Of a stretch of 64,000 nucleotides of DNA, positions 1 to 64,000 are shown piece after piece. Made by a program: the position numbers and the translations under genes. The stretch lies in assembly GCA_043819555.1 (NCBI GenBank), contig JBDREQ010000073.1:160001-224000 (forward strand). Reading direction: 5' to 3'. Under the pieces are notes generated by a model. That model saw only the letters and a program-made list of their open reading frames with translations, made no database searches and had not been told where the DNA came from. Source of the stretch: Candidatus Zixiibacteriota bacterium (GTDB taxonomy: Bacteria > Zixibacteria > MSB-5A5 > GN15 > JAAZOE01). Each line of letters starts with the position of its first letter. The first letter of the stretch is position 1.

Positions 1-36
1 GAACAAAAAGCATATAATTCTAATTTGAGATTTCAC
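1..36 (-). CDS. 5' end of next pilus-operon gene (MKSQIRIICFLF...), truncated by window edge; possibly the secretin
   Basis: GTG at 36-34 overlaps the TGA of the upstream gene, AAGGAG RBS at 46-41, open to window edge, signal-peptide-like start; secretin identity inferred from operon position only. Confidence 0.45.
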   Translation of the reverse strand, partial: MKSQIRIICFLF

Positions 37-503
37 AATGACTCCTTCCGAGGATACAGCGTTACCGGTTTCCCGGATTTTTCCAGGACGACGCTTTCCC
101 TGGCAATGCTTATAACTTTATATCCGTTAATGAGACCACCGATACCGAGAACCTTATCATTTATGAGCGCCTGTGCATTTGTCGGGCGATACATAATTCC
201 CAATAAGCGCAAATTTATCTTCTGCTCTTTTGCGGCTTCATTCTTCAGATTATGATAAAATGGATTTTTCATGATGGGTCTTGCCTCATAAATTGTAAAG
301 ACTGAATCATGATTAATCCGGCCACCGGGTACAATTTGTTCCTGGTCTGTATTATCGCTTAATATATCGGCAGCAACTTGCTGTTTTGCAATTTCCAACT
401 CTTGCGGTTTTTTTGACCACCTTTGTGACAAATTGGAATATCCCCAGATGATAGCGACAATGAATATGCCAAAGACTATTGATTTGCGAACTTTTTCATT
501 CAA
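33..503 (-). CDS. PilP/MshK/GspC-like pilus assembly protein
   Basis: N-terminal TM helix, C-terminal LRLLGIMY..ALINDKVL.IG..I.GYKV.SI...SVVL motif; TTG start at 503 overlapping the pilO stop is preferred over 662. Confidence 0.6.
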   Translation of the reverse strand: MNEKVRKSIVFGIFIVAIIWGYSNLSQRWSKKPQELEIAKQQVAADILSDNTDQEQIVPGGRINHDSVFTIYEARPIMKNPFYHNLKNEAAKEQKINLRLLGIMYRPTNAQALINDKVLGIGGLINGYKVISIARESVVLEKSGKPVTLYPRKESL

Positions 504-1068
504 GGCTAAACAATCCCATACGGTTTGAGAGGCCGGCAACAAAGGCCAGTTTAAAATGACAATCAGGATATAGGCCTTCGGAGCCAATAATATGACTTTC
601 AGCCAAATGGTGGAAATAAACGCTTTGTTCAATTTCTTCACAGAACCGCGTAATATCCTCAAATTCGCCGCGAATCTTGATGCTTATAGGAAGATATACA
701 ATTGACTCAGAATTATCCCATTTTCGCATGAATTGAATGATTTCTTCGAGAGATGGAGTAATTTCTTCCAGCTTATAACTCGGACGATGGCACAATGAAT
801 CAAGCGCGCGGTATAGCATAATTACCTCATCTTCTCCGGAATAATTAGATCCGATATTGCCAATTGTTGAATAAATTTTCTGGTTTTCAGCCAACAAATA
901 ATCAATATTGGCAAGAGAGGAATGATATGCCCGGAGTTTTTTATTTTCCCGAAACAGCTCGTCATTTAATAAACTAATTCGGTTATCTGCAGATCTGCCA
1001 ATGAAAAGATAGAAACTGCCCAGAAATAGGAGTAATATGGCGATTCCTGTTACTGTTAGCTTAATCAT
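496..1068 (-). CDS. pilO: type IV pilus assembly protein PilO/GspM-like
   Basis: N-terminal TM, coiled coil, LPISIKIRGEFEDITRFCEEIE ferredoxin-like motif; follows pilMN. Confidence 0.7.
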   Translation of the reverse strand: MIKLTVTGIAILLLFLGSFYLFIGRSADNRISLLNDELFRENKKLRAYHSSLANIDYLLAENQKIYSTIGNIGSNYSGEDEVIMLYRALDSLCHRPSYKLEEITPSLEEIIQFMRKWDNSESIVYLPISIKIRGEFEDITRFCEEIEQSVYFHHLAESHIIGSEGLYPDCHFKLAFVAGLSNRMGLFSLE

Positions 1069-2648
1069 ACCTGAACGTCCATCAAAATTTGAAAATCGAG
1101 GTCAAATTCATCACCCTTCAATCTTTTATTATGACTGATGACATTGATATTGCTAAAGTATGGATATTTCTCAAGCGCTTTAATATATTGGGCCAAAACA
1201 ATCTCAGGAGAGAAGTCCTTGATTCTCACATGGCCAGTCAAACGCATGGAATATTTATTTTCATTTTGAGTTGTGTGAATTTCCGTGAGATTCAGATTTT
1301 TGGGAATATCAAATGACAGCGATCTGACCACGACGCCAAAATGCGAATGTTCTTTATCGGAACTCATTCGGAGGAATTCTTTGCCTTGATTCAACTTCCC
1401 GACGATATTCAAATAAGTGTGATAAGCTGGTGAGTTTTCAATGTCGGTGATATTGGCGCGCGTTCTATTTAATTCCGTTTCGACTTCATTTTCATGAATA
1501 TGCTTGAACCACGATAATCCCAAGGTAATGATTAAGGAGGCTGCCGCAATTAATCCCAGTCTCGAATAGAACTTGCGTTTTTCTATCTTTTGTTTGATTT
1601 TATCAGGGGCCAAAGGCTGTTCATCCGGATTTGCCATCGCATTGGCTACAGCAGGTAAGTTTTTGTCCAAATCGGATATTGAAAATCCTGATATTTTTCT
1701 AATTTTGGATGTTGAGTTTATATAATAATGGCAGGGTATCCCGATTGAGGCCTGAATATAATCAGGCAATTCGGTCTTATTTGAATTTATCCCCGAAATT
1801 ACTATTGAATCAATTTTCGCAGATCTTGAATTGGCGATAAAAATATCAATAAATGATTGCAGTTCAGTTACGATCGATTCTATATTTGCAATTCCAGTTT
1901 TTATCGAAGAATCAATAAATGGCCAGGACATGAATTGCTGATAAAAGCTCAATTCGTTATTTTGCAGAAATACAGCGAAACTCAAATTATCATTAATATG
2001 GATATGTAAATAATTGCCGCCGGAATTTTTATCACAGGTTTTTAGAAATTTAGTCGCGAAATTTGGAAGAAAATTGACCTGCCCCAATTTCAATCCGGAA
2101 GATTCAAATCTCCTGTAAATATTTTCAATAATTTCGTTTTTGGCGACAGTAATATTAATGTCTAAGGCTGTTATTTTTTTATTTTCATCTCGCTCCTTAT
2201 TGGCAATCTCGAAATGTACGCGGCAGTCTTTAAATTTGAATGGAAAAAGTTTTTCGCCTTCCCATAAAACCGCATTGGCTATTTCATTGCGTGGCATGGC
2301 CGGAATGCGCATTTGCCTGAATGCCAAATGTTCTCCATAAAGGCCGAGATTTATAGGAATGGCTGGCAGTCGATTTCGATATAAATAGCTTTTTATAATT
2401 TCAATAACTTTTGAGTAAATTTCATCGGATTGTGAATTTTCGATCAAGTCAAGAGGGAATGAGGATACATCACGTACGCGAAATATGCCAAGTAGATTCT
2501 GCACCAGGCATATATCAACCGAATGACGGCCATATAAAACTCCCAGATGCAAACCCCATTGAATTCCTCCAATAGTCGATTTTGCCGGAAATTGTATGGC
2601 GTCAGCTATGCCGGTGTACTCTTGTAAAACTCTATCTTTAATTTCCAT
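1065..2648 (-). CDS. pilM: PilM-PilN fusion (GspL-like) pilus alignment protein
   Basis: Actin-like PilM region (FRQMRIPAMPRNEIANAVLWEGEKLFPF; IVISG), then TM helix and PilN-like periplasmic domain (L.G...YIKALEKYPYFSNI). Confidence 0.75.
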   Translation of the reverse strand: MEIKDRVLQEYTGIADAIQFPAKSTIGGIQWGLHLGVLYGRHSVDICLVQNLLGIFRVRDVSSFPLDLIENSQSDEIYSKVIEIIKSYLYRNRLPAIPINLGLYGEHLAFRQMRIPAMPRNEIANAVLWEGEKLFPFKFKDCRVHFEIANKERDENKKITALDINITVAKNEIIENIYRRFESSGLKLGQVNFLPNFATKFLKTCDKNSGGNYLHIHINDNLSFAVFLQNNELSFYQQFMSWPFIDSSIKTGIANIESIVTELQSFIDIFIANSRSAKIDSIVISGINSNKTELPDYIQASIGIPCHYYINSTSKIRKISGFSISDLDKNLPAVANAMANPDEQPLAPDKIKQKIEKRKFYSRLGLIAAASLIITLGLSWFKHIHENEVETELNRTRANITDIENSPAYHTYLNIVGKLNQGKEFLRMSSDKEHSHFGVVVRSLSFDIPKNLNLTEIHTTQNENKYSMRLTGHVRIKDFSPEIVLAQYIKALEKYPYFSNINVISHNKRLKGDEFDLDFQILMDVQV

Positions 2649-2688
2649 TTTACAGTCTCATTAAGATGATATTCGAAACGCCAATATC

Positions 2689-3141
2689 TCAAAAACTAAT
2701 TAGTATTGAATCAGGTCCTCCCACCGATGTCATTATGCGATTCGTGCCGTCGTATACATAGGCTGCATCCCAGGCATCCATGAGATAATTATTCTCCGTA
2801 CTGTCAACGTATGGACCGTTCCAGCCCCGCCTGAGGAATTTGTTATAGGCGGATATGGAATCAGGCTTTATTGCCAATTCCGATAGAGTGACTGGAGGAT
2901 GACCTATATCACCTTCAAAACCGCGGCTGACATGACGGTTACCTGCGATTACTTGCGGGTTACCCACAATGGCTCGTTTCAGCATTTGCATTTCTGAACG
3001 AGTCGCATTCCTCTTAGAATTCTGAGAAACATTTCCCATTTTGGGAATTGCCACTGCCGCGACAATTCCCAAAACGATAATAACTATAACCAGCTCGATT
3101 AAGGTGAATCCTGAGGGATTAAGTTTCACCTTGAGTAACAT
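2689..3141 (-). CDS. type IV prepilin / GspG-like pseudopilin
   Basis: G|FTLIELVIVIIVLGIVAAVAIP class III signal; GWNGPY and DAWD motifs typical of GspG-like pseudopilins. Confidence 0.85.
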   Translation of the reverse strand: MLLKVKLNPSGFTLIELVIVIIVLGIVAAVAIPKMGNVSQNSKRNATRSEMQMLKRAIVGNPQVIAGNRHVSRGFEGDIGHPPVTLSELAIKPDSISAYNKFLRRGWNGPYVDSTENNYLMDAWDAAYVYDGTNRIMTSVGGPDSILISF

Positions 3142-3142
3142 A

Positions 3143-3565
3143 TTACCATTGGTTCTCGCCGGTTGTATTCGTATTCGGCCAAATCTCTCCCGTAGCGGCT
3201 TTATAAGCCCATCCGCAGTTAGCCCCGACTACTGTGCCTTTGGTTACCCCAGCAACAATGCTATCAGGATAATTGGCGTCTGAACAAAATGGATTTCCCG
3301 GTACCTGCTGTTCCATTACGATGCCGATAGTATTCAGACTGTCAAGTGCCGGCCAGGTAGCGGTGCCGGTTTTTACGGCTTGATTGGCGTAATAAATAGT
3401 AATAGCTGAGCGTAACCCGCCCAAAGCGCCGCGGCATGATGCCTCTTTGGCATCAGATGTTATATCCTGGTACTTAGGAATAGCGATAGCAGCAAGAATA
3501 CCGAGGACGACAATAATGATTACCAACTCAATAAGAGTAAAACCAGAGTTTTTGGTAAGACGCAT
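3143..3565 (-). CDS. type IV major pilin, MshA-like
   Basis: G|FTLIELVIIIVVLGILAAIAIPKY, A..A..RGALGGLRSAI motif, strong AAGGAG RBS, own promoter. Confidence 0.85.
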   Translation of the reverse strand: MRLTKNSGFTLIELVIIIVVLGILAAIAIPKYQDITSDAKEASCRGALGGLRSAITIYYANQAVKTGTATWPALDSLNTIGIVMEQQVPGNPFCSDANYPDSIVAGVTKGTVVGANCGWAYKAATGEIWPNTNTTGENQW

Positions 3566-3617
3566 TTTTTGGATCTCCTTCTTAACAAAATTAGGTTATG
3601 TCAGTACCTATAAATCA

Positions 3618-3644
3618 TTATCGGATTAATGATTGAAGATTTTA
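3618..3644 (-). promoter_or_regulatory. sigma28/FliA-like promoter of major pilin
   Basis: Minus strand TAAA-N15-TCCGATAA, about 50 nt upstream of pilin ATG; consensus TAAA-N15-GCCGATAA. Confidence 0.65.
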
Positions 3645-3651
3645 GTTCCTT

Positions 3652-4869
3652 TTATCGGAATACTTGAATTAAATTCCACATGGGAAGGAATATTGACAAG
3701 GCCAGTACTAAAACCATTGCCCCGATTACTAATGTTAGTAATGGTTCTATCAATGCCGTCAGATTTTGAGATTTGTACTCCAATTCCATTTCATAATGGT
3801 TTGCCAATTCTCCCATCATTGAATCGATAGTTCCTGATTCCAGGCCAACCTGAAAAACTTCTAAGGCCATGGCTGGGAAGTGCTTATATTCTTTGTCCCC
3901 TTCAAGCCCTATTTCATGTCCCGTTTCAAATGAATCGGCTATTTGGGAAATTTCAGCGGCAATTACCTTATTTGAGGTTGTTTCCTGAAGGATATTCAGA
4001 CAGCTTACCATAGGGACACCGCTTTTAAACAGGGATCTCAGCATTGTTGCAAAGCGAGCAATATTGAATTTTACGGTCAAATCTCCGATTAGTGGGATTT
4101 TTAAAATTAGATTATCCCAGAAAAATCTTCCCTTAGTTGTTGCCAAGTATTTTTTCATTCCGAAGATTCCAATTATTATCAGGGCTAAAATCACGTACCA
4201 GTAGGATGAAAAGACATTGCTGACACCAACCACGATTTTGGTTGGCAGAGGCAAATCAGCCCCGAATTTGCCATAGATACCGTAAAACTTTGGAATCACA
4301 AAAGACATTAGAATAAAGACTGCAATGGCGATTGCGATTATAACCATAATCGGATAGCGCAATGCCGATTTTATCTGACGGGTGAGAATCATTTCCTTTT
4401 CGATCAAATGCGCCAACTGTTTCAAAACTTCATCCAAAGTTCCCGACGCTTCACCGGCGGCGACGGATGCAATATAAATCGACGGGAATTTCTTTGGGTG
4501 ACGGCTCATGGCCTTAGATAGAGTCAATCCCGATTGCAGATCCTTTTTTATCTCGGCGACTTCTTCGCTTAAACCCAATTCCTTTGCGCCTCTTTCAATA
4601 ATTGATAAGGTTCGCAAAATAGGTATTCCGGCGCGGTACAGGGTTAATAATTTTTTAGTAAAGACAATCAGGCTCTCACGATTGGCTGAGCCGAAATTCC
4701 CTAAAATGCCTGAAAATGAAATGCCCACGGAACGTGGTTTTACACTCGTTGGGATTAATCCTTGTTCTGATAGCGATCGAATGACATTATCGCGCGCTTC
4801 GGCATCCGTCTGTCCGGTAATAAGGTTCCCGGCATGATCGCGGGCTTTATAAGTCCAGACTTGCTTCAC
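3652..4869 (-). CDS. pilC: type II/IV secretion inner-membrane platform protein PilC/GspF/MshG
   Basis: YKARD..G....G, AGEASGTLD, KSALRYP, GLESG, IEPLL..., FLPMW motifs. Confidence 0.93.
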   Translation of the reverse strand: MKQVWTYKARDHAGNLITGQTDAEARDNVIRSLSEQGLIPTSVKPRSVGISFSGILGNFGSANRESLIVFTKKLLTLYRAGIPILRTLSIIERGAKELGLSEEVAEIKKDLQSGLTLSKAMSRHPKKFPSIYIASVAAGEASGTLDEVLKQLAHLIEKEMILTRQIKSALRYPIMVIIAIAIAVFILMSFVIPKFYGIYGKFGADLPLPTKIVVGVSNVFSSYWYVILALIIIGIFGMKKYLATTKGRFFWDNLILKIPLIGDLTVKFNIARFATMLRSLFKSGVPMVSCLNILQETTSNKVIAAEISQIADSFETGHEIGLEGDKEYKHFPAMALEVFQVGLESGTIDSMMGELANHYEMELEYKSQNLTALIEPLLTLVIGAMVLVLALSIFLPMWNLIQVFR

Positions 4870-6598
4870 TTGAACGCACCTGATTTATAGGTTCGATGGC
4901 ATATGAATTTGACACTGGAGAAGTTACTTTGAGAATTTCATCAAGGGTCGTTACTCCGCCGGCTACAAGTCCCAAACCGTATTCGAAAAGCGGGCGATAT
5001 CCAAGACGTTTTGCTTCATTGGTGATTTCCGCTTCCGATTCATGCTTTAGAATCATCTCGCGAATGGAATCATTTATCTCGACCAATTCATAAATTCCGG
5101 TCAATCCTCCATAACCGGATTCGCGACAGTAGCGACATCCGGCGCCGCGATAGAATTTAAGGTCGTTTGGTATTCCATCGGGGAAGGCGCGGTTTAAGAC
5201 TGCCGGGAGCGGAGTTGTTTCTTCTTTGCATTCACCGCATATTGTCCGTACCAATCTTTGCGCCAAAACCGCCTCAAGAGCTGAAGTCAGCATATATCGC
5301 TCTATTCCCATATCATTCAGGCGTGTAATAGAGCCAATGGCATCATTGGTGTGAATGGTCGAGAAAACAAGATGGCCGGTCAAAGCGGCTCGGATTGCGA
5401 TGGCAGCCGTTTCGGTGTCTCTTATCTCGCCGATCATTATAATATCAGGGTTTTGTCTTAACATTGACCTTAAAGCCGAGGCAAAAGTTAAATTGGCTTT
5501 CTCATTAATCTGAACTTGATTGATAAGGGGGAGGGAATACTCGACCGGATCCTCGACAGTAATTATGTTCTTTTCAATGCTGTTAATTTCCTGAAGGGAG
5601 GCATATAGCGTCGACGTCTTACCCGAAGATGTCGGGCCGGAAATTAAAATAAGCCCCTCGGAAACCCTAATGTGCTGCCGCCAGGCCGCCAGCAGGTTTT
5701 GATTCAAGCCCAGTTCGGGCAATCCTGTTTTTAGATTGCGCCGATCCAAAATTCGAATGACTACTTTCTCCCCGTGTATTGTAGGCAGGGTAGAGACTCT
5801 CAGATCGACGATATTACCTTCAACGTCAATCGACATGCGTCCGTCCTGTGGCAAACGTTTTTCAGAGACGTCAAGATCTGATGCGATTTTTAATCGGGAA
5901 ATTATTTCGGCCTGTATTTTTTTGGGAGGCGCGGCTTCTTCACGCATGATACCATGAACACGATAACGAATCCTTAACTCTTTTTCATCAGATTCAAAAT
6001 GAACATCGGATGCCCCGTCTTTGATTGCGCGGGTCAGGATCATATTAACCATGCGAACCACAACGCCCTCGCCGCCGGTTATTTTCTTGTCATTTCTTAC
6101 AAATGCGTCGGCAGTCTCTTCGGATAGATTTTCATCACCAAGAATTTCCCGAACCGAATCGGCGACTGTATAATACTGTTCAATGGCAGTCGTAATTGCA
6201 GTTTTGCCGGCCACGACTCCTTTGATGATGCACTTGGTATGATATTTGATTTCATCGAGGGCTATCACATCCAGGGGATTGACCATTGCCACAGTCAGTG
6301 TGTTACCTATTTTCAAAACGGGAATGAGAGTAAATCTTTTTGCCATTTCAACCGGAATAGCCATTAAAGTACATGTGTTTATAACTAACGAGGAAAGATT
6401 GATTTTTGGAATCTTTAGCTTTTCAGATATAACCTCTACTAATTGATCGTCATTTATGACTCCGGAACTGACGAGAACATCGCCCAATTTATCACTGGAG
6501 CCTTTTTGAATTTTCAGGGCAGTATTTATCTGTTCCTGGGTGACATATCCCTTTTCAAGAAGCAGGGTTCCGATTTTTTTTTGTACTTCTAGCGGCAT
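4847..6598 (-). CDS. pilB: pilus assembly ATPase PilB/GspE/MshE with N-terminal MshEN domain
   Basis: ASDVHFE, EKRLPQDGR, Walker A GPTSSGKT, TVEDPVEY, LRQNPDIIMIGEIRD, TGHLVFSTIHTN, CxxC..CxxC zinc site. Confidence 0.95.
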   Translation of the reverse strand: MPLEVQKKIGTLLLEKGYVTQEQINTALKIQKGSSDKLGDVLVSSGVINDDQLVEVISEKLKIPKINLSSLVINTCTLMAIPVEMAKRFTLIPVLKIGNTLTVAMVNPLDVIALDEIKYHTKCIIKGVVAGKTAITTAIEQYYTVADSVREILGDENLSEETADAFVRNDKKITGGEGVVVRMVNMILTRAIKDGASDVHFESDEKELRIRYRVHGIMREEAAPPKKIQAEIISRLKIASDLDVSEKRLPQDGRMSIDVEGNIVDLRVSTLPTIHGEKVVIRILDRRNLKTGLPELGLNQNLLAAWRQHIRVSEGLILISGPTSSGKTSTLYASLQEINSIEKNIITVEDPVEYSLPLINQVQINEKANLTFASALRSMLRQNPDIIMIGEIRDTETAAIAIRAALTGHLVFSTIHTNDAIGSITRLNDMGIERYMLTSALEAVLAQRLVRTICGECKEETTPLPAVLNRAFPDGIPNDLKFYRGAGCRYCRESGYGGLTGIYELVEINDSIREMILKHESEAEITNEAKRLGYRPLFEYGLGLVAGGVTTLDEILKVTSPVSNSYAIEPINQVRSSEASLDL

Positions 6599-6641
6599 AA
6601 TAGGTATTTTTAGCTGTTAGGTATTTCTCTTTTTTATCATA

Positions 6642-6668
6642 TTATCGGTCTAAGAACAATAATCTTGA
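6642..6668 (-). promoter_or_regulatory. sigma28/FliA-like promoter of pilB operon
   Basis: Minus strand TCAA-N15-ACCGATAA, 43 nt upstream of pilB ATG. Confidence 0.6.
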
Positions 6669-8359
6669 AGAAAGCTACAGGAGTGCAGGCAAATAATTTA
6701 AATGTTAAATCAAAAGCCAAATCCGTTTACCATAGACTGAGCCTTATTATTGCAGTTTTCGCGGCATCCCTGCCTCTGTATATTAATAACGCACTTGCGG
6801 ATACAGTTGAGCTGAAAATCATTGATTCAATTGAAATTATCGCTGAAAATGTCTATGATTTGGATGATCCCAGATATGATAGCTTCATCTTTAAGATTGC
6901 CAATAAAATGCACATCGTCACAAAGCAATCAGTCATCAGGCGAGAATTGTTGCTCGACAAAGGCGATATTTTTGACACCAGTCTTGTCAATGAAACGGTC
7001 AGAAATTTACGTCAATTGCCATATTTACTCAAAACCGAAATCTATTTGGTAAAAGGTGAAAAAGATGAAAACTTAATGATTGTCCGGACATCAGATAAAT
7101 GGACAACCGTAGGCGGAATGTCTCTGCATCGTAGCGGCGGCAGATCGGATATACAGATAGGAATTGAGGAAAGCAACCTTTTCGGGTACGGAATTTACTC
7201 ATCCCATGATTATTTTGTTTTGGAAGACGATCGCAATTATTACCAGGGGGAAATCCGAGATTCCCGATTTATGGGATTGAATTATTCGGCCGGCCTTTTC
7301 TATTCTGATAATCCTAGAAACGGCCAAATGGAAATATCAATTAATAAACCGCTGTACCATCTCAGACAGAATTGGGGTTGGGGCTTGAACCTAAATGTTT
7401 TTAGGCAAAGGTTTGATTACTATATTGCCGAAATATTGGCTGGTCGGGATCGAATTATTGGAAAGAGGCTAAAGACTAATTCTGTACTCAGATATGGCCC
7501 GGGAACATTAAAATGCAGCCTCTATTTGGGTTATACATTTACCGATCTCGAACCGAAACAAAGATTTATTACATCGAATTCTATCTATTCCAATGGAGAC
7601 AGGCTGGATTCAGCGGATATTTTACAACTATTGCCTAAGAAGCCGGATGATACATTGAGCCATACTCTTGAATTTGGATTCCGACTTCAGCATGTAAATT
7701 TTAAAAGCTACAATAGGATTAACAGATTTCAAAAGGCGGAAGATGTTAACTTGGGAATTGACATTCTTACAATGGGATATCTGGCGTACGATGCCAATCT
7801 CAAAAGATCTCTATATCAAAGAATTAACATTTGGCCTCAAGTAACGATTGGGTTTGAAAACGGGTATATTAGACTCGGAACCGATATTAATATTTGGCAC
7901 TCAGATAATGGTTGGATCAGGCGTTACGTAAAGCATTACTTTAAGTGGTACGTCAAATACCATAACAATCATACTTTTGCCATAAACATTAATTCCGCCT
8001 TCAATTATTTTCAAAATAATTCGCTGACCTTATATCTTGATGAAGACCGGGGATTGCGGGGATACCCTGTATTTTTTCTAAACGGAGACAGCAGGCTTAT
8101 TGCCAATATAGAAAACAGGATATTTTCTGATCTTGAAATCTTGTCAGTCGGTTTAGGGGGTGTCATATTTGCCGATATTGGCAATATATGGACGCGGGAG
8201 ACATCTTTTTCATTCAGAGAATCTCTGCTATCGCTTGGATGCGGAATGCGTTTTGGATTCAGTCGAAGTACTCAAGCTGAAATAGTCCGCGTCGATTTGG
8301 CCTATGCCGTTGAAAGAAAAAGCTGGCAAATTTCCATAGGCACCGGGCAGTATTTTTAG
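6665..8359 (+). CDS. BamA/TamA (Omp85) family outer-membrane protein with POTRA domain
   Basis: POTRA motif TKQSVIRRELL..GD......ETVRNLR, E.NLFGYG, GLRGY, FADIG, C-terminal GQYF; exact start uncertain. Confidence 0.8.
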   Translation: MKKATGVQANNLNVKSKAKSVYHRLSLIIAVFAASLPLYINNALADTVELKIIDSIEIIAENVYDLDDPRYDSFIFKIANKMHIVTKQSVIRRELLLDKGDIFDTSLVNETVRNLRQLPYLLKTEIYLVKGEKDENLMIVRTSDKWTTVGGMSLHRSGGRSDIQIGIEESNLFGYGIYSSHDYFVLEDDRNYYQGEIRDSRFMGLNYSAGLFYSDNPRNGQMEISINKPLYHLRQNWGWGLNLNVFRQRFDYYIAEILAGRDRIIGKRLKTNSVLRYGPGTLKCSLYLGYTFTDLEPKQRFITSNSIYSNGDRLDSADILQLLPKKPDDTLSHTLEFGFRLQHVNFKSYNRINRFQKAEDVNLGIDILTMGYLAYDANLKRSLYQRINIWPQVTIGFENGYIRLGTDINIWHSDNGWIRRYVKHYFKWYVKYHNNHTFAININSAFNYFQNNSLTLYLDEDRGLRGYPVFFLNGDSRLIANIENRIFSDLEILSVGLGGVIFADIGNIWTRETSFSFRESLLSLGCGMRFGFSRSTQAEIVRVDLAYAVERKSWQISIGTGQYF

Positions 8360-8528
8360 CCCTTCGAAATGAAGAAAAAAATGCAATATTACAGGCTAAG
8401 AAATTATAATGTACTTGACATATTCAAAGAATAAACTAATTTATAGTTAGGAGTATATTACCCGCCCCCGGGTTTGTTAACTTATTGAATAGGAACAGCG
8501 TGAATCATTTTTTAACCACAGGACGGCG

Positions 8529-10196
8529 ATGAAAACCGTACTTTTATCAATTTTTCTGAGCATTTGCTTCAATATGGTTTTTGCGGCAAAATGGATCAGC
8601 TTTAATGAAATAGACGCCGCTTATGAAAATGGTCAGCTTTCACAAAGCGAAATGCTCTATGAAAAAGGCGTTTTCCTGTTCAATCCTATTGATATTTCCA
8701 GTAAAGCAGTTTCACTGAGCCCGGATAATTATCTGAAATCCGCGACGGGTCTAATTGGCGAAATTAAAAATAATTGGGATAAATTTAGCTCCGATCAAAA
8801 GGCATCATTATCGACCATGCTGGCCCGCCCCGGGAAGCAATGCACATACGATTCACCAATGGGTTATTTCAGGATTCTATATGATACGAGCGGGGGAGAG
8901 GCAACGGTTTCGGATGATCTGGATGCCAATGAAATCCCGGATTATGTAGAAAGAATCGGTGTCTATTCCGATAGCTCATACGCCGCATATGTAAACAATT
9001 CGGGATATTATTCGGCGCCAGTGGAAGCCGGTTATGATAAATACGAGATATTTTTAGTATCCATGATGTCGTATGGCGCGACTGTGTACGAGCATCCTGC
9101 AGACTCGCCTTGGAATGATTATACTTCATACATAATGATTAACCGTAATATGGCAAATTTGCCTCCCAATGACGATCCGGAAGGCAATGTTATTGGGGCG
9201 CAGAAGGTCACATGCGCTCATGAGTATTTCCATGCCGTTCAATTTGGATATGCCAATGACTTACAAAATAATCTATGGTGGATGGAAGCCGGCGCCACGT
9301 TTATGGAAGAATATCTTTTCCCGGAAGTAAATGATAACCATGCCTATTTGCCTTTTTTCTTTAATGTCCCCGAGGAAAGCCTGAATTCCAGCGATTACTG
9401 GCATATGTATGGCACTTTTGTCTGGCCCATGTTTCTTAAAGAAAAAATAAATTCTTCAGTTATCAAGTATATCTGGATGGCTTTGAGAAATAACCCCCTC
9501 TTAAATGCATTCGATTCTGCATTAATTGGCACAGGAAAGACGGTAAAAACAATTCTTCCCGAATTTGTCATTTGGAATTATTTTACCGGCAGCAGATCTG
9601 TTGAAGGCCATTATTATCCTGAAGCGATTGATTATCCCGAGGTGCCAATTGATAGATATCTATCGCCATTGGCACATGATTCCATATTGCCCATTCAACA
9701 GCCATTCGGATTGGCAAGCAGTTATGTTGAATACATCGTAGGACCGGATGATAGAGGCATCTTTGAGGCCATTTTGGAAGGAAGACCGGTGGTTCGATGG
9801 GGGATCGGGAGCATTTTTTTCACCGAGGATGATTATGAAACTTCTAATTACACGGCCAGTGTCGATGAACCTCTATATATATACAAACCGCATATTGAAG
9901 ATTTTGATAAAGTAGTTATCATTCCGACAACGGTTACATCACTATCTTCCGGCAATTATTATTTTTTGACGACCAAAGTACATCCGTATGGTGATGCGAA
10001 CAATGACGGACAAATGAATGTCGGTGATGCCATTTACATAATAAACCTCGCATTCAAAAACGGACCTCCGCCTATGCCGATTATGGAATGCGGCGATGCC
10101 AATTGCGATGGCCAGGTGAATGTCGGTGATGCGGTGAGAATAATAAGTGTCGTTTTCAAAGGAGGCGAAGAGCCTTGCTCCGAAAGAATACCATAA
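8529..10196 (+). CDS. secreted zinc metallopeptidase (MXAN_6640-like) with C-terminal dockerin
   Basis: Signal peptide, AHEYFHAVQFGY (HExxH), WWMEAGATFMEE, duplicated GDANxDGxxNVGDA dockerin repeats. Confidence 0.8.
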   Translation: MKTVLLSIFLSICFNMVFAAKWISFNEIDAAYENGQLSQSEMLYEKGVFLFNPIDISSKAVSLSPDNYLKSATGLIGEIKNNWDKFSSDQKASLSTMLARPGKQCTYDSPMGYFRILYDTSGGEATVSDDLDANEIPDYVERIGVYSDSSYAAYVNNSGYYSAPVEAGYDKYEIFLVSMMSYGATVYEHPADSPWNDYTSYIMINRNMANLPPNDDPEGNVIGAQKVTCAHEYFHAVQFGYANDLQNNLWWMEAGATFMEEYLFPEVNDNHAYLPFFFNVPEESLNSSDYWHMYGTFVWPMFLKEKINSSVIKYIWMALRNNPLLNAFDSALIGTGKTVKTILPEFVIWNYFTGSRSVEGHYYPEAIDYPEVPIDRYLSPLAHDSILPIQQPFGLASSYVEYIVGPDDRGIFEAILEGRPVVRWGIGSIFFTEDDYETSNYTASVDEPLYIYKPHIEDFDKVVIIPTTVTSLSSGNYYFLTTKVHPYGDANNDGQMNVGDAIYIINLAFKNGPPPMPIMECGDANCDGQVNVGDAVRIISVVFKGGEEPCSERIP

Positions 10197-10365
10197 GGCC
10201 CTGAGTGGCTTTTGTACTGGGCACACTTTTTGATGAATGAAATAACTACTGTTTTATGTTGACAAGTATATTTGACGTTAGGTATATAACTTCAACCAGG
10301 AGCAAATTGGAATTATTGCAGGATAATTAACAGGGATGTAACTATTTCGATCCGAGAGGGGGATC

Positions 10366-10581
10366 ATGAGTCCAGGCTTTGAAATGAAAATCCTGATATG
10401 CGGTGAATGCAGTGAAGAGTTTGTATTCACTATTGCCGCACAGGAGTATTTTGCAGAGAAGGGATATACAGAAGATCCGAAGCTTTGCAAATCGTGTTAT
10501 ATGCAATTAAAACGGGAGAAAAAGGGTCAGGGAAGAAGCATCGAAGCTGATTTCGACTGTTCTATTGTCAAGGATGAATAG
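10366..10581 (+). CDS. zinc-ribbon protein (zf-trcl-like)
   Basis: LICGECSEEFVFT...QEYFAEKGY..DPKLCKSC pattern; GAGGGGG RBS. Confidence 0.85.
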   Translation: MSPGFEMKILICGECSEEFVFTIAAQEYFAEKGYTEDPKLCKSCYMQLKREKKGQGRSIEADFDCSIVKDE

Positions 10582-10672
10582 CGCATTGGCCTCACCGTTA
10601 GCATCTCAAATTTCTTCAGGGGACTACTCTTCAATTTCCGATTTATCCATATCTTCGGATACATAAAACAAG

Positions 10673-12373
10673 TCACTTTGTAAAAATCATTTTTCGAACT
10701 TCATGAGTATGGCCGGTTATGAATTCATAGAAGTATACACCGCTTGGTAAAATTTCGCCTGAATTGTCAGTGCCATTCCATTGAAAACTATATGTTCCGG
10801 CGGTCATTATCCCTTCATCATATTCTGACACTATTCTCCCCAATACATTATAAATCTTGATTTCAACATTTCCCGTATTGATTAATGTAAATCTTATCGT
10901 TGTGGCGGGATTAAAGGGATTAGGATAATTCTGTTCAATGATTATATCAGGCAAGGATAGACCTGAATTGTCACTTTCAGGATATTGTTCATTACCGGAA
11001 GCCAGCGATACGGAGAAATCGGCCGACATAGTCTCGCCGCTGGCTGAAATATTGGTTACTGATACAAGAGTATTGTCACTGGCATAGCTATTAGAACCCG
11101 GGCTTGTCCACGGTGCAAATTCGTGAATGTTATTTGTGCCTGGAAATTGATCGCCACCGTCGCCGGCCGAAATAAGTTTTTCCAATTGATATAAGTTATC
11201 GGCCTGTTCAAGGGCGACCAGATAATTTCCAAATGTGTTATGGCCGGGAAACCATTCATAATTATTGTGAGCCAATCCTTCATCAATATGCCAGATACAT
11301 AAACCCGAACCGGGCAAAGCGGCATCATAGCCGACCCGCTGTCGATTCTCTATCAGGAAATATTCTTCTCCAATGACTCCGTTTGTCCAAAGCCGATAAG
11401 CCACCGAATTATTTTCCACCTCGGGGATGATGGCGCCTGATTGACTTGATACAATATTGGTCGGCATTAACCATCCCAATTGAATCCTGCTCCATGCATC
11501 AGGATGAGAGGGGCTACTGCCAAGATAGCCGTTCCAGCACCCAATGGACATCAAAGAATATTTTCCAGTTCCATATGAACCGTTATCCATATCGTACAAA
11601 TCGGGCAAGCCAAAGGTGTGGGCCAGTTCATGACAAAAAACGCCTATGGTTAAATCATTTGGCAAATTCCAGTATTCCGGCATAACGGCATAGTCACTGA
11701 TATAAACTCCATCTCTGTTGCGCGGATTGATGGCCCATTTATGCGACCAAATATCGGCGGTATTTCCCGAAAACTCCGCTCCCGGTCCGGAATGAACAAT
11801 CATAATTACATCAACATACCCATCCCCATCATTGTCATATTGAGAAAAGTCTATTTCAGCATCAGCCAAATCAACTAAATCTTCACATAATTTTTGCGAA
11901 TTATTGGGGTAAGCCGAATTAATTCCATAATTGCCATTCACATAATATGAGTAGTTTTGGGGAGCCCTGTTCCACCCGGTGGTTGATGGCAGATTTACCG
12001 TTACAATATCTATCTGATCATATGAGATTTCGCCATAATAATTTCTTACTGTCCCAAACTGGTTATCGAAGATCAATGTATCCAGAAATGAAGGTTGAAT
12101 TTGGGCATTATTATCCGAAAAATCAACCAGCAAACACAGAGCTTTGAACGAACCGGAATTTAGCGATGCTATTTTTTTGTTAGTAAGGCTGTATTTTCCG
12201 GGGGGCTTACCGGATTTGATTGATCTATTGCATTCAGGGTATATTATTTCTTTTGAAGATATTTTATCTTTCAGTCTTGGATGGGGAGGCATGGCCGGAG
12301 ATAATCCGGCCACACCAAAAATCAATATAATTATCGCCGCTAAGAATCTTTTAACAAAAAACAATTCCGGCAT
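10673..12373 (-). CDS. M6 family (immune inhibitor A-like) metalloprotease with FlgD-Ig/T9SS type A-like C-terminal domain
   Basis: LLVDFSD, DFSQYDNDGDGYVD, IWSHKW, CHELAHTFGLPDLYD, EYFLIENRQ; tail QNYPNPFNP.T.I.F...IYNVLGR...WNG......SGVYFY. Confidence 0.9.
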   Translation of the reverse strand: MPELFFVKRFLAAIIILIFGVAGLSPAMPPHPRLKDKISSKEIIYPECNRSIKSGKPPGKYSLTNKKIASLNSGSFKALCLLVDFSDNNAQIQPSFLDTLIFDNQFGTVRNYYGEISYDQIDIVTVNLPSTTGWNRAPQNYSYYVNGNYGINSAYPNNSQKLCEDLVDLADAEIDFSQYDNDGDGYVDVIMIVHSGPGAEFSGNTADIWSHKWAINPRNRDGVYISDYAVMPEYWNLPNDLTIGVFCHELAHTFGLPDLYDMDNGSYGTGKYSLMSIGCWNGYLGSSPSHPDAWSRIQLGWLMPTNIVSSQSGAIIPEVENNSVAYRLWTNGVIGEEYFLIENRQRVGYDAALPGSGLCIWHIDEGLAHNNYEWFPGHNTFGNYLVALEQADNLYQLEKLISAGDGGDQFPGTNNIHEFAPWTSPGSNSYASDNTLVSVTNISASGETMSADFSVSLASGNEQYPESDNSGLSLPDIIIEQNYPNPFNPATTIRFTLINTGNVEIKIYNVLGRIVSEYDEGIMTAGTYSFQWNGTDNSGEILPSGVYFYEFITGHTHEVRKMIFTK

Positions 12374-12382
12374 GATTAATCC

Positions 12383-13636
12383 TTAGATTCTGAAACCCAG
12401 GTTGAGCGCGAAGTTCAATCCTTTGCCTGATGATCCGCTAATGGCGTTGTAGTTGGCCGCCGCCAAATCGATAAACATGAAAGAGGCGTTTATCCCCAGC
12501 CCGCCCGCATAAGTAACGCCCCTTTTGCCGCCAACTCCGAAACCGGCTCGCAAAGGTAAAAAGCTCAGAATGTGATATTCAGCCCCCGCGGATATCCTTG
12601 GCTTGGAACTGCTGCCGGCGCACTTTTTAAAACCCTGCTCCCAATCAACCGCCCATAGAAGCGTGCCGGTTGTTTTGGCAAATCCAAACCTGATTTTTGC
12701 CGGCAGTTTTGTTGAAAAATTCGATATGTCTATGGTAGTGTCGGAGGAAGTGATAATATCATCGTGGCTCATGTTGGCAACAGTCAGAGTATCAAATTCG
12801 AATGAATAGCGATGTTCTTCAGTATCCTTGTTCCAGCCAATATGGCTTAGAAAATTATAAACTGTCGCTCCGACTGTATAGTTTTTATTCAATTTCAATG
12901 AACCGCCCAGATCAATGGCGTATCCATTTCCGCCCAGTGCAGTTCGTGCTGCCATGCTGCCGGATCCTTCAAATCCGGTTGCCAATGTCACAGCTTCACC
13001 ATTGAGGTGTGTAATCTCTTCGTAACCGAAACCCTTAACATATTTGACCGTTAAACCTGCAGCCATTTGACGATCACCATTACTGTAGAAGCGCCGTCCG
13101 TAAGAAAAATTGGCGGAGGCAATGCCAAAACCTTCCCCATAGGTTCCATCAAGAGTTAGTGTGTCATTCATGGTGTTGCCATTTAGAAGAAGTTCCGCCA
13201 CGGCATGGCTGATATTAATCTCCGCGGCGCCATATCCCGAGAAAGAAACCGCAATGTTGCCAAAACCAAAAGATAATACACTGGCTTCGACGTCGGCGGA
13301 TAACTTCAATCCCTCAGCCGGGATTTTTGCCAATAAAATTGACTTATCGTTTTCGCTCAAAGTAGCGCCGGTATAATTATTATAATCATCCAAAGAAAAA
13401 CTATTGTTCGATATTGCGGCTCCTATGCCCACAAGCTGAAAACCGTTATTTGTTTTGCCTTCTATCCCAAGATTGGCGGGATTGAAATTCGGGCAGTCAA
13501 ACCCACGGGCGAGGGATGAGTAGGCTCCCGCCATACCAATCGCGCGGGCATTAGATAACCCCGAACCATGAATTGAATTAAAAGTAAAAGCAAGAATTCC
13601 CAGAAAACAGATGGCATAGGCAAAGACCTTTTTCAT
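12383..13636 (-). CDS. outer-membrane beta-barrel, FadL/PorV/DUF5723-like
   Basis: Signal peptide, NARAIGMAGAY..LA.G....NPANLG N-terminal motif, alternating beta strands, PLRAG, C-terminal LGFRI; ATG 13636 with AGGGGA RBS. Confidence 0.7.
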   Translation of the reverse strand: MKKVFAYAICFLGILAFTFNSIHGSGLSNARAIGMAGAYSSLARGFDCPNFNPANLGIEGKTNNGFQLVGIGAAISNNSFSLDDYNNYTGATLSENDKSILLAKIPAEGLKLSADVEASVLSFGFGNIAVSFSGYGAAEINISHAVAELLLNGNTMNDTLTLDGTYGEGFGIASANFSYGRRFYSNGDRQMAAGLTVKYVKGFGYEEITHLNGEAVTLATGFEGSGSMAARTALGGNGYAIDLGGSLKLNKNYTVGATVYNFLSHIGWNKDTEEHRYSFEFDTLTVANMSHDDIITSSDTTIDISNFSTKLPAKIRFGFAKTTGTLLWAVDWEQGFKKCAGSSSKPRISAGAEYHILSFLPLRAGFGVGGKRGVTYAGGLGINASFMFIDLAAANYNAISGSSGKGLNFALNLGFRI

Positions 13637-13680
13637 TTTAGTCCCCTGATTCATTTTTAAAGATAAATTACCGGTCATGA

Positions 13681-15708
13681 TTAATTCTCCCATAGATCTT
13701 CGCTAAAGTTGAAATCAATCTCAATATACCCGGTAATTTTAAAGTAATCCGCGGCAGTCATTTTCACCGTTGTTCCATTGGTGCCATGGAGAGTTATCGA
13801 CTCACCGATCCATAAAGAGTCAAAGTTGAGAATTTGAACTGCGACTGAATCCAAAGTCACTATATTTTCAGAAATTATGGCTGAGGAGACAGTGCCGTCA
13901 GGATTTAGATTTCCCGCCACAACATCTATCGGACCAATTGCAGCAACCGGATTAGTATATAATGTAGCCGAATCACCGCTTATAAGTATCTCTACCGATA
14001 AACCGACCGGTAAATGATTTTCAAAAGTAGTGTAGAAATTGGCAACTTTCAGGCTATTAACTACTCCACTGTCTATATCGATATCCGCATTTTCCCATTC
14101 ACCGTCAAAAACCGAAGAATCAATAATCATTTCAAGAGGAGAAGATAGAATTACCCGGGCTACAATGTAATCATTGGGATTGATTGCTCCCCATGTAGCT
14201 CCATCTCCAAAAGTCGTGCTTCCGGTAACCGAAAACACTTCCGGAAATGGATTCATAAATGAAGACAGATTGCTATCTGCGATAATCGTCAAAACCGGAT
14301 TAGCCTGTGTCCCCGGGGCGATATTTCCGGTCAGAGTCTTATGTTGCCCTTGTTCGCCATCAAGATTAATGCTAAAGCTACCCGGAATATTGACCGCGTT
14401 TTCTATTTCAAGGACAATATTTATCGCCGGCAACTGCATCTGATCAAATCCAGCAGGTAATTCGATTTCCTGTTCGATTGCGTCAAAATCTGTCGATGTT
14501 GCGGCAAGAATTCCTTGAACACCTGCTATATTGAATCCCTGAAGCGATGCCGATACGTTAATATCGTCAGAAGCGTTTACCGCTACCATCTGTGTCCCCG
14601 ATGATGCAATATCAGCGCTGACATCAACGATCAGTCCCTGCGGCATAATTTGATCAAGAGGCTCAATAGTATAACCGCCAAGGCTATAAATTACGCTATC
14701 CCGTTGTTGAGCCAAAATTGGCTGACTTACCTGAAATGGTATGCTGCCGTTTTTTATATCGGGCAGGGAAATGGTTAATGTTGCAGGAATGTTGGTGTTG
14801 TTAATGATTTCCAGAACCAGGTCTCCTGATTCCAGCAAAGCGGTTTCTAGCTGGTGCTCAGAATCTATTTCCACACTCTTGCTGAAAGATTTTGATATCT
14901 GCGGAATCTGTGCTATCGCCGATGAGACATCTAGACCTTCAGGCATTCCTACTGACGAAGAAAGTGATTTTCCTGATAAAGAGAACGATACTTGCTGCTG
15001 GGCATGGCAATGAATCTGAGCGCTTAACTGGTCAGAGATAGTTCGTCCGGCAAGATCGATACTATCTACCGACGATGTCCCTGCCGGGATTCCGCCGGGA
15101 ATAGAATAAGATGTTACTTGTGAAAAATAGACATCATCGTATATGGTAACAATTACAGTATCAAGATTCAGGCCAAAATTATTATCAATCGTTATAACCG
15201 CAAAACCTGATTCAACTGTGGCGCTGGTGAAATCTCCCAAAGGCGGCATGGTATTATTAATATCAAAAGAAGTATCCGGAAATGTCCCGGCCGGTAATCC
15301 GGGGAATTGATCCGTTAAATTAATATCGAAACTAACGGCCGCAATCGGATCAAGAGTAATAATTCCCAATGATTCTGCAACGGTTTCGGAAATATCGGCA
15401 ATTGAAAATGAGCCGTCAATGATAACAGTATCAAGAACCTTTTCATATAAAAACAACGGATTACCATTTTCATCCACCGTCAGATTATCCTGGTCGATTT
15501 TCTCGATAATTTCGGACATTATCCAGGTTTTGTTGGCTAATGGAACTACCAGATTTGTGCGCCAACTTGGCGCTTCCGGCTTTTTAATTGTGCATTGAAT
15601 TAGTGTCAAAAATGCTATTATGACAACAATGGCGCAAATCAGATGGCTAATCCAGTATACCATCCTTCTTGACAATCTTGCTTTTTCGCATCTTCTTCTC
15701 GAAACCAT
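13681..15708 (-). CDS. large beta-rich exported/lipoprotein with about 4 internal repeats, function unknown
   Basis: GGGGGAG RBS, hydrophobic segment ending in IQC, WRTNLVVPL motif, recurring hxhxhxNxhxhP-like units. Confidence 0.7.
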   Translation of the reverse strand: MVSRRRCEKARLSRRMVYWISHLICAIVVIIAFLTLIQCTIKKPEAPSWRTNLVVPLANKTWIMSEIIEKIDQDNLTVDENGNPLFLYEKVLDTVIIDGSFSIADISETVAESLGIITLDPIAAVSFDINLTDQFPGLPAGTFPDTSFDINNTMPPLGDFTSATVESGFAVITIDNNFGLNLDTVIVTIYDDVYFSQVTSYSIPGGIPAGTSSVDSIDLAGRTISDQLSAQIHCHAQQQVSFSLSGKSLSSSVGMPEGLDVSSAIAQIPQISKSFSKSVEIDSEHQLETALLESGDLVLEIINNTNIPATLTISLPDIKNGSIPFQVSQPILAQQRDSVIYSLGGYTIEPLDQIMPQGLIVDVSADIASSGTQMVAVNASDDINVSASLQGFNIAGVQGILAATSTDFDAIEQEIELPAGFDQMQLPAINIVLEIENAVNIPGSFSINLDGEQGQHKTLTGNIAPGTQANPVLTIIADSNLSSFMNPFPEVFSVTGSTTFGDGATWGAINPNDYIVARVILSSPLEMIIDSSVFDGEWENADIDIDSGVVNSLKVANFYTTFENHLPVGLSVEILISGDSATLYTNPVAAIGPIDVVAGNLNPDGTVSSAIISENIVTLDSVAVQILNFDSLWIGESITLHGTNGTTVKMTAADYFKITGYIEIDFNFSEDLWEN

Positions 15709-15748
15709 CAGTTCTCCCCCTAAAAAGGTTGTTTAACTGATGGCTTTT

Positions 15749-15765
15749 TTGCAAACCCTGTGCCG
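15749..15765 (-). promoter_or_regulatory. sigma54 (-24/-12) promoter
   Basis: Minus strand CGGCAC-AGGGT-TTGCAA (GG-N10-GC), 40 nt upstream of ATG 15708. Confidence 0.7.
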
Positions 15766-15829
15766 GACTGTTTTAATAAGCTATCTTTATGAATGTCAAT
15801 TAGATTGAGTTGAGTGATTGTTCATGAAA

Positions 15830-15868
15830 TATCCCATTATATGGGATAACTCCCATATTTAATAGGGA
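15830..15868. promoter_or_regulatory. palindromic operator pair, candidate enhancer-binding-protein sites
   Basis: TATCCCAT-TAT-ATGGGATA perfect 8-bp arms (15830-15848) plus imperfect TCCCATATTTAATAGGGA, 65-100 nt upstream of the sigma54 site. Confidence 0.5.
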
Positions 15869-15902
15869 AGGATGTCTTTTTATAGCGCACCGGGCAATAA
15901 AG

Positions 15903-15931
15903 TTGACAAATGTTATTTATTTATGTAATAT
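15903..15931 (+). promoter_or_regulatory. sigma70 promoter of WYL gene (predicts leaderless mRNA)
   Basis: TTGACA-N17-TAATAT, ATG begins 7 nt after the -10 box, no SD. Confidence 0.6.
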
Positions 15932-15937
15932 AAGAAT

Positions 15938-16912
15938 ATGAGCGTGCGTAAAAACCGATATGCTCGATTGCTTGGGATCTTGAATATGATTCAAAGCCGT
16001 GAGGCGGCCAGAGCCGAAGATATTGCTTCGGCATTCGGCATATCTATTCGGACTGTTTATCGAGATATTGAAACTTTATCCGATTCCGGCATCCCTGTTT
16101 TTTATCAGGATGGATTTAAGCTTAGCCGCCATGATATGCTTCCCCCAGTATCTTTATCGCGCCGCGAAAGGACTTTGCTCCGAATGGCAATTGAATCCAG
16201 TCCCCTGAATTCAATTGATAGCCAGAGTACCGAATTGGCTCGATTATGGGAAAAAATTGTCGGACAAGCTGAAGATAAAAACTCTTCCGATTTCATAGAA
16301 AATGGTGAACTAAGAATAGTGCCTTCGAATTCAATTGGACAGATGCTTTCATCGGATTTATTTAAGGACCTTGAAATAGCGGTCCATAATAACACTATTT
16401 GCCGGATCTCGTATATCAATAGCAGAGGCGGCGTTTCGAAAAGAAATATCCACCCCTATTCTATTGTATTCAGGGGCCGCGCTTTTTATCTGCTGGCGCA
16501 CTGCCAATTACATGACCAATTCAGGCTATTTAGAATGGAACGCATTAAATTACTTGAACTCACAGCCGACAAATTTATACCGGATGAATCATTTGACATT
16601 GATAGATATTTTGAATATAGCTGGGCCGTTTATGGTGGTGAGCCATACGATATCAAGATTAGATTTTCAAAAAATGTTGCCGAAATGATCCGGACCGGAC
16701 GCAGACATCATACAGAAAAAATAACCAATTTGAAAAATGGCGGTGTTGACTATATTATTCGCGCCAGCGGTTTAGAAGAAATAAGTCGGTGGCTTGTCGG
16801 TTTCGGCGCCGATGCAAAAGTTATTTATCCCAAAATATTATCCGATATGATTTGTAACCTTGCCCAAGGTGCTTGTGGCAATTACAAAAAAAAGAAAAAA
16901 AGAATTAATTAA
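15938..16912 (+). CDS. HTH-WYL-WCX transcriptional regulator (YafY/PafBC-like)
   Basis: wHTH (AEDIASAFGISIRTVYRDIETL), R.IHPYSI.F...AFYLLAHC...FRLFRMERI, WLVGFG.DAKV.YP. Confidence 0.93.
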   Translation: MSVRKNRYARLLGILNMIQSREAARAEDIASAFGISIRTVYRDIETLSDSGIPVFYQDGFKLSRHDMLPPVSLSRRERTLLRMAIESSPLNSIDSQSTELARLWEKIVGQAEDKNSSDFIENGELRIVPSNSIGQMLSSDLFKDLEIAVHNNTICRISYINSRGGVSKRNIHPYSIVFRGRAFYLLAHCQLHDQFRLFRMERIKLLELTADKFIPDESFDIDRYFEYSWAVYGGEPYDIKIRFSKNVAEMIRTGRRHHTEKITNLKNGGVDYIIRASGLEEISRWLVGFGADAKVIYPKILSDMICNLAQGACGNYKKKKKRIN

Positions 16913-16940
16913 AATAATTTCTGCAGAACGCCGACAGTAT

Positions 16941-16969
16941 TTGATTTAATCTAAACATTTGTATATACT
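16941..16969 (+). promoter_or_regulatory. sigma70 promoter of M32 gene
   Basis: TTGATT-N17-TATACT. Confidence 0.55.
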
Positions 16970-17015
16970 CAACCATAAATATGTAAATGGCCAAAATAAG
17001 ATGTGAGGAGATTCA

Positions 17016-18530
17016 ATGAACGCTCAGGAAATTTATAATGAACTGATTAAGGAAGTAAAGGATATTAGCCTGCTCGGTTCATGCTACGGCGTGCTCGAAT
17101 GGGATCATCAGGTCAATATGCCCCCCATGGGAGCCGAGATACGATCACAAATGACGAGCCTTTTAGCCGGAATGATGCATGAGAAATTTGTTTCGCCCAA
17201 GATCGGTGAAATGATATCTGCTGTTGAGGAATCAAACCTGGTCAAAAACCCTTTATCTGTCGAAGCGGTAAATATTCGCGAATTGCGACATATGTACGAT
17301 AAAGAAACCAAGCTTCCCAAGGAATTGGTAGAAGAGTTTGAAAAAACTACCGCTATGGCTTATAACGAATGGGCTGCCTCGCGTAAAACCAGTGATTTTA
17401 AAAAATTTGAACCATGGCTTAAAAAAATAGTCGATCTGACTAAAAGAAAGGCAGAAGCCTACGGTTATGAAGGAGAACCGTATAATGCCCTGCTGGATAA
17501 TTATGAACCGGGTGCGAAAGTTGATGATGTTGCCGATGTTTTTGAAAAATTGCGCGTCGATCTGGTAGAGTTGCTGGCTAAAATAAAAGATGCCTCCAAT
17601 AAACCCAAAGTATCGATTGTTGAACAACCGTATGATGTTGCGAAGCAAAGAATCTTTGGAGAAATGGTCGCCAACAGATTGGGGTACGATTTTAATCAGG
17701 GGAGGCTCGATATCGCGACTCATCCTTTTTCGACGGGTTTTGGCCCGGGCGATTCAAGAATCACAACCCGTTATAATCCTAATCGCATCAATGATGCGCT
17801 ATTCGGAACAATTCATGAAACCGGACACGCACTTTATGAGATGGGCATCGATAAGAAAAACCATTTCGGAACGCCAATGGGGGAATCGATTTCACTGGGA
17901 ATTCATGAGTCGCAATCACGGATGTGGGAGAATATGGTGGGGCGTTCAAAGTCGTTTTGGGGTTATTTTTACCCAATTGCCAAATCGATTTTCAGAGAAC
18001 CCTTAAATGGCGTCACTCTCGACGAGTTTTATAAAGCCATTAATAATGTCGCGCCTTCGTTTATTCGTGTTGAGGCCGACGAAGTAACTTATAATTTGCA
18101 TATCCTGTTGCGATTTGAAATGGAGCGGGCTCTATTAAATGATGATATTAAAATAGCGGACGCCGCCAAAGAATGGAATAAACGATTTGAAAAGTATTTT
18201 GGAATAAAAGTGGATAAGGACGCCAATGGCTGCCTACAGGACATTCATTGGTCTTCCGGGTATATAGGATATTTCCCAACTTATGCATTGGGGAATATTT
18301 ATGCGGCGCAATTTTTTGCCCAGGCCAAAAAGGATATTTCTGATCTCGAACAGCGTTTCGAGCGGGGAGATTTTCTGACTCTCCGGGAATGGTTGCGCGA
18401 AAATATCCATATTCATGGTAAGAAATATAGAGCTCAGGATTTATGCAAGAATCTAACGGGCGAAGGATTATCCCATAAACCACTCGTTAAATACTTGAAT
18501 AAAAAATTCGGTGAGATTTACGGATTATAA
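17016..18530 (+). CDS. carboxypeptidase M32 (Taq family)
   Basis: HPF, DSRITTRY, HETGHALYE, IHESQSR, IRVEADEVTY, GCLQDIHW, GYFPTYALG. Confidence 0.96.
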   Translation: MNAQEIYNELIKEVKDISLLGSCYGVLEWDHQVNMPPMGAEIRSQMTSLLAGMMHEKFVSPKIGEMISAVEESNLVKNPLSVEAVNIRELRHMYDKETKLPKELVEEFEKTTAMAYNEWAASRKTSDFKKFEPWLKKIVDLTKRKAEAYGYEGEPYNALLDNYEPGAKVDDVADVFEKLRVDLVELLAKIKDASNKPKVSIVEQPYDVAKQRIFGEMVANRLGYDFNQGRLDIATHPFSTGFGPGDSRITTRYNPNRINDALFGTIHETGHALYEMGIDKKNHFGTPMGESISLGIHESQSRMWENMVGRSKSFWGYFYPIAKSIFREPLNGVTLDEFYKAINNVAPSFIRVEADEVTYNLHILLRFEMERALLNDDIKIADAAKEWNKRFEKYFGIKVDKDANGCLQDIHWSSGYIGYFPTYALGNIYAAQFFAQAKKDISDLEQRFERGDFLTLREWLRENIHIHGKKYRAQDLCKNLTGEGLSHKPLVKYLNKKFGEIYGL

Positions 18531-18548
18531 ATTTGGTCATTAATAAAT

Positions 18549-18577
18549 AAGCCCGGAGTCAATCCGGGCTTTTTTTT
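18549..18577 (+). terminator. intrinsic terminator between convergent genes
   Basis: AAGCCCGGA-GTCAA-TCCGGGCTT then T tract. Confidence 0.85.
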
Positions 18578-18589
18578 ATGCTTCTTTGT

Positions 18590-20974
18590 TTATTGCGGAC
18601 AATCGGCACAGGGTTGGGGTCCGCTTTTAAATATTTTATTTATCAAATAGACCGCATCTCCAACGTTACATGTGGCGTCGCAATTGACGTCACCGGCTTC
18701 CACGACCGGAATTGGCGCCGGACCTCCTTTAAATAAATGACTGATAATATAGACTGCATCTCCAACATTAACCGATAAATCGCCGTTGGCGTCACCGCAA
18801 ATGAAATCAGGATCACCGGAAATCAAAATATCATCAATATACCAGCCTTCACCCGTAACCCAGCCATCCGAGCCGAATCTAAACATGATTTGAACGATAC
18901 CCGAATATGAAGAGAGATCAAACAAAGCCGGCGTCCAGTCGAAACTACTTGAATAACAAAGGGTACCGGGTTCAAAAGGACTGGCGGGATTATTTATAAT
19001 GCCACGGGGGTATCCGCCATCGGGAGTGATTAGAGACCAATTGCCATCTCCCGATGATATCCAAACGTTACTTCCATCCCAGGCACTATCAGGATTAGAG
19101 TCACCCTCGGCGTCCATCCAGTGCCAGAATTCTAAAATGGAATTTTGAGGTAATAAAAACGGGGGAGAAATTAACGCTCCATCTGAATTATTGGAATAAT
19201 CGTTGGATCCCGCACCGCCATATTTCCAACTCATGCTTCCACTATGAGATCTCTGAGTTTCGAGATGCCATTGATCAGCATACATGGGAATATTTTTCTT
19301 ATGCGTCCAGTAACCCTCTCCGGCCTCAAAATCATCGGAAAATCCTGATTCGCTACCGATATATACGTAAATAGAGTCTGAATAAGAATATCCGCCTGAT
19401 TCACTCAACGTATAATTCAATTGAATAATTTGATTCACCGGGCATGCAGGTGATATCGATAGTTCAATATTATTGAGAGACGAACATTGCTCACCCCATT
19501 GGATTGTCTCTTGAAAAGATATAGATGGAGAAGTTATTTCAATGTTTTCATCCGTGCATGAAAATGTACCGACGGTATTAACCGCATCAATTCCGAGGTT
19601 TTCTATGGTCAGTGAAATTGATAAGTTCTCTCCGGGTTCATTAATTCCATCTCCATCGGATTCGGCCCTGCTGTTTCCAATATATATAAACTTTGGCTCA
19701 TTCTGCGGCTTAATATTCACAATCATGAACTCTTCTTCGTACGGGCAAATATCATCGGGATCTATCCAAGAGCAATAAAGATTATCAAATACATACCAGG
19801 TCGTAAAACCATTATCCCAACCATAATTCATATGATATTCGTACTGACCGGCGCCCTGATCTCGATAACCGTCACATACAATTGAGTGCAAATTAATTCG
19901 ATACTGGATAGGGCGATTATTATCGATTTCTTCGCGAATAAAATTAAACCATCCGGTAAGATCATGATCAATACGATGTTCAAGCCGTACATCCGCACTG
20001 TATTTAAAATAATTTGCATAAACAATAGTGCCATATGACACCGAGGCTCCTGAACCGCATGCGCCATAATCCATTTCAAAAGTGACACCCACCTCATAAT
20101 TCAGCTCTGCCAAAGCAGCTTTTTGCTCGGGTGTGCATTCGATATGGCAATCACTGGCGATTTTATCCCAATCATAAGGATTGGACAAGTCGACCGTCAA
20201 TTCCTGGTCAGGGGTGTTCCCTCCGCAGGAATTGTCGCCTCCCCAGATATATGAACTTGTCCCAATACCTGATGGAGGCCATTGCCAATATGCCAAAATC
20301 TGGGCTGTAGCGGTAGCCACACAGCCAACTACGCAACGACCTCCGTCACCATCTGGACAGTAATCATTATATGGACTCCTTTGGTGCCAGGAAGTAGTGG
20401 TCAGCGGACCGGCCTCAACCAAAGCAGATTTGTCAATAATGTCGCCAGATAAGAAATCTTTTTCTGATTTAGTATATTCTTCCCATTTTGTTCGCTGTTG
20501 CGGATCAAATATAGCCATTTCTTGAATCCGGGACGCTTCCAGACTTCCATAATTTTCTGCGAAAATTTGGAATTTCCTCGATAGGGTTTCCCGCAGAAGG
20601 GATATAAATCCACCTTCTTGGTTTTCATCTAAGGTCGACACCTCAGAATAGGCCTTAATAGGACTCAATTCCTTAAGGGTCGGTACGATGACGAAACCAG
20701 ATGGAGAGATATTATAGACACGGGCTAAAACCGTATCATTGGAGGAGATATCCTGCACAGAAATAATATCAGGTGCCACGGCTCCAGCCCATTGCCCCTT
20801 TTGGACTATGGTTTTGGCCAGCCAATTCCGGCATACTCTTTCCATTTCATTGTCGGCAGCGATTTCTGCCTGTACAATTGAAGCCAAACAAATTAGCGGG
20901 ATTAGAAATATTGCCGCCCGAACACATACGACAATCTTTCGGCCGGGCTCTTCAGGAATTTGATAATTGGTCAT
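18590..20974 (-). CDS. C10 family cysteine peptidase (streptopain/interpain-like) with propeptide, beta-sandwich domains and C-terminal dockerin
   Basis: WHQRSPYN.YCP, VGCVATATAQILAYWQWP (catalytic Cys), HSIVCDGY (His), HMNYGW; C-terminal CGDANGD.SVNVGDAVYII dockerin pair. Confidence 0.9.
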   Translation of the reverse strand: MTNYQIPEEPGRKIVVCVRAAIFLIPLICLASIVQAEIAADNEMERVCRNWLAKTIVQKGQWAGAVAPDIISVQDISSNDTVLARVYNISPSGFVIVPTLKELSPIKAYSEVSTLDENQEGGFISLLRETLSRKFQIFAENYGSLEASRIQEMAIFDPQQRTKWEEYTKSEKDFLSGDIIDKSALVEAGPLTTTSWHQRSPYNDYCPDGDGGRCVVGCVATATAQILAYWQWPPSGIGTSSYIWGGDNSCGGNTPDQELTVDLSNPYDWDKIASDCHIECTPEQKAALAELNYEVGVTFEMDYGACGSGASVSYGTIVYANYFKYSADVRLEHRIDHDLTGWFNFIREEIDNNRPIQYRINLHSIVCDGYRDQGAGQYEYHMNYGWDNGFTTWYVFDNLYCSWIDPDDICPYEEEFMIVNIKPQNEPKFIYIGNSRAESDGDGINEPGENLSISLTIENLGIDAVNTVGTFSCTDENIEITSPSISFQETIQWGEQCSSLNNIELSISPACPVNQIIQLNYTLSESGGYSYSDSIYVYIGSESGFSDDFEAGEGYWTHKKNIPMYADQWHLETQRSHSGSMSWKYGGAGSNDYSNNSDGALISPPFLLPQNSILEFWHWMDAEGDSNPDSAWDGSNVWISSGDGNWSLITPDGGYPRGIINNPASPFEPGTLCYSSSFDWTPALFDLSSYSGIVQIMFRFGSDGWVTGEGWYIDDILISGDPDFICGDANGDLSVNVGDAVYIISHLFKGGPAPIPVVEAGDVNCDATCNVGDAVYLINKIFKSGPQPCADCPQ

Positions 20975-21203
20975 CGTTTTATTTATCTTTCCGGGTTTGG
21001 CAGTACTCAGTCGATGTTAAGCGCTTTTTCTATTCTCCTATATATAAATCGAGGGACTCCTTTGGGAATATATTAAAGAGGTATCCTTATAGGCGGTATT
21101 CAGGGCATATCTATTCAATACTTCGTCAATCTATATTTCAAATATAATCGACAATTTGACGAACGCAATAGAATAATTCCTTACTTGTCGGCTGCATTCT
21201 ATT

Positions 21204-21227
21204 TTCGAGAAATAATTCGAGAAATAA
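21204..21227. repeat. 12-bp perfect tandem duplication TTCGAGAAATAA x2
   Basis: Direct reading of sequence. Confidence 0.8.
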
Positions 21228-21322
21228 TAAAGAGGGCGCACTCTGGTCGGGTAGAGGGGGCTAGGAAACTACCCAGGGACAACAGAATGTCACCCTCTGT
21301 TAAAAAATCTTTGGCGCTTAAC
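21222..21322 (-). ncRNA. candidate small RNA with C-rich loop
   Basis: Long imperfect hairpin 21231-21298 with inner GGGTAG/CTACCC stem, followed by U-rich tail on minus strand, preceded by ECF-like promoter. Confidence 0.45.
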
Positions 21323-21328
21323 TTGCCT

Positions 21329-21356
21329 ATGACGAACTAATGGACCAAATGTTTAA
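21329..21356 (-). promoter_or_regulatory. ECF-sigma-like promoter
   Basis: Minus strand TTAAAC-N16-CGTCAT. Confidence 0.4.
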
Positions 21357-21478
21357 AAATATCTTTATTTTTTGCCCACTATAATTATAGAGTCGATTTA
21401 TGGAAGAATCTTTCAAAATATTAATTAAATTTATGAAAGAAAATGACTAAAGACTCATTGTGGGAGAATTATTGGGTC

Positions 21479-22177
21479 TTAGAATCTGTTAATTTTGATT
21501 GGAATTGTAAGCTGGAATAGTTCTCCGCGATCTATTTCAATGACAATAGCGGCAAAATGCGGCCCATAAGGTAAGTTTTCCCATATCGGTGAAATCTCAA
21601 AATCAATCGTACTATTGCCCTTTAACTCAAAATTAGTTTTAGTGGCGACGAAACCGGAATCGTGATCTATTTTAATTCTAACTATAGCTTTCTCATCGAC
21701 TAAATTTTTCAAAGAGAATTTTTGAGAGTCTTTGCCCACAATAAAAACTGTTGATATTGGATCGATTTTCACAGTTTGAGGAGAACGTCCAATAATTGAG
21801 GCAAAATAGACATGAATTTCAGGAAATGGTTCATAATCGGTCACAATACGAACATCTCGTTGAATTTCTCCCTTGTAGGTTTTAGAGTCAAATTTAACCG
21901 GCAAAATATAAGATTCCTGTGGGGCTATTTTAATTGGTGCACGAGGTACATGGGTACAATCGCAGCCAGGAATCAGTTCTGTAATTGTTATGGTGTCTTC
22001 GTGTGGATTAAACAATGTATAGTGATGGCTCACTATCGCGTCCTGGGGTATTAATCCATATATCCAAACAAATTCTGAAGGCAAAAGGGGAAAGTCATTA
22101 GTATTTAAACTATCATCTGTGCTTCCCATCGAGACTAAAAAAAATCCTAAAAAAGCAATCAGCGTAATTATCCTCAT
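21479..22177 (-). CDS. exported DUF1573 (Ig-like) protein, CxC form
   Basis: Signal peptide MRIITLIAFLGFFL, YGLIPQD..VSHHYTL.N...DTI.I....PGCDCT motif; ATG overlaps upstream TGA (ATGA). Confidence 0.8.
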   Translation of the reverse strand: MRIITLIAFLGFFLVSMGSTDDSLNTNDFPLLPSEFVWIYGLIPQDAIVSHHYTLFNPHEDTITITELIPGCDCTHVPRAPIKIAPQESYILPVKFDSKTYKGEIQRDVRIVTDYEPFPEIHVYFASIIGRSPQTVKIDPISTVFIVGKDSQKFSLKNLVDEKAIVRIKIDHDSGFVATKTNFELKGNSTIDFEISPIWENLPYGPHFAAIVIEIDRGELFQLTIPIKINRF

Positions 22178-23166
22178 TTCACAGTCGTCTCCTCGATTGT
22201 AAATCCATGACTTATCATCCACTCATCTGAGAAACATTTCGAAAGGTATCGAATCGCTGAATCAGCGAAGATTACCACAATTAAGTCATTGGGAGTTAAA
22301 TCTTTGGCAATGTTTAGTGCTGCATAAACAGCCGTTCCTGAAGAACCGCCGGCCAGGACGCCAAATCGCTTGGTTATCATTCGGGCCGTGGAAAATGATT
22401 GCTCATCATTTACCGAGATTACTTCGTCAATAACATTCGGGTCAAGCGCCTTGGTTACTTTATCCGAACCGATCCCTTCCACCAAATAAGTTTGTGATTC
22501 ATGTACTTTGCCGGTTTTAATGTAATCTGCAAACATGGAACCGGTTGGGTCAACGGCGATTATTTTTACATTGCTATTTTGTTCTTTAAGATACTGCCCA
22601 ATGCCTGAGACGGTTCCCCCGGTCCCAATTCCACCAATAAAATGCGTGATTCTCCCTTCGGTTTGCTTCCAGATTTCAGGCCCCGTGCTATGATAATGAG
22701 CTCTGATATTATCGGGATTGTCGTACTGATTAAATAGAAAGTAACCCTTTTCCAACGCCAGACTACGAGCCAATTGATAGCAACTCCTTGGATCATCCCA
22801 TGCAGCTTCCGTAGGGGTGCGAATTACCTCTGCACCCAGAGCCCTGATGAGATCCACTTTTTCCTGGCTCGTTTTTTCCGGCGTAGTAAAGACTGCCTTC
22901 AGATCATAAGCGGCGGCCAGCATGGCGACAGCAACCCCGGTGTTTCCGGAAGTATTGTCAATTATGGTATCGCCCTTTTTCAATCGCCCATCTTTGAGAG
23001 CCACCTCAATAATGAATTTTGCCAAACGATCCTTAACCGAACCGCCGGGATTCAAATATTCCAATTTGGCCAGTATTTTCGGTCCCGGATTTTGTTTGTC
23101 ATAAAACGGCAATTCAATTAAAGGAGTGTTGCCAATCAATTCTGAAATTCTATTTGGAAACTTCAT
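22174..23166 (-). CDS. PLP-dependent cysteine synthase / cystathionine beta-synthase family enzyme
   Basis: IGNTPL, KLEYLNPGGSVKDR (PLP Lys), TSGNTG, NQYDNP.N, GTGGT, VEGIG, RYLSK (CBS-like). Confidence 0.92.
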   Translation of the reverse strand: MKFPNRISELIGNTPLIELPFYDKQNPGPKILAKLEYLNPGGSVKDRLAKFIIEVALKDGRLKKGDTIIDNTSGNTGVAVAMLAAAYDLKAVFTTPEKTSQEKVDLIRALGAEVIRTPTEAAWDDPRSCYQLARSLALEKGYFLFNQYDNPDNIRAHYHSTGPEIWKQTEGRITHFIGGIGTGGTVSGIGQYLKEQNSNVKIIAVDPTGSMFADYIKTGKVHESQTYLVEGIGSDKVTKALDPNVIDEVISVNDEQSFSTARMITKRFGVLAGGSSGTAVYAALNIAKDLTPNDLIVVIFADSAIRYLSKCFSDEWMISHGFTIEETTVK

Positions 23167-23253
23167 TTACTGGAGATCCTTTCACATTCTTCCGACACAT
23201 TATTATACAAATTAAAGGCTGAGTACAACTTATTTTTTCGGAATGTTATATGC

Positions 23254-23282
23254 TTGACATAGTTTTTTTTTACGTCTAAACT
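23254..23282 (+). promoter_or_regulatory. sigma70 promoter
   Basis: TTGACA-N17-TAAACT upstream of SPOR lipoprotein. Confidence 0.55.
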
Positions 23283-23316
23283 GTCACTAATCAGAGGATG
23301 AAGATAAGGAGGTGCA

Positions 23317-23790
23317 ATGGCGCGCTATATAATTATTACAATTCTTTTTTGCGGGTTGGTTTTGGCGGGTTGCAGTAAGAACCAGGAAGAAATTGACGCC
23401 CTTAGCCAGGAAGCGACCCAGGACGAAACATCAACTGTGATGGATTCATCGGCAGGAACCGGCACGGGTGATAAAATAGATACTTTGGCCGAAATATCAA
23501 CCGTGGGAATGAGCAAATCTCCGGAAGCAACTGGTTCTACTCCGGATTATTCGAATTTATCCGGCTATGTCGTTCAAATCGGCAGCTATTCGAATTATGA
23601 ATTCGCCCAGATGATGGCTGATAAATATATTGCCCGCGATTACCCGGCCTTTGTAGCCAGTGCAAATCTTGATGGCTTTACATATTATCGCCTGCGCATT
23701 GGAGTTTATGAAACTGTGGGAGAGGCCAAAGAAGTCGGTGAATTGATTAAGGACCGTTATTCCGGCGAATATTGGATAGACAATAATTAA
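23317..23790 (+). CDS. SPOR-domain lipoprotein
   Basis: LAGC lipobox, YVVQIGSY, YYRLRIG.Y.T..EA; AAGGAGGT RBS. Confidence 0.88.
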   Translation: MARYIIITILFCGLVLAGCSKNQEEIDALSQEATQDETSTVMDSSAGTGTGDKIDTLAEISTVGMSKSPEATGSTPDYSNLSGYVVQIGSYSNYEFAQMMADKYIARDYPAFVASANLDGFTYYRLRIGVYETVGEAKEVGELIKDRYSGEYWIDNN

Positions 23791-23852
23791 TAATTGCCTC
23801 AGTGATAAATGTCGATTGCGGATTTCTTATGTAATCGTACCGTTTCAAAATT

Positions 23853-23890
23853 AAAAAACCCATCATTAACGTTTAATGACGGGTTTATAT
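23853..23890. terminator. probable bidirectional terminator
   Basis: AAACCC(A)TCATTAA-CGT-TTAATGA(C)GGGTTT between convergent genes. Confidence 0.7.
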
Positions 23891-23909
23891 TTTCTATTGA
23901 TATAAGGAT

Positions 23910-25940
23910 TTACGGTCTGACGTACTCGCCTACTATTCTGTGAATAGCGTCAAAACTGGAATTGTTTTTAAAGGCAGTAATTTCATTTTCAGAAACATTG
24001 TTTTTGAAGTCGCCATACGATTCCTTAACTCTTTGGAAATCATCCCGGGCAAAATAATTGAGCATCAGATAATGATAAACCTCGGCGGAACGAGGCGACA
24101 AATCTTTGGCTTTACGAAGGCTTTTATCCGCATCCCGGTTTTTACCAATGGAGAAATATAATTTCCCCATTTCAAGGTTGGCCGTAAAATTATTTTTGTC
24201 TTCTCTCAAGACTTGCTTATATATTCTAAACGCTTCATCGTTCTCATTCTGATTTTTATAACATGAAGCCATATTGAGGAGGGCGGAAATAGAATTATTG
24301 TTAATATTCAGGGCCTTTTCAAACATATTTACGGCTGTACTCTCACGATTCTGGCTCGAGTAGATTTCACCGGCTCGGACATAATCATTCTCCGCCTTTG
24401 CGGTTTGATTATTGCTCAGATAAGCATCGGCCCGCAGTTTATAAGCATCGGCCATTGATGGTTTTAAATTTATTGCATCGGACAGGTTTTTAATAGCGGA
24501 AAGAATATCACCACTTGCAAGATCCGTACTGCCCATTTCATAAAACTCAGCGGCGGATTTCTGAGATGGAGATTCAGCGGCTGATTCGGTCTGAGTCAGC
24601 ACGATTTTTTCGAGATTCGCTTCTAATACATATGTTTCGCCGCTTTTTAGTACGACGGTGCCTTTCCAGCTTATATACCCATTTTTGCTTATTTCGGCTG
24701 TATGTTTACCTACCCGCAGTTTTTTATAGGTCAAATTGCCCGATCCCAAAACCTGTCCATTCATCGTTAGACGTGCATTTTCGACATTGGCCCTTAATTT
24801 GAGAGAAGAATATTCTTTGTCCGATTTATTTGTCTCTGCAGACTTTTCCGTTGAGGGAGAAATGGGTTTTGTTTGATTTTTATTAGATTGGCCTGGAAGT
24901 GATGTCTTTGAAGAAGCCTCCCTTGATTGTGAGGAAACATCAACGCTGGCGTATGCTTCGCTGCCGCCCAAAGACAGGGTCGATATCTCTCCGGCGGCAA
25001 TTGATATTTTTTCAGAGATCAGGGAACCATCAGGTTCTTTATATTTAATTGTAAAAACACCAGTCGGGATTTTGTCAAAACTGAAAAATCCCTGAGCATC
25101 GGACAGCACTTTTTTGCCTTCTTCGGGCAGCATGATTTCCGTTCCGCCTATATATGGCTGGTTATTTTCATCAAGAATAACTCCAATAATTGAACCATGC
25201 CCCGGAGTTGTTGGCGAAATAAACCTCGAACCAATTATAATTAAAAGCACAACCAATACCGTCGCGAAGGCAGCTATGGCATATTGGCTCTTGATCTTTT
25301 TTGGCTTTAGAAGAAAATGCTGATCGGAAATTATCAATTCTTCGCCTGAACTGGGAAAATAATTACCTGTTAACTGGATGAAGTTTCTGTGAAAATAAGC
25401 GGTCTTCCTAATCAAAAAGGACTGTCGTAACACCGAATCTGGATAAGGCTTGGCTACATTATTTTTCCTTATATTTTCTATGGAAATATCCCTCTGCATG
25501 TCAGAGACGGGAATTGACTTTTGGGCGTTTTCAGGAGAATTATTCAGGCTGTTTAGTATTGAATTTGCTGAAGTCGGGGAGACATAGTCGTCTTTCTCCT
25601 GAAACAAATTTGAACGAATATTTTTAACCTCTTCATCAGTGAGTTTTCCTGTTTTGCGCTTATCGTTCGATTTTTCAAGGAATTCAGGCTTTGCCTGGTC
25701 GCGGGCGGCCAATAAATCACCCGGATCGCACAATTGAATCGAATCATTCTCAGAGGTCTGACAATCTTCATCGATAGCGATTGAATCTTCTTCATTCACC
25801 TCTAAATCAATGTGGGATGAAAATTTATCGTCCTCATCGACAGGTGATTTTGCCTTTTTATCATATGAGGCGCCGCAATTTGGGCATATTTTGATTGATT
25901 TATCAATTGCTTGATATTTACATATTTCACAGTAAGGCAA
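23910..25940 (-). CDS. membrane-anchored protein: N-terminal zinc ribbon, TM, carboxypeptidase-regulatory-like Ig, PEGA and C-terminal TPR repeats
   Basis: CEIC..CPNCG, TM AIAAFATVLVVLLIIIG, G.I.G...D...P...SDAQGFFSF, G.H...ISKNGY, TPR helices; TTG 25940 preceded by AAGGAG. Confidence 0.8.
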   Translation of the reverse strand: MPYCEICKYQAIDKSIKICPNCGASYDKKAKSPVDEDDKFSSHIDLEVNEEDSIAIDEDCQTSENDSIQLCDPGDLLAARDQAKPEFLEKSNDKRKTGKLTDEEVKNIRSNLFQEKDDYVSPTSANSILNSLNNSPENAQKSIPVSDMQRDISIENIRKNNVAKPYPDSVLRQSFLIRKTAYFHRNFIQLTGNYFPSSGEELIISDQHFLLKPKKIKSQYAIAAFATVLVVLLIIIGSRFISPTTPGHGSIIGVILDENNQPYIGGTEIMLPEEGKKVLSDAQGFFSFDKIPTGVFTIKYKEPDGSLISEKISIAAGEISTLSLGGSEAYASVDVSSQSREASSKTSLPGQSNKNQTKPISPSTEKSAETNKSDKEYSSLKLRANVENARLTMNGQVLGSGNLTYKKLRVGKHTAEISKNGYISWKGTVVLKSGETYVLEANLEKIVLTQTESAAESPSQKSAAEFYEMGSTDLASGDILSAIKNLSDAINLKPSMADAYKLRADAYLSNNQTAKAENDYVRAGEIYSSQNRESTAVNMFEKALNINNNSISALLNMASCYKNQNENDEAFRIYKQVLREDKNNFTANLEMGKLYFSIGKNRDADKSLRKAKDLSPRSAEVYHYLMLNYFARDDFQRVKESYGDFKNNVSENEITAFKNNSSFDAIHRIVGEYVRP

Positions 25941-25977
25941 AAGCGCTCCTTCGTGGCGTTTTTTTTCACTAAACAAA

Positions 25978-26004
25978 TTATCGGCTTATCAGTCCTATAC
26001 TTGA
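25978..26004 (-). promoter_or_regulatory. sigma28/FliA-like promoter of TPR gene
   Basis: Minus strand TCAA-N15-GCCGATAA (perfect -10). Confidence 0.7.
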
Positions 26005-26079
26005 GCGGTGATTATTTGAATTTGACCCTGTAATAACCCTGGAATTCAAAAACTTAGGGGGATATTTATTAAAAACGGC

Positions 26080-26108
26080 TTGACATGAGCCTCTGTATTC
26101 AATAAATT
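26080..26108 (+). promoter_or_regulatory. sigma70 promoter
   Basis: TTGACA-N17-TAAATT. Confidence 0.5.
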
Positions 26109-26148
26109 ATTTCTTCAATTTTTTTTCGATGACGTCTTTGTCGGGAGG

Positions 26149-27513
26149 ATGAAGAGGATGAGTTTCAACTTGAAAAACTGTTTACTGCTTTTGGCGGTTT
26201 GCGGGATTATTGTGGCAGCTTTTGGATGCGGGCAAAAGGATGATATTACTAAGCCCAAAGAATTTGCCTCTTTAACATTAAGACCCACCTATTTGCCGGA
26301 GCTTGATACTTTATTTATTTATGAGCTGTGGGCCATTTCCGATGCGGATGGTCCAGGTACCTCGCTTGGCAGATTCCTATGGGATAATACTCTCTACCGA
26401 TTCCGGAATATTGACGGAAATGCAATTGACAGCGTATTTGAGTTGCCGGGATCATTCTATGACTACGATCATTTGGCAATTTCGATTGAAAATCGAGACA
26501 ATAACGATTCCGAACCATCGGGAACTTTCATGCTGATTGATGACGTTGTCGATCCGGTAAGCAGGCCAATTATTTTGAAATTTCCAGTAAGCTTATTTGG
26601 CGCCGTTGGTACATATATTACAGCCACTCCCACCGATGACTTTTTGAATTTCTCAAATGAGGATAAGGGCATATGGCTCTGCTCGCGTGCTTTAACACAA
26701 AGGTTTAACCATGATACCCTGGGAGTTGATAACGTTACCGTTGTAAATGTTGCCCCGCCGGTCGATTCTGATACAACTGCTCTCGACACGATTGGAATAG
26801 TTATTCCTGATACCGGGTGGACTATTATCGACACAACAATTATTTTTGGGTATGACACTATTCCACACAGTCGAATAAACTTTGAATATATAACCGAGGT
26901 ACGCCCCGATTCCAATTATTTATTATTCCCAATTTTCGATATCGATAGTGTCAGCCCATACCGGGGATTAATTCAGTATTACAACTATTCCACCTCTCTT
27001 GATGAACTTCCCGATGTCAGCCCCTACGGTTGGCGTTATAATGCCTGGGTTTTCCATGAATATTACCCTGAAGCCGCCAATTTACCCGAAATGGTTCCAT
27101 TCGGTTATAAGTTGCAGCATTATTATGTTGGCGAACCATCCTGGCGCGTTTTAGCCCTAGGCCCATTTTTACGCCCCGACTCCGCCGATTTGTCAAATCC
27201 GTATATTGATAATCGCGAAGTACCTAATTTCCCCGGCGAGGATTTTATATTAAATCTACCGCCTGGTTATGATGCTATTAATTTCAGATACGCTAGTGAC
27301 AGCGATACGACCGGAGGCTTTGCCGCTTCGATTGTTGTGGGAGTGGAGCCTGATCCGGCGAATCTGACAATTGATGAGACCCGGAATTTCCCGATTTTCT
27401 TCCTTTCCAAGGACATCCCTTATAGGTTTATGGCAACCAATAACAGTCTCATTTTGCATAATTATAGCCAGTTTTTACCGGTGATTGAAGTCAACGTGAA
27501 ATTCCACGAATAA
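26149..27513 (+). CDS. lipoprotein with two RskA C-terminal-like domains
   Basis: AFGC lipobox; LPEL...IYELWAI....SLGRF..AISIE...SEPSG and LPDV...WRYNAWV..LGPF..PGEDF..VGVEP. Confidence 0.6.
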   Translation: MKRMSFNLKNCLLLLAVCGIIVAAFGCGQKDDITKPKEFASLTLRPTYLPELDTLFIYELWAISDADGPGTSLGRFLWDNTLYRFRNIDGNAIDSVFELPGSFYDYDHLAISIENRDNNDSEPSGTFMLIDDVVDPVSRPIILKFPVSLFGAVGTYITATPTDDFLNFSNEDKGIWLCSRALTQRFNHDTLGVDNVTVVNVAPPVDSDTTALDTIGIVIPDTGWTIIDTTIIFGYDTIPHSRINFEYITEVRPDSNYLLFPIFDIDSVSPYRGLIQYYNYSTSLDELPDVSPYGWRYNAWVFHEYYPEAANLPEMVPFGYKLQHYYVGEPSWRVLALGPFLRPDSADLSNPYIDNREVPNFPGEDFILNLPPGYDAINFRYASDSDTTGGFAASIVVGVEPDPANLTIDETRNFPIFFLSKDIPYRFMATNNSLILHNYSQFLPVIEVNVKFHE

Positions 27514-27531
27514 AGAAAATAATATTTCCTG

Positions 27532-27562
27532 AAACCGGCATAGAAATATGCCGGTTTTTTTT
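27532..27562 (+). terminator. intrinsic terminator
   Basis: AAACCGGCATA-GAAA-TATGCCGGTTT then T tract. Confidence 0.85.
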
Positions 27563-27586
27563 ATCCCAAAATCATTAATTAGTAGC

Positions 27587-27615
27587 TTGCCTTTTATAAA
27601 ACTGTCTATTATATT
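27587..27615 (+). promoter_or_regulatory. sigma70 promoter of hppA
   Basis: TTGCCT-N17-TATATT. Confidence 0.55.
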
Positions 27616-27625
27616 CGCGCCGATA

Positions 27626-27643
27626 TTGTGAAAGTTGTCACAA
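27626..27643. promoter_or_regulatory. Rex-like (or CRP-like) operator
   Basis: TTGTGAA-AGTT-GTCACAA, 1 mismatch to TTGTGAA-N4-TTCACAA, just downstream of -10. Confidence 0.65.
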
Positions 27644-27683
27644 AGTTAACATAAATCAACTATAGATATCAGGAGGAAGGTAC

Positions 27684-29672
27684 ATGGGTTTTGACATTGG
27701 GATAGGAGCCGCGGTATTTGGTGTTGCGGGGCTGCTTTTTGCATTAGGGCTTTTCATAAGTATTAAGAAAAAATCGCCCGGCAATAAGACAATGATCGAG
27801 TTGGCGGATACCATTCATGATGGGGCTATGGTTTTCCTGAAACGTGAATATTCAATATTAGCAATATTTATTGTGGTCGTTTTTGCGCTTCTGGCGTGGA
27901 AAATTGCTTTATATACGGCAATTGCGTTTGTGAGCGGCGCCTGTTGTTCAATGATAGCCGGTTTCTTCGGAATGAAGGCGGCGACGCGCGCCAACGTCCG
28001 AACCGCTGCGGCGGCCAAAGATTCCGGCCAATCGGCGGCTTTAAGTATTGCGTTTACCGGCGGAGCCGTTATGGGTATGTCCGTTGCCAGTTTGGGTCTT
28101 CTCGGCGTCGGTATTTATTTTTATTTCTGGGGTAATCCGGAGCAGGCGCGATTTATAACCGGATTCGCAATGGGCGCTTCTTCAATTGCGTTATTCGCTC
28201 GTGTTGGTGGCGGAATTTTTACCAAAGCGGCCGATGTCGGCGCCGATTTGGTAGGAAAAGTAGAAGCGGGTATTCCCGAAGACGATCCACGAAATCCAGC
28301 AGTTATCGCTGATAACGTAGGCGATAATGTAGGCGATACGGCCGGTATGGGAGCCGATCTGTTTGAATCATACGTCGGTTCAATTATTGCCGCCATTACT
28401 ATTGCGGCCACGGCCACGATTCAGGAAATAGCGGGCGCAAGATTGGCCTATATGCAGCTTCCGCTTTTGATTGTAACGGTCGGCATTGTAGCATCCATGA
28501 TCGGAATTCTCTCGGTTAATGTATTTAAAAAATTAAATCCGGCGGCGGTTTTAAGGATTGTTACTTATGTCGGTGCAGTTTTAATGCTCCTGGCGACATA
28601 TATTCTGGTTGATAAGACCGGAGTTAAAATTGGCGTTTTCTGGGCGGTATTAGTCGGCAATATTGCCGGAATTATTCTCGGCCTTTTGACTGAGTATTAT
28701 ACTGCCGCGGGTCCGGTCCGCAAAATTGCCGAAAGCGCCAAAACCGGTCCGGCGACCTGTATTATTGCCGGTCTGGATGTCGGTATGCAATCGGTAGCAT
28801 TGCCGGTATTAGTAATTGCGGCAGCCATTTATATTGCCTATCAAATGGCCGGATTATACGGTATTGGTATTTCAGCGGTTGGTATGCTCGGGACGATTGG
28901 CGTAACTATGTCAGTTGACGCTTATGGTCCCATCGCTGATAATGCCGGTGGTATTACCGAAATGGCCGGATTGGGCGAAAATGTCCGCAAGATAACAGAC
29001 AAACTGGATGCCTTGGGCAACACAACCGCGGCAATCGGTAAAGGCTTCGCCATTGGTTCGGCGGCCTTGACAGCGCTGGCTTTATTTTCTGCTTATAGCG
29101 CGGCCGTGGGTCTTGATAAAATAGACTTAATGAACGTACGAGTTATTGTTGGGCTGTTTATTGGCGGTATTTTACCGTTTCTGGTCGCCTCATTGACTAT
29201 GAGCGCGGTTGGCAAAGCCGCATTTAAAATGGTGCAGGAAGTTCGCCGTCAGTTTAAAGAAATCGAAGGCCTAATGGAAGGTAAAGCCAAACCGGACAGC
29301 AAGCGATGCGTTGATATTGCGACTCTGGGTGCCTTGCAGCAAATGATTCTCCCCGGAATAATGGCCGTTCTGGCTCCGATTCTGGTTGGGAGTTTTCTCG
29401 GTAAAGAGGCTCTTGGCGGTATGCTTGCCGGTGCGACTTTGACTGGCGTCTTACTGGCTCTGATGATGTCAAACGGCGGCGGCGCCTGGGATAATGCCAA
29501 GAAACTTATTGAAGGCGGTCTTCATGGCGGTAAAGGTTCGGACGCCCACAAAGCGGCCGTTGTCGGAGATACCGTCGGTGATCCGTTCAAAGACACCTCC
29601 GGGCCATCAATGAATATTCTTATTAAGCTGATGGCGATTGTTTCACTGGTTTTGGCCCCATTGTTCATATAA
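27684..29672 (+). CDS. hppA: membrane-integral pyrophosphatase, K+-dependent type, probably Na+-translocating
   Basis: [57 protein letters not shown] (Ala = K+-dependent), [14 protein letters not shown]. Confidence 0.96.
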
Positions 29673-29691
29673 GAATTACATAGATTTCATG

Positions 29692-29726
29692 AAAAGGGCA
29701 TACTGAATTTTGGTTTGCCCTTTTTT
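29692..29726 (+). terminator. intrinsic terminator
   Basis: AAAAGGGCA...TGCCCTTTTTT. Confidence 0.75.
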
Positions 29727-29798
29727 ATATAATGCGATTGAATAATCGTTGCGGTATTGCGTATATTGATTAAGTTGTTGTCAGGGATAGATTAAATT

Positions 29799-29826
29799 TG
29801 AAACAATAATCTAAGAAAACCGTCTA
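29799..29826 (+). promoter_or_regulatory. ECF sigma (SigW-like) promoter
   Basis: TGAAAC-N16-CGTCTA, 35 nt upstream of Yip1 ATG. Confidence 0.7.
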
Positions 29827-29861
29827 ACTAAAAAGGTAGTCGGTTGGGAGGCTGGAGTAGC

Positions 29862-30611
29862 ATGGAGACGAACTTGAATTCTCAAATTGTAATCGGAAGC
29901 GAGGGAAATCGCAGTATCTGGAGTATAATTGTTGCTGTGATTTACAGCCCGGTTAAAACTTTTGAAGACTATAATAAGAATCCGAAGCTATTGATTCCAA
30001 TCATATTGGTTGCAATTCTCACAGGATTATTTGCCGCCGCTACGACCGAATACAACGCAAAATTGCAATATGAGATAATGCAAACCTCTACGGTTCTTCC
30101 GCCGGCGGCGCTGGAACAAATGAAAAATGATTACGAAAACCCCAATCATATTAAGTCAGGGCTTTTTGGCATCGGATTTGGACTGATACCGGGATTACTC
30201 GGTGCTTTAGTGGCTTGGGGTGTTGGTACTTTCTTTTTCGGAGGCATAACCAATTTTAAGCGCGTTTGGGGAGTAGGTTTACTAATTGGCATTATTGGAT
30301 TAATTGCCAGTCTTGTCATAAAATGGCCTTTAATGGCGGCTTCGGGAAGCGCCCAGGCATCAATAGGATTCGCCGCGTTTTTCCATAATCTCGGAATAAC
30401 TTCCATCTTTTATCTGTTTCTGTTGTATCTCGATGCCATCGCAATTTGGCTGATAATTTTATCCGGTTTTGCCTATTCGGTGGTGTTTGGAATATCGCCG
30501 GGTAAAGGCATGGCAACTTCGATTGTAACTACTCTGATACTCATAATTGGGATAATAGCTCTGCAAGCAGTAGGAATGAGCTTCGCCGGGATAGAAATGT
30601 CCTGGTTCTAA
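29862..30611 (+). CDS. Yip1/YknW-like membrane protein
   Basis: VIYSPVKTF.....P...IP, multiple TM helices, IW......G......G.S.GK; leads the efflux operon. Confidence 0.8.
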   Translation: METNLNSQIVIGSEGNRSIWSIIVAVIYSPVKTFEDYNKNPKLLIPIILVAILTGLFAAATTEYNAKLQYEIMQTSTVLPPAALEQMKNDYENPNHIKSGLFGIGFGLIPGLLGALVAWGVGTFFFGGITNFKRVWGVGLLIGIIGLIASLVIKWPLMAASGSAQASIGFAAFFHNLGITSIFYLFLLYLDAIAIWLIILSGFAYSVVFGISPGKGMATSIVTTLILIIGIIALQAVGMSFAGIEMSWF

Positions 30612-30628
30612 CTAAAATAGAGGTAGAT

Positions 30629-31975
30629 ATGAAAAAGGTTTCTTTGTTTCTGGTTATTGTAATCGCTCTGATGGGAGTGTCATCTTTGGCTAAAACGTAC
30701 ACCCTCGATGAATGTATCGAGATGGCTAAACGAACCGATCCTAACCTGGAGCGTTTCCGGAATGCGGTCAAGACTGCCAACTGGGGCGTCAGGGATGCGG
30801 CCGGGCAATTCTTGCCTTCTGTCGGTCTATCCTATAATTCACGTGAATCTACTGCGGGTCCTGAATCTCCAAGACTTAGGACCTTTACCTATTTTGACCC
30901 CGGAATAAACGATTTTGTTACATCCACCGAAAATGTGGCGGACACTGTCGGTTACAAAATCAAAGGATACAGTGCGGGATTCAATATTAACTATACAGTT
31001 TTTGATGGTTTGAATAATTTATGGAGTTATTTGCAGAGCAAAGCAACCAAATCGGCCGCCAATTATGATTATGCCCTGGGGAATTCGGATTTAGAACTGG
31101 CTATTAAGGCTAATTATTATTTGGTTCTGAAATCAAAAAGAGATTTTGAAGTTGCTAAAGAAACGGTGGCCCGTTCGGAAGAATTATTGAAGTTATTTGA
31201 AGAAAAATATGAACTGGGCTCCGCCTCGCTATCTGAAGTGCTCAAGCAGAGAGTTCAATTGGGACAGGATAAATTGACTCAAATCAGGTCGAGAAGAAAT
31301 CTTGAAGTTGCCTTTGACATACTGGCTGTTTCCATCGGAATTGATCCGGTTAGCCAATTTGATGTCGCTGAAATCCAGTTGTCACAAGTAAATTTGGATG
31401 ATGTCGGAACGCTTATTGAAGAGGCCAGAAAGGAACATCCCAAACTCCTAAGTTCAAAGAATTATCTGGATGTTTCAAAATATGCAGTTAGATCAGTTAT
31501 GGGACAGTATCTTCCGCGTGCGACTCTAAGTTATTCATATGGCTGGGGAAAAGACCACTTCAGCGATTTAATGAAATTTGGTCCTCTGGATCATAGTGGA
31601 AGTTTATCGTTTACGATAAGCTACAATTTATTTGACGGTTTTTCAAGAGAATATTCAGTGAGCCGCGCCAAGGCAAACTATAACAACGCCCGGGCGCAAT
31701 TTGAATTTGCGAAAAATGAAATTGTCAGACAAATAGACGACGCTTTCCTTGAAATCAAAATCGCCGATGAAACCCTGCTCGTTACCAAAGAAACAGAAGA
31801 ATCAGCTTCCGAAGATATGGATTTGGTCCAGATGAAGTATAATCTTGGAGCGGCGGCTTTATGGGAACTGCTTGACGCACAGGTGAGTCTAAAAACGGCA
31901 CAGTTCAACAAAGTTAAGGCCGAATTCGATTATAACCTGTCTATAGCAAAACTGCAAAACGCGATGGGAAAATAA
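30629..31975 (+). CDS. TolC-family outer-membrane factor
   Basis: YTLDECIEMA...P, FLPSV, YTVFDG, YELGSAS..EV, YNLGAA...ELLDAQ, L..AMG. Confidence 0.92.
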   Translation: MKKVSLFLVIVIALMGVSSLAKTYTLDECIEMAKRTDPNLERFRNAVKTANWGVRDAAGQFLPSVGLSYNSRESTAGPESPRLRTFTYFDPGINDFVTSTENVADTVGYKIKGYSAGFNINYTVFDGLNNLWSYLQSKATKSAANYDYALGNSDLELAIKANYYLVLKSKRDFEVAKETVARSEELLKLFEEKYELGSASLSEVLKQRVQLGQDKLTQIRSRRNLEVAFDILAVSIGIDPVSQFDVAEIQLSQVNLDDVGTLIEEARKEHPKLLSSKNYLDVSKYAVRSVMGQYLPRATLSYSYGWGKDHFSDLMKFGPLDHSGSLSFTISYNLFDGFSREYSVSRAKANYNNARAQFEFAKNEIVRQIDDAFLEIKIADETLLVTKETEESASEDMDLVQMKYNLGAAALWELLDAQVSLKTAQFNKVKAEFDYNLSIAKLQNAMGK

Positions 31976-32016
31976 ATAGGAGGTATCCGCGAAAACAGGA
32001 TATTTAGGGTGGTAAT

Positions 32017-33348
32017 ATGGAGAAGAAGAAATCAAAAAAGAAACTATTCATAATTTTGGGCGTTATCGTCGGAGTTATTCTGATCGGAGCCATGGTTTAT
32101 ATCAATTTACAAAGCTCTTTCCGGTCGGGGATTTCCGTACAGACTGACATTATCGGTCATGCTGATATTGTCTCAAAAGTGTCTGGTTCAGGCAGGGTAG
32201 AGCCAAAAACCAAAGTGAATATAGTTTCCGAAGTTAATGCTGAAATTATTAATCTGCCAATCAAGGAAGGCGATTATGTCAGGCGCGGTCAGGTTTTGAT
32301 TCAACTGGATACAATTCAGTTAAAATCCGACATGGAATCGGCATTGTATAACGCCAATGAAACCGATGCCCGCGCGGAAGGCGCCAAAGTTCTTTTGGAC
32401 CAATATAAGGATGAATTCAATCGTCAAAAGGGCCTCTTTGAAAAAAAATTGACTTCGGAACAGGCATATACTAATGCTAAATATGCATTCCAAAGGCAGG
32501 AATCCGAAAATAAGGCGTGGGAGCAGCAGAAAAACGCTGCCCGATCTCGCCTTGATAAGGCTCTTGATAATTTGGGCAAGACAACAATTAAGTCGCCGAT
32601 GGAAGGTATTGTGACTTTGGTTGACGCCGAGAAAGGCGAAATAGCGCAGGCTCAGACATCCTTTACTCAGGGCAAAACGCTGATGGTAGTCTCCGATTTA
32701 TCGGCCTTCGAAATCGAGGTTGAAATTGATGAAACCGATATCGCCGATCTTGAATTGCATCAGAAAGCTTCAATTGAAATCGATGCTTTTCCCGATACGA
32801 CTTTTGCCGGTGAGGTTGTCGAAATTGGAAATACCGCTACCCTGGTGGGATTCGGGTCCAGCGACCAGTCAACGAATTTCAAGGTTAAAGTCGCCTTGCT
32901 TGATTTGCATCCTAAAATCAGACCGGGCATGTCCTCGACGGTGGATATCGTCACCAATGAGCATAATGATGTATTATCAGTTCCTATTCAAGCGGTTGTT
33001 ATGAGAAAATTCGATCCTGATTCTCTGGCTGCCGATGAAAAACCTGAAGAAGTAACCGATGAAACCGGTGTTGCCAACGCGGCCACGACCCAAGAACCGG
33101 ATTCGGCTAAGGTTAAAAAAAGCAACGGCGATAAAGAAAAAATTGACAAAAAGGGTGTTTTTGTAACTCGTGACGGTATTGCCGAATTTGTCGAAATCGA
33201 AACCGGAATCGTAGACCAGAAAAACTACGAAGTATTATCCGGTTTGGAGGAAGGCGATGAAGTTATAACCGGAAGCTTTAGAACTTTGCGAACTATCAAA
33301 GACGGACAGGCTATAAAAGTCGAAAATCCCGAAAATAAAGAGGAATAA
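32017..33348 (+). CDS. MacA/YknX-like periplasmic adaptor subunit
   Basis: VSGSGRVEP, V.EGD.V..GQVL..LD, I.SPMEGIV, EIDETDI, IRPGMS, VLSVPIQAV, SGL.EGDEVI. Confidence 0.92.
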   Translation: MEKKKSKKKLFIILGVIVGVILIGAMVYINLQSSFRSGISVQTDIIGHADIVSKVSGSGRVEPKTKVNIVSEVNAEIINLPIKEGDYVRRGQVLIQLDTIQLKSDMESALYNANETDARAEGAKVLLDQYKDEFNRQKGLFEKKLTSEQAYTNAKYAFQRQESENKAWEQQKNAARSRLDKALDNLGKTTIKSPMEGIVTLVDAEKGEIAQAQTSFTQGKTLMVVSDLSAFEIEVEIDETDIADLELHQKASIEIDAFPDTTFAGEVVEIGNTATLVGFGSSDQSTNFKVKVALLDLHPKIRPGMSSTVDIVTNEHNDVLSVPIQAVVMRKFDPDSLAADEKPEEVTDETGVANAATTQEPDSAKVKKSNGDKEKIDKKGVFVTRDGIAEFVEIETGIVDQKNYEVLSGLEEGDEVITGSFRTLRTIKDGQAIKVENPENKEE

Positions 33349-34044
33349 TTGAGTATGAGCCTGATACAAGTAGATGACCTGTGGAAAATATATCAAATGG
33401 GTGAAGAACAGGTCAACGCCCTTCGCGGCGTAACTTTACAAATTCGCAAAGGTGAATATGTAGCAATAATGGGACCTTCCGGCTCGGGCAAATCAACACT
33501 GATGAATTTAATCGGCTGCCTTGATACCCCCAGCCGGGGCGTATATTTACTGAACGGGCAGGCGGTAGCCGACTTAAATGATGATGAATTGGCACGTATC
33601 CGAAATAAAGAAATCGGATTCGTGTTTCAAACATTCAACCTGTTACCCCGGGCGACATCACTTCACAATGTCGAACTTCCGTTAATCTACAATGGCACAT
33701 CCCGAGGCGGCCGAACCGAGAAAGCCAAAAAGGCGCTGGAAATAGTCGGCCTTGGAGACCGCATGATGCATAAGCCGAATGAATTATCGGGCGGGCAGCG
33801 TCAAAGGGTTGCAGTTGCGCGGGCCTTGGTCAATAATCCATCAATTATTCTGGCCGATGAACCGACTGGCAATCTCGATACAACCACCGGCGACGAAATC
33901 ATGGATTTACTTTCTGATTTACACCGACAGGGCAATACTGTTATCGTAGTCACGCACGAATATTCTATTGCACAAAAAGCACAGCGCATCATTTTCCTCC
34001 GGGACGGCGCAATTGAAAAAGAAGAATACCGGGAAGCCGGTTGA
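33349..34044 (+). CDS. ABC transporter ATP-binding protein (MacB/LolD family)
   Basis: [50 protein letters not shown]. Confidence 0.96.
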
Positions 34045-35294
34045 GTTTCAATAATTATCGAAGGATAAATAAATTGCAGTCTCTGGAATCAATAAAGCTC
34101 GCCCTCCAGGCTTTGTGGGGTAATAAACTCCGCTCTGGCTTGACCCTGTTTGCCGTCATCATTGGCGTGACATCGGTAATAACGATAATCTCCGCCGTCG
34201 AAGGATTTATGAGCAGTATTGAAGATTCTTTGAGCGTTCTTGGCCCGTCGTCTTTTATTGTAACTAAATTTGGAATGATAACCACACGGGATGAATATCT
34301 TGATGCCCTGAAGCGAAAAGACCTGACTATGGAAGACAGGGATGCTATCGAAAAAGGGTGCCAGGATTGCGAAGCGGTGGCGGCACGCGCTTATCGATTC
34401 AGAACGATAAAACGAAAAAACAATAGCCTGAATAATGTGCCTATCGCCGGAGCAACGGCCAATTTCATGCAAGTATTGGATTTTGAGGTTGGGCAGGGGC
34501 GATCTATGACTGAGATGGAATATTTGCATAAAAGACAGGTCGCTTTTATCGGCCCAACTGTGCAGGAGGAATTATTTCCGGATGAAGACCCGATTGGGAA
34601 AATTCTTAAAATAGGCGGCCGCAAATTTAAGGTTATAGGTATTGCGCTCAAGCGTGGTTCGACGATGGGCAATAATCAGGATAATTTCGTTCTGATCCCC
34701 TTATCCACTCAGGTAAAACTTTTCGGTAAGCCCCGTCACAATCTGGACCTTGTTATTAAAGCAACGTCCGTCGAAAAAACTATTGATACCCAGGATCAGG
34801 TCCGTTCGATACTGCGCGCCCGCCGAGGCGTTTCATACTATGATGATGATGACTTTGGTCTTTTAACGGCAGAAAGCATAATGGCCTTCGTGAACAATAT
34901 CACGCGCATACTTCGTTTTGTGCTGATCGGAGTTTCTTCTATTGCTTTAGTCGTCGGTGGAGTTGTGATTATGAATATCATGATGGTTTCGGTAACAGAG
35001 AGAACTCGCGAAATAGGCATTCGCAAATCCATTGGCGCTCGTCGCAAAAATATTATGATGCAGTTTCTCTACGAAGCTTTAATTCTGTCCCTTGGGGGAG
35101 GCATTATTGGAACCGCATTGGGAATTATTGTCGCAATTGTTCTGGGGAGTCAAATTTCTCTTCCGATTACGCCGTCCTTATTTGCTATCATAGCCGGAAT
35201 GCTTATCTCCACCGGCGTCGGTGTATTTTTCGGAATCTATCCGGCTATGAGAGCGGCCAAACTTGATCCAATCAAAGCCTTAAGTTACGAGTAA
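34041..35294 (+). CDS. MacB-type ABC permease
   Basis: [51 protein letters not shown]. Confidence 0.94.
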
Positions 35295-35298
35295 AGTT

Positions 35299-36549
35299 AT
35301 GATAAGTCTTATTGAAATAAGAGACGGTATCACTCTGGCAATGGATGCGATTAAATCTAACAAGTTCAGGGCTGGTATGACGATTTTGGGTGTCCTGATT
35401 GCGGTCGCGACTGTTTTGGGGCTTGCTTCGATTATCGCAGGGCTTGACAAAAAACTTATTAGTGAAATTGAGGGACTGGGATCGAATGTTATATTTGTAA
35501 CCCGTTTTGAGCCCGATGTAAATAGGGGAGAACTATCGGAAGAAGATAGGAATCGTAAATGGATCGATTTTGAAGCGGCTCAGGCCATACGTGAAAATTG
35601 TCCCTCGGTCTCGGCCGTAGCCCCGGAAAATTACTATTCAGCCGCTGGTGGCAATGTGATTAAGTATAAAAATAACCAGGCCAATTATCCATCTATGTTT
35701 GGAACCCTGCCCGATTATATTAAGGTTACAAATCGAATCGTAGAAAGAGGACGCTTTTTTAACGATTTTGAGGAACAGCGCCGAGCTATGGTGTGCGTCC
35801 TTGGGCAGGAGGTTGCAGAGGCATTATTTCCAAACGATGACCCAATTAATAAGAATATCAGAATTAATAATCGGGAATTTCTGGTAGTCGGCGTATTGGA
35901 AAAACTTGATAACTCGTTCGTCGACGCCGGTTCCGTCAATAATTTCGCCGCTATCCCTTATGGCACTTTTGAAAAACTCATTCCCTGGGAAAAAGCGTTG
36001 TTCCTTAGGGTTTCCGCTGATGGACCCGATAAAATTGACCAGGCTATGGAGGAGATTATCACTACCATGCGAGGGATTCGGGGTATTCCTTATGATAAAG
36101 ACAATGATTTCGCCGTCTGGACGCAGGATAAATTAAAGGATATGGCCGGCGATATCGCCAATGTTATATATATTGCTATGATTGTAATTTCTTCCGTTGG
36201 CCTGATGGTCGGAGGCGTTGGCGTTATGAATATTATGCTGGTTTCGGTCACTGAACGGACTCGCGAAATTGGGGTGCGCAAGGCGATCGGGGCCAGAAGA
36301 ATGAATATCATGATACAATTTTTAACCGAAGCTATGACTCTTTCGGCAACCGGAGGGGTATTAGGCATTATTGCAGGCATTTTACTTGCATTACTCGCAA
36401 AATTGCTCTTTTCACTGCCTTTCACCGTCTCTATATTATGGATGTGTATTGGATTTACCGTATCTATAATGGTGGGATTGGGAGCCGGGATTTATCCGGC
36501 CTACAAAGCGGCTCGAACCGATCCGATTATCTCACTGCGTTATGAATAA
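35299..36549 (+). CDS. MacB-type ABC permease (second copy)
   Basis: [54 protein letters not shown]. Confidence 0.94.
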   Translation: MISLIEIRDGITLAMDAIKSNKFRAGMTILGVLIAVATVLGLASIIAGLDKKLISEIEGLGSNVIFVTRFEPDVNRGELSEEDRNRKWIDFEAAQAIRENCPSVSAVAPENYYSAAGGNVIKYKNNQANYPSMFGTLPDYIKVTNRIVERGRFFNDFEEQRRAMVCVLGQEVAEALFPNDDPINKNIRINNREFLVVGVLEKLDNSFVDAGSVNNFAAIPYGTFEKLIPWEKALFLRVSADGPDKIDQAMEEIITTMRGIRGIPYDKDNDFAVWTQDKLKDMAGDIANVIYIAMIVISSVGLMVGGVGVMNIMLVSVTERTREIGVRKAIGARRMNIMIQFLTEAMTLSATGGVLGIIAGILLALLAKLLFSLPFTVSILWMCIGFTVSIMVGLGAGIYPAYKAARTDPIISLRYE

Positions 36550-36611
36550 TTGGCTTGCCTGAAGCCCAGCCAATATTTAGATTGATTTGTATAAGAGATT
36601 GGTGGTGTAAA

Positions 36612-37934
36612 ATGAATAAGATAAAGAGATTAACCCTGCTAATCATAGCATCTTTGTTGTATCCCGGGATTTCTCTTTCGGATCAAACGGGGTATCGCGG
36701 GTCCGATGAGTATGGTGAGGCTAGATTTGCGATTGATGCCGCAGATTTTTATTCCGGTGAAGATGATAAAAATTTCCTCGAAATTTACTACAAGATATTT
36801 TATGACGCGTTCGGTTATCAAAAATTAGAAAATGGGTACGAGGCTAAATATGAAATTTCGTTTACTGTTACCGGCAATGATAATCATCCAATTGAGGGTA
36901 TTACGAAGAATGGAAAAATAAAAGTCAACAGTTATGCCGAAACCAGACGCTCGGAAGATTTTATCATCAATATGGTTTCGTTTCCATTCGAACCGCAGGA
37001 TATTAAAATTGACGCGTCTTTAACCGATGAATCCGGATCGATTCTGGCTACTATTTCAAAAAAAATACCCAAAAAGTCTTATACCCAAAAATATCCGACA
37101 ATTTCGCGAGTTGAGTTGGCCCATGACATACTCGAATCAACCGATTCATCAAAATTCAATAAAGAGAATATGAGGATTATTCCCAAAGTTATGCGGGTTT
37201 TTGGCGGCGAAGAAGATAGCCTGTTATCGTTTTATCATGAGGTTTATCCGGGAGATAAAAGCGATAAATATACCAAACTGATTATTGGTCTTTACCATCG
37301 CCATAAAGGACTTATGCGAGCTGATACGATTTCCTACGGAGAGATTATTGATGTAAAAAGGGAATTTCAAACCATAAATATCAAGGATATATATCCCGGG
37401 GACTATGAACTGGAATTAAAATTAATCGGGCGTCGAGGCAGAGAGTATGACAAAATAACCGAAGAAATCGAAATGAAATTGACGGGTGAAAGCATGTTTG
37501 TTACAGATTATGAAACGCTGATAGACATGATGAAATACCTGACCAATAATAAAGAGCACAAGAAACTAAAAGACGCCATGACACTGGAGGATCGCCGGCG
37601 CGTTTGGGATGAATTTTGGGCTATCAGGGCATCCGAGGGAAATAGCACGATTAATCCCACCAAAGCAGAGTATTTTCGCCGTGTTCGGCATTCCAATCGG
37701 TATTTCACGTTTATGAATAAAGATGGTTGGAAAACTACTCGGGGCATGGTATATATTACCTACGGTACTCCTGATGAGGTTGAGGATTATCCCTTTGAAT
37801 TGGCTACCAAACCATATCAGATCTGGCATTATTTTCGAAGAAATCCTCCTCGGAACTTTCTTTTTGTCGATGAATGGGGCGATGGGAATTATGAATTGCA
37901 ACCGCCATATGACGGTTTAGGATTTGGGAATTAG
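36612..37934 (+). CDS. exported GWxTD-domain protein (GWKTT variant)
   Basis: Signal peptide, FW......T.INP...EYFRRV..SN.YF....DGWKTTRG.VYITYG.PD, W.Y, F.FVD..G.GNY.L. Confidence 0.85.
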   Translation: MNKIKRLTLLIIASLLYPGISLSDQTGYRGSDEYGEARFAIDAADFYSGEDDKNFLEIYYKIFYDAFGYQKLENGYEAKYEISFTVTGNDNHPIEGITKNGKIKVNSYAETRRSEDFIINMVSFPFEPQDIKIDASLTDESGSILATISKKIPKKSYTQKYPTISRVELAHDILESTDSSKFNKENMRIIPKVMRVFGGEEDSLLSFYHEVYPGDKSDKYTKLIIGLYHRHKGLMRADTISYGEIIDVKREFQTINIKDIYPGDYELELKLIGRRGREYDKITEEIEMKLTGESMFVTDYETLIDMMKYLTNNKEHKKLKDAMTLEDRRRVWDEFWAIRASEGNSTINPTKAEYFRRVRHSNRYFTFMNKDGWKTTRGMVYITYGTPDEVEDYPFELATKPYQIWHYFRRNPPRNFLFVDEWGDGNYELQPPYDGLGFGN

Positions 37935-37936
37935 TC

Positions 37937-39367
37937 ATGGTACGATTCAATATGATTCTATCCATTGCGATTTTAGCACTGGTAAATATTTCCGGAGCGA
38001 CTGGCAATTCTATGACGTTTATCACTGATTATGCTTCTTTTGCCGATGTGGCGGAAATGCGGCCCTACATTGAAATATATTGCGAGCTAAATCGCGACGA
38101 GTTAGGTTTTATCGGTTCTGATACGAGCGATTATCTATATGCCGGTGTTTATCTCTCGGCGATTGCGTATGATGAATCAGGCGATCCGCAGGATTCTGCG
38201 TCGACCTATTTTCTTAGCCGGGTAAAAAACCGCGAAGAGAGCCAAAAACGAGGGATACAGCTTTTTGATTTATTGGGTCTGCATTTGGCGCCCGGGCGCT
38301 ATCGAATTATATGTTCGGCCATTGATAATGTCTCCAAAAAATCCAGCCAGAATACAATTGTTGCCGAAATTCCGGATTATTTTTTACCGGGCCTGAGATG
38401 CAGTGATCTGCAGGTGGCATTTGAGATACACTCATTTAATGTTGATGATGATTCTCCTGTTAATAAAAGATTAATTAAACAGGACCGGTTAATTATTCCA
38501 AATCCGACCGGTCAATATCAGATCCACCTGAACAAACATATTTGGGTGTATGCCGAGCTCTACGGTCTGTCATTTGAGGGAGAATCCGTTCCTTCCGAAA
38601 ATAAAAAGTTTTTGACAAATTACTCCCTAAAAGACATGAATGGAAATTTAATTCATGATTTCGGCGGGCAGGCCAAGGATAAACCCGGAACTTCAGCTGT
38701 TGTCGTAAACTGTCTGGAACTGCCGTCAATTCCGACAGGGGATTATCATTTGGTTTTTGATGTCACCGATCCGGGCGCCGGTTCAAAAACACTGGCATCC
38801 AAAGCGATTTCAATAATTGCGTCCGAACTGGCGCAAAAGCAATATTCAATTGAAGATATTGAACTGATGAGAAATATAGCGTATTATCATCTTTCGGAGG
38901 CCGAAAAAATCCAGATTGATAAATTATCAATCGAAGGTAAAAGGAATTTTATTCAACAGTTCTGGCGGACACAGGATGATGATCCATCGGACGCGAAAAA
39001 TCCGGTATATGAAGAAGCGGTTCGGAGATTTGTCTATGCCAATGAGATGTTTTCAACGCGAACCGATATCAGGGACGGTTGGACGACCGACCGTGGCCGG
39101 ATTTATATTACTTATGGTCCTTATAATGAATCTGAAACGGTTGAAATGGAGGGCCGCAACTATCCATATCGAAAATGGACCTATTACAATCTGGACGGCC
39201 GCAGAATATTCGTATTTGTCAATGATTTTAAGGCTCAGGTCGGCGATTACCGATTGGTTCATTCGACACATCCAAGGGAAAAATATGATCCCGTTTGGGA
39301 GCAGATTCTGAATGAGAAAGACGATACCAATAGCGATTGGCGTGATACAAGAGACAGTGATTGGTAG
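37937..39367 (+). CDS. exported GWxTD-domain protein
   Basis: FW...D.DP....N.......RF.YANE.F....DGWTTDRGRIYITYGP, W.Y, DYRLVHST. Confidence 0.9.
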   Translation: MVRFNMILSIAILALVNISGATGNSMTFITDYASFADVAEMRPYIEIYCELNRDELGFIGSDTSDYLYAGVYLSAIAYDESGDPQDSASTYFLSRVKNREESQKRGIQLFDLLGLHLAPGRYRIICSAIDNVSKKSSQNTIVAEIPDYFLPGLRCSDLQVAFEIHSFNVDDDSPVNKRLIKQDRLIIPNPTGQYQIHLNKHIWVYAELYGLSFEGESVPSENKKFLTNYSLKDMNGNLIHDFGGQAKDKPGTSAVVVNCLELPSIPTGDYHLVFDVTDPGAGSKTLASKAISIIASELAQKQYSIEDIELMRNIAYYHLSEAEKIQIDKLSIEGKRNFIQQFWRTQDDDPSDAKNPVYEEAVRRFVYANEMFSTRTDIRDGWTTDRGRIYITYGPYNESETVEMEGRNYPYRKWTYYNLDGRRIFVFVNDFKAQVGDYRLVHSTHPREKYDPVWEQILNEKDDTNSDWRDTRDSDW

Positions 39368-39400
39368 AATACTTGCACAAAAATATGTTTATGATTTCAG

Positions 39401-39427
39401 GAACCGGCGATAGCGCCGGTTCTTTTT
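39401..39427. terminator. intrinsic terminator between convergent genes
   Basis: GAACCGGCG-ATAG-CGCCGGTTC then TTTTT. Confidence 0.8.
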
Positions 39428-39438
39428 ATTTATTCGCT

Positions 39439-39798
39439 TTACTTTTCTGATTCAGATTCGCATCCGGAATCGGTATTACATCCTTTGCAATCATGCCCCG
39501 AGGGTTTCTCCTTAGTCGCAACAACAAATCCCCTGCGATCAGGTCCTTCATCTATGAAGTCAATGGCGACGCCACCAAATTGCTGCAACTGCTCCACTAA
39601 AGCAGGATGCATGAATACATCTATGCCGTTGGAATTGAAGTTGCTCAGACTATCTTCGGGCTCATCCAGAGCCAAACCCAAAACGGGTCCGCTTCAACCA
39701 TACCCCATAAAATTGACAAATAAACTTTTCCCCTTGGCGTTATCGGACTGCAAAACTTTATTAAGCTCCACAGATGCAAGTTCTGAGATGGTTACCAT
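39439..39798 (-). CDS. HesB/IscA-like selenoprotein (Sec35, TGA at 39696-39694), 119 aa
   Basis: ATG 39798 with GGGAGA RBS; MVTISELASVELNKVL...FMGYG-U-SGPVLGLALDEP...NGI.VF...CKGC....GC; TGA in frame with the 39439-39681 ORF at the IscA GC position. Confidence 0.88.
39659..39693 (-). other. candidate bacterial SECIS element(s) of HesB-like gene
   Basis: Immediately 3' of UGA: GGACCC-GUUUU-GGGUUU hairpin and GGCUC-UGGAU-GAGCC hairpin. Confidence 0.5.
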
Positions 39799-39869
39799 CC
39801 AATTCTCCCGGTTCTATGTTGGCCTTCCTTCGGCCAATTGCTGGTCGTCATTTATATTTTTAGAAACGC

Positions 39870-39898
39870 ATTATAGTATATTTTTGTGCCTGCGTAAA
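39870..39898 (-). promoter_or_regulatory. sigma70 promoter of HesB-like gene
   Basis: Minus strand TTTACG-N17-TATAAT. Confidence 0.55.
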
Positions 39899-39902
39899 GA
39901 AC

Positions 39903-39932
39903 AAAAAAAAACCGCCGAAAAAATCGGCGGCT
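39903..39932 (-). terminator. intrinsic terminator after DUF1573 selenoprotein gene
   Basis: Minus strand CCGCCGA-TTTTT-TCGGCGG then T9. Confidence 0.85.
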
Positions 39933-39954
39933 GTAATTTGCACTCGGAATTTAT

Positions 39955-40695
39955 TTACTGTGAACCGACACTGCCGGCTTGAGCTTTTTTGCCTCCAATT
40001 AATCGCCTGATTATAGGAACCGAAAAACGCGTCTTGGTCGGATCATTAAGCTCCAATGTGATTGATTTTTCAAAACTCTGATTGAGGTGATCCTCATTGA
40101 CCTTGATTTTGCATTCAGCCGTTTCGCCGGCTTTTACTTCATCCGGCAAATAAATTTGTAAATAACCGTAAGGTTCACTTACGATTTTCAATTCCAAATC
40201 TTCGTCTGAAACATTAGTTACCGTAAATTTGGCCTCATCAACCTCGACTTCACCGGCTCGTGAAACGTAAATCCGATATGGCTTAAACACTACCGGATAA
40301 GTTGAGTCAGGTTGCCGTACAGAATGAACGCTAATGGTAACCCGCTTGGTGGGCGGGCCTTCATTAGTAGAAATGGCGGGGCGTTTACTCGCCGGCCCAA
40401 CTTTTTGACCGGTTGAATAAATAATTTCCAATTCAGTGCTGTCGCCGACAGCAAGCTCCTTCTTTGTTAACGGAGCCTTGGTGCAGCCTCAGCCAGGCTT
40501 TACGTCTAATATCTTCAGCGAATCATCCCCAACCGATTTAATCCAGAATACATGGGATACTTTGCAATCCTGGGGCACAAACCCAAAATCAAATGAGGTT
40601 TCGGGAAGAAGCATTTTCGGCACTGCCATTGCCTGTGAAGATATGAGAGCCATTAAGAGGATTGTTAAGAAAACACTAATCAATAATTTGCGCAT
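39955..40695 (-). CDS. exported DUF1573 selenoprotein (Sec69, TGA at 40491-40489; PG-U-G-C-T), 246 aa
   Basis: ORFs 40489-40695 and 39955-40431 are in frame, joined by 19 sense codons after a single TGA; FDFG.VPQ...VSHVF..K..G...L.I..VKPGUGCT; GGAGGA RBS. Confidence 0.88.
40452..40480 (-). other. candidate bacterial SECIS element of DUF1573 gene
   Basis: CAAGGCUCC-(GUUAACAAAGAA)-GGAGCUUG, loop starts with G 17 nt after UGA. Confidence 0.55.
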
Positions 40696-40738
40696 TTATC
40701 CTCCATTTTAGTATATAAGTCATCAGCCTATTATATTG

Positions 40739-40765
40739 TCATCGGCGCGATAAGTTTCAAATTTA
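40739..40765 (-). promoter_or_regulatory. sigma28/FliA-like promoter of DUF1573 selenoprotein gene
   Basis: Minus strand TAAA-N15-GCCGATGA, 43 nt upstream of ATG. Confidence 0.65.
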
Positions 40766-40788
40766 TCAATTCGAACCAATTTGTTAAA

Positions 40789-40816
40789 AATCTAATACTT
40801 TTCAACCGTATGTCAA
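40789..40816 (-). promoter_or_regulatory. sigma70-like promoter
   Basis: Minus strand TTGACA-N16-TAGATT. Confidence 0.45.
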
Positions 40817-40880
40817 GGAATATACGAATTCATTTTGGAATTCGTTTTATACATATTCCATTATTTTATGTCTCTATATA

Positions 40881-40908
40881 TAGACGCTTATAACTTAATC
40901 TTGGTTAC
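40881..40908 (-). promoter_or_regulatory. ECF-sigma-like promoter
   Basis: Minus strand GTAACC-N16-CGTCTA. Confidence 0.5.
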
Positions 40909-41059
40909 GCTCAAAATTCACTCATACTCCAATATAGTTGTAATTATTCGACTCGTTTCCAGCAATAATCTAATCCCTTGAAATCGTATAATTTAAAATT
41001 CCGTATCACAAATTAATATCACATTCTGTACTTTTTTCAAATATCTTCCGATTATATGA

Positions 41060-41088
41060 TTGACAACTGCACGAATGGGCAGTATAAG
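41060..41088 (+). promoter_or_regulatory. lexA promoter with palindromic operator in the spacer
   Basis: TTGACA-N17-TATAAG; spacer holds ACTGC-ACGAATGG-GCAGT. Confidence 0.6.
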
Positions 41089-41122
41089 GTAGTAGAATAA
41101 AGCCTGTTTTTCAGGAGGATAA

Positions 41123-41743
41123 ATGGCTGACAAAAACAAACTAACCAGACGGCAACAACAGATACTTGATTTTATCGAGGAAATGGTCAATATCTCCGGT
41201 TTGCCGCCAACTATCAGAGAAATTGGTCTCAAGTTCAGTATTGCCTCAACCAATGGCGTCAGATCGATCCTGAGCGCTCTTGAAAAGAAAGGATATATAC
41301 ATCGCCAAAAATTGGTCTCGCGCGGAATCGAGCTGATCAAGCGATCGCCGATTATGTTTAATCGCATCCCAATTGTCGGCTCAGTTCCGGCCGGATTGCC
41401 AATAACAGCTATTGAGAATCGCGAGGGGGAAATGGCCGTTGATACAGCATTTTTACCCAACGATAAGGTGTTTTGTCTGAGAGTTAAAGGTGAGTCAATG
41501 ATAAACGCCGGTATATTTGATGGAGATTTTGTACTGGTCGATAAAAATATCGATCCCCTGAAAGGCGATATTGTTGTGGCCGTTATCGGCGAAGAAGCAA
41601 CGGTCAAAAAGTTCTATCCGGAGAAAAGACGTGTCCGCCTTGAGCCTCAAAACGAAGCTTTTGGACCAATTATTGTCGATAGTAATACTCCGGGATTCTA
41701 TATCGCCGGCCGGGTTGTGGGATTGATGAGACGCATGAGATAA
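41123..41743 (+). CDS. lexA: SOS repressor LexA
   Basis: LTRRQQQILDFI..G.PPTIREIG, AL.KKGYI.R, VPAG cleavage site, GESM (Ser), ATVKK (Lys). Confidence 0.97.
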   Translation: MADKNKLTRRQQQILDFIEEMVNISGLPPTIREIGLKFSIASTNGVRSILSALEKKGYIHRQKLVSRGIELIKRSPIMFNRIPIVGSVPAGLPITAIENREGEMAVDTAFLPNDKVFCLRVKGESMINAGIFDGDFVLVDKNIDPLKGDIVVAVIGEEATVKKFYPEKRRVRLEPQNEAFGPIIVDSNTPGFYIAGRVVGLMRRMR

Positions 41744-41916
41744 TACAGACATTTTTAGTTCTGTAGCGTTTTTTAAGATAGTTTTTCATTTTCATATTTG
41801 CACTTTTGCAGAATTAAGGCAGTCCAGATGTATAAATATGCCGTGCTTGTAATGCTATTATTAATAATTAGTAAGAGCTTGTTATTAAACTATTACTTTA
41901 TGTGAAGCGAGGGGAT

Positions 41917-42165
41917 ATGTATCAGGATATGGACGAACCTATTGAGGTCGTTGTGTTATTTCAGAACAACAAAATGAAGCCTTCCCGGTTTCGCTGGAAC
42001 GGTACCGTGTACAAAATTGCTGAAGTAACCGGCGACTGGAAAACTGACGTAGGGGCGTATCGTATTCGCCATTTCGCGGTGGTTGATTCGTCGTCTAATT
42101 TTTATCAATTGTCGTACGACGAACGCAAAACCAGTTGGGTTATCAGTAAAATCTGGGTGGAATAG
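41917..42165 (+). CDS. small protein, DUF6504-like, abutting dinB
   Basis: EPIEV.......P..F.W.G..Y.I..V...W......F.V......Y.L.YD.....W.I..IW; GAGGGG RBS before ATG 41917. Confidence 0.7.
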   Translation: MYQDMDEPIEVVVLFQNNKMKPSRFRWNGTVYKIAEVTGDWKTDVGAYRIRHFAVVDSSSNFYQLSYDERKTSWVISKIWVE

Positions 42166-43377
42166 ATGATAGATTATTCTCCTGTCATAGCTCATGTTGA
42201 CATGGACGCGTTTTTCGCAGCTGTGGAAACCCGGAACAATCCCCACTTAAAGGGAAAACCGGTTATTGTCGGTGGCGGAATCGGGCCGCGGGGAGTTGTC
42301 TCAACCTGCTCTTATGAAGCCCGGAAGTATGGTGTCCATTCAGGGATGTCGGCCGTGCAGGCAAGAAAACTATGTCCGAAGGGAATTTTTATATCCGCCG
42401 GATTGAGAGGATATGTGTACGCTTCCGCATATCTCCAGAAAATATATGAATCATATTCGCCTCTGGTGCAGCCAATCAGCATTGACGAAGCTTTCCTCGA
42501 TATAACCGGAGCAGATCGTTTGTACGATGGACCGGTGGAATTGATCCAGAAAATGAAAAATGAAATCTGGGAGAAAATGAAATTGACCTGCTCGGTTGGT
42601 ATTGCCCCGACAAGATATCTGGCCAAACTATCATCGGGAATAAATAAACCGAACGGCTTGACCGTTATGAACCAGGAGAAATTTAAAGAAGTATTTTATT
42701 CCAAACCGGTGGATGCATTGTGGGGCATCGGCGAAAGCACCAAAAAAACACTGGCCCGGGAAAATATCCATACTGTTGCTGACCTGGCCGCGACTGATTC
42801 GAAAATTCTACATAGAATATTCGGTAAGAACGGAGACACCTTATCAATTATGTCCCGTGGAACAGATAACGGTCAAGTTATGCGCTATGAAGATGTGCCT
42901 CACGATAAATCAATGTCGCATGAGACGACTCTTAGAGTAGATATTTATGACCCAACAATTATCAAGGCAACGCTATTGTGGCTTTCGGATAAAGTCGCTC
43001 GAAGGATGCGACGACACGGCTATGTTGGATGTACGATCTCGGTTAAAATTCGTTCATCAGATTTTACTACGATTACAAGAGCCCACACTCTAAGAAGACC
43101 GACTGACCGGTGTGATATTATTTTTCATAATGCCGTAAAGCTGATTCCCAAAGAATACGGGATGAAATATAAAGTACGATTATTGGGGGTACGCGCATCT
43201 CAATTAAAAAAAATCAAATCTTCATCAGGAAATGATATTAATTCCGATTTGATGTCTCAATATGAACTGATTCTCGATAACCGTGAAGAAAAATACAAGA
43301 AACTGACAGGAGCGATGGATAATATCCGCGATAAATACGGTGAGCATATAATTAAGCTGGCCGGTTCGATGCGTTGA
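42166..43377 (+). CDS. dinB: DNA polymerase IV
   Basis: HVDMDAFFAAVE, RGVVSTCSYEAR.YGV.SGM, SIDEAFLD, CSVGIAP..YLAKL.S...KPNG, LWGIG, VRLLGV. Confidence 0.96.
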   Translation: MIDYSPVIAHVDMDAFFAAVETRNNPHLKGKPVIVGGGIGPRGVVSTCSYEARKYGVHSGMSAVQARKLCPKGIFISAGLRGYVYASAYLQKIYESYSPLVQPISIDEAFLDITGADRLYDGPVELIQKMKNEIWEKMKLTCSVGIAPTRYLAKLSSGINKPNGLTVMNQEKFKEVFYSKPVDALWGIGESTKKTLARENIHTVADLAATDSKILHRIFGKNGDTLSIMSRGTDNGQVMRYEDVPHDKSMSHETTLRVDIYDPTIIKATLLWLSDKVARRMRRHGYVGCTISVKIRSSDFTTITRAHTLRRPTDRCDIIFHNAVKLIPKEYGMKYKVRLLGVRASQLKKIKSSSGNDINSDLMSQYELILDNREEKYKKLTGAMDNIRDKYGEHIIKLAGSMR

Positions 43378-43435
43378 CTATTTTATCTATTTTGTCCTCT
43401 TTTTTCATTTTTCCACATTCTCTCCTCTGATTCCC

Positions 43436-43464
43436 TTGATTTTATCACTCAAATGTTTTATAAT
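43436..43464 (+). promoter_or_regulatory. sigma70 promoter
   Basis: TTGATT-N17-TATAAT. Confidence 0.6.
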
Positions 43465-43499
43465 TTTTACACAGTCAATTGCAAAACGCGGGTGTTATT

Positions 43500-44726
43500 A
43501 TGAAAACCATAACCGAAGAAAAATTGAAAGAAAATAAAATGAGTTCTATCGAAAAATGGGGTGTCACGTCCCACGTCCTCACGCTGGAAAGTTCAATTAT
43601 AAGAGAAATTCTCAAACTATCATCTCAACCCGGTGTAATTTCATTTGCCGGCGGATTACCATCCCCCGACATGTTTCCCGAAGAAGACCTTAAAGAAGCT
43701 GCCATTCGAGCCTACGACAATCATCATGACGCCGCTCTCCAATATTCTTTTTCTATGGGCGTTCCTGCCTTTAGGGAAATCATTGCCGAGTATTCCGGTC
43801 GGCAAATTCCGGAATTGATAGCTGATAACATTATCATTACCTCCGGCTCTCAGCAAGGGCTTGATCTGGTCGGACGCGTGTTCCTTGACCCTGGCGATTA
43901 TATCATTTGCGAATCTCCAACATATGTTGGAGCCCTTCAGGCATTTAATTTTTACCAGGCCCGATATGCCACGATCGATATGGATGAATATGGGATGCTT
44001 GTCGATCAACTTGAGGAAAAAATCAAGAAATATAATCCCAAGTTTATCTATGTTGTTCCGAATTTCCAGAACCCCTCCGGAATATCGATGTCTCTCAAAC
44101 GGCGAGTGCAGCTGATTGAAATTGCTAACCGCCATAATATCCCTATTATTGATGATAATCCTTACGGCGATTTGAGGTTTGAAGGTGAACCGTTGCCTTC
44201 ACTAAGAGCCCTGGGTGGAGATACGGTTATTTCCCTTTCTACATTTTCAAAAATTTGTGCCCCCGGATATAGAATAGCCTGGTTGATTGCTCCAGCTGGT
44301 ATTATGAAGATTTTTGAACGAGTGAAACAATGTTGCGATCTCCATACCAGCACTTTCGGACAGATGGTACTTCTTGAATACATGAAAATGAATAAACTCG
44401 ACAGCCATATTCAAAAGATTTGTGAATGCTATAAACACCGGAGGGATGTTATGGTGTCAGCTATTCATGAACACTTTCCCGACGAAGCAAGATTTGTTGT
44501 ACCCCAGGGTGGGTTATTCCTCTGGATGACACTTCCAAACGGGATGTCGGGTAAAGAGCTTTTGACAAAAGCCGTTGAGGCGAAAGTAGCCTATGTTTAT
44601 GGCTCGCCGTTTTTCCCCAACGGCGGGGGAGAAGATACCCTTCGTTTGAATTTTTCGAATGCGTCCGATGATATGATTTCTGAAGGTATAAAACGATTAG
44701 GGCGCATCATTAAAGAGAATATGTGA
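43500..44726 (+). CDS. PLP-dependent class I aminotransferase (LysN/2-aminoadipate transaminase-like)
   Basis: SIIREILK...ISFAGGLP, TSGSQQGLD, ESPTY.GA, PNFQNPSG, DDNPY, STFSK..APG.R; start could be 43539. Confidence 0.9.
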   Translation: MKTITEEKLKENKMSSIEKWGVTSHVLTLESSIIREILKLSSQPGVISFAGGLPSPDMFPEEDLKEAAIRAYDNHHDAALQYSFSMGVPAFREIIAEYSGRQIPELIADNIIITSGSQQGLDLVGRVFLDPGDYIICESPTYVGALQAFNFYQARYATIDMDEYGMLVDQLEEKIKKYNPKFIYVVPNFQNPSGISMSLKRRVQLIEIANRHNIPIIDDNPYGDLRFEGEPLPSLRALGGDTVISLSTFSKICAPGYRIAWLIAPAGIMKIFERVKQCCDLHTSTFGQMVLLEYMKMNKLDSHIQKICECYKHRRDVMVSAIHEHFPDEARFVVPQGGLFLWMTLPNGMSGKELLTKAVEAKVAYVYGSPFFPNGGGEDTLRLNFSNASDDMISEGIKRLGRIIKENM

Positions 44727-44753
44727 TGAGCAACAGGTATATTTAAACTAAAC

Positions 44754-44782
44754 AAAAAACCCGTCTAAAGGCGGGTTTTTTT
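44754..44782 (+). terminator. intrinsic terminator
   Basis: AAAAAACCCGTCT-AA-AGGCGGGTTTTTT. Confidence 0.85.
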
Positions 44783-44820
44783 ATACCCAAATTCTGTTTT
44801 TGTCGCTATCATTGGCAAGT

Positions 44821-45660
44821 ATGAAGAAGCCATTTTCAAAATACCAGGCTCTTGGAAACAGTTTTCTAGTATTTGATGAGGTTTTTATCAAGGGCATAGA
44901 CAAAAAATACGAGTCATTGGCATTGGAAATCTGTGATAAAACGCACGGTATCGGCGCTGATGGTTTATTGATTTTATCAAAACGGCAGGGGGCCTATCGG
45001 GTTGATATTTATAACGCTGATGGAAGCTGGGCCGAAAAATCGGGCAATGGTTCGCGCATTGCGGCCATGCATTTATCTAATTCCAAATTAGTTTTAGACA
45101 CGTCGTTTGAATTAATTACAGGATCGGGAGTATCTCATATCAAACTATTTACGGGCAATAGCCAAAAGCGTATTATTTCCGCGACTTTGGGCGTACCTGA
45201 TTTTAACGCCAAAAGCATTCCTGTCGCTTCAAATAATAAATTCTTTATCAATCAAACGATTCATTGCTTTAATCGAGCATATATTGCTTCCGCGGTATCA
45301 GTGGGAAATCCTCATTTGATTTTGTTTTGCGATGATTTCGATTTTGACTGGCAAACCATTGGCTCCGAACTTGAATCTCATCCTATGTTTCCCAATCGGG
45401 TCAACATCGGCTTTGTTAAAATAATTGATGAGGCCAATATTGAAATTCGGGATTATGAACGAGGCGTTGGTCCGACCGAATCATCGGGTACCGGGGCCGC
45501 AGCAGCAGTGGCGATTTCGGTTATGCGCGGGTTTACGGATAGAAAAGCCAGCGTACATTCCCAGGCCGGCGTTTTGCAGGTTTACTGGGATAATAAGTCA
45601 GATGAATTATCGATTAAAGGATCAGTAGAATTTATTTTTTCCGGTGAGTATGAAATCTAA
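44821..45660 (+). CDS. dapF: diaminopimelate epimerase-fold protein with Ser/Ser in place of catalytic Cys/Cys
   Basis: FSKYQALGNSF, GIGADGL, YNADGS.AEKSGNG, VSVGNPH, HP.FP.RVN, ERGVGPTESSGTGA. Confidence 0.8.
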   Translation: MKKPFSKYQALGNSFLVFDEVFIKGIDKKYESLALEICDKTHGIGADGLLILSKRQGAYRVDIYNADGSWAEKSGNGSRIAAMHLSNSKLVLDTSFELITGSGVSHIKLFTGNSQKRIISATLGVPDFNAKSIPVASNNKFFINQTIHCFNRAYIASAVSVGNPHLILFCDDFDFDWQTIGSELESHPMFPNRVNIGFVKIIDEANIEIRDYERGVGPTESSGTGAAAAVAISVMRGFTDRKASVHSQAGVLQVYWDNKSDELSIKGSVEFIFSGEYEI

Positions 45661-45680
45661 TACCGGTACTGGATTTTGGG

Positions 45681-46961
45681 ATGTTCCCGAAAATTAGGCG
45701 GGGTACAATAGACTATTTTCAGGATTTAAGGCAACTGACGCCAAATGCCCGAAAATATCTTCTTGCCTCATTTTTTATTGGCATGACGTTTTCTTCGATG
45801 ATGCTCCTGCTTAATCTTTATCTAAGGGAGAGAGGGTTTGGCGAGGCCGACATCGGATCCGTATTATCATTTGGCGCCCTGGGAATGGTATGCATCTCGA
45901 TTCCAGGAGCATTCCTCATTTCGCGAGTACGACTGAAGCCAATTTTATTGATATCGACAATCCTGTATGCAATTTTTGGGATCATTACAATTTACGCCCA
46001 ACAATTGTGGGCTATACAGGCAGCCTATTTTTTGGCCGGCATTACCATGACGTTTTATCGCATCGCAGCATCGCCGTTTTTTATGCGCAATTCAAGTTCA
46101 AGGGAGCGGCCTTATTTATTTTCGCTTTCATTTGGAATCGCGGTTATTGCCGGAGTCATTGGGTCGTTTATATTTGGAGCACTGGTCGAATATTTGGTGG
46201 GGAATATTGGATATGATACGGTACAAGCCCACCGCCTCTCATTGGCGATTGGTGTTTTTATTTCCCTTTTGGCTTTGATCCCGTTTGCGATGCTCAAAAT
46301 GCCGAAGCAAATTCCAAAAGAAGACAGGTTCGAAATTTCGTTTAAAACATTTGCGCCTTACAGGGGTTTGTTTCTCAAATTATGCGCCCCATATTTCATA
46401 GTTGGTACTGGGGCTGGGATGATTATTCCATTCTTAAATATATTTTTCCGCGATCGTTTCGGTAAGGATGCGGACGAAATTGGCCTGTTTTTCGGATTAG
46501 TTCACCTTACAATGTTCATAGGCGTCATGGCCGGACCAATAATGGTGAAAAAAATTGGAATGGTTCGGACAATTGTATTTACTCAGCTATTATCCATCCC
46601 ATTTATGTTGATTCTGGCTTTCAACTATTACTTTCCCCTGGTAATTGGCGCATTTTTATTAAGGGGCGCCCTGATGAACATGGGCGGTCCGATCGGGAAT
46701 AACTTTGCTATGGAAATGGTCCCCAAATCAATGCATGCCATTATGAATGCGCTCCTGATGTTTGCCTGGACATCCTCCTGGATGGTCTCCACTAAAATCG
46801 GGGGGATGATAATTGAATCCCACGGGTATACGCTTTCACTGGTAATTGCCGTTATACTCTATGTTATTTCCTCGGTTTTGTATTTTTTCTTTTTTAGAAG
46901 CTCCGAAAAATTTAGTCTTAATGGCATAACCGTGAAATCAGACTTCAAAACGGCAGCCTGA
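45681..46961 (+). CDS. MFS transporter
   Basis: About 12 hydrophobic helices, LLNLYL...G.....IG, ER..LFS, LLRGALMNM..P. Confidence 0.88.
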   Translation: MFPKIRRGTIDYFQDLRQLTPNARKYLLASFFIGMTFSSMMLLLNLYLRERGFGEADIGSVLSFGALGMVCISIPGAFLISRVRLKPILLISTILYAIFGIITIYAQQLWAIQAAYFLAGITMTFYRIAASPFFMRNSSSRERPYLFSLSFGIAVIAGVIGSFIFGALVEYLVGNIGYDTVQAHRLSLAIGVFISLLALIPFAMLKMPKQIPKEDRFEISFKTFAPYRGLFLKLCAPYFIVGTGAGMIIPFLNIFFRDRFGKDADEIGLFFGLVHLTMFIGVMAGPIMVKKIGMVRTIVFTQLLSIPFMLILAFNYYFPLVIGAFLLRGALMNMGGPIGNNFAMEMVPKSMHAIMNALLMFAWTSSWMVSTKIGGMIIESHGYTLSLVIAVILYVISSVLYFFFFRSSEKFSLNGITVKSDFKTAA

Positions 46962-47056
46962 ATCCCGTCGAGCCCAATAATATATATGACGAAAAATGTT
47001 GCGCCTTGATTGCGGCTTATATAGATTTGGGATCGTTGGAGAATTACTGAGAAAAT

Positions 47057-48826
47057 ATGGAAAATATTTTTAAGATAAAAGCGGCCGAGCAATTGGTGGA
47101 GGCTACTCACAAGGCATTCCCGGAAAGTATCTCTTCTATTAGAGAAAATCTGAATATCAAAGATCCTGATTTGACCGTTTTTTTCGCGTCGAAATTGGAA
47201 GTCCCAAAGGATGTCAAAATGGGCGACTTTGCGTTTCCGACTTTTATACTTTCCAAAGCCCTGAAGAAAAAACCGCCGGAAATTGCAAATCAAATTTATT
47301 TGCATCTTGATAATTCCCGATTTTCTGTGGCGGGCTCATATATTAATTTCACGCTTTATCCCGAGGAAACGGTAGGTGAAATTCTACCCGATATTTATTT
47401 AGAAGGAAAAGACTATGGGAGTCAAAAAGTAGGTACGGGCAAAACCGTTGTCATTGATTTTTCGTCTCCCAATATCGCCAAACCATTCGGTGTGGGCCAC
47501 CTGCGCTCAACTGCGATCGGAAATTCCTTATATCGAATTTATAAAAAACTCGGTTATAAGGTGGTCGGTATAAATCACCTTGGCGACTGGGGTACTCAAT
47601 TTGGCAAAATGATTACTGCCTATAAAAAATGGGGTAATTCTGATGATCTGGCTAAAAACCCGATTAATCATCTTTTTGATTTATATGTGAAATTCCATAA
47701 TGAAGTCGAGCAGAATTCAAACCTTGATGAAGAAGCCCGGGAATGGTTCAAAAAACTGGAAGATGGGGATGAAGAAGCAGTAAAGCTATGGAAATTATTT
47801 ATCGAGTTGTCGCTGGATGAATTCAATCGTATTTACGAGTTACTCGGCGTGCATTTTGACCATTATACGGGTGAGTCTTTTTATAATGACAAAATGGATG
47901 CTGTTATCAATAGGCTAACTCAAGCGGGCCTGACATCCGAATCGAAAGGCGCCTTGATAGTCGATTTATCGGAACATGATCTCAATCCTTGTCTTCTCAA
48001 AAAAGGCGATGGGGCGACATTATACGCGACTCGTGATTTGGCGGGCATTTTCTATCGACATGATACTTATAAATTCGATAAAGCGCTTTATGTCGTCGGC
48101 GCTGCGCAGCAGGAACATTTTAGGCAGGTATTCAAAGTCGTGGAAATGCTTGGTGAGAGTTTTGCCAAAAATCTTGTACATGTAGAATTCGGATGGATTC
48201 GTTTCAAAGATCAGGCAATGTCCACCCGAAAAGGTAATATTATATTTCTTGACGATGTCATTAATACGGCCGTCGGGCGCGTCAAAAATATCATGATGGA
48301 GAAAAATCCTGATCTGCCCAATCTGGAGCAAATTGCAAGGCAGGTCGGAATCGGCGCCGTGATATTCGCCGACCTGGGCGTCAAGAAACATAAAGATGTA
48401 AATTTTTCATGGGAAGAAGTTTTGAATTTTGAAGGAGAAACCGGGCCGTATCTCCAGTACACACATGCCCGGTTATGCGCTTTGAAACGTAAATATGGAG
48501 AAGAAATTACCGGTGGTGTGGATTTTTCAAAATATTTATCTCTTGAAGAAAAGGCCTTGGCCCTGCATTTGTATCGTTTTGGCGAGATAATCGAAGTGGC
48601 GGCCGATAAATACGAACCCAATTTTATTGTCGAGTATCTAATAGGATTGGCGTCGGTTTTTAATCGCCTCTACCAGCGCAAAGATGAGTCGGGGAGATTA
48701 ATAAAAATCATCGATGACTTATCGCCGGATGGAACGGCTTCCCGGATGCTTTTGGTTGATTGTGTTAGAATTGTCTTAAACGAGGGATTATACTTATTGG
48801 GCATGGAAGCGCCCGAGGAGATGTAA
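47057..48826 (+). CDS. argS: arginine--tRNA ligase
   Basis: DFSSPNIAKPFGVGHLRST.IG, NHLGDWGTQFG, LYATRDLA, MSTRKG, GETGPYLQYTHAR, APEEM. Confidence 0.97.
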   Translation: MENIFKIKAAEQLVEATHKAFPESISSIRENLNIKDPDLTVFFASKLEVPKDVKMGDFAFPTFILSKALKKKPPEIANQIYLHLDNSRFSVAGSYINFTLYPEETVGEILPDIYLEGKDYGSQKVGTGKTVVIDFSSPNIAKPFGVGHLRSTAIGNSLYRIYKKLGYKVVGINHLGDWGTQFGKMITAYKKWGNSDDLAKNPINHLFDLYVKFHNEVEQNSNLDEEAREWFKKLEDGDEEAVKLWKLFIELSLDEFNRIYELLGVHFDHYTGESFYNDKMDAVINRLTQAGLTSESKGALIVDLSEHDLNPCLLKKGDGATLYATRDLAGIFYRHDTYKFDKALYVVGAAQQEHFRQVFKVVEMLGESFAKNLVHVEFGWIRFKDQAMSTRKGNIIFLDDVINTAVGRVKNIMMEKNPDLPNLEQIARQVGIGAVIFADLGVKKHKDVNFSWEEVLNFEGETGPYLQYTHARLCALKRKYGEEITGGVDFSKYLSLEEKALALHLYRFGEIIEVAADKYEPNFIVEYLIGLASVFNRLYQRKDESGRLIKIIDDLSPDGTASRMLLVDCVRIVLNEGLYLLGMEAPEEM

Positions 48827-48837
48827 ACGGATATTTT

Positions 48838-50196
48838 ATGAGCGAAATAGTTATAAAGAATGCGAAAAAACTGCAGGGTGCTATTAGTCTGCCCGGTGAC
48901 AAATCGATATCGCATCGTGCGGCGTTATTATCTCTTCTGTGCGAAAATCCTCTGTCAATAACTAATTATTCTGATGCCGCCGATTGTCAAAATACACTAA
49001 ACGCTGTCAAATCTCTGGGAGGACTCATTAGAAATGAGGGCGATTCCTTAATTTTGTCGCCTTCTCCGGAAGGGATTAAATCTCCCGAAGGACCTATCGA
49101 ATGTGGCAATTCAGGGACAACGATGCGTCTTCTGGCGGGATTATTAGCGGGCTCATCCGTAAGCGCGACTTTGATTGGCGATGATTCATTATCATCTCGC
49201 CCCATGAAAAGAATTTCCGAACCATTACGACTTATGAACGCTGAAATAGAAATATCTGATAACAATACCGCGCCGATTAAGATATCTCCGGGAATGATAA
49301 TTCCAATCGATTACACCCTTCCGGTAGCTTCGGCCCAGGTAAAATCGGCTATAATTCTAGCCGGTTTGGCTTCAAAAACCGATGTGATTATTCGTGAGAA
49401 ATCATTATCGCGGGACCATACCGAGCGGATGATTTCATTTTTGGGCGGCGATTTGCGCGTTGAGAATGTCAAAATGAAAACTATTGAGGATCCGGTTGAT
49501 CCCCGCAAAAAGAAAAAAGTCCTTGCAATCGGCGATTATAAACGATCCATTTTTCTGGGAAAGAATACACGTATTTCGGGCGGTGAAATCAATATCCCGG
49601 GTGACATTTCGACGGCGGCATTTTTTATTGCGGCCGCATTGCTAATTAAAGGAAGCCATCTGATTATCAGGAGCATTGGCGTTAACAGTGCGCGCATGGG
49701 TTTTGTAAGGATCCTCAAACAAATGGGAGCTCGGATTAATATAAAAAATCGCCGTGAACTATCGGGTGAACCGACAGGTGATATTGAAGTATTTTATAGT
49801 AAATTGAAACCGCGCAAGATTTCAGGAGAAAGTATACCAGGTCTAATTGATGAAATACCGGTTCTGGCAGTATTGGCGTCATATATTGAAGGAACCACTA
49901 TTATTCGCGATGCCGGGGAATTGCGCCATAAAGAATCCGATCGGATAAAAGCTGTATGCGATAATCTGACCGCGATGGGAGTTAAAGTGGGGGAGTTTCC
50001 GGATGGAATGGCGATTGAAGGAACAGGCGAGATGGAAGGAGCCGAAATCAATTCTTTCGGAGATCATCGGATCGCAATGGCGTTCGCCATAGCCGGTATA
50101 ACCGCCCACGGACAAACAGTAATCAAAAACAGCGATGTAGTATCTATCTCTTGTCCGAACTATTTTAATCTATTAGATGGATTACGGATTAAATGA
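48838..50196 (+). CDS. aroA: 3-phosphoshikimate 1-carboxyvinyltransferase (EPSP synthase, class II)
   Basis: PGDKSISHR, CGNSGTTMRL, GDDSLSSRPM, ASAQVKSA, SRDHTERM, LIDEIP, ELRHKESDRI, GDHRIAM. Confidence 0.96.
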   Translation: MSEIVIKNAKKLQGAISLPGDKSISHRAALLSLLCENPLSITNYSDAADCQNTLNAVKSLGGLIRNEGDSLILSPSPEGIKSPEGPIECGNSGTTMRLLAGLLAGSSVSATLIGDDSLSSRPMKRISEPLRLMNAEIEISDNNTAPIKISPGMIIPIDYTLPVASAQVKSAIILAGLASKTDVIIREKSLSRDHTERMISFLGGDLRVENVKMKTIEDPVDPRKKKKVLAIGDYKRSIFLGKNTRISGGEINIPGDISTAAFFIAAALLIKGSHLIIRSIGVNSARMGFVRILKQMGARINIKNRRELSGEPTGDIEVFYSKLKPRKISGESIPGLIDEIPVLAVLASYIEGTTIIRDAGELRHKESDRIKAVCDNLTAMGVKVGEFPDGMAIEGTGEMEGAEINSFGDHRIAMAFAIAGITAHGQTVIKNSDVVSISCPNYFNLLDGLRIK

Positions 50197-51035
50197 CGAA
50201 ATTTAATTTCGGTATCATTGGTCAGAATATCGCGTATTCTCAATCGCCGGAAATATTTAATGCGATTTTTGGATTAAGGCAGATCGAAGGCGAATTTACT
50301 GTTTATGATTTTCCTATAAGTGAGTTTGATAAGCATTTACCGGTATTGCGCAAGTTAGATGGGTTTTCGGTGACAATTCCTTTCAAAGATAGAATAATTG
50401 ATTTCATCGCGGAAATGGGCAATTCAACTCATTCAATTCAGGCGGTCAATTCGGTCAAAGTAGAAAAATCGCGATTTTTCGGATTTAATACTGATGGCAT
50501 TGGATTTATATACGGCCTGTGTAATCCGGAAATTAAATTAAAAAATGCGCTGATAATAGGTTATGGAGGAGCCGCTCGAGCTGTAATTCATGCATTAATC
50601 GGTAATTTCAAGATAAAAAACATTACAGTATGCGGCCGCAAAATTCTCGATACATGCTTGCTAAGGCAGAAATACTTTAGTCATATAGCGTCCGATATTG
50701 GTTTTTCCTATTCGGTCGCATCCCAATTAGAATATAGTGCCGAGTATGATTTAATAGTAAACTGTACGCCGTGCGGAGATAGGAATCACAGAAATGAATC
50801 TCCACTTACTGAAAATTTTGAATTTCAGGGACGCGGAATATATTATGACTTAATATATGACCCATCCGAAACAGCATTAATGTCAAAAGCGGCAAAATCG
50901 GGCTGGTATACTAAAAATGGTTATCCGATGCTGGTCAGGCAGGCGGTTGAATCGTATAAGATATGGAGTGGAGATGATATTTCCGCTGATAGATTGACTC
51001 AGGATGTAATTCAATTTCAGGAAAAGCAGGTTTAA
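50193..51035 (+). CDS. aroE: shikimate dehydrogenase
   Basis: S.SP, GFSVTIPFK, AVNSV, FNTD..GF, GYGGAARA, VNCTP, DLIY.P..T, ML..QA. Confidence 0.93.
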   Translation: MTKFNFGIIGQNIAYSQSPEIFNAIFGLRQIEGEFTVYDFPISEFDKHLPVLRKLDGFSVTIPFKDRIIDFIAEMGNSTHSIQAVNSVKVEKSRFFGFNTDGIGFIYGLCNPEIKLKNALIIGYGGAARAVIHALIGNFKIKNITVCGRKILDTCLLRQKYFSHIASDIGFSYSVASQLEYSAEYDLIVNCTPCGDRNHRNESPLTENFEFQGRGIYYDLIYDPSETALMSKAAKSGWYTKNGYPMLVRQAVESYKIWSGDDISADRLTQDVIQFQEKQV

Positions 51036-51036
51036 T

Positions 51037-51597
51037 GTGAGTACAGCTGGTAAAAAACCGGAAATAATTTTTCTTTGCGGATTTTCAGGTTCCGGAAAAA
51101 CGGAAACGGGCGAAATTCTCGCTCAAAAACTAAATTATTCATTTACTGATACGGATTCGGTAATTGAACAACAAATGGGCAAGACAATTCCAGAGATTTT
51201 TGCTCGTTCTGGCGAGGCAAAATTCAGATTTGCGGAAAACGATGTAATTCGAATGGCGACTATGCATCGGCCCCAGGTCATTACTTTGGGCGGCGGGGCC
51301 ATTCATGATAAGTATATGCTGGCCTACCTTAAATCAAACGGTTATATAATCTATTTGCGAACAACGCCCGAGACGATTTATAACCGATTACAAAAAAGTC
51401 ACATTCGTCCGATGCTGCAAGTAATTAATCGGGATGAAAAACCGGACGAAAATAAAGTAATGGACCGCATCAGACAATTACTCAATGAACGAGAAGAAAT
51501 CTATCTTAAGGCAGATAAAGTAATTGACACTGAGGATAAATCATGCGAAGAAGTCGCCCAGGAAATTAAATATATTTGGGATTGCAATGACGCGTAA
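51037..51597 (+). CDS. aroK: shikimate kinase
   Basis: GFSGSGKT, DTD..IE, GEAKFR, GGG, RP.L, R...Y..AD. Confidence 0.93.
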   Translation: MSTAGKKPEIIFLCGFSGSGKTETGEILAQKLNYSFTDTDSVIEQQMGKTIPEIFARSGEAKFRFAENDVIRMATMHRPQVITLGGGAIHDKYMLAYLKSNGYIIYLRTTPETIYNRLQKSHIRPMLQVINRDEKPDENKVMDRIRQLLNEREEIYLKADKVIDTEDKSCEEVAQEIKYIWDCNDA

Positions 51598-52693
51598 AGA
51601 CGATTTTGTCGTAAGGGCTGGGGAAATCCGCTATCCGGTATTATTTTCGCCGGCGATAAAAAGGATTGCGGCTCTTGTCAAAAATTCGGCAAAAATAATT
51701 ATTATATCCAATCCAAATGTTTTTGCATTGCATGGGAAGAAATTCATCGACAGGTTTATGCAACCCACTAAAGAATGCCACAATATAATTATCGGCGACG
51801 GCGAAAAGTACAAAACTATCCAGACCGTGAACAAATTATACGATCATTTCTTCGATATTGGACTGAGCCGTAAAGATACCATTATAGCTTTGGGCGGCGG
51901 AGTTGTGGGAGATACTGCAGGATTTGCGGCGGCTACTTTTAAGAGAGGCGTCAATCTGATCCAGGCGCCGACATCGGTGTTGGCTATGGTTGATTCTTCA
52001 ATAGGCGGTAAGGTCGGAATTAATCACTCGCTGGGAAAGAATCTAATTGGCGCTTTTTTTCAGCCCGGGGCGGTTATTGTTTTTCCGGAGTGGCTTTTGA
52101 CATTGGGGCAAAGAGAGATTATAGGGGGTTTTGCGGAAATAATCAAAACGGGTTTTCTTTCCGGTCGCACGTTTCTCAAATCTCTGGCATCATTTAAGGC
52201 ATTAGATATGATTAAGCCCGATGTCAATTTAATAAAGTTAATTAAAATATCAATGCGATTTAAAGCTTCCATCGTTGCCCGTGATGCGCATGAAAGTGAT
52301 TTGCGGCGCATTCTGAATTTTGGTCATACTTTTGGACATGCTATCGAAAAAACCGAAGGATTTAAAAGATATCGTCATGGGGAAGCAGTTCTGGCTGGTA
52401 TGATTGGAGCTCTTTATCTATCACATTCGGCAGGCCATCTTAATTTGAAAAATATGAACGAAGCGCTGGATGTGATTGAGCCATATGTTCCGCACTTAAA
52501 GCCCCTGAGAAATGACATCCCCGCTTATTTATCTCCGATGCGTGTCGATAAAAAAAATGAGAATGGAAAACATATATTTGTTCTTCTAAAGGATATCGGG
52601 CGGCCTCATATTACTGAGATAAATTCAAAAAGGAAAATTTCAGAGGCCATTAAATTTATGTGTGATTTTGTCAATCACCGATTGGAAAAATGA
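51587..52693 (+). CDS. aroB: 3-dehydroquinate synthase
   Basis: DGEKYK, ALGGGVVGD.AGF.AA.F.RG, PT..LAMVDSSIGGK.GIN, LNFGHTFGHAIE, HGEAV; ATG 51587. Confidence 0.96.
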   Translation: MTRKDDFVVRAGEIRYPVLFSPAIKRIAALVKNSAKIIIISNPNVFALHGKKFIDRFMQPTKECHNIIIGDGEKYKTIQTVNKLYDHFFDIGLSRKDTIIALGGGVVGDTAGFAAATFKRGVNLIQAPTSVLAMVDSSIGGKVGINHSLGKNLIGAFFQPGAVIVFPEWLLTLGQREIIGGFAEIIKTGFLSGRTFLKSLASFKALDMIKPDVNLIKLIKISMRFKASIVARDAHESDLRRILNFGHTFGHAIEKTEGFKRYRHGEAVLAGMIGALYLSHSAGHLNLKNMNEALDVIEPYVPHLKPLRNDIPAYLSPMRVDKKNENGKHIFVLLKDIGRPHITEINSKRKISEAIKFMCDFVNHRLEK

Positions 52694-53118
52694 AACGAAT
52701 TCTGTTTATAAACGGACCGAACTTGAATATGCTGGGAATGAGAGAACCGGAAATTTACGGAACTAAAACATTGCCTGAAATTATTGAAATGGCCCGGATG
52801 CAAGCCGCGGGGCAGGGGTGTGAAATAGAAGCATTCCAGAGCAATCATGAGGGGGCTTTGATTGATTTTATTCAGAATAAGTACCGGGATTCTGACGGCA
52901 TAATAATAAATCCCGGCGCCCTGACGCACTATAGTTATTCTCTGCGGGATTGCCTGGCCGCGACCGGCCTCCCGATAATCGAGGTTCACGTCTCCGACAT
53001 TCAGAAGCGTGAAGATTGGCGAAAGAAATCGGTTGTATCCGAAATTTGCGCCGAAGTAATAAGTGGCCGGGGAATTGGTGGTTATTTCACAGCCCTGGAA
53101 TATTTCAAAGACAAATAA
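52690..53118 (+). CDS. aroQ: type II 3-dehydroquinate dehydratase
   Basis: NGPNLNMLG.REP.IYG, QSNHEG, INPGALTHYS, EVHVS. Confidence 0.96.
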   Translation: MKRILFINGPNLNMLGMREPEIYGTKTLPEIIEMARMQAAGQGCEIEAFQSNHEGALIDFIQNKYRDSDGIIINPGALTHYSYSLRDCLAATGLPIIEVHVSDIQKREDWRKKSVVSEICAEVISGRGIGGYFTALEYFKDK

Positions 53119-53193
53119 GAAGGATTTATCAGGGCGGCTATTCGGCCTATAGAAAAAAACATCATTTCTTTCAGGTTAGATTGTGAATGAAAT

Positions 53194-53222
53194 TTGACGA
53201 ATAAAAATTAAAGACATATATT
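53194..53222 (+). promoter_or_regulatory. sigma70 promoter
   Basis: TTGACG-N17-TATATT. Confidence 0.55.
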
Positions 53223-53261
53223 GTCCGCGGAGGTTTATTAAATTACTTCCGCTTTTTTATT

Positions 53262-54623
53262 ATGGATAAACAGGAAGAAAAATATACGGAAGGTTCAATA
53301 ATCTCTTCAATCTGGCGTCTCGGGTGGCCGGCCGTAACTTCTATGCTTCTGCATACATTGATGACTTTAACGGACACCATCTGGGTCGGGCGCCTTGGTC
53401 CAACCGAAATGGCCGCCGTTCAATCGAGTATTTTTACTATCTGGACCGTGTTTTCCATGCTGATGATTATTTCTACCGGTGTTGTCGCGATTATATCCCG
53501 GGCGGTAGGAGCCGGTCAAACAGATGAAATCGGCAGGATTGGGCGACAGAGCATTTTATTCTCAATTTATGTAGCTATTGGATATAGTATCTTCGGATAT
53601 ATTATTGCCCCGCATGTATTCAATTTTATGGATACCGAAACCGCAGTCAGTCAACTTGGAATCTCTTACTTACGGATTTTCTTTATTGGCGTTCTGTTTT
53701 TCTTCATTAACGATTCCATCTCAGCCATTTTCAGGGCCATTGGAGATACGCGAGCGCCTCTATACGCAACAACAACCGCGGTATTAATCAATATCGTCCT
53801 TGACCCGATCCTGATCTTTGGCTGGCTTGGAATCCCAGCTCTGGGGACTAAAGGAGCAGCCATAGCTACTGTTGTATCTGCCTTCTGCGGAACATTGCTA
53901 TATCTGAATATGATTCGCCGCGGGCGTTTGAAATACTGCCTTAATTTCAGGTTGTTTGAAAAACTCGATTTTGGACTGGCTAAAGCTATCATTAAGATTG
54001 GAAGTCCTCCGGCCACCGCAGGGATGGTTTTTTCGGTTATTTATATCTTCCTGAATAAAATCGCGGCTCAATTCGGAACAATTTCGATCGCCGCTTTAAC
54101 CGTCGGCAATCGTATGGAATCGTTGTCATACTTGATTTGCTTTGGATTTTCAATAGCGGCGACGACGATGGTCGGACAAAACCTCGGCGCTGGTAAACCG
54201 TATCGTGCCGCCAAATCAGCCTGGATGTCGGTTGCCATCTGTGCCGGATGGACATTATTCATTTCGATTCTTTTTCTGATTTTCCCTGATTTGTTATCGA
54301 GGATTTTTACCAGTGATGAAAAGGTGATCGCAATTGCAATAAACTATCTCCGAATTTTGGCATTGTCGCAAATATTTATGGCCGCCGAAATAGTCCTTGA
54401 GGGGGCTTTTGCCGGGGCTGGGAATACGGTTCCTCCGATGGTAATTTCAATCCCGGGAACAGTAATCAGGCTTCCGATGGCATATTATCTCTGTTTTGAA
54501 ACAGGCCTGGGTATTGATGGCCTCTGGTGGACGCTGACTATCACGACCTGGATAAAGGCACTCATTATGATGTACTGGTTTTATCTCGGCCGATGGAAAA
54601 AAACGGGAATTATAAAAACATAG
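53262..54623 (+). CDS. MATE family efflux transporter
   Basis: DTIWVGRLG, FRAIGDTR.P, NIVLDPILIFG, G..GAAIAT, VGQNLGAG. Confidence 0.94.
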   Translation: MDKQEEKYTEGSIISSIWRLGWPAVTSMLLHTLMTLTDTIWVGRLGPTEMAAVQSSIFTIWTVFSMLMIISTGVVAIISRAVGAGQTDEIGRIGRQSILFSIYVAIGYSIFGYIIAPHVFNFMDTETAVSQLGISYLRIFFIGVLFFFINDSISAIFRAIGDTRAPLYATTTAVLINIVLDPILIFGWLGIPALGTKGAAIATVVSAFCGTLLYLNMIRRGRLKYCLNFRLFEKLDFGLAKAIIKIGSPPATAGMVFSVIYIFLNKIAAQFGTISIAALTVGNRMESLSYLICFGFSIAATTMVGQNLGAGKPYRAAKSAWMSVAICAGWTLFISILFLIFPDLLSRIFTSDEKVIAIAINYLRILALSQIFMAAEIVLEGAFAGAGNTVPPMVISIPGTVIRLPMAYYLCFETGLGIDGLWWTLTITTWIKALIMMYWFYLGRWKKTGIIKT

Positions 54624-54693
54624 ATGACAAACAAAGGAATTTTCTATATTTTTTGAACATTATAACTGAAGCAGGATACGAAAGGGCTCTCAA

Positions 54694-55455
54694 TTGGAAA
54701 AGTATATCAGATTTGAAAAGAATGGAAAGTCGGGGTATGGACGAATAGAGAAGGATAAAGTAATAATTCTGAGTGGCCCATATTGGCAGGGCCATATTGA
54801 AACCGAAGAATCGGTAATCCTGGATGAAATAAAACTGCTGTGCCCGGTGCAACCGACAAAAATCATGTGTGTCGGCCTTAATTATCGCAAACATGTTCAA
54901 CATTCACAGTCGGCAACGGTAGCTCCCAAGACACCGGTGCTTTTTATGAAACCACCCAGCTCGCTATTGGGACCGAGCGGCGCTATTGTTTATCCGGATA
55001 ATTGTGATCGGGTTGATTATGAGGCCGAACTCGGAGTTGTTATCGGCAGCCGTGGCCGGAAAATTCCCCCTGAAAAAGTATTTGAGCATATCTTTGGCTA
55101 TACTTGTCTAAATGACGTAACCGCTCGACACATACAAAAAGACGATGGTCAATGGACGCGGGGAAAAGGATTCGATACTTTTTGCCCGGTAGGTCCTCAT
55201 GTGGTGACGGAAATCAATCCCATGAATCTGCAGGTCGAAGCATATTTGAACGGTGAACAAAAGCAATCGGGGAACACGTCCGAAATGTTATTTCCCATCC
55301 CGGAACTAATTAGCTTTATTTCCTCGGTTATGACTCTGGAACCTGGAGATATTATCGCTACCGGAACTCCCGAGGGCATCGATCCGATGCAAATTGGGGA
55401 CGAAGTCGAGATTAGGATTGAAAAGATAGGTTCATTATTCAATAAAGTTGTATAA
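54694..55455 (+). CDS. fumarylacetoacetate hydrolase family protein
   Basis: KIMCVGLNY..H, FMKP.SS, DYEAELGVVIG, NDVTAR, GKGFDTFCPVGP, TGTPEG. Confidence 0.94.
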   Translation: MEKYIRFEKNGKSGYGRIEKDKVIILSGPYWQGHIETEESVILDEIKLLCPVQPTKIMCVGLNYRKHVQHSQSATVAPKTPVLFMKPPSSLLGPSGAIVYPDNCDRVDYEAELGVVIGSRGRKIPPEKVFEHIFGYTCLNDVTARHIQKDDGQWTRGKGFDTFCPVGPHVVTEINPMNLQVEAYLNGEQKQSGNTSEMLFPIPELISFISSVMTLEPGDIIATGTPEGIDPMQIGDEVEIRIEKIGSLFNKVV

Positions 55456-55485
55456 TTATTGAAAGAATTCTGAAGCGGAGATTAA

Positions 55486-56676
55486 ATGACAGAAAGGTTA
55501 TATTACGCCGATAGCTATCTGAAAGAATTTACCGCGTCGGTCGAATCGGTGATTAAGGTCGATGAATATTATCATGTTCTTTTGGATCGGACGGCTTTTT
55601 ATCCTACCTCCGGCGGACAGTTATTTGATACCGGCTGTCTATCAAATGAAAAAGTCATTGATGTCATTGAATCAGCTGGTGATGTGATTCATATTCTTGA
55701 AGAAAAACCTGTCTTTCAGCCCGGAGACGAAGTCAGCGGCAAAATTGATTGGGAGCGCAGGCGGGAAAATATGCAAAAACATACCGGCCAACATATACTT
55801 TCACAATCCTTTATTCAAATATGCAATGCTGTTACCGTCAGCGCTCGTCTGGGCGAGGATGACAGCACAATTGATCTCGATGTTTCTCAATTAAATAATA
55901 ATTCCATAATTGATACAGAAAATATGGCCAATCAAATTATTTTTGAGAATAGGCCAGTTTCCACAAAATATATTCCGGCCGCTGAATTACAACAATATCC
56001 ATTACGAAAGATTCCCGACCGAGGCGATGATAATTACCGCGTCATAAATATTGGTAATTTTGATTGGTCGGCATGCGGAGGAACGCACTGTGCCGCGACC
56101 GGTTCGGTTGGATTAATTAAAATAACGGGGCAGGAAAAAATCAGGGGAAAACTTCGATTTCACTTTCTTACAGGCCTAAAAGCTCTGGAAGATTATCGCT
56201 GGCGTTTTACTCAGGTTGAAGATATTTCAAATCTCTTTTCGTGTCATGGCCGCGATTCTCTCAAAATGATTGAAAATATTCTCACCGAAAATAATGATTT
56301 GAAGCGAGAGAAAATTGAAATGAGAAGAAAAATGATGCCCTCTTTAGTGGAAGAATGGATTGCCGCTGCAAAAGATATAAACGGATTAAAAGTAATAAGC
56401 GCGGACATGGCCGGAGAAGATTTTGAATTTGTCCGCAATGCGGCCCTATCCACGACAAATAATCACAAAGCAGTAGTCCTTATCGGTGTTGGAGGCAGGC
56501 TGTTGGCCGCTGTTTCAAAAAGCCTCCCGATATCGGCTTCGGATATCATGAAAAATGCGTGTCAGAAATACGGGGGCAAGGGGGGAGGAACACCGGAATT
56601 GGCCCAGGGAGGCGGCTTCACACCAGACGATCTGAAAATTTTAATTGCTCATCCGGAAAAAGTAATCGATATATAA
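55486..56676 (+). CDS. alanyl-tRNA editing protein (AlaX type with DHHA1 tail)
   Basis: TERLYY.DSY, LDRTAFYP.SGGQ..DTG, MQKHTGQHILS, CGGTH, GGKGGG....AQGG. Confidence 0.92.
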   Translation: MTERLYYADSYLKEFTASVESVIKVDEYYHVLLDRTAFYPTSGGQLFDTGCLSNEKVIDVIESAGDVIHILEEKPVFQPGDEVSGKIDWERRRENMQKHTGQHILSQSFIQICNAVTVSARLGEDDSTIDLDVSQLNNNSIIDTENMANQIIFENRPVSTKYIPAAELQQYPLRKIPDRGDDNYRVINIGNFDWSACGGTHCAATGSVGLIKITGQEKIRGKLRFHFLTGLKALEDYRWRFTQVEDISNLFSCHGRDSLKMIENILTENNDLKREKIEMRRKMMPSLVEEWIAAAKDINGLKVISADMAGEDFEFVRNAALSTTNNHKAVVLIGVGGRLLAAVSKSLPISASDIMKNACQKYGGKGGGTPELAQGGGFTPDDLKILIAHPEKVIDI

Positions 56677-56679
56677 CCG

Positions 56680-59600
56680 ATGCGATATGTAATTTACATT
56701 TTTGCCCTAATTATCCTTGCCCTATCATTTGTCACTTCAGTCACCGCGCAGGATGAAAAGCGTACCGTACTTTTTGATGAGTTTGATTTTCTCGATATGA
56801 AAACCACGGATAGCGGTATTGTCTGGTATGGTTGGGGACGGGGATGGTTCCGCATCGATTCTACCTGGATTTATTCCGATTCGGTCGTCTGGCTCCAGGA
56901 CAAAAACATTATTCACTTTTTTGGAGGGGTTGAAGCTTATGATTCGACTCAGCATGTCTGGGCTGAGAAAATTAGTTACTACCATGCCGATTCGGTCTTA
57001 ATCGCCTATGGTAATGCGATTTTAATACATAATATCGATTCAGTTCGCGCCGAAGCGCAATATATCGAGTATGACGTAGCCAATAAAATTATCGTATTGG
57101 AAAATGATCCATGGCTCTATTTGAATTACCCTGATTATAAAAACCTTGTGACAATCAGCGCGAAATATTTGACATTTTTTAGAGATGAGCAGATCGGTAT
57201 GGCCGAGGAAAACGTCCGGATCGATCATTCGGGAACCAAGGCCATTTGCGGATGCGCCGAGTTTTACAAAGAAGCCAATTTGTTATCTTTGATGGATGAG
57301 CCGGTCGCGACCCGAGATTCATCGACCATTACCGGAAATTATATGAATATAATATTTAAATCACAGACGGTTGGCAGAATTGAAGTCAATGACAGCGCCA
57401 TTGCGTATTTTGTCGAACAGTCGGATTCAACCACCGGTGAATTTTCTGGCGAGTCAACCTTAACCGGCAAAGACATTACGTTTTTCTTCAAAGATAATGA
57501 TGTTAGGAAAATTGTTGCAAGCGGGGCAGCCCGTTCGGAGTATCTGCCTTCGCCGGAGGATACAACCGGAACGGGGAAAAATTATGTCTCAGGGGATTCA
57601 ATTTTTATTTACATAAAAGATAGAGTGATCACGAAGGCGGAGGTGAGGGGAGGCGCAGAAGGTATATATATAACCGAAAGTGAACCTGCCCCGATAGATT
57701 CGCTGAATGATTCGGTGATAGCGTTGGGCGATACGCTTTCAAAACATCCCTGCGACACCTGCTATACCTTATTGACAACTGAAGATAGCTTTATTAATCG
57801 AAATTCTGATGACACTCTGATTTTAGATGATAGCATGAAGATATCATCAGAATATTTAGTCGCCGAAGATTCAATTCATTATCAGGGCGCCTTTCTGGAG
57901 TTTTTCTCCAAAGAAAGAATCCTTGGAGTAACCACCGATGCCATGGTTAGACAGGGTTCGGTTTTATTGACAGCCGATAAGATCAATTATAATATCCCCG
58001 ATCATATTATCACGGCAAATGCATTGGTCAATTCCGATGACAGCATACCGACGATCGTACCGCTGTCATTAAAAGACGGAAGTGAAGAGATTTTTGGATC
58101 CAGACTGGTATTTAATGCTGATACTAAAAAAGGTTTAATCGAAAACTCCAATACCCGTTTTGAGAGAACTCAATATCATGGCGAAGACCTATATAAAGAA
58201 GATGAAAAGATATTTTATGTGGAAAATAGCGTACTGATTCCGTGCGAAAAGGAAAACGCTCATTTCCATTTTCACTCAAAAAAAATGAAAATAATCCAGG
58301 ATGACCGTGTAATCGCCCGGCCGGTACGATTGTACCTTTATAAACTCCCGGTAGCATATATCCCATATTATGTTTTCCCTCTAAAGCGGGGACGCCATTC
58401 CGGGATGTTACCGATACGCCTTGGAAATTTCGAGCAGGGAAATAGATTTATCGGAAATATCGGATATTACTGGGCCGCCTCGGAGTATTGGGATATTGAA
58501 AGTTCCCTTGACTTCTTTGAAAATATCGGCATTACCCTTAATGGATTATTCCGATATAATAAGCGCTACGAGTATTCCGGTTATGTGCGGGGTAACTTCT
58601 CACGTGAAAGCCGGGAATTGGCTTTCAATGAACAACGAAGCCGCCGCTGGTCGTTGAGCGGAAGCCATTCGCAAACTCTGCCGTATGAAATTAAATTTGG
58701 CGCCTCCGGTACTTTTGTTTCCGATGAAAGTTATTATAGCGATTATTCAACCAATCCCGATGAACGGCGCAATCGAAATATTCGATCGCAGGCCAATTTC
58801 AATAAGAGCTTTGGCGGTTCGTCTTTGTCCCTCTCCTTTAATCATCAGGATAATCTTGATTCCGATTCTCGTTCAAGTAATCTGCCCAGTGGAAGGTTTT
58901 CCGTTTCGTCCTTTCAACCCTTCGGCAGTGGCAGAGAAGAAGAAGGACAGACAATAAAAAATTGGTACAATTACCTGCGACTGAGCTATTCCAATAATTT
59001 TGGGTATTTTTCAAGTGCCAGAACTCTGCATAATGCCGTGATCGATACGACAATTATTGGTGTCGATAGTTTGATTCTTTCCAGTCGGGATTCGACATCC
59101 AAAACTATCAAGAAATATTCTTTTATTGACCACTCAATGTCGCTAACGGCTTCGCAGAAGTTATTTGAATATATATCTATAAGTCCGCGGGTTAGTTTTC
59201 AGGAAACGTGGTATTTTATCCCGGAAACTGATCAGGCTCATGATGCGGGAATTCCAGCTAATCGTTCGTATCGCCGTGGAGCGATTTCGGCCGGGATATC
59301 GAGCAATACCAATCTGTACGGCACTTTTCCGATTAACCTGTTCGGTCTTCAAGCTCTGCGGCATGTCATGACTCCTTCGATTGGCTTCAATTGGGCGCCA
59401 TTTATAAATAAAAACAATCCCGTGAAGAACTTTGTTGGCAGGGGAGGCGGGGGAGGGCGTCAGATGGCAATGAGTATGACTCTTACGAATTTGATTCAAG
59501 CAAAGATTAAACAGGGAGAAAAAGAGAATAAACTGGATTTATTGCGGGTCTCGTCATCGACAAGTTATAACTTTGAATCATTCGGGAAAAAATTCTCGGA

Positions 59601-60225
59601 TTTGCAAACTGGCATCTCGTCATCAATATTGCGTAAAATTAATCTCAGTGGCAACCTGACTCATGACATGTATGATAAAAACGATAAACTGATTTGGTGG
59701 CGTCCAAGACTCAAAACTTTTTCGCTGAATACGTCATTTCAGGCAAGAGGTTCTGTATCTGATGATTATACGAGAAGTGGCCTGTCTTCTGAGCAGAATT
59801 ATGACGAGGAAGAGCAATACGATACTTCTTCTGCTGTCCCCCCGCCTTATATGCCTGGAGAATCGAGAGAAACTCAAACCGGTTCGACGGTATCATGGAA
59901 TATGAATTTTTCACATAATTACACGGAATCCAGATCCGTAGCGGGAATAGTTTCAAAAACCCACTGGGCCCAGCTTACATTTAATTTGAATGTGACTAAA
60001 AACTGGAAAATAAAATATTCTCAAAGATATGATTTTGTCAAACACCAGACGATTGATAAAATAATCGATATAAATCGAGGTCTGAATTGTTGGGAAGGAC
60101 ATTTTTATTGGATACCAAACGGTTCTCGCCAGGGATTTTATTTCAAATTATTTTTACTTGCCATTCCCGACATCAAAGTTGAAAAATCAGAATCAGGGTT
60201 GCGTGGAGCCTTGTTTAATCGGTAG
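56680..60225 (+). CDS. lptD: LPS assembly protein LptD with extended OstA-like N-terminal region
   Basis: Repeated beta-jellyroll segments, R.SG.L.......G, GYYWA.SEY.D, RHVMTP, C-terminal LNCWEG.F.W.P.G...G.YF......IPDIK. Confidence 0.85.
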   Translation: MRYVIYIFALIILALSFVTSVTAQDEKRTVLFDEFDFLDMKTTDSGIVWYGWGRGWFRIDSTWIYSDSVVWLQDKNIIHFFGGVEAYDSTQHVWAEKISYYHADSVLIAYGNAILIHNIDSVRAEAQYIEYDVANKIIVLENDPWLYLNYPDYKNLVTISAKYLTFFRDEQIGMAEENVRIDHSGTKAICGCAEFYKEANLLSLMDEPVATRDSSTITGNYMNIIFKSQTVGRIEVNDSAIAYFVEQSDSTTGEFSGESTLTGKDITFFFKDNDVRKIVASGAARSEYLPSPEDTTGTGKNYVSGDSIFIYIKDRVITKAEVRGGAEGIYITESEPAPIDSLNDSVIALGDTLSKHPCDTCYTLLTTEDSFINRNSDDTLILDDSMKISSEYLVAEDSIHYQGAFLEFFSKERILGVTTDAMVRQGSVLLTADKINYNIPDHIITANALVNSDDSIPTIVPLSLKDGSEEIFGSRLVFNADTKKGLIENSNTRFERTQYHGEDLYKEDEKIFYVENSVLIPCEKENAHFHFHSKKMKIIQDDRVIARPVRLYLYKLPVAYIPYYVFPLKRGRHSGMLPIRLGNFEQGNRFIGNIGYYWAASEYWDIESSLDFFENIGITLNGLFRYNKRYEYSGYVRGNFSRESRELAFNEQRSRRWSLSGSHSQTLPYEIKFGASGTFVSDESYYSDYSTNPDERRNRNIRSQANFNKSFGGSSLSLSFNHQDNLDSDSRSSNLPSGRFSVSSFQPFGSGREEEGQTIKNWYNYLRLSYSNNFGYFSSARTLHNAVIDTTIIGVDSLILSSRDSTSKTIKKYSFIDHSMSLTASQKLFEYISISPRVSFQETWYFIPETDQAHDAGIPANRSYRRGAISAGISSNTNLYGTFPINLFGLQALRHVMTPSIGFNWAPFINKNNPVKNFVGRGGGGGRQMAMSMTLTNLIQAKIKQGEKENKLDLLRVSSSTSYNFESFGKKFSDLQTGISSSILRKINLSGNLTHDMYDKNDKLIWWRPRLKTFSLNTSFQARGSVSDDYTRSGLSSEQNYDEEEQYDTSSAVPPPYMPGESRETQTGSTVSWNMNFSHNYTESRSVAGIVSKTHWAQLTFNLNVTKNWKIKYSQRYDFVKHQTIDKIIDINRGLNCWEGHFYWIPNGSRQGFYFKLFLLAIPDIKVEKSESGLRGALFNR

Positions 60226-60332
60226 TTCCGGATAACTATGCCATTTTAGCCAGTAATTTCAAGCGCTTTTGGACGGATATACGCTAAAAGCCCATTTTTC
60301 GGGCTTATTTTGCTATTCTATACTTTTTTTAT

Positions 60333-60362
60333 TTGACAAAGTTTTTAAAAATCAAGTAGATT
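60333..60362 (+). promoter_or_regulatory. sigma70 promoter of HU gene
   Basis: TTGACA-N18-TAGATT. Confidence 0.5.
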
Positions 60363-60412
60363 CTTCTCGCATAGTAGAATTGATATAACCATTAACCATG
60401 GAGGTTTTAATA

Positions 60413-60688
60413 ATGACAAGGGATGAATTAATCACAAAAATGGCGAAAGATGCCGGTATTTCAAAGCGTGCAGCAACCGATGCTTTGAAATGTCTCATTG
60501 GCTCAGTCACGACAGCTTTGAAGAAAGGCCAAAAGATGAGTTTCGTTGGATTTGGAACATTTTGCACATCCAGGAGAAAAGCTCGTACCGGCCGTAATCC
60601 TCAAACGGGTGCGTCAATTAAGATTCCGGCCGCAAGAGTACCGAAATTTAAAGCCGGAAAATCTCTCCGCGAAGCCGTTAAGAAGTAA
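60413..60688 (+). CDS. hup: DNA-binding protein HU
   Basis: MTRDELI, VGFGTF...RKARTGRNPQTG..IKIPA..VPKFKAGK.LR.AV; GGAGG RBS. Confidence 0.97.
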   Translation: MTRDELITKMAKDAGISKRAATDALKCLIGSVTTALKKGQKMSFVGFGTFCTSRRKARTGRNPQTGASIKIPAARVPKFKAGKSLREAVKK

Positions 60689-60708
60689 CTTTAGTAATAT
60701 TTCCTGAC

Positions 60709-60738
60709 AGGCAGAGTGAATATCACTCTGCCTTTTTT
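60709..60738 (+). terminator. intrinsic terminator
   Basis: AGGCAGAGTGA-ATA-TCACTCTGCCT then T tract. Confidence 0.88.
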
Positions 60739-60783
60739 GTTGACCGGCACAGGATTCTATTATTACCCTTAAACTGGATTGAA

Positions 60784-63075
60784 ATGAAAGAGAAAACCAA
60801 ATTACAGATAATCGGGATACTTTTGGCGGCCTTTACGATTATGTCGCTTATAAGCCTGGTCGGCCATAACAATCCAGATGATATGATGATTATCTCTGAT
60901 GAAGCCGTCTACGGGAATCCTTTTACGCTGGCCTACGCTAATTTGGGCGGCATGATGGGGGCATATTTTAGTTACGCTGCCTTTTTCTTTATGGGTTGGG
61001 GGGCGTATTTCGGATTGATTTTCCTCCTTGTATTATCTTTTAAGCTAATCGGATTTGATATCGCAAGACGATTTCTTAAACATGCTGGAATCTTGTGGGC
61101 CGCAATGACACTTATACTAATAATCAGTGATGTCGAAAAAGTATCTGATAAGATTTTTGCCGTGACTTACCCTGACGGAATCGGTGCTCTGGGGCATACT
61201 CTTATTGAAGGAATGATTTATATAGTTGGCATTCCCGGGGCCTATATTATTAGTTTCGCCACTCTTATCTGCGTCTTCGTTTATTATGGGTATATTTCTC
61301 ATAAATTCCGAAATCTGGTGACGATTATGAGAGCCGAATCGATCAGAAGAATCCAGCAGGGCTGGCAGATTGCTCTTGAAAAATTGGAAAAAATAAAATC
61401 AACATCCAATTTTAATAAATTGTTTATGCGGGAATCAATTAACAAAACCAGAAAAAGGAAAAAATCTCAGAAGCAACTAATTGAGGAGAAAGAAGAACAA
61501 ACGCAGGTTGTCGATCAGATTATTACTGATCATTTATCTGCGACTAATAAGCAGATAATTCATAAAAAGAAGGTCACTCTGCCGGGAAATAGCGAAGCGG
61601 TCACCGAACAGGTGGAAATGGATTCTGCAACGACTAACGATTTTATTATGCCTCCAATCGACCTGCTCAGGGAAAATCCGGATAAAGCTATTGAATTTGA
61701 TACCAAAGAATTGGAAAATACCGCTAAGGCCCTGCGGGAGACCCTGGAGACATTTGGAGTTCGATTAAGCGGCAATATTGAGATGTTTCCAGGCCCGATA
61801 ATTACCCGTTTTGAAATCAGACCGGCGGCAGGGATAAAAGTTAGCCAGATATCCAATCTATCCGAAGATTTGGCCCTGAACCTCAAGGCCAGATCAATAC
61901 GCATTGTCGCGCCAATACCAGGCAAGGGAGCCGTTGGGATTGAGATCCCGAATCGCAATCCCCAAATCGTATATCTTCGCGATATTATTGAATCCGATAA
62001 ATTTCAGGAAAATAAATATAATTTACCATTGGCATTGGGAAAGGATATTTCGGGAAATCCTTTTGTCGTTGATTTAACAACAATGCCTCATCTTTTGATT
62101 GCGGGGACAACAGGTTCCGGAAAATCTGTGTGCATCAATGTCATAATAACATCACTGATGTATTCGCTGCCTCCTGAGGATCTTAGATTTATCTTTATCG
62201 ATCCCAAAATGCTGGAATTGACGGTTTATAAGGATATCCCTTATCTTGACGAAAAAGTTGTCACCAATTCCAAACAGGCTGAAAGAGTACTAAACGATGT
62301 CGTAATGGAAATGGAGCATCGCTACCGCACGCTGGCCAATGAATCGGTGAGGAATATCGTTGATTACAACGCCAAAAGAAAGCCGGGAAATAAAAAGCTG
62401 CCCTATATCGTGATAGTCATTGATGAATTGGCCGATTTGATGATGTCGACGCATTCTTCCAGAGTCGAACTGCTTTTGACCCGCCTGGCTCAAATGGCAC
62501 GGGCAGTGGGAATTCATTTAATTCTGGCAACGCAAAGACCTTCAGTTGATGTTATTACCGGACTTATTAAAGCTAATTTTCCTTCCCGGGTAGCTTTTCA
62601 GGTAGCCACTCGTATCGATTCCCGCACAATTCTTGATGGGAATGGAGCTGAACGTCTTTTGGGAAACGGAGATATGCTTTACCTCGAAACCGGATCGCCG
62701 GAACCGGAAAGACTGCATGGCCCTTATATTACCTCGGATGAAACCGAATGCCTGGTAACATTTATAAAGCAACAGCCTTATAGTAAAGTAAAGCAAGAAG
62801 CATCGGAAACAGTTGCCGAAGAAAAAACACAAGTCCGTCAACTTAATGACCCGGTCATGATGGAGGCGGTCGAAACGGTTATCGGTCAGGGGCAGGCCTC
62901 CGTTTCTTTATTGCAGCGTAAGCTTGGAATCGGCTATCAGCGTGCCGCCCGGTTGATTGACGAGCTGGAAGAAATGAAGATTATCGGCCCATATAATGAA
63001 TCAAAAGCCAGGGATGTTCTCGTTGACAAAGCATTCCTGGAAAACATAAAGAACGGTAAATATTCCAAAACATAA
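60784..63075 (+). CDS. ftsK: DNA translocase FtsK
   Basis: N-terminal 4TM, GPIITRFE, PGKGAVGIEIPN, PHLLIAGTTGSGKS, DELADLMM, ATQRPSVDV, gamma domain LQRKL.IGY.RAARL. Confidence 0.97.
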   Translation: MKEKTKLQIIGILLAAFTIMSLISLVGHNNPDDMMIISDEAVYGNPFTLAYANLGGMMGAYFSYAAFFFMGWGAYFGLIFLLVLSFKLIGFDIARRFLKHAGILWAAMTLILIISDVEKVSDKIFAVTYPDGIGALGHTLIEGMIYIVGIPGAYIISFATLICVFVYYGYISHKFRNLVTIMRAESIRRIQQGWQIALEKLEKIKSTSNFNKLFMRESINKTRKRKKSQKQLIEEKEEQTQVVDQIITDHLSATNKQIIHKKKVTLPGNSEAVTEQVEMDSATTNDFIMPPIDLLRENPDKAIEFDTKELENTAKALRETLETFGVRLSGNIEMFPGPIITRFEIRPAAGIKVSQISNLSEDLALNLKARSIRIVAPIPGKGAVGIEIPNRNPQIVYLRDIIESDKFQENKYNLPLALGKDISGNPFVVDLTTMPHLLIAGTTGSGKSVCINVIITSLMYSLPPEDLRFIFIDPKMLELTVYKDIPYLDEKVVTNSKQAERVLNDVVMEMEHRYRTLANESVRNIVDYNAKRKPGNKKLPYIVIVIDELADLMMSTHSSRVELLLTRLAQMARAVGIHLILATQRPSVDVITGLIKANFPSRVAFQVATRIDSRTILDGNGAERLLGNGDMLYLETGSPEPERLHGPYITSDETECLVTFIKQQPYSKVKQEASETVAEEKTQVRQLNDPVMMEAVETVIGQGQASVSLLQRKLGIGYQRAARLIDELEEMKIIGPYNESKARDVLVDKAFLENIKNGKYSKT

Positions 63076-63101
63076 TTCGTATTTTTATTGTATAACATTT
63101 T

Positions 63102-63719
63102 ATGATACGGCAAATTTCAAATATAATCATATTATTGATCGTGGCGTTTAATGCTTTTGCCTTTGCCGAATGCCCCATATTTGATAAGGCTATGGATTAC
63201 TATCAATCGCACGAATATTATTCTATGGAATATTCTCAGTTAATCTATTCTGATATTTTTAAAAGTGTTGATACCCTGACCGGGACTATAAAAGCCTGTT
63301 CCGACGGCCGTTTTAGCCTGACAATGCCCAGGCAGATTTTAGTCTCCAATGGAACAATATTATGGAATTACGCGATTGACAACGAGCAGGTCATAATCGA
63401 TTCAATCTCCCGTAAAGATATCTGGAATCCGATTATGCTTTTTTTTAATCCCCGCAGTTATTATAAATGCAGTCTCGAAAACAACGATGGCAAAACTGCC
63501 CAGGTGTCAATGATTTCCCATGACAGCTTGATAGCGCCAAACGAATTTCAAATTAAATTCAGACTCGATGATTTTATCCCTCTTGAGATTTTCTATCTGG
63601 ATGAAAATGATTCACGCATTGAAATTTATATCACTGATTTTATATTTATATCAAATCTTTCTGATTCGGTTTTCAATTTCATTCCTCCGGCAGGAATCGA
63701 AGTGATCGAAATGCCATGA
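63102..63719 (+). CDS. lolA: outer-membrane lipoprotein carrier LolA
   Basis: Signal peptide, Q.LVSNG..LW.Y....EQV, F.F.PP.G.EVI; position after ftsK. Confidence 0.82.
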   Translation: MIRQISNIIILLIVAFNAFAFAECPIFDKAMDYYQSHEYYSMEYSQLIYSDIFKSVDTLTGTIKACSDGRFSLTMPRQILVSNGTILWNYAIDNEQVIIDSISRKDIWNPIMLFFNPRSYYKCSLENNDGKTAQVSMISHDSLIAPNEFQIKFRLDDFIPLEIFYLDENDSRIEIYITDFIFISNLSDSVFNFIPPAGIEVIEMP

Positions 63720-64000
63720 AACGCTATTATATCCATAAATTAGGATGCCCCAAAAATGACGTTGATGCCGAATATCTATCTGGCTATTTAGGAAATCTTG
63801 GTTTTCAAAAAACCGACGACGCCGATGACGCCGATTACATAATCGTCAATACTTGCGCGTTTATTCGGGATGCGAAAGAAGAATCAATTGATTCCATTTT
63901 GCATTTGATTAAAATAAAAGATCGCAAAAAGGATTCCCGCGTAATCGTTACGGGATGCCTGGCGCAAAGATATTCACATGATTTGGTCAAAGACATTCCC
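63716..64000 (+). CDS. rimO: ribosomal protein S12 methylthiotransferase RimO, 5' part (truncated by window edge; absent from ORF track)
   Basis: MKRYYIHKLGCPKNDVDAE...ADYIIVNTCAFI.DAKEESID.I...VIVTGCLAQRY; ATGA overlap with lolA. Confidence 0.92.
   Translation, partial: MKRYYIHKLGCPKNDVDAEYLSGYLGNLGFQKTDDADDADYIIVNTCAFIRDAKEESIDSILHLIKIKDRKKDSRVIVTGCLAQRYSHDLVKDIP

Follow-up and report, generated by a model that had tools for sequence, protein, structure and literature searches.

The minus strand of the window, by which we mean the whole 64,000-nucleotide stretch of DNA that was analysed, carries a single 246-codon reading frame at 40695..39955 when TGA is translated as selenocysteine (Sec, U). 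This frame contains one recoded codon and no further stop. The open reading frame list made with translation table 11 breaks it into two minus-strand pieces that share a frame, one of 68 aa (40489..40695) and one of 158 aa (39955..40431). The in-frame TGA at 40491..40489 is codon 69, and its context reads ...KILDVKPG-U-G-C-TKAPL.... A first-pass annotation, made from the letters of the DNA, had joined the two pieces into one gene with the TGA as the sole interruption, and the translation agrees with it in full: the product has 246 residues, of which U69 is the only recoded one. The features of the gene are as follows.

40789..40816, minus strand: promoter-like site, TTGACA, 16 nt, TAGATT (consensus scan, 10/12 matches)
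40700..40704, minus strand: Shine-Dalgarno-like GGAGG, 4 nt upstream of the ATG (read from the sequence)
39955..40695, minus strand: predicted selenoprotein coding sequence, 246 codons and a TAA stop, with UGA as codon 69 (translation with TGA=U)
40489..40491, minus strand: in-frame TGA, predicted selenocysteine U69 (codon kept in relatives, Cys in paralogs)
40483..40485, minus strand: codon TGC for Cys71, which partners U69 in the U-G-C motif (invariant column, 59/59 aligned members)
39910..39932, minus strand: intrinsic-terminator-like hairpin with a T-run (scan; 9-bp stem with 6 GC pairs, 23 nt past the TAA)

With its promoter-like site, GGAGG element and terminator-like hairpin, the gene has the appearance of a full transcription unit; the promoter-like site is a pattern match only, and such sites are no commoner in this region than in shuffled sequence. 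No tRNA was found in the 64-kb window using ARAGORN.

One flank of the gene is occupied by LexA, DUF6504 and DinB genes, and the other by a HesB-like selenoprotein gene and a convergent gene for a GWxTD-domain protein. A GWxTD-domain gene recurs as a neighbor in 28 of 42 loci, and in each of them it lies on the opposite strand and converges with the DUF1573 gene; the HesB-like selenoprotein gene carries a promoter-like site of its own and lies behind a terminator. A functional link to the neighbors was considered and dropped on the grounds of this constant convergence and separate punctuation. None of the neighbors (LexA, DUF6504, DinB, HesB-like, GWxTD) provided a hint of a redox partner or a substrate.

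Conservation of the UGA codon and the selenocysteine machinery

A run search listed no public sequencing run holding positions 39900..40800, and a read-level check of the TGA was therefore replaced by its conservation across genomes. Homologues occur in all 41 genomes sampled from the Zixibacteria-type order to which this genome belongs, and the best match almost always contains exactly one TGA. Of the 41 genomes, 38 have TGA at the motif codon (PG-U-[G/S]-C-T), in 41 copies altogether. Three genomes gave individual observations. The examined locus of G008 has a C-S-C form, and a contig-end match in that genome (residues 6-194) is also listed with one TGA; the sole match in G023 is partial and TGA-bearing; and G035 has no TGA-bearing match among the matches listed. 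On the scale of the phylum, 107 of 121 sampled genomes gave a match at E <= 1e-30. Fourteen loci, mostly from other orders, were picked from the TGA-flagged rows of this 121-genome search, and 13 of them carry TGA at the motif codon; the remaining locus has Cys there and a TGA elsewhere. The identical codon is thus TGA in 54 copies from other genomes, comprising 41 at the level of the order and 13 from the wider sample.

Paralogs that are often in tandem with the Sec form, or else distant from it, carry TGC or TGT at codon 69. Nineteen such Cys paralogs are included in our alignment A2, and two occur in the genome studied here, with the motifs PSCGCT and PGCDCT. Across 21 non-UGA homologues codon 69 aligns with Cys only, never with Trp or Gly. 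All sequences in a protein alignment of 59 family members have either U or C in column 69, and all have C in column 71. The invariant columns of this alignment include U/C69, C71 and T72, and there is no other conserved Cys column. As judged from these alignments, the pattern is a classical Sec/Cys signature, and its conservation across genomes rules out sequencing error and recent decay. UGA69 almost certainly encodes selenocysteine.

The genome itself (3.35 Mb in 79 contigs, 97% complete) contains the machinery for this decoding. The selA (485.7 bits) and selB (322.4 bits) genes are adjacent to one another, selD (389.4 bits) itself has one in-frame TGA, and a tRNA-Sec was found at 74.3 bits; all four score above their curated cut-offs. 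At least three further UGA-bearing selenoprotein genes are present, namely selD, a HesB/IscA-like gene that adjoins the DUF1573 selenoprotein gene, and a Prx-like gene. A general change of the code in which TGA has become a sense codon is ruled out, because TGA terminates 369 of the 1459 open reading frames of at least 300 codons. The selenoprotein interpretation of the first-pass annotation, which had pointed to Cys or TGA in homologues and to selA, selB, selC and selD in the genome as the places to look, has held up on each: TGA recurs in the 41 and 13 copies described above, column 69 alternates between U and C, the machinery is present, and the RNA downstream of the codon is structured.

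Public gene calls treat this gene differently. In the protein collection the full-length matches are Cys forms, called 'DUF1573 domain-containing protein' or 'hypothetical protein' where a name is given. The Sec forms are represented by fragments 150-190 residues long that cover approximately 61-70% of the query, and the five fragments that were examined begin at residues 76-98 of the query, just past the UGA. Selenium is not mentioned in any name among the matches listed. Such C-terminal fragments, together with the use of TGA as an otherwise normal stop in this genome, are what would be expected if the TGA were a true stop, whether in a pseudogene, through a sequencing error, or as the boundary between two products (an exported peptide of 68 residues and, from an internal start, a protein of 158). 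We regard a true stop as extremely improbable. The identical codon is TGA in 54 copies from several orders, with the protein conserved on both sides of it, and the fragment starts vary among genomes (query residues 76 to 98). The DUF1573 domain and the modelled beta-sandwich both cross codon 69, and a complete Sec machinery and a UGA-specific RNA structure downstream of the codon further argue against termination.

The UGA could also be read through by means other than Sec, either by near-cognate insertion of Trp or Cys or by a selenium-dependent switch between stop and read-through that governs how much truncated relative to full-length protein is made. Decoding of UGA as Sec competes with termination in bacteria, which favors such a switch, and in many relatives the Sec form is accompanied by Cys paralogs, which could be selenium-independent back-ups. 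Against it, the codon aligns with Cys only, and not with Trp or Gly, in the 21 homologues; the conserved hairpins downstream are needed by Sec decoding and not by leaky read-through; and the genome encodes tRNA-Sec and selB. Read-through without Sec is accordingly very improbable in our view, and we retain Sec insertion as the reading of codon 69.

RNA structure downstream of the UGA codon

The 66-nt stretch that was folded gave -24.6 kcal/mol (z = -2.47 versus shuffles), and two hairpins follow the UGA, with H2 directly abutting H1 on its 3' side.

40453..40478, minus strand: hairpin H1, AGGCUCC/GGAGCUU, 7 bp, 12-nt loop GUUAACAAAGAA (folds at -9.3 kcal/mol alone)
40438..40452, minus strand: hairpin H2, GCUGUC-GGC-GACAGC, 6 bp, GGN triloop, loop 42 nt past the UGA (sequence conserved)

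The H1 loop starts with G (GUUAAC...) and begins 17 nt past the UGA. This is the hairpin that the first-pass annotation had noted, and it is real (40478..40453). Its proposed role as the Sec signal stands in so far as the downstream structure is specific to UGA-bearing copies; it does not stand as worded, since H1 is the less conserved of the two hairpins and, at 12 nt, its loop in this genome is larger than the 3-9 nt that the published model allows, and H2 had been overlooked.

The sequence of H1 is variable. Its positions are paired in 80% of cells in the 54 UGA copies versus 50% in the 19 Cys paralogs. Two-sided changes were counted at three pairs in 24 cells, while the shuffles gave a mean of 12.9 and none of 500 reached 24. 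The mean folding energy of H1 is -10.0 kcal/mol in 38 Sec forms versus -3.3 kcal/mol in 19 Cys forms, a difference whose significance is overstated as the sequences are related. Among the 38 UGA copies of the order, the H1 loop measures 3-9 nt in 27 and 12 nt in the other 11, which include that of the window; a G stands at the first or second loop position in 31 of 38, and the loop lies 17-21 nt from the UGA.

H2 behaves otherwise. The sequence GCUGUC-GGN-GACAGC is common to 53 of the 54 UGA copies (with N free and the last base U in two), it is identical even among copies with only about 40% protein identity, and the loop is GGN in 54 of 54. Pairing is found in 99.4% of cells in the 54 UGA copies versus 53.5% in the 19 Cys paralogs, and the mean energy is -6.7 kcal/mol in Sec forms versus -1.1 kcal/mol in Cys forms, with the same overstatement of significance among related sequences. 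Being without variation, H2 provides no covariation. In the window, H2 alone folds at -6.8 kcal/mol, and H1 and H2 together at -16.9 kcal/mol. The Ala and Val codons within H2 are GCT and GTC in all 38 order-level Sec forms, with a third-position entropy of 0, versus 1.78 and 1.62 at the same codons in the Cys paralogs; other codons of the Sec forms typically show third-position entropies of 1.0-1.8. A constraint on the peptide Ala-Val-Gly-Asp-Ser could account for part of the conservation of H2, but is insufficient because the Ala and Val codons show no synonymous variation at all. The RNA element is specific to UGA-bearing copies and is far weaker in the Cys paralogs.

A different pairing was also considered. 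In some copies RNAfold chose a long-range stem between GGCUGCACC, located just past the UGA, and GGUGACAGC, enclosing H1. This was rejected as the main model, since the invariant GCUGUC arm is then left without a partner and 17 of 38 copies place an A at column 6 opposite G53.

Rfam gave no matches in the 64-kb window at gathering scores. When positions 40380..40540 were searched at E values up to 10, two chance-level matches on the opposite strand were obtained (13.6 and 12.3 bits), and no bacterial SECIS family was among them. Elsewhere in this genome, selD has a 7-bp hairpin, likewise with a GGC triloop, at +23, and the Prx-like gene has a hairpin loop at +21.

The bSECISearch model of the bacterial SECIS, as quoted in the Fig. 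2 legend of the review PMC13188914, has a loop of 3-9 nt, a stem of 4-16 bp, a G in the first two loop positions, a spacing of 16-37 nt from UGA to loop, and a minimum free energy of no more than -7.5 kcal/mol. The element described here resembles this model in being a stem-loop structure that lies inside the coding region just 3' of the UGA and has a G opening the apical loop. H1 agrees with the model in its 7-bp stem, its spacing of 17-21 nt and its energy of -9.3 kcal/mol, whereas its 12-nt loop in the window is too large. Conversely, the 6-bp stem, 3-nt loop and G of H2 agree with the model, but its spacing of 42 nt and its energy of -6.8 kcal/mol alone lie outside it. In the window sequence, neither hairpin by itself falls within all four constraints of this model, while the energy limit of -7.5 kcal/mol is reached by H1 (-9.3) and by H1 and H2 together (-16.9). 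The model describes a single hairpin, and the element here consists of two abutting ones. On sequence grounds, we interpret the putative Sec signal as being built from two hairpins stacked together.

We tentatively put forward the stronger proposal, which we would not yet call likely, that the Sec-insertion signal of this family is a two-hairpin element in which the invariant H2 is essential and H1 serves as a variable spacer. If this is true, an H2 loop at 42 nt, beyond the 16-37 nt range, would represent a distinct class of bacterial SECIS. We found no description of an invariant second hairpin beyond the standard SECIS spacing in those portions of the selenoprotein literature that were at hand. 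The invariant H2 is well suited to probing SECIS elements of bacteria that depart from the standard model.

Predicted protein and the U-G-C motif

The read-through protein is predicted to consist of a signal peptide and two Ig-like domains, followed by a tail.

40624..40695, minus strand: probable Sec-type signal peptide, residues 1-24 (MRK, hydrophobic core, AMA before VPK)
40330..40602, minus strand: N-terminal DUF1573 / HYDIN-VesB-type Ig-like domain with U-G-C, residues 32-122 (Pfam PF07610, PF22544; beta-sandwich, pLDDT 95-98)
40033..40248, minus strand: second Ig-like domain, Cys-free, with a weak DUF1573 match (PF07610, 25.4 bits; modelled strands 154-230)

PF07610 (DUF1573) matches residues 32-122, spanning the UGA, at 88.9 bits (E 2.2e-25) against a cut-off of 26.1; the first-pass annotation was therefore correct in naming the DUF1573 domain and in placing the U-x-C motif, here PG-U-G-C-T, at the position of CxC. 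The N-terminal domain is also matched by PF22544, the Pfam family of HYDIN/VesB-type Ig-like domains, at 57.8 bits. The second-domain score of 25.4 bits is just below the PF07610 cut-off of 26.1. The N-terminus is a probable signal peptide for the Sec translocon, of the cleavable type and without a lipobox Cys; its pattern is like that at the N-termini of the orthologs, which are colinear with the protein across residues 1-245.

The AlphaFold2 model, which was built with the 59-sequence alignment, has a mean pLDDT of 93.7 and a pTM of 0.84. It comprises an N-terminal helix (residues 2-20) in the signal-peptide-like region, two beta-sandwich domains and a floppy C-terminal tail, and the U69-G-C71 motif is located in a tight turn after strand 60-66. 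Foldseek groups the model with Ig domains of the PapD/HYDIN-like kind arranged in tandem. Among bacterial structures of comparable size the nearest is 2qsv, from a Porphyromonas gingivalis protein whose function is unknown, and PDB chains yielded no sequence match to the protein at E values up to 1.

Taken together, we consider it very probable that the locus is an intact selenoprotein gene with SelB-dependent insertion of Sec at UGA69, whose product would be an exported two-domain Ig-like protein with a redox pair at U69/C71; the last of these assignments carries its own, lower weight, as given below. According to this model, SelB would deliver Sec-tRNA(Sec) to ribosomes at UGA69, recruited by a structured RNA signal in the approximately 50 nt past the UGA, the abutting hairpins H1 and H2. 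The 246-residue pre-protein would then be directed to the Sec translocon by its N-terminal signal peptide and reach the periplasm or the cell exterior, an export that we infer from the signal-peptide-like sequence. The mature protein would consist of two tandem PapD/HYDIN-type Ig-like beta-sandwiches, in which the U69/C71 pair may cycle between the selenol/thiol state and an intramolecular selenenylsulfide as a redox center of the thiol-disulfide type outside the cytoplasm. The second domain and the flexible C-terminal tail may act as spacer or binding modules.

The assignment of U69/C71 as an extracytoplasmic redox center is suggested by the motif, and we favor it by a narrow measure. Redox motifs of the CxC type include CGC in the tail of Erv2, CPC in Mia40 and the CGC peptides that serve as mimics of PDI. 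The motif described here is like these in having a pair of chalcogens one residue apart, often separated by Gly, in which a strained ring is possible. It differs from them in that the folds and compartments are unrelated and in that the DUF1573 protein has Sec at the first position. No redox measurement on any DUF1573 protein was found in the available portions of the literature that names DUF1573.

A genuine selenoprotein might instead use U-x-C as a site for a soft metal or metalloid (e.g. Cu(I), Hg, Cd or Zn) that does not cycle, with the flexible and often His-ended tail adding a ligand or handing the ion over. The family has just two conserved residues of the Cys type, in C-x-C spacing, as such a site would predict, and the Gly/Ser-rich tail has a terminal His in 21 of 38 Sec forms, versus 3 of 21 Cys forms; a terminal Lys is found in 11 of the 38 Sec forms. 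The protein of the window and its ortholog from the same genus, however, end in Q and R rather than His, and no copper-related or metal-handling family was recognized among the five neighboring proteins scanned. In the majority of known bacterial selenoproteins Sec serves redox catalysis, which also speaks against a metal site. We consider metal binding the unlikelier function of the motif, though one to be taken seriously, and a redox role for U69/C71 is the one we carry forward.

Family membership, public annotation and evolution

Selenoproteins of the DUF1573 family have been predicted in print since 2007, and the gene described here does not define a new selenoprotein family. Zhang and Gladyshev (NAR 2007) list OS_HP2 in their Table 2 with two predicted selenoprotein sequences from Olavius symbionts (PMC1976440), and the 2008 GOS paper (PLoS Genet) has the entry 'OS_HP2, pfam07610, UxC', for which it counts 2 Sec sequences and 354 homologues with Cys (PMC2398784). 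The DUF1573 domain-containing protein, with PF07610 and the motif UGC, is included among the prokaryotic selenoprotein families in the tables of two reviews, PMC9312934 and likewise PMC13188914. In the relevant passages of all four sources (PMC1976440, PMC2398784, PMC9312934, PMC13188914), its status as a selenoprotein is a computational prediction. The first-pass annotation had called the gene a 'hidden' selenoprotein, and this is apt for the public gene calls, which miss it, but not for the literature, where DUF1573/OS_HP2 has been listed since that time.

By its profile matches the protein is a member of DUF1573/OS_HP2 at the level of the Pfam family, sharing the PF07610 domain and a U-G-C/UxC motif at the CxC position. 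NF041425, 'OS_HP2 family (seleno)protein', was the sole NCBIfam match. The protein scores 75.6 bits with this model against a curated cut-off of 100 and, by that narrower NCBIfam standard, would therefore count as a subfamily of its own; with the genome translated in six frames, this model scored 45.7 bits. It further differs from OS_HP2 in its two tandem Ig-like domains, its predicted signal peptide of the cleavable type and its low-complexity tail, and in that the form found in the window occurs in nearly all sampled genomes of the order, together with Cys paralogs that appear to have arisen repeatedly, a comparison that is based on family models and the published motif rather than on the published example sequences.

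The consequence for annotation is that public gene calls cut the gene at the UGA and leave fragments that lack both the signal peptide and the active-site motif. Among the exported selenoproteins of this lineage, what appears to be the best conserved one thus escapes annotation and is missing from the databases used in proteomic searches.

A quick tree intermingles the Sec forms with the Cys forms. The Sec/Cys label requires 12 changes, at least 8 of which are forced by well-supported branches, and several Cys copies are sister to the neighboring Sec copy of their own genome. The simplest reading of this tree, which is unrooted as to the direction of change, is that an ancestral Sec form was kept throughout and that tandem duplication followed by replacement of Sec with Cys occurred repeatedly. 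Selenoproteins that are active outside the cytoplasm are uncommon. Repeated Cys offshoots beside a retained Sec form would suggest that Sec confers an advantage outside the cell for which Cys is no substitute. With the Sec form kept in 38 of 41 genomes beside its Cys paralogs, this lineage offers a good setting in which to address the function of the U-x-C motif.

Genes adjoining the DUF1573 selenoprotein gene

The DUF1573 selenoprotein gene, read from the reverse strand, is flanked within the window by the following genes.

37937..39367, forward strand: GWxTD-domain protein, 476 residues (TIGR04514, 76.1 bits; PF20094, 38.7 bits)
39439..39798, reverse strand: HesB/IscA-like gene, single in-frame TGA at 39694..39696
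41123..43377, forward strand: row of a LexA gene, a DUF6504 gene (87 aa) and a 403-residue ORF

The HesB/IscA-like gene is the next one downstream and is, like the DUF1573 gene, interrupted by one TGA; it has a separate promoter-like site. Its read-through product of 119 residues contains ...FMGYG-U-SGP... and scored 58.4 bits against NF038090 (IscA_HesB_Se; cut-off 85) and 34.3 bits against TIGR01911 (HesB_rel_seleno; cut-off 66.35). HesB-like selenoproteins are an already known family. At 7 loci, a conserved C-terminal piece of the HesB/IscA-like gene adjoins the DUF1573 gene. Of 42 loci, 28 have a homologue of the GWxTD-domain gene placed tail-to-tail with the final DUF1573 gene; these 28 come from all four families of the order, and the two genes are on opposite strands in every case. 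On the other side, the row beginning with LexA is divergent from the selenoprotein gene. Its 403-residue ORF is taken, from its sequence, for a DinB-type Y-family polymerase, and the row resembles a cassette for SOS mutagenesis.

Other selenoprotein genes in the same genome

Two further selenoprotein genes were located in the window's own genome, G000.

G000, contig C21, 51740-52105, reverse strand: Prx-like AhpC/TSA selenoprotein gene, ...NNTPG-U-NRQ...
G000, contig C63, 76059-76982, reverse strand: selD, ...VSGAG-U-ASKIG...

Measured from the U of UGA, the hairpin loop starts at 21 nt in the Prx-like gene, which is adjoined by a Cys-type paralog, and at 23 nt in selD.

Variation and duplication within the DUF1573 family

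The C-terminal tails were compared in an alignment of 38 Sec forms (TGA at the motif codon) and 21 Cys forms (TGC or TGT there). The final residue is His in 21 of the Sec forms (e.g. ...SGH, ...GSH, ...DKH) and Lys in 11, in both cases after a tail rich in Gly, Ser, Thr and Pro; it is His in just 3 of the Cys forms. The window's copy ends in ...GSQ.

Only one UGA-bearing copy, that at locus L092 (G093:C1:64400-65700; motif PG-U-GCTTAPLEKDTIIAGDS), is without the invariant second hairpin, and a search of the phylum sample returned a second TGA-bearing match in its genome, G093. Longer open frames of about 370-430 aa, each with one TGA and matching the DUF1573 domain only, occur in relatives (e.g. 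G012:C57:22992-23294, G018:C2:202916-203191 and G025:C6:50915-51181); none was found in the window's own genome. These frames may constitute a second DUF1573 selenoprotein subfamily.

G000 also holds two Cys paralogs of the selenoprotein, one of them within the window.

Window 21479..22222, reverse strand: Cys paralog, PGCDCT, 247 aa
G000, contig C73, 71375-72139 (fetched locus L063, 1375..2139): Cys paralog, PSCGCT, 254 aa

Tandem arrays of 2-5 DUF1573 paralogs, with Sec and Cys forms mixed, are common among relatives (e.g. loci L024, L044, L050 and L053). Because several Cys copies are sister to the adjacent Sec copy in a quick tree, these sequences suggest repeated duplication with Sec-to-Cys replacement in the DUF1573 arrays.
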